Source: Paramicrosporidium saccamoebae KSL3
Taxonomy: Eukaryota > Fungi > Cryptomycota
NCBI GenBank assembly: GCA_002794465.1
Contig: MTSL01000084.1
Coordinates: 1 to 20,027, forward strand
DNA length: 20,027 nt
Reading direction: 5' to 3'
The notes under the pieces were generated by a model. That model was not told where the DNA came from, made no database searches, and saw nothing but the letters and a program-made list of their open reading frames with translations. How positions within the stretch are numbered: the stretch's first letter is position 1; each line of letters begins with the position of its first letter. Both the position numbers and the translations under genes were made by a program. Positions 1 to 20,027 of this stretch are shown piece by piece.

Positions 1-182
1 CCCCCCCCCAATACTTACCAGAACACTTTGAATCAAATATCACTCACTTACCTAGCCATTACAAACACTCCCACGAAACATTCAGTCAACGTGGCTCACT
101 GCTCCTTGAATGTATACGAGTCTACCATGATTTACTAACTATCAGATCCGATAACTTTTAACACTACAATCTAGACCTCTTT

Positions 183-3100
183 TCAAGGTCTCTCCATTAC
201 TGAGAGCTCTCTTGAACGCGGTATTGGTGGTGCTTTTTCAGCTCCCATTGTGTCGGGCTTAATTAGCACTGCCGGACTCGGGATGCCACCAAACTTGCCA
301 CGATGACGCAGACTTCTCCTGACAAACTCATAGAGTACCAACGTGATGCCTGCAACAAATGGCGGGGCCAAAGCGAGGGCGGGGGGAATGTTTGTTTGAA
401 ACACTTCGTTGATCGCCGGAATATACACGACAATGGCACAGACTACCATGGCACAAAATATCCCGATATACGTCATCCGATTGACGAACAAGTCCTTTCC
501 CCACGGGTAACGATACCGGTGCTTCTGGACAAAGACATTGAACCACTGGGCAATCAAAATTGCCTGGAAATAGGCAGCTTGCAATCGGCCAAGGATGACA
601 GTTTGGTCTTCGGCCGAGGCCACTGTTCCATCTGTAAGGGTCAGCGCAGGCGAGTTGTCGGCGAAATACGTCAGGTATGATCGGTAGAGAATTCCAAATG
701 GAACCAGCTCTACCGCAAGTGTCACGACATATGCGCCCCATGCACCAAGCGCAACAATGATCCCTCCCTCCAAAAAGCTCCAAATTATCAGATCCGTATC
801 AATCAAACCCTCTCCCTTGTTGGGAAGATAGAATGCCTTGGCTGTCTTTACCAGAGCCTTTTCTAGCACGGAGGGAACCTTCCAGCTTCTAAGAAATCGG
901 CCAACTCGCCTCTCAATGGGAATCACTGTTTTGACCTCCTGTCGGGGAGGCACAGCCATGAGGTCATACTCGGGCGGCTCGCCGGCAAAGGACACTGCGG
1001 GCCCCAGTTCTGCAAATACGTCAATAAATATCAGCAGAATTGGCGATAAGGGTGGCGGGATGATTAAAAGGGCATAGACGAGGAGGGCCGTCACTTCTGC
1101 CGTTATGTGCGTCAAGGTGTACCGAATGCTTTTCTTAATGTTCTCAAAGATGAGACGCCCCTCAAAGACGCCTGCCACAATGGAGACAAAATTGTCGTCC
1201 AAAAGGATCATGTGAGCTGCGTCCTTGGATACGTCCGAGGCAGTCTTATTCATCGAAATTCCCAGGTTCGCCTTGCGGAGGGCGGGACTGTCATTCACTC
1301 CGTCTCCACTCACTGCCACAATGTGACCGGCAGCCTGAAACTGCTTCACAATCTCCAACTTGTGACGGGGCGCTGTGCGGGCAAATACAATCTCGTGCAA
1401 ATGCGACACTCTCCTCCAGTCGCTTTTTGTCATACTATCCACGTCTTCGCCGTGAATCACTGCAGCACGGACACTGGGTCGCTGCGAAATATCAGTTTCG
1501 CTGGGAGGACGACGAAACACATCAGCACACGAGATAATTCCGACTTGACGACTAATCGCCTCGGCAGTAAATGGGTGATCGCCAGTAACCATGACCACGC
1601 TGATTCCTGCATCGCGAAGACGTCCAATCGCCCATTGGACCCCAGCCTTGGGAGGATCGCGAAGACATACAAAGCCCAAAAAGTCCAAGTTGTCCAGAGG
1701 GAAATTCAATGGATCCTTTTCAAATTTAAAGCCTTGTGGAAATTGGTCAGAAGGCAGATCCTTGGTGGCCACTGCAAGAATACGGAGACCATTGCCTGCA
1801 AAATACTCATATTTTCTATTAAACTCATCTTTGAAAGCATCGTCAATGGCCACATATTCTCCATCTCTCCGGAATCGACTACACTTTTCGAGTACACGCT
1901 CAGGTGCACCCTTCAGGATGACCCGATTCTGACCCTCTACAAAACTGACAATGGCATGCCATTTTGTGGTCGAGTTGAAGGGAAGCTCGACTTCCTTGGG
2001 ATGCTCTGTAAATATTTGATCGAGATTGCGATATTTTCCCACATAGCGGAGGATTCCCACTTCGGTAGCATCCCCAAATATAGACCGTTCTTCAATGTCA
2101 TGGCCACCCTCAGTCTCATCCAGCTTGCAGGACGTACAAAGAGAGACAGAGTCTAGAAATTCGGCAATTCTGCCCACTGAAGTGTCCATTTCCTCCACAT
2201 TATTAAAGATGTGGCCATAGATCCAACCACCCACCACTGCCATCTTGTTCTGGGTCAAGGTGCCAGTCTTGTCCGTGGCGAGGAGGGTCATGGCCCCGAG
2301 AGTCTCCACGCTCCGAAGCTCCTTGACCAGGACATTTCGGGCAGCCATTCGTTTTGCCGCAGAGGTAAGCAGAATGGTCATGGTAGCCGGGAGACCTTGT
2401 GGTAGAAAGGACACGAAAATTCCCACCGCGGCATCAATTACATCGGTGACGTGCAGACCTAAACTAAACCCCAGGATCAATGCCAAGATGCCAAAGAGCA
2501 AGGCTGCTGCAACAAGTCTCCGAATAAAAATGGTCATTTCGTGTTCGAGTTGGCTGGGGCGCTTTGGCTCTGTAACAGCGTACTTGGCAAGCCTCCCAAT
2601 CACAGTGTCTGGGCCGACACGAACCACAAGGCCTACAGCCTCGCCTGAAACCATTATTGTTCCGCTGAACAGCAAGTTGTTGGCCTCGAGTGCATCAGTA
2701 TCACTACAGGCAGAATTTCGTTCCTGCGGCTCCGACTCGCCAGTCAACGAAGAATTGTCCACGCGGACATTGTCTGACCAGATGATGCGAGCATCTGCCG
2801 GGACCTTGTTTCCCGTCTTTAATATGATCAGATCACCGACAACGAGCAGTGCCGCCGAAATGTCCTTAAGCTGTCCCTCACGTAGCACGAGGGTAGTCGA
2901 AGGGACAAGACTAAGGAATCCTTCCAAGGTTTTTGCACTCGAGTAGACTTGCCAAAACTCCAAGGCAGCATTGAAAAAGGCCACTGCCCAAAATATCAGA
3001 CCCGTATACAAATTGATCCAGAGATTAGAGTCAATGAGAAACACAATAATTGAAAGGGACCCACAAACCATCAGCACAAGACTAAAAAGATTTGCCATCT

Positions 3101-3429
3101 GCTTCAAATATTGGACAACAAGTGGCGGATGTTTTGGAGTGGGGAGGATATTTGCCCCTTTGGCCTCTCTTGATTTTTTTATTTCCGACTCTGATAATCC
3201 CTGTCAAGTTAGTGACGGCTCCAATGTACAGGCCCTTTTCGAGGATCGGCGGGATTAAAAATGGGCCCAAACTTTTCCACCAGCTCATCCAGCTCACGCA
3301 AGTGTTCATCCTACAATTTAGTTAATTGTACAAGCGACCTACAATGGTCACAGGGGGAAGGGCGGGAGTAATGACCGAGGTCCTTGATGTTCCCACGCTA
3401 CTTCCACGAAACTCGCTTCTCCTGGGCAT
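183..3429 (-). CDS. P-type ATPase, type P2C-like (Na+,K+/H+,K+-ATPase alpha-subunit family); model complement(join(183..3200,3230..3310,3343..3429)), ~1061 aa
   Basis: Motifs TGES, DKTGTLT, KGAPER, DPPK, MVTGDHP and GDGVNDSPALRKA, with about 10 hydrophobic segments. The tracked ORF starts at a TTG (Leu). Removing two GT-AG introns restores the N-terminus MPRRSEF...PVTI|DEHLRELDELVEKFG...RKGP|GLSESE...GANILPTPK, typical of P2 ATPases. Confidence 0.95.
3201..3229 (-). other. 29-nt spliceosomal intron (ATPase intron 2, phase 0)
   Basis: GTACATTGGAGCCGTCACTAACTTGACAG has a GT donor, CACTAAC branch point and CAG acceptor. Removal joins the frames and eliminates a stop. Confidence 0.9.
3311..3342 (-). 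other. 32-nt spliceosomal intron (ATPase intron 1, phase 0)
   Basis: GTAGGTCGCTTGTACAATTAACTAAATTGTAG has a GTAGGT donor, ACTAA branch and TAG acceptor. Removal gives TI|DEH, as in P2C N-termini, and links to the ATG at 3429. Confidence 0.85.
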
Positions 3430-3563
3430 TTATTCGATAACTAATGACTGGTCTCTTAAACATTGTCCCAAATTGGCCATAGTGATTAGTGTTATGGTGA
3501 GTGTTGGTGTGGTGGATGGGTTCCGGGATATTATATGTAATATACAACTCGCCCGGATAAAGT

Positions 3564-3639
3564 TGTCGCGTAGTATGGATACACATCCCACTGTCCTCAA
3601 ATATCCAGCTAATCAATCCCCTACCTACCTACGCCACAA
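3564..3639 (+). repeat. Dispersed repeat, copy A (partner at 18763..18901)
   Basis: tagtatggatacacatcccactgtcctcaaatatccagctaatcaatccccta matches 18835..18887 with 5 mismatches in 53 nt. The left flank tgtcgcgtagt is also shared. Confidence 0.9.
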
Positions 3640-3697
3640 AGTCATCCCAATGGATAAAACTCATCCAGATACAGATACAGATACCTTTATTGAACCG

Positions 3698-4600
3698 TTA
3701 GATTTGGAGTCCCAAGGCCATTAGAATAGCAACCATGGCGGCAAAGGCTGATGGACCATACACATTCACACCATTAGAGTTGGAGGAGCCCTGACCAGCA
3801 ACTGCGGCATCGCCAGCATTCGGGTCCGCTGGTGCTCCAGCGGCACCAGGAACAGCAACAGCGCCGCCGGAAAGGGGACCGAGATCAATAGAGTCATCGG
3901 CTCCCTTCAGCGGTTCCTTGTTCTTGGACATGTCACCCAAGCCAAGACACTCGTCGAGCTTCACCAACTTGTATCCGCTCGACTTGATTTGGTCAATAAT
4001 TTGACCAGCAACACCAACCGATTGCTGAACACCATCGTGTTGCACCGAGATGAAGGATCCTGCTCCCTTTCCTTGCAGAGACAAGGCAAGCTTGACAGCA
4101 GATCTGGTACGCTCACCATCGTTGTTGTAGTCATAAGTCTCCAAGTTGTGGGTGGTGGCAATCAAGCCAGTGGATTCGATGGCTGCCAACACGCGATCGT
4201 CATAGCCATTGTAGGGGAGACGGACAAACTTGGGGACATAGCCGGTGAAGGATGCCAAGACGTTGGCCTGACGAGCAACACCTGCTCTAATCTGCTCATC
4301 GCTCATGTTAAAGAGATTCCAGTCGGATTCTGTGCGGAGTCCAATCAAGTGGCCAGCCCCTGAGATGCGTTGGATCATGGCCTGGATGTTAGGATCGGTC
4401 AGGTACTTTGTGGTAATGTGGAAGGTGACCTTTACATTCTTGGAAGCCAAAGTGTCGAGCAGTTGAGGAGTGTACTGGGCGGGTCCATCATCCCAAGTCA
4501 TGGCGTACATTCCCCGCTGTGTGCACTGGTTCACCAATTTGGCGTCAGCCATCTGGAGGGCCGCAGTGGAGAGGAGGAGAAAGAGGGCGTTGGCGTGCAT
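3698..4600 (-). CDS. Polysaccharide/chitin deacetylase-like protein (CE4, NodB domain), secreted, probable GPI anchor, 300 aa; probably catalytically inactive
   Basis: Signal peptide MHANALFLLLSTAALQMADA, motif 1 TWDDGP, motif 3 RLPY, motif 5 VQHD, flanking Cys pair (NQCT...DECL), Ala/Gly/Pro linker and hydrophobic C-terminal tail. The tracked start at 4699 is a GTG; the first ATG is at 4600. Confidence 0.9.
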   Translation of the reverse strand: MHANALFLLLSTAALQMADAKLVNQCTQRGMYAMTWDDGPAQYTPQLLDTLASKNVKVTFHITTKYLTDPNIQAMIQRISGAGHLIGLRTESDWNLFNMSDEQIRAGVARQANVLASFTGYVPKFVRLPYNGYDDRVLAAIESTGLIATTHNLETYDYNNDGERTRSAVKLALSLQGKGAGSFISVQHDGVQQSVGVAGQIIDQIKSSGYKLVKLDECLGLGDMSKNKEPLKGADDSIDLGPLSGGAVAVPGAAGAPADPNAGDAAVAGQGSSNSNGVNVYGPSAFAAMVAILMALGLQI

Positions 4601-4763
4601 GGCGCTGTTGTCAGCTATTGCCCTGTTCCACACAACAAACCCACATTTATACCATCCCAATGCGTCGCTCAGCAACCACCTCGGGTGATCAACAAACACA
4701 TCAAAGCATAAAAGTATTTAATTTAACGTTCTTTTCACTGGGCTGCAATACAAATCGACAAGG

Positions 4764-5866
4764 TCAAGGCTGCTGAGGCGGTGGTTTGGCGGCGCCGGGT
4801 GTCGACGACGAATCCACACACGATTCTGCATGACCTGCCAAACTCCGATCTCCAGGGCTGACGGGATTCTGATTGCTCGACGGCACGGGATTTGACACAG
4901 CGCCGGCAGCTGATGTTGTACCCGGCCAGTATCCTGCTGCCAAGGCTGCATTATATTGGGCTGCATATGCAGGATAGTGTGCCGCATTCAGGAACGCAGC
5001 CGATGCCGCCGAGCTGCTCTGTCCAGTGGGATATTGGAAGCCAGCCAGTCCCGCCATTGCTGCCGCATAATTGACAGGAATTCCAGACGCCTGTCCACTG
5101 GTGCTTGACCGTTCTTCATATACACTCTCTTTTCCATTGTCATCTCCGCTCTCATAGTTATTCGACACCTAAAGGATCACCTCTACCATCCCAGGATACC
5201 TGGTATTCAGGCGCTGGAATGTCGGGGGCATTGAGACAAGCCTGGATTAGATTCTTTCCCTCGGGTTTGGTGATGAGAGGTTGTAGTTTGGGCGTGGCAA
5301 AGGTATAGACATGGCCCGTCTCAGAGGCCACTAAGAGTAGCACCTGAGTGCCCGTCAGGGTGGACAGTTCATAGGCCTACAACTGATTAGAGAATCCCAC
5401 CGATTACCTTCTTCATAATGCCCGCTTTGCGTTTGCTAAACGTAATGTGTCGTCGGCTCTTGTCGTCAATGTACTCGATGCGGATTTTCCGGCGTCCAGT
5501 CCGCTTCTCCCCCCGCGGAGCCTCGTCCTCCGAGTCGTCATTGTCGTCGTCGTGCTTTCCCCCGAGCATCCCCGCAGACATGAGCGAGTCTCGCCGGCCC
5601 GGCATGTTGGGCGACAACAAGTGGTGTGTGCCAACTCCCAGCATGGCAGCGTTTTCCTTATCAGAGCTATCCAGCAGCTGTCCCGCCGTCATTCCTCCAA
5701 ACGGTGTGTTTGCGGCATGCTCCGAGCGGCGCAGATGGGCCATTCCTACCGACTGGGCTGCCGACATGTTGCCTGCGCCGCCACCGGGCTTGCATAGTCT
5801 CTCGTCATCTGTGCGATTATCCATGGTCATGTACTGCACAGTGAGTCCCACATTCGGATTATACAT
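4764..5866 (-). CDS. MCM1: SRF-type MADS-box transcription factor (MCM1/SRF); complement(join(4764..5168,5200..5376,5408..5866)), ~346 aa
   Basis: Splicing gives RTGRRKIRIEYIDDKSRRHITFSKRKAGIMKK|AYELSTLTGTQVLLLVASETGHVYTFATPKLQPLITKPEGKNLIQACLNAPD, the canonical SRF/Mcm1 MADS+SAM domain, followed by an A/Q/P/Y-rich tail. The start codon could instead be a downstream Met. Confidence 0.95.
5169..5199 (-). other. 31-nt intron (MADS intron 2, phase 0)
   Basis: GTATCCTGGGATGGTAGAGGTGATCCTTTAG. Removal joins ...EYQ|VSNNYE in frame. It has no canonical CTAA branch point. Confidence 0.75.
5377..5407 (-). other. 31-nt intron (MADS intron 1, phase 0)
   Basis: GTAATCGGTGGGATTCTCTAATCAGTTGTAG with a CTAAT branch. 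Removal restores the invariant GIMKK|AYEL. Confidence 0.95.
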
Positions 5867-6086
5867 TGATGGGCAGATTGTCGTATTTGGTTTCGTTGGT
5901 GTCTTAACTACAGTGAATCTTAATATTAGACGAGATGCAGTGTCGGGGTCATACTCAGAAGAGGCTGTTGATAGTCCAGGTGGTCCAAAGTTATCACTGA
6001 ACGATATCTCTAAAAACGGCTGTTTAAATTGCCTCTTTATGGAGCGCTGAGCTTGTTCCGACCAATTTGTCCGCCCGCGGCTAATC

Positions 6087-6100
6087 TTCCCAATCAGGAA
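6087..6100. promoter_or_regulatory. Mcm1/SRF-like site TTCC-CAATCA-GGAA overlapping a CCAAT box, upstream of the MADS gene
   Basis: Inverted TTCC/GGAA flanks around CC-N6-GG, about 220 nt upstream of the ATG at 5866. It resembles yeast Mcm1 ECB/P-box sites. Confidence 0.4.
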
Positions 6101-6271
6101 GGTCCCCGGTCGCGTTAATTGCTGCCGGTTTATTAAAATTGACTTGATCAGTGTGGGGAGTGTAATACGATGATATGTATTGATGCGTGTTGACTAGTTT
6201 GCGTTAGTGTCGGTTGATGTATGTTGACAAGGTCATGATGGAGAGTTTATTTCGAGCAATTTGTGATAAAT

Positions 6272-6406
6272 TGTCATGACAAGCCACTTTTATGATAAAT
6301 CACCATGACAAACCACTTATAAAGCACCATGACAAACTACTTATAAAGTACCATGACAAACTACTTTTATGATAATGCACCACGACAAACTACTTTTATT
6401 ATAAAC
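6272..6406 (+). repeat. Tandem array of five 24/29-bp units (29-24-24-29-29), consensus caccatgacaaactactt(ttatg)ataaag
   Basis: Units start at 6272, 6301, 6325, 6349 and 6378. The perfect palindrome TTGTCATGACAA lies at 6271..6282. Confidence 0.92.
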
Positions 6407-6415
6407 CTCAACTTG

Positions 6416-6936
6416 CTACAGATTCTTCGTACTCACCACATTTAATATGTATTCGGAGACTCTTGTTTGTTCAACAGGAACTTTGTACATTTTACGCAGA
6501 GCCGTCATGTCGGGCTGATATTGTACATTGTCGTCAATGATTATATTCTTTTCCGATTTCAAGACTTGTTTAATCTGCACATTAGCCACATCATAACTTG
6601 GCATACCTGTTCAGCCGGCACGTCGAAAGCGACTATGGCAACTCGGCTAGAATCCTGGTTGAGGCCAAAGGTCTTGAGAGATTCAGCAACATTAGTGGAC
6701 CCTGATATCCGATAGAGGAGTTCCGTAGAGAGGCTCTTTGTAAGCATTTTGCCATCTCGCTCGGCCACCAAGCAGACACAGGCAGCGGTAGCCAACTGGC
6801 GTTCTCCAGTAACATACCGTGCATCAATCATTGCAAATGGCCAACTTGGCAATTTTAATTTCAACTCTTCTGCATTTTGGACGCTAGCAGTCAGGACTCC
6901 TATGCATCTCCCTTCAAACGGTTCAAGAACAACCAT
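6416..6936 (-). CDS. CGI121: KEOPS/EKC complex subunit CGI121 (TPRKB); complement(join(6416..6574,6607..6936)), 162 aa
   Basis: VQNAEELK...AMIDARYV...QLATAA...GKMLTKSLSTELLYRISGSTNVAESLKTFG and C-terminal LRKMYKV match the CGI121 family pattern. The two tracked ORFs are joined by one intron. Confidence 0.87.
6575..6606 (-). other. 32-nt intron (CGI121, phase 0)
   Basis: GTATGCCAAGTTATGATGTGGCTAATGTGCAG has a GTATGC donor, GCTAAT branch and CAG acceptor, giving the in-frame join PAEQ|IKQV. Confidence 0.9.
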
Positions 6937-6970
6937 TTTTTGTCACAATTAATCGTTTCTCATTGGCCCC
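6937..6970. promoter_or_regulatory. 34-bp divergent intergenic spacer between CGI121 and LTN1
   Basis: ATGs at 6936 (-) and 6971 (+). Contains ATTGG (CCAAT on the minus strand) at 6962..6966 and an AT-rich stretch. Confidence 0.7.
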
Positions 6971-9900
6971 ATGACTGACAAGGTCGGCCGAGTCATATTC
7001 AATCCTTTCGACGTGGTCGAGGATGCATCAATCTCACTAGAGGACCTACCGTCAAATGTTCGGCTAATCTTCAAAATGCTCTTGAAGAAGGATCTCGCTA
7101 CCCGCACTCGTGGTCTCGTGGAACTGCGTGCCTGGCTGTCTGCTTGCAAGCACGAGGAGGATTTCGTGGTAGCGCGGCCTCAATTCGTACCCTTTCCATC
7201 ACGCTGTCTAATTATTTTAGGTAAAGGTATACAGCATCTGTGTCATAGACCCTGAGAGACAGGTCCGGGAACTTGCACATTCCTGTTTAGAGGCGCTCGT
7301 GAGGAATAACAAGCGGTGGGTGTCACCTATTATAAAGTCGCTCTTTTATCCGTGGTTTGGGGGACTGCTGGATTCTGTCGGTTCGGTGGCCATTGTAGCT
7401 GAAACTGCGTTCAACGCATGCTTCGGGCCAGACAAAAAGGCAAATGTCTTCCAAGTCGCAACGCCCATTATAGTCCAGGAGGCCTGTGCCGTACTGTCGA
7501 ATCGAAATCAAACAAAGTCGGACGAAGAACTTGAACGTGCCTACGAAGTGACACATGCCTACAACGCAGTGTCGCTGTTACTGGCAGAGTCCCAAGCTGC
7601 CGACTATGCGGCTGAATTGACCACTATTGCAAACTATGGACTGCGTGATGCTGCCGAGCACCAAGATTCCTTTGTTAGAGCCTCCATCTATCGATTTGCC
7701 CGCAGTCTTATTGAACGTTCAGCGTCTGCTTTAGTTTCCTGGGGTCCATTAGTTGACATTGCAATTTTAGACTTGCGTACATCAAATGCCTCTTTGGCAA
7801 TTCCGTTCATCCGTCTATCGACGCTGGACAGGCGACATGTCGAAAAATTGTGTACTCTGTTAGCGCAATCCTTGCCGACCCAAGTCCCTAAATCATCCAT
7901 TCCCGACATTGCAAGCATCTTGCAATCCTGTGACATTGCTGAAAAGGCCCAAATAACAAAGTGCATTTGGGCAGTAGTCTTGGGATACAAGTCGCTAGAC
8001 ACGTCCAGACTTGCGTCCATTTGGAATTTGTATCTCCACTGCGTCCTGCACCTTCCAGAGACTACTCCCTTGCTTAATGACGCTTGGGCCTATTGCATCG
8101 CGGCGAATCCTCAAATCAGTTCCATTAGAAGTTTTGCGCTTCACTGTTTCGCCGAGACGCATCCCTTTGCATTGCACGATTTAGTGGCCAGTTATTTTAA
8201 TTCCAAAAGTGCTAGTCCAAAAGAAAAGATTGCATTATCGCTTCAACTGCCTGCAAGTTTAGACTTGACCGAATCAATGGACATTTTGATGGACGTCTTT
8301 TCTTGTTCTCCATGTGAAGAACAATTTTTGACGATAAAATCAATTATCCAATCTACGGCTCCTGCTGCTACGACAACTACAGACCTGTCCAAAGTGCGTA
8401 GAACCCTCTTTTCTAGCTACTTTAAATCAGTGGCTAACACAAATGAACAGCTGGAATGTCTAGTCTCGGAAATTTCACTCTCTGCGCCTACAAAACAGCA
8501 AGTGTTTCTTGATCTCATGCTGGCCGAGTCTAACACATGGCCCACTGAAGCACAGCTTACCATCTTGACACTGCTACTATCAAAGCTTAACGTTGCATCG
8601 TCGACCAAAGTTGACTGTCTAGTCGGTGTCTTGGCGTGTAAAGGAAAACATTCCCTTGTGACCATCAAAGCCGTTGCAGGTCTAGCTGCCGACATTGAGA
8701 CTACACATATAATCAACAGTTTCCGCATCCTTCCCGATGGACCTGAACGTATTGCTTCGTTGACCCCTCTTGCTGTAAAGGCTTTGGAGGAGGAAAATGT
8801 TCAATTTGCCATTGCATACTTGATTTCGGTCGCTGCCAAATTGGACTGTCAGATGAACATGTTTACCGAGAAACAATTTGAGACGACGATTAAGTGTGTG
8901 GCAACTTTACCATTATACGCAGTTTCCGATATTGTCTTGCAGTCTCTGTTACACTTCCCTTCCCTGTGGTCTCTTGCATTCGATCAAGCCATTACTCTAG
9001 ATCCCGAGTTGGTGGCTCGCATTAGGGCTCACTTGACCAGCTCAATTGGTCTCTGTTCATATCCGTTTCTGTTGGAAGAGGGGGAATTCCCCACGGCTAT
9101 CTGGAAGGAGAATACCGAGCTTATTGATCATCTGTGCAAGGTCCTGGAACATGCGACGACAATGGAGGCTATTAAGGCGACGGTCATCACCTTGGCAGTC
9201 TTTAAAGTTTGTCTTCAGGAAGAACACTTTTACTCTATCGATTCCGCTTTGACTCGTCGTGATTGTAGTCTGACATCCGTGGCTTGTCAATGGAAAGAGG
9301 ATATACTTTGTCTAGCCTTGGAACACCGAGGATTCTATTTGGTTTTTGCAAGTCAAGTCGGTGTGTGTATTGACGAGTCTCGGTTCTTGGCACTTGGATC
9401 CTTATCGTTTGGGTCGCTGGTTAACAAAGTTTCCGGTCTGCCTGAGGAATTGTCTTATGAAAAGGCACTCTTGTATATGTCCACGGATGTCGAGTGGGGC
9501 CGAGGAGAGCTATTCCAATTGCTAGCTAGCATTGTAGACTTGCCGGCCGGTCTCCAAAGCCAGGCGGTGCTTGCTCGCTTTTTAGCTCGTCATTTTTCAC
9601 ACGTAAATGGGGAATATTGGCTGAACCACTCTGACGTTATTGTAGAAATACTGCGTACAATGCTTGCTGAATGTCAAAAGGACCTTGTTCGGCATCATGT
9701 ATTCATCTCGCACTCCCTCCAGCTGGCCCGCGAGGTGTACTTGAATCAGGCCACCCGCTCAATGCTACAGGATTTATTGGAACCGATTTGGAACACTTTG
9801 AAATGTTTCGAACTGCAGAACAGAGTGGCCGTCCTGGAGAGTTTAGAGAATAACTTTGCGCAGCTGGTGGTTGCTTTGGGCCGTGCTCTAGATTCTGTAA

Positions 9901-10970
9901 CCACGCCTGGTGCCATCTGCGATGCCCTTTTTGCCACCAAATCCATAGTGCTGAAATTGGCGTGTCGCCGTCTCATCATGGGTCATCTCGACGACTGCCT
10001 GGAGCAGGCCAAAGTTAAACTTGCCAAGATGAAGAGGGACAGTATGGCCCAGGAGGAAGAGTACGAGTCCCTGCGAGATTCTCTCCTTATCCCGTGGGAT
10101 TCGATGGGAAGAGTACTCTTTGCATCGTCATGGTCCATTGATGACTTTTTGGCTTTGGATCTATTCCTGTGTCTTTCGGAAGGGTCCAAAGAGGAGCAGG
10201 TTTTGTCGGGCCCTTATTGTACACTGTTCAAGGAAAAATTATTGTCCAAATACCTCACATTGCTCTCGGTAGAGCTCGGGTGGGACACTACAACCCCCGA
10301 TGATCTGAGCAAGGAAGAATTTACAATTCTGGATTTTGATTCGACAATTCAACGCTTCATCTATGCGGCCAATCTGCTTTTCAGATGCTTTAAAACATTT
10401 CCTTCTGCCGTGCGTTCGTGGTACAGTGGCCTGTCAAAAGAAGAGTCGGTCCGGATTATCAAATACTGCACAATGTTCATGTCGCCCTTGTTAATCGAGA
10501 GGGAGCTAGCTCGCATCCGAAAGAGCTCCAACGACCAGCTGACGATGCGAGTGGAGCAAACCAGCACCAGCTGTACTGTCAATGTTCAGTACATGTTGGA
10601 AGAATTTTCATTCTCCCTACAGCTGTCGGTACCGACCGAATATCCCCTAAAACCAGTCACCTTGGCGGGGGGAGAGCGCCTCGGCATTAGCGAAGCCAAG
10701 TGGCGATCCTGGCTTCTCAGTGTGCAGACCCTCTTGAACCAGAATCTGGCCATTGTTGAAGTACTACAGCAATGGAAGACCAATGCGGAAAAGACATTGG
10801 CTGGGGTGGAGCCTTGTGCAATCTGCTACTGCGTCCTTCAACCGGGGGACAAATCGCTGCCAGGACCGTCATGCAAGACTTGCCGCAACAAGTTTCACTC
10901 TGCCTGTCTGTACCGGTGGTTCAAAACTGGTGGCCAGGCAACCTGTCCAATGTGTAGAGCCCTTTACTAA
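6971..10970 (+). CDS. LTN1: E3 ubiquitin ligase listerin (ribosome quality control); join(6971..7186,7221..10970), ~1321 aa
   Basis: N-terminal LIFKMLLKKDLATRTRGLVEL...DPERQVRELAH (Ltn1 N-domain), helical HEAT-like middle, RWD-like region (YMLEEFSFSLQLSVPTEYPL) and C-terminal RING CAICYC...SLPGPSCKTCRNKFHSACLYRWFKTGGQATCPMCR. Confidence 0.95.
7187..7220 (+). other. 34-nt intron (LTN1, phase 0)
   Basis: GTACCCTTTCCATCACGCTGTCTAATTATTTTAG with a CTAAT branch. It joins ORF 6971 to the frame of the 1223-aa ORF. Confidence 0.9.
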
Positions 10971-11203
10971 TGTGAGCGATGTGAGATGGGATATATGGAC
11001 TAGAGATCTATCAAAAAGTATCCACTTATGACGGGTAATCCTGATACCTATCCCACAATCTGCTGTTTTGAGGATGGCAGCCTATATATGCCACAATGAA
11101 ATAATTCGCTCATCAGCACACTTCTTAATAAAACGATCATTATTTTGGTGATAGTCTTTTTATTTCTCGCCTCTAATTCTTTTTCCATGTCAAATCCACT
11201 ACT

Positions 11204-11249
11204 TACCGTACCGTACCGTACCACCACCACTACCACTACCACTACCACT
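11204..11249 (+). repeat. Compound microsatellite (TACCG)3 followed by ACC/(CTACCA)n
   Basis: taccgtaccgtaccgtaccaccaccactaccactaccactaccact, seen directly in the LTN1-MRT4 spacer. Confidence 0.85.
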
Positions 11250-11308
11250 CAGTTAGTTGCCCAGCTAATACTTTACTATGATCCCGGTGACCAGGGCTAT
11301 TGGTGGAA

Positions 11309-12062
11309 ATGGCAAAGTCTAGGAGAGCCAAAGTTGGTAAGAATCTCCACGTTTGGCGCTATATTTATAGTTAATCTTACAAAGACAGAGAAAAAGGGAC
11401 GAGAGGTAAAGGGAAAGCTTGTGGAGCAGATCCGCGAAACTGCTACCCAGTACCCCCACATGTACCTCTTCCGCGTCCGCAACATGCGCAACGTGCTCTT
11501 CAAGAACATTCGCACTGAATCCACCGGTCGTTTCTGTATTGGAAAGAATAAGGTAATGGCGTTTGCGCTTGGAACCGAAGAGGCGTCAGAGTGCATCCCC
11601 GGTGCAGCACAACTTGCCCGTCGTCTCCGTGGCGACGTTGGACTCTATTTCTCGCATGATACACCCGAAACTGCTACAGAGATGCTCGAAAAGCACGAGT
11701 CGGCAGATTTTGCCCGTACTGGAAACAAGGCTGACATGACGGTGATTGTGGAGGCGGATCCACAGGGACTCCGGAACGTTGAGACCATGCAGCCCCTCTC
11801 TGCCACCATCGAGCCGCAGCTTCGACAGGCCGGCATGCCCACCAAACTACGCGGTGGAAGCGTTCTGCTGGCTGCTGATCAGTACGTCATCTGCCGCGAA
11901 GGAGAGACGCTGACTTCCGACCAGACCCGTCTGCTAAAATGCTTTGGCATCAAAATGGCCTCATTCCGTGTTGCCATTGTGGGACATCTTTTCGATGGTA
12001 AATTTGAAGAATTCCAAGATCCATTCCAAGAAGACGACAATGTTGCCGAAATGTCCGAGTAG
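11309..12062 (+). CDS. MRT4: mRNA turnover protein 4 / 60S assembly factor Mrt4; join(11309..11336,11371..12062), 239 aa
   Basis: The spliced N-terminus MAKSRRAKV|VNLTKTEKKGRE is Mrt4-specific. An L10/P0-like body follows (RVRNMRN, IGKNKVMAFALG, GDVGLYF, DFARTG, EPQLRQAGMPTKL, GETLTSDQTRLLK). There is no P0 C-terminal FGLFD tail. Confidence 0.93.
11337..11370 (+). other. 34-nt intron (MRT4, phase 1)
   Basis: GTAAGAATCTCCACGTTTGGCGCTATATTTATAG has a GTAAGA donor and TAG acceptor, and restores the conserved N-terminus. Confidence 0.9.
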
Positions 12063-12268
12063 AAAGTGAGTGCGAGGATCTGAGAGGATTTAAAGTTGAG
12101 AATTAGTAGCAGGGCATAAAGTGATTTATATATAAACATTGCCCATATAGTCGTGCCATGTTATGTGATATATGATGAGGTGTGACACATTCATTATACG
12201 TGATTCAGCAATGGCCCTCTCAATAGTATTCTTGTATCAACTTTAAAATTGAATAACACACCAACTCG

Positions 12269-12330
12269 ACACCCGACCCAACCCAACACCCGACCCAACC
12301 CAACACCCAGCACCCAACCCAACCCAACAC
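12269..12330 (-). repeat. (TTGGG)-type repeat with a duplicated 17-bp unit; ten G3 tracts on the minus strand (G-quadruplex motif)
   Basis: acacccgacccaaccca x2 (12269..12302), then acacccagcacccaacccaacccaacac. Confidence 0.85.
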
Positions 12331-12343
12331 ATCTCATGGCTGT

Positions 12344-13753
12344 TTATTTGGAACGCTTATAGGTGGGCTCCTCTGCGAGCTTGCCATACTGCAGCCTCAA
12401 AGAGTTGAACGGACTCTTTTTAGTGTTTCCTTCATTGTAATGCGGATTCACCCGCTTCCAAATCATCCACGTCAGCTTCAACAGTCGATTCTCATCCATA
12501 GGCGTCTCGGGTAGTTTGCTGAGGAATTGCATGCAATTCTCATATTCGAGCGACATTAGGCGTGCCTCGTGGAGCTTCAAGAGGGCAAGCGAGGCGCAAA
12601 CCAACATGTCCATCCCCCAGAACAGAAACAGATCCCATATCCGGGTGGCCAGCGAGAATGGAAAGCCGAGGAAGAGCGTCAGATACCATTTTGTAGCATA
12701 AATGGAAGTTGTAATGTGGAACGACTCGAGTCGGGCCTGGAGTGCCGGCAGATATTTTCGCATCAATTGCTCCTGTACATAGAACGTCTCAAAAAGTAAC
12801 GGAAATCCAGCCGTAAACAGCGACCGCAGCCCATCACGTTCCATCATACTGCGGAGTACACTAAAGGCCATCTCTTCTTCAAAATACAGCAGTAGGAACG
12901 CCGCAATAGTGGACATTCCCTGACAATAGCCCACTTCGGGGTCGTGATTGGAAAAGGCAACCAGGATCTTAAAGAGGCTCACCTGGGCAGAACTGAACCG
13001 GGCCTTGAACAGAATGTGGTCTCGAAGGGTCCGCTCAATATCCAGATCTATCTGTCGCTCAAATCCTGAAATTTTCAAATAGAGTTCGCGATACACCGAG
13101 GATGGCGATGATACGGGTGGCACTCCCAGAAAGAGAGCCCACACTTTGGTCCGCAGACATTCCGGCACCCCCTTTACCAGCCGATACTCGAATTTTTTAT
13201 GGCTCTTGGGCCATTCTGACCGCTCTTTAACAAACTCGAGCACTTTGAGCATTTCCACCCATTTAATAGCCCGTCTTGCCTCTTTCCTACCACGCCGTTC
13301 CTGTTTCTGTTGAAGCTCACGTTCCTCGACAGACAAACCTGCATCAGCATTGTCTCCCTTTGGAGCCACGACGATGAATCCATACCGGTCCAACACTGAA
13401 TAGTCTACATTATCCTCTGAAACGGAAGGACTCTGGCTAAAGTTGCTGGAAGCATCTGAACAATCGGACAGGTTGCTCAAATTGTCCACCGAGCATACAC
13501 TAGAGTCGCCCCAATTGGTGCCCAGATACATATTGTGGGCACTTGTATTTTCCAATTCCAACAGTCGCGCCATGTCAGCATTCTTTAAAAATACGCGTTC
13601 CGCCTCTTCATCTCCATTCGTACCGTCCGCGCCGTCCACACCATTCGTGCCATTCGCGCCACTAGCGCCACTGGCTCCACTCACCTTGCTCATCCTGCCA
13701 TCTTCACTGTCCACATCGCAACTAACCTTGGCGCTATCCAAAAGATTCTCCAT
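12344..13753 (-). CDS. TBC (Rab-GAP) domain protein, USP6NL/TBC1D10/Gyp-like, 469 aa
   Basis: DRYGF, KGVPECLRTKVW, Arg finger RQIDLDIERT, Gln finger GYCQGMS, YATKWYLTLF and RIWDLF; both catalytic fingers are intact. Confidence 0.92.
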   Translation of the reverse strand: MENLLDSAKVSCDVDSEDGRMSKVSGASGASGANGTNGVDGADGTNGDEEAERVFLKNADMARLLELENTSAHNMYLGTNWGDSSVCSVDNLSNLSDCSDASSNFSQSPSVSEDNVDYSVLDRYGFIVVAPKGDNADAGLSVEERELQQKQERRGRKEARRAIKWVEMLKVLEFVKERSEWPKSHKKFEYRLVKGVPECLRTKVWALFLGVPPVSSPSSVYRELYLKISGFERQIDLDIERTLRDHILFKARFSSAQVSLFKILVAFSNHDPEVGYCQGMSTIAAFLLLYFEEEMAFSVLRSMMERDGLRSLFTAGFPLLFETFYVQEQLMRKYLPALQARLESFHITTSIYATKWYLTLFLGFPFSLATRIWDLFLFWGMDMLVCASLALLKLHEARLMSLEYENCMQFLSKLPETPMDENRLLKLTWMIWKRVNPHYNEGNTKKSPFNSLRLQYGKLAEEPTYKRSK

Positions 13754-13876
13754 ATTAAATCCACTAGTCCCACTGACTCTATTTAGTCGGCAGCGGACAG
13801 AATATACAATGTACAGAGATGTTGCCTAGACGACCTTGGAGACGCACTCTGGCTGGCCACTGGTCAAACTTTTCGG

Positions 13877-13914
13877 CCAATCAGCACTTCGAGATGACCC
13901 CGGTCGCTATAAAG
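13877..13914 (+). promoter_or_regulatory. CCAAT box (CCAATCAG, 13877) and TATA box (TATAAAG, 13908) in the TBC/BRF1 divergent promoter
   Basis: The motifs lie 70 and 39 nt upstream of the BRF1 ATG within a 193-bp head-to-head spacer. Confidence 0.55.
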
Positions 13915-13946
13915 TGTTGTGAGTCATATAGCAACACATCTTCAAG

Positions 13947-15440
13947 ATGGCCGTCTGTCCACATTGCCGTAGCAGCGAAATAGAATATGACAGCGCGGCG
14001 GGCAACTCTGTGTGCATCCGTTGTGGTGCAGTTGTGGAGGAGAATACTGTGGTGGCTGAAGTGTCGTTTGGCGAGCTGACAAACGGAGCCTCCGTTCTGG
14101 AGGGACAGTTTATTTCGGCAGAGCGCGGAAGAGGCATGTTGCCAACTATTTTTGGACGACGCGTGGGAGACCTCGGGAAGGGTGAGGGAGTGAGCGCTGA
14201 GAGCCGAGACATGACGCTTGCTAACGGACGTCGTCGTATTCAGGCGCTGGCGGGAGCTGTTGGTCTCAACGGAGAACATTATATTGACGCTGCCCACCGG
14301 TGGTATGCGTTGGCCCTTCAGCATCAGTTTACGCGCGGTCGACGTGGTCCCAACGTCATTGCCGCTTGTCTGTACATTGTCTGTCGTCAGGAACGCACTC
14401 CTCACATGCTTCTGGATTTTGCAGATGTGCTGTCCACATCAGTCTATTCCCTTGGAGGCACTTTTCTCCGGTTAGTGCGACTGCTTAATTTGGAAATGCC
14501 TATTGTGGATCCCAGCTTTTTTGTGGCCCGTTTCTCTGCGCGCCTAGAGTTTGGTGAGAGGACTAGTCAAGTCAGCAACACAGCACTCAGACTTGTGGCG
14601 CGCATGAAACGTGACTGGATCCAGACTGGACGACGTCCTGCCGGTGTTTGTGCCGCCGGTTTGATTATTGCCGCCCGTATGCACGGCTTCCGTCGCACTG
14701 AAGCAGAAGTTGTTCGTGTTGTCCGCATTTGCGAGGCCACGCTAAAGAAGCGCTTGGAAGAGTTTGGTCGCACCGCTTCCAGCCAGCTCACACCACAGGA
14801 ATTTGAGGGAATTTGGCTCGAACAGGAAGCCGATCCTCCGTCCTTTTGCCACACCCGTCCAAAACCAGGTGAGCCTGACACTGTGCACATTCTGCCCGCC
14901 GTCTATCAGCAAGCCATGGGATTGCGAACCCAGACAGCCGAAGAACTTCCTCTAACCCCCACAAGTCAAGAGTCCCCCGTTGTTGAACATGATTCGCTCT
15001 CTGATGTGGAATTTGATGACGAAATGGAGTCTATGTTGTTGGATGAAATTGAAATTGGTCTAAAGACGAGGTATTGGACCGAAATGAATAAGGACTATCT
15101 CGACAAAGAAGCCGAAAAGGCCCGTATCAAGGCCATAGAACTGGCAGAGTTCCAAAAATCCAATGCGCAAGTACCACCACTTCAACAGACGGGCGAAAAG
15201 GACGGCTACGAGGCCAACGTCGTGGAACCCTCCGAGACTACGGGACCCTTCAAGGCAACTCGCAAAAGGACGAGATCCGCACGCACCACCACACCCAAGG
15301 AGTCCTCCCCCGCCGTTACTGCAGCGGAAGCAACCAAACAAGTATTGCAAAACAAGAGGTTATCCAAAAAGATTAATTACGAAGCATTGGATGAGCTATT
15401 CACTACAACAGCAGCATCTGCCATTACAAGTATTAAATAA
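13947..15440 (+). CDS. BRF1: Transcription factor TFIIIB subunit Brf1, 497 aa
   Basis: Zn ribbon CPHC...CIRCG, two cyclin-fold repeats (ACLYIVCRQE, HMLLDFAD, IVDPSFFVARF, RMKRDWIQTGRRPAGVCAAGL), Brf1 homology II (LLDEIE...KTRYWTEMNKDYL) and III (LSKKINYEAL). Confidence 0.96.
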   Translation: MAVCPHCRSSEIEYDSAAGNSVCIRCGAVVEENTVVAEVSFGELTNGASVLEGQFISAERGRGMLPTIFGRRVGDLGKGEGVSAESRDMTLANGRRRIQALAGAVGLNGEHYIDAAHRWYALALQHQFTRGRRGPNVIAACLYIVCRQERTPHMLLDFADVLSTSVYSLGGTFLRLVRLLNLEMPIVDPSFFVARFSARLEFGERTSQVSNTALRLVARMKRDWIQTGRRPAGVCAAGLIIAARMHGFRRTEAEVVRVVRICEATLKKRLEEFGRTASSQLTPQEFEGIWLEQEADPPSFCHTRPKPGEPDTVHILPAVYQQAMGLRTQTAEELPLTPTSQESPVVEHDSLSDVEFDDEMESMLLDEIEIGLKTRYWTEMNKDYLDKEAEKARIKAIELAEFQKSNAQVPPLQQTGEKDGYEANVVEPSETTGPFKATRKRTRSARTTTPKESSPAVTAAEATKQVLQNKRLSKKINYEALDELFTTTAASAITSIK

Positions 15441-15729
15441 ACCTGTTGAGTGTTGTGTTGGGTAGTTTTGGATAGTGTTGGGCGTTGAGTTTTGAGTTTT
15501 GAGTGCTATATGTTAAAGTGTGAAAGAATGTAGTGCGAGAGTCATTATGACATTAAATAGAATGGAATCAGGTAGTATAGCATCAGATACCACGACAACA
15601 TATATCATAACATTATATATAGCATAGCATGCCTACGGATCAGAGATAAAGAATATTTACTACAGTCACAGTCACAGACGCGGACATGGACACGGGTATA
15701 CAACAAAAAACATACACTCACACTCATAA

Positions 15730-17340
15730 CTAATCCCATGGATTCTCGGCTTCTTCAATTGGAGTTGACGATCCTAGAACAGCTGGTTCATAGCGTTTTC
15801 GGTATACAACATCCTCTTCGTTTTGATCAGTGGAATAGTGCGTGCTCACACTTGCGCCAAAGGCAGTAAATTCTTCAGTCCGGGTAGGCTGTATCTCGGC
15901 AGACACTACAGAGGAGGGTCGGGAAATCTCTACTGGGGCGCCTCCCAGCTGGTCCTTTAGGGCAATACACCAATCAACCATATCCTCTTCTACAAAGCTG
16001 CATAGTACATGGCGACGCTCACTGCGACTGAAAAACGACGTGCCACCAGGTACGGTAATGGCAAAGGCATGACTTCCGGCCTTGGGATCGGGGACGATAG
16101 AGGTTTCAGGATGTAAGAGAGGAATTGACAAAATTGGTTGAATTAGCGCCTGGGTGGCGTCAAAGTTCGGATCATCAAAAGTCAACCAAATTCTTGAAGC
16201 CGACTGATTCAGCTCGGCAAGGGCCTTACTATGAAGTCGCATTGTTGAGGTGGGAAATCGATACTGCTTTCTTTGCTCATCGTTCAGGGTGCCGGCAAAT
16301 TCAGGAGAATAGCAGTGGAGGAATCCAGAATCTGTGAGGATGCAGTACATGACGTTCCAGCTCCTTCCAAAGGTGCTCGGCCTCATCAGAAAGCCACTTT
16401 TCATCACACCTACTGCGCACACCGTGGGCTCCATCTCCGAGGTGCTCAAACTGCAGCCTATTTGGGTGAGTGCCGAGGCAAAGAATCCATCAACAGGTGG
16501 AGCTTCCACCTGCCATTCCCAGTCTAGACGACATCTCCTCAGTGCATTATTCCATTCTACTAACGCATCAGATGTCCTTGTCACGGTTGCGCAATCTGAT
16601 ATCTGTTCTGCAGCTGCCGCCAGTTGTTGTCCCTTTACCCGCATGGCTTCACCCAGGATTCCTTTCAATGTCGTCGCCAAGTCATGCTCGAGTTGTCTCG
16701 TTTTGGTAAAAATTTCGATTAGAATGGCGCAGTATCGCCTCTTTTCCTCTAAATACAAGCCAATTCGATGTCGTAACTGCTGTTCCGTAATGAAAATGTC
16801 CGTGACGCTCAGTGCTTCAGCGAGGGCCTCGTCTTCTCCACTTTTTGAGGCAATCTTTGTCCTCACCTTCCATCCCTTCTCATGCGTCAACATGACAGTG
16901 TTCAGAGCCTCGTGCTGCCTGCCCAATCGCCCTTGTATCTCTGCCATTCGCACCTTAATCTCCTTCCCCCTCGTCCTGAGCTCATCTCGGAGCTTTTCCA
17001 GCTGCAACAATACCGTTTCCTTTAAGAAGCGTCCGAATGTCTCTCCGTCGGTACTGCACCGAAGGGCATATGTTTGCAATGGACCAAGCCAGGCATGGCT
17101 ATTCCTGCCAGCACTTGGTGAAGCCAGCGGGGAGCCAGCCGCCAAAGTAAGCTCTTGAGGCAGTGCAGTCCCCAAGTTGTTGGCAACTTTGTTATAGGCC
17201 ATGTGGATCTGTCTCTCCACCTCCACAAGCTCATTAAAGGACGAGTAGTGGACATGAAGTACGGTCCGCCATGACTCTAGTCTCTCGCCAATCAGCTCGA
17301 GAATGCTAGACTCGACGGGAGAGTTGAGGGCCATTGCCAT
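15730..17340 (-). CDS. Coiled-coil (BAR-like) plus split PH-domain protein, Slm1/Slm2-like, 536 aa
   Basis: An N-terminal ~280-aa helical/coiled-coil region is followed by PH strands KSGFLMRPSTFGRSWNVMYCILTDSGFLHCY and, after an insert, AFAITVP...RHVLCSFVEEDMVDWCIALK. The orthology is inferred from architecture only. Confidence 0.65.
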   Translation of the reverse strand: MAMALNSPVESSILELIGERLESWRTVLHVHYSSFNELVEVERQIHMAYNKVANNLGTALPQELTLAAGSPLASPSAGRNSHAWLGPLQTYALRCSTDGETFGRFLKETVLLQLEKLRDELRTRGKEIKVRMAEIQGRLGRQHEALNTVMLTHEKGWKVRTKIASKSGEDEALAEALSVTDIFITEQQLRHRIGLYLEEKRRYCAILIEIFTKTRQLEHDLATTLKGILGEAMRVKGQQLAAAAEQISDCATVTRTSDALVEWNNALRRCRLDWEWQVEAPPVDGFFASALTQIGCSLSTSEMEPTVCAVGVMKSGFLMRPSTFGRSWNVMYCILTDSGFLHCYSPEFAGTLNDEQRKQYRFPTSTMRLHSKALAELNQSASRIWLTFDDPNFDATQALIQPILSIPLLHPETSIVPDPKAGSHAFAITVPGGTSFFSRSERRHVLCSFVEEDMVDWCIALKDQLGGAPVEISRPSSVVSAEIQPTRTEEFTAFGASVSTHYSTDQNEEDVVYRKRYEPAVLGSSTPIEEAENPWD

Positions 17341-17414
17341 GAACTGACGTCGGTACTCCAGCGTGGATAATATTTAAAAAGTGTAAAATGCTTTTGTGAG
17401 CTTTAAATAAGAAC

Positions 17415-17424
17415 CCTTTATTGG
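17415..17424. promoter_or_regulatory. Perfect CArG box CCTTTATTGG (also contains CCAAT and AATAAA on the minus strand)
   Basis: Matches CC(A/T)6GG, 75 nt upstream of the ATG at 17340. Confidence 0.35.
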
Positions 17425-17451
17425 GATCCCCAGTCCGTACTGTGACATGGA

Positions 17452-17583
17452 GGATTGTTCAGCTGGGTAGTTGTGCGATAAAAGAGTGTATTGTTCAGCT
17501 GGATAGTTGTGCGATAGAAGAGTGGATTGCTTAGCCAGGTATTTGGGCGATAAAGGAGTGGATTGCTTAGTTGGGTATTTGGG
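17452..17583. repeat. 36-bp minisatellite, ~3.7 copies
   Basis: Units start at 17452, 17488, 17524 and 17560 (partial). Consensus ggattg(t/c)t(c/t)agctgggta(g/t)ttg(t/g)gcgataaaagagt. Confidence 0.92.
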
Positions 17584-17683
17584 AATCATTACGTTTCCTT
17601 CACGTCTGAACTAGGCCTTTGGATCAACATTGGATAAATTCTCTTCTTGCCTCATCTTCCTGACAAAGTGCGTGGTGACCAGA

Positions 17684-17753
17684 CTGATTGGAAATTTATC
17701 TCCAGTCATTGGTGTGTGGCGATCTGTTATGATTGGTTCGTTTCCTATTAAGG
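17684..17753. promoter_or_regulatory. Three ATTGG (CCAAT) boxes at 17687, 17708 and 17732, plus perfect CArG CCTATTAAGG at 17744..17753
   Basis: Seen directly 22-90 nt upstream of the ATG at 17776. Confidence 0.5.
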
Positions 17754-17775
17754 CAGTTCTGCATGGGCAGTCGCC

Positions 17776-18420
17776 ATGATGTTCACACTTGTACTCCTGC
17801 TTGTCTGCGCTGTCCTCGTTTTGGCGAGCAAGACTCAAGAATCTGTATTCAGCATAATTTCGATCGACTATAACACTGTATCTCATGATCCTACACGCGC
17901 TGCAAAGGACTTGGGGGTCATGCGCGTCGACGTTGTGGGCTTTTTGAACTTTAAAGATGGTAGCGCTCTCCAGAATGCACTACAGTCTCACGGCTTCAAG
18001 ACATACCATATTCCAGAGAATCAGTTTCTACTTGCCAGTGTCGCTCCGTTGGAGAAGAACGCGACTCTGGGCTACACATACACAACGGCAGAGGACGCTA
18101 TAATTGTGCTCTACGGGATGACGGGTACTGCTGCTGAGCTAAAACTCAACGAACAGGCCGTCGCCAACGCGGTACTTGGTAGCGGTAGACGCTATGTATT
18201 TTTCGAGCCCTCCAAAATTAGATACCGCAAAGGGTCGATGGGTTACGCACAAAAGATGTCCCAAGAGGTGGCTGGGAGCAAGTGCAACGGGATGCGATTT
18301 GATCTTAATGGAACAAAGCCGCCTCGAGGAATAGCCAAATTTCTTAGGGACTACTTTTGGTTCCTACTAGCTGGTGTACTGGTTGCCCTTGGAATAGTTG
18401 TTTTCATAATAGTCCATTAG
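17776..18420 (+). CDS. Hypothetical single-pass membrane protein (signal peptide, lumenal domain, C-terminal TM), 214 aa
   Basis: Hydrophobic N-terminus MMFTLVLLLVCAVLVLA, C-terminal FWFLLAGVLVALGIVVFIIVH, gccATG start context, promoter motifs upstream and two N-X-T sequons. Confidence 0.78.
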   Translation: MMFTLVLLLVCAVLVLASKTQESVFSIISIDYNTVSHDPTRAAKDLGVMRVDVVGFLNFKDGSALQNALQSHGFKTYHIPENQFLLASVAPLEKNATLGYTYTTAEDAIIVLYGMTGTAAELKLNEQAVANAVLGSGRRYVFFEPSKIRYRKGSMGYAQKMSQEVAGSKCNGMRFDLNGTKPPRGIAKFLRDYFWFLLAGVLVALGIVVFIIVH

Positions 18421-18762
18421 ATAAACCCCGAATCATCTCGTCTCGTTGCGCAAAAGAGTGTGGGGTAATTAATGCGTGGCGTAGTGAAACAGTTTGCGCT
18501 TAAGTAATGCTGGGCGTGTGCGGTAGTAGTTCCTGCACGCAGGTGAAAGAGCCTGTTAAACAGTATCCACTTACTATTGGCGAGTCTGATCCAGATAGCG
18601 GTCCCACAGTCCAGTTTAATTATATTAAGAATGGTCACCTATAGAGAAGCCATATACTTTAATAAAAGCAAGTTCACCCATCAACAAAGCCCTTAACCTA
18701 CAATTGGCAAGAACTTTATCGCTGCCTGGCTATTCAGAAAATATCCTTTATTGGGATTATTG

Positions 18763-18901
18763 TGTCGCGTAGTGGGGATAATACCACGGCCCAGTTTAGG
18801 CGAGAATAGAACCTGTTCACTGCTAATCCTAGAATAGTATGGATACACATCTCACTGTCCTCAAATACCTAACTAATCAATCCTCTATCTCTACGTCACA
18901 A
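18763..18901 (+). repeat. Dispersed repeat, copy B (partner at 3564..3639), with an extra 65 nt
   Basis: tgtcgcgTAGT-[61 nt]-TAGTatggatacacatctcactgtcctcaaatacctaactaatcaatcc... Confidence 0.88.
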
Positions 18902-19177
18902 TTGGGCCGTATTTATGCCATCTCACAGCAGCAAAGAAGCTTCCTTCCGTTAACTAATGCCTGTGATATCTCCCTTACTATGCGGCAAGAAACTCGATTA
19001 CCACCAATGACTGGTTTAGAGTCGTAGTACTTTGAATAAACTTTTCACAAGATAACTACCACTAATGATCCTACTACTAAATCACAGGTGACAGCCAATC
19101 AACGGTTTGTTTACTCATAGTAGCTTTTGGATCCGACCAATAAGGACTAAATTCGGACGTCTCTGATACCGAAAAGC

Positions 19178-20027
19178 ATGAATCAGCAGAGGAAACTGGG
19201 ATACTTTTTATCTTTCCTGCTGTTCGCTAGTGACTTTGTCGACGCAGAATGGTCGATACTTTCATCGATAGGTAAAGAAAAGAACAGGTGGATTCCCGAT
19301 ATATCTAGCTATGCGGCCAACGCTTACAATAATGTCACATCAACATTTGCCCCAACAGTTGAAGAAACGGGTGGGTGGATGCCTGACGTTTCTGGATATG
19401 CCTCTAATGCTTACGAAACGGCAAAGGCAACATTCTCACCGACTGTCGACGAGACAAGCTGGTGGGTGCCTGATGTTACTGGATATGCCTCTAGTGCTTA
19501 TAATAATGTGACATCAGCATTTGCGCCCGCAGTTGAAGAGACGGGCAGTTGGGTGCCTGATGTTACTGGATATGCTTCTAGCGCTTATAATAATGTGACA
19601 TCGTCACTTGCACCCACAGTTGAAGAGACGGGTGGATGGATTCCTGACGTTACTGGATACGCTTCTAGTGCCTATGAAAATGTGACATCGGCACTATCGC
19701 CGGCAGCTGAGGATGCTAGTGGGTGGATTCCCGATATATCAGAATACACGTCAAATGCTTACAACGCAGCAAAGTCGGCACTCTCACCGACAGCTGAGGA
19801 GACTAGTGGATGGATTCCAGATATATCAGAATACACGTCAAGTGCCTACGATACGGCAAAGTCGGTATTCTCGCCGGCGGCAGAGGAGACGAGTGGATGG
19901 ATTCCTGATGTGACCGGCTATGCTTCTAGTGCTTACGAAACGGCAAAGTCGGCACTCTCGCCGGCAGCTGAGGAGGCTAGTGGGTGGATTCCCGATATAT
20001 CAGAATACACGTCAAATGCTTACAACG
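19178..20027 (+). CDS. Secreted tandem-repeat protein (29-aa repeats), 3'-truncated by the window end; absent from the ORF track
   Basis: ATG at 19178 opens a stop-free frame to 20027: MNQQRKLGYFLSFLLFASDFVDA (signal-peptide-like), EWSILSSIGKEKNR, then repeats such as WIPDVTGYASSAYENVTSALSPAAEDASG. Confidence 0.88.
   Translation, partial: MNQQRKLGYFLSFLLFASDFVDAEWSILSSIGKEKNRWIPDISSYAANAYNNVTSTFAPTVEETGGWMPDVSGYASNAYETAKATFSPTVDETSWWVPDVTGYASSAYNNVTSAFAPAVEETGSWVPDVTGYASSAYNNVTSSLAPTVEETGGWIPDVTGYASSAYENVTSALSPAAEDASGWIPDISEYTSNAYNAAKSALSPTAEETSGWIPDISEYTSSAYDTAKSVFSPAAEETSGWIPDVTGYASSAYETAKSALSPAAEEASGWIPDISEYTSNAYN
19289..20027 (+). repeat. 87-bp coding tandem repeat, 8 full copies plus a partial ninth
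   Basis: Trp codons start units at 19289, 19376, 19463, 19550, 19637, 19724, 19811, 19898 and 19985. Confidence 0.97.

Follow-up and report, generated by a model that had tools for sequence, protein, structure and literature searches.

The window analysed here is a stretch of 20,027 nucleotides, positions 1-20027 of contig MTSL01000084.1 (GCA_002794465.1), from the genome of Paramicrosporidium saccamoebae (MTSL00000000; Quandt et al. 2017, PMC5701793), a member of the Rozellomycota that lives as an intranuclear parasite of amoebae. According to their Pfam matches, the other genes of the window are eukaryotic housekeeping genes (P-type ATPase, polysaccharide deacetylase, listerin, uL10/Mrt4-like, TBC RabGAP, BRF1 and BAR/PH). 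At its far end, on the + strand, the window carries the 5' part of a repeat-protein gene (19178..20027; 283 codons plus one base). The ATG at 19178-19180 is the first one past an in-frame stop at 19148-19150, and it has an A at -3. The first 23 residues, MNQQRKLGYFLSFLLFASDFVDA (19178..19246), are followed by EW and form the signal-peptide-like leader that the initial annotation had described: there is a basic n-region (R5, K6), then a hydrophobic core of 11 residues and, at a cleavage site that we placed by eye, V/A at -3/-1. With no 19-residue stretch that attains a KD value of 1.4, this leader is too short to anchor the protein in a membrane; by such rules of thumb, it is signal-peptide-like and putatively cleavable. 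A 14-residue spacer, EWSILSSIGKEKNR (19247..19288), connects the leader to the first repeat. Eight complete repeat units of 87 nt, or 29 aa, then occupy 19289..19984 (as delimited by TRF, the motif pattern and the alignment of the units), and a partial ninth unit of 43 nt (WIPDISEYTSNAYN plus one nucleotide; 19985..20027) is cut by an assembly gap. The count of at least nine 29-aa repeats given previously is thus correct for the window, with eight of them full and one partial.

The regularity of the array is striking. TRF finds a period of 87, and the pattern W-[IVM]-P-D-[IV]-x-x-Y has nine matches at an exact spacing of 87 nt, with none at all in 100 shuffles. The consensus of the units is W-I/V-P-D-V/I-S/T-G/E-Y-A-S-S/N-A-Y-x-x-x-x-S-x-F/L-S/A-P-A/T-A/V-E-E-T-S/G-G, in which W1, P3, D4, Y8, A12, Y13 and P22 never vary. 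Two or three different codons are used at each of these invariant positions (with the exception of the tryptophan, which has a single codon), in keeping with the earlier remark that W, PD, Y, AY and P stay constant while synonymous sites vary. The mean pN/pS among the units is 0.30 in the coding frame and rises to 1.1 and 1.8 when the frame is shifted, and both of the other same-strand frames of the array are interrupted by stops. Judged by this pattern of substitutions, which also bears out the selection at the protein level that had been proposed, the array is confirmed as a real coding sequence under purifying selection. The repeats contain no Cys, carry a net charge of -26 over 232 aa (pI ~4.05) and have NVT sequons in units 1, 3, 4 and 5, all of which agrees with the initial annotation; Ser and Thr together make up 26% of the repeat region.

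Directly after the end of the window comes an assembly gap of 159 N (contig 20028-20186; L001 12253-12411), and it is because the window ends at this gap, inside the tandem array, that the frame opened at 19178 runs to the window end with no stop, as had been noted. Past the gap the repeat resumes as (P)DISGYTSSAYETAKSYIPSTAPSEPST in another frame, a change that is uninformative because the length of the gap is only an estimate. Two degenerate units follow (ISGYATRMYDSTSSYL... and VATGYFDTISTHGHEMANQFL...), and downstream of these is the sole strongly hydrophobic segment, ATVVAIAAVLVYAAYNY (KD 1.77). A further 443 residues lead from there to the end of the protein at ...ATMNHL, with the stop codon at contig 21835-21837 (L001 14060-14062). 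On the near side of the gap the partial ninth unit reads DISEYTSNAYN, and on the far side the next unit reads DISGYTSSAYE; the two differ, and consequently there must be at least 10 good units in addition to the two degenerate ones. Extending the contig, which the initial annotation had suggested as a way to obtain both the C-terminus and the full number of repeats, has therefore been successful for the first, with its transmembrane helix and 443-aa domain, and unsuccessful for the second, where the 159-N gap intervenes.

In P. saccamoebae itself, nothing but this unsequenced gap links the two halves of the gene, which lie in different frames of the assembly, and it is an ortholog that provides the continuity. 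A word-indexed search of an index of 5.8 billion proteins gave a single relative of the post-gap protein (P0001), which is 75% identical to it with 100% query coverage. P0001 is encoded on a JGI metagenome contig of 4813 bp (L002) that lacks the 5' end of the gene, the reading frame being open up to the contig's own 5' end. Without a break in this frame, P0001 has at least eight W-x-P-D units, spaced exactly 29 aa apart, followed by the same degenerate units, by the transmembrane helix and by the C-terminal domain; it ends with the same ...ATMNHL stop, and the WD40 gene downstream is called separately. Since array, helix and C-terminal domain are carried in a single frame, the protein should be a single-pass membrane protein and not a soluble secreted one. 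With contigs that break inside the array in both P. saccamoebae and the ortholog, the repeat number is a lower bound.

Comparison of the two orthologs gives a dS of ~0.9 and a dN/dS of 0.13-0.16 in all segments, with 88% identity in the transmembrane and juxtamembrane part. In the repeats, W1, P3, D4, Y8 (with one His), S10, A12, Y13, S18, F/L20, P22, E25 and E26 are conserved across both species, and some units of each have an N-x-S/T sequon at positions 14-17. The identity between units is 0.61 and 0.73 within the two species and 0.56 between them; that units are more alike within than between species indicates some concerted evolution.

A single hydrophobic segment exceeds a KD of 1.4, VVAIAAVLVYAAYNYKAII. 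Lys and Arg are found only on the C-terminal side of this helix (KAIISSVKNAVTSAGSWILRNVK), and its N-terminal flank is acidic or neutral. The leader and this distribution of charges indicate a type I orientation, with the repeats outside the cell or in a lumen and the C-terminal domain in the cytoplasm; by the leader and the positive-inside rule, then, the protein is probably single-pass with type I topology. The two sides of the membrane would differ sharply in composition: the C-terminal domain has a pI of 9.0 and seven Cys, the repeats a pI of 4.05 and none. We infer that the C-terminal ~440 residues constitute a basic, conserved and putatively all-alpha domain on the cytoplasmic side. This part of the protein has no credible Pfam match, and a PDB sequence search with it gave no significant match.

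The amphipathic helix that the initial annotation had read into each unit is borne out by the periodicity of the sequence. Over the eight units, hydropathy has a dominant Fourier peak at 3.6 residues (power 189, as against 40 for the next), which is the eighth harmonic of the 29-residue unit; the peaks lie at 3.6, 14.4 and 9.7 residues, and none at 11. For unit residues 4-21, the helical moment at 100 degrees is 0.28-0.48, which is higher than in at least 97% of shuffles for 14 of the 15 units tested and than in 94% of them for the remaining one, and the best helical angle falls at 95-105 degrees in 14 of the 15. These values support 29-aa units with the periodicity of an amphipathic helix. 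The moment is a modest one, however, with a mean hydrophobicity of ~0.1 and an apolar face made up of Ala, Tyr and one Phe/Leu. Moreover, P0001 has a Pro at position 17 in five of seven units (...YDSIPSVFSP...), which falls inside the proposed 18-residue helix and would therefore shorten it. AlphaFold2 was run on the whole of P0001 as a single sequence (pLDDT 37) and on four repeat units with a 7-row pseudo-alignment (pLDDT 32). Both runs place one helix in each unit at very low confidence, and the models are too poor for fold comparison; the structure prediction of a few units that had been envisaged thus gave no model good enough to use. Considering the very low AlphaFold confidence, the ectodomain may be disordered.

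The initial annotation had found the repeat to be unlike any known family, and here our searches concur: Pfam, PDB, word-indexed and exhaustive profile searches all failed to give a described family, and the profile built from the repeat, as had been advised, matched no characterised one. More specifically, the repeat region had no match in the word-indexed protein search; a two-sequence profile of the C-terminal domain, used in the same type of search, found nothing besides P0001; the PDB profile search with the repeat profile gave nothing significant; and there was no accepted Pfam domain in either half of the gene or in P0001. Several Pfam families did appear on the repeats (QIL1, TORC_M, Pertus-S5-tox of pertussis S5, lyxose isomerase and CsmC), and we have rejected all of them as repeat-summed scores with no passing stretch. 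The MICOS subunit MIC13/QIL1 (PF15884) is a case in point, with a whole-protein score of 38.1 that is above the cutoff of 26.6, yet a best stretch of only 22 residues. Scans of metagenome and viral contigs, with the C-terminal domain and with a two-unit degenerate DNA motif, found nothing.

When 1.84 billion representatives were searched exhaustively with HMMER and a two-unit profile of the repeat, five proteins matched weakly, all of them other types of repeat protein. P0002 (E 2.9e-15), from a metagenome, has 11-mer repeats and, by its PHROG and PDB matches, is like a tape-measure protein; P0003 (E 4.3e-11) is the Plectosphaerella plurivora protein KAH6685777.1, which has at least 18 repeats of 29-30 aa; P0004 and P0005 are metagenomic repeat proteins with recurring IPDVS.[FLY]AT motifs and no convincing PHROG or Pfam match, which look like phage tail fibres; and P0006 is a junk repeat. 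None of the five brings an informative Pfam, PDB or source name for the family of the repeat. Within the sensitivity of the word-indexed and exhaustive profile searches, there were no homologs in other microsporidia or rozellids. On the data examined, the family would appear to consist of the P. saccamoebae protein and its one metagenomic relative, with no described family for either the repeat or the C-terminal domain.

In view of all this, we think it highly probable, from the sequences of the two orthologs, that the leader, the repeat array, the transmembrane helix and the C-terminal domain are the parts of a single conserved gene. The reading that we favor, with some reserve, is that the region in the window encodes the extracytoplasmic N-terminal portion of a membrane protein that is restricted to this lineage and crosses the membrane once (type I), and that this portion forms a multivalent surface or stalk array. 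Such a protein would begin with a cleavable signal peptide, followed by at least 10 tandem acidic, Ser/Thr/Ala-rich units of 29 aa and two degenerate ones, and then by a transmembrane helix of 17-19 residues, a strongly conserved juxtamembrane segment and a basic cytoplasmic C-terminal domain of ~440 aa. Each unit would form one short amphipathic helix, from about D4 to S21, with Tyr, Ala and Phe/Leu on one face, and the helices would be bounded by Pro-containing acidic linkers with the invariant Trp. The array, possibly both N- and O-glycosylated, would then be a repetitive multivalent stalk or binding surface, exposed either outside the plasma membrane of the parasite or on the luminal side of a compartment that serves secretion or spore formation, and the membrane helix, together with the conserved juxtamembrane region, would couple it to the cytoplasmic domain. 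The observation from which the initial annotation started is confirmed, and its interpretation is partly supported: 'secreted', in the sense of a soluble product, is not supported, because the ORF goes on to encode a transmembrane helix and a conserved C-terminal domain of 443 aa, while the spore-wall, polar-filament or host-interaction role suggested for the repeats is neither supported nor excluded.

There are familiar proteins with a comparable layout. The fungal signalling mucins Msb2/Hkr1 and the wall sensors Wsc1/Mid2 consist of a signal peptide, a repetitive ectodomain that is Ser/Thr-rich and probably glycosylated, a single transmembrane helix and a cytoplasmic part. The Paramicrosporidium protein, with its 26% Ser+Thr, resembles them in layout only: there is no sequence similarity, and it has no WSC or other Pfam domain. 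Its repeats are distinguished by conserved aromatics and a helical periodicity instead of a mucin-like composition, and its cytoplasmic domain is much larger (~440 aa) and putatively folded. A function in surface binding or sensing, as the architecture would suggest, is possible, if rather doubtful. The Rozellomycota grow as naked protoplasts inside their host, and for this reason a surface protein of P. saccamoebae would face the amoeba nucleoplasm. One could even imagine a receptor at the host interface, in which the acidic, aromatic-rich array binds multivalently to basic nuclear components of the host, such as histones or chromatin, or to nuclear-envelope lipids, and the cytoplasmic domain relays or anchors this contact; we mention this improbable scheme mainly as speculation, although, if true, it would represent a new class of surface receptor in intranuclear parasites. 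What the proposed architecture would mean, if it is right, is a lineage-specific membrane protein of the surface or of the secretory pathway, in an organism that is among the few with a sequenced genome at the boundary between Rozellomycota and Microsporidia. Proteins of this sort are candidates for a part in the parasite-host interface or in spore construction, which are little understood in this group; beyond these points, it would be one orphan repeat protein among many.

Two other readings, both of them unlikely without being negligible, keep the membrane anchor and change the location. P. saccamoebae makes chitinous spores with a polar filament, and the gene could encode a structural protein of the spore wall, the polar filament or the anchoring apparatus, whose repeats polymerise or bind chitin while the anchor holds them to the sporoplasm. 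Periodic invariant aromatics in a Ser/Thr-rich region are indeed seen in carbohydrate-binding and wall proteins, and the restriction to one lineage is reminiscent of microsporidian spore proteins. Nevertheless, no polar-tube or spore-wall family, neither PTP nor SWP, is among the Pfam matches of the Paramicrosporidium protein, and a large conserved cytoplasmic domain is, to our knowledge, not typical of known polar tube proteins. The second of these readings, to which we would give about the same weight, is a protein that stays inside the cell in the secretory system (ER, Golgi or vacuole), with luminal repeats and a C-terminal domain that recruits cytosolic machinery. The type I sequence evidence fits this just as well, and nothing in the sequence specifies the plasma membrane. 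However, the C-terminus (...ATMNHL) does not have any retention or retrieval motif that we noticed, and variable tandem arrays that are homogenised within a species are more typical of exposed surface proteins.

The soluble lipid-binding protein proposed by the initial annotation, in which the amphipathic helices would attach to lipid in the manner of apolipoproteins, perilipins or LEA proteins, now seems very improbable. There is certainly a likeness: in these proteins, and in LEA group 3 in particular, tandem amphipathic helices are split by Pro or Gly, and the Paramicrosporidium protein adds to this a signal-peptide-like leader, a helical amphipathicity that is significant against shuffles with 3.6 residues as its dominant Fourier peak, conserved aromatics of the interfacial type (W, Y) and a best database match (P0002) that is itself an 11-mer amphipathic repeat protein. 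The unit, however, is 29 aa and not 11 or 22, with no period at either of these lengths, and there is no match to Pfam Apolipoprotein, Perilipin or LEA_4 (E<=0.01). The modest moment (0.28-0.40), the mean hydrophobicity of ~0.1 and the net charge of -26 are those of a strongly acidic array of modest amphipathicity, most of the ortholog's units have a Pro inside the proposed helix, and the ORF does not end with the array but adds a transmembrane helix and a 443-aa domain to it.

No more credible, in spite of the scores, is the idea that the repeats are truly homologous to phage tape-measure proteins or to the Plectosphaerella protein, or were acquired from them horizontally. Besides the E-values of P0002 and P0003, the window protein matches phrog_1535 with an E of 3.7e-14, over ~125 profile positions of a repetitive helical region, and other TMP PHROGs more weakly. 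The tape-measure repeats (phrog_1535, phrog_58 and P0002) are likewise helical, rich in Ala/Ser/Asn/Gly and provided with periodic aromatics, and they have a similar local motif, DV..[YFW]A[ST].AYN[ND]V[ST]. The TMP-like repeats have an 11-residue period, however, and differ from ours in host kingdom, context and architecture: the genes around the array (listerin, BRF1, RabGAP, PH/BAR and WD40) are eukaryotic, with no phage or prophage tail context among them, and neither the motif nor the C-terminal domain was found on any viral contig. For the tape-measure match, shared composition or convergence is the probable explanation. KAH6685777.1, a hypothetical protein with units of the type LPPTAEE.SKQY.DL..Y.PV.FNEPDG, shares the 29/30-aa period and the P-T-A-E-E-x-S linker and has its aromatics in register. 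An hhalign comparison of the repeat profile with its units is in register over two units (24% identity, P 4.7e-4), at a probability of only 33%. Only one of 300 column-permuted profiles reached the P0003 score, so the match depends on residue order, but this control is biased because P0003 had been pre-selected by the real profile. Furthermore, the Plectosphaerella protein has neither a signal peptide nor the C-terminal domain of Paramicrosporidium, and it has a C-terminal anchor. We tend to regard the phrog_1535, P0002 and P0003 scores as sums of weak per-unit matches, inflated by repeats and composition, and a homology to any of these seems to us unproven, and convergence likelier. Finally, the idea that the array is a minisatellite without coding function, or an artefact of assembly, and that one frame is open by chance can virtually be dismissed, even though an assembly gap adjoins the array and the contig of the ortholog breaks off inside it too, for the low pN/pS of 0.30 is confined to the proposed frame, stops occur in both other same-strand frames and a second species has kept the array in frame with the conserved domain.

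There are some practical corrections to be made to the deposited data. The gene was not 'unannotated', as had been claimed, since a deposited gene model of 1072 aa already starts at the ATG at 19178; this model spans the assembly gap (L001 11403-15536) and has WD40 Pfam matches. Its WD40 matches, and a length that roughly equals the three pieces added together, imply that the model is most probably chimeric, running across the gap and fusing the repeat gene to the downstream WD40 gene. A second correction concerns the repeat number, for which both assemblies give a lower bound. Two flanking proteins that have a signal peptide and a transmembrane helix were tested as possible paralogs of the repeat protein, and they are not paralogs. 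The N-terminal exon of the downstream WD40-type gene presumably resembles DPH7. This gene is followed by one for a 231-aa membrane protein, and the same order, repeat gene – WD40 gene – membrane protein gene, is found in the ortholog contig.

The deposited gene model that covers the repeat protein encodes 1072 aa, extends over positions 11403-15536 of the public contig record L001 (contig 19178-23311) and spans the 159-N assembly gap within the repeat array. This model appears to be a fusion of the repeat protein with the WD40 gene downstream: L002, the metagenomic contig that carries the ortholog, has the WD40 gene as a separate call, and the repeat protein there ends in ATMNHL. The N-terminal exon of the downstream WD40 gene ("SPADSVELLP") is presumably DPH7-like, to judge from its appearance.

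When the repeat region (window 19178-20026) was compared with Pfam, the whole-protein scores for QIL1 (38.1 bits), TORC_M and pertussis toxin S5 all exceeded the curated cutoffs, without an individually significant stretch in any of the three. We have therefore rejected membership in these families as false; such above-cutoff totals show how tandem repeats can sum to spurious family assignments. With respect to possible relatives, the exhaustive search with a two-unit repeat profile matched P0003 (KAH6685777.1), an uncharacterised protein of the ascomycete Plectosphaerella plurivora. Between residues ~370 and 930 it has at least 18 tandem units of 29-30 aa (LPPTAEE.SKQY.DL..Y.PV.FNEPDG), preceded by a presequence-like N-terminus and followed by a C-terminal transmembrane helix. 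The period and the linker motif are common to this repeat and that of Paramicrosporidium.

The repeat-protein/WD40 pair is flanked by two small orphan genes, one of 214 aa (window 17776-18420, plus strand) and the other of 241 aa (L001 15675-16400). Both products begin with a signal-peptide-like leader and have a transmembrane helix at the C-terminal end. Pfam gives no credible match for either, and a comparison of the two showed that they are not paralogs. The 241-aa orphan has a conserved counterpart on the ortholog contig (L002 3931-4626).

Short tandem repeats also occur elsewhere in the window. The BAR/PH gene (15730-17340, minus strand) and the 214-aa orphan gene are divergently oriented, and the 435 bp that separate them contain, at 17452-17581, about 3.6 copies of a 36-bp unit, GGATTGYTCAGCTGGGTAGTTGTGCGATAAAAGAGT; these could be a repeated promoter element. 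At 6260-6405 there are 4-5 copies of a 24/29-bp repeat with the core CACCATGACAAACTACTT, covered by no ORF of at least 100 aa. Finally, a CCAAC-rich microsatellite with periods of 12, 17 and 24 occupies 12261-12330, with the uL10/Mrt4-like gene (11145-12062, plus strand) on one side and, on the other, the end of the RabGAP gene (12344-13753, minus strand).
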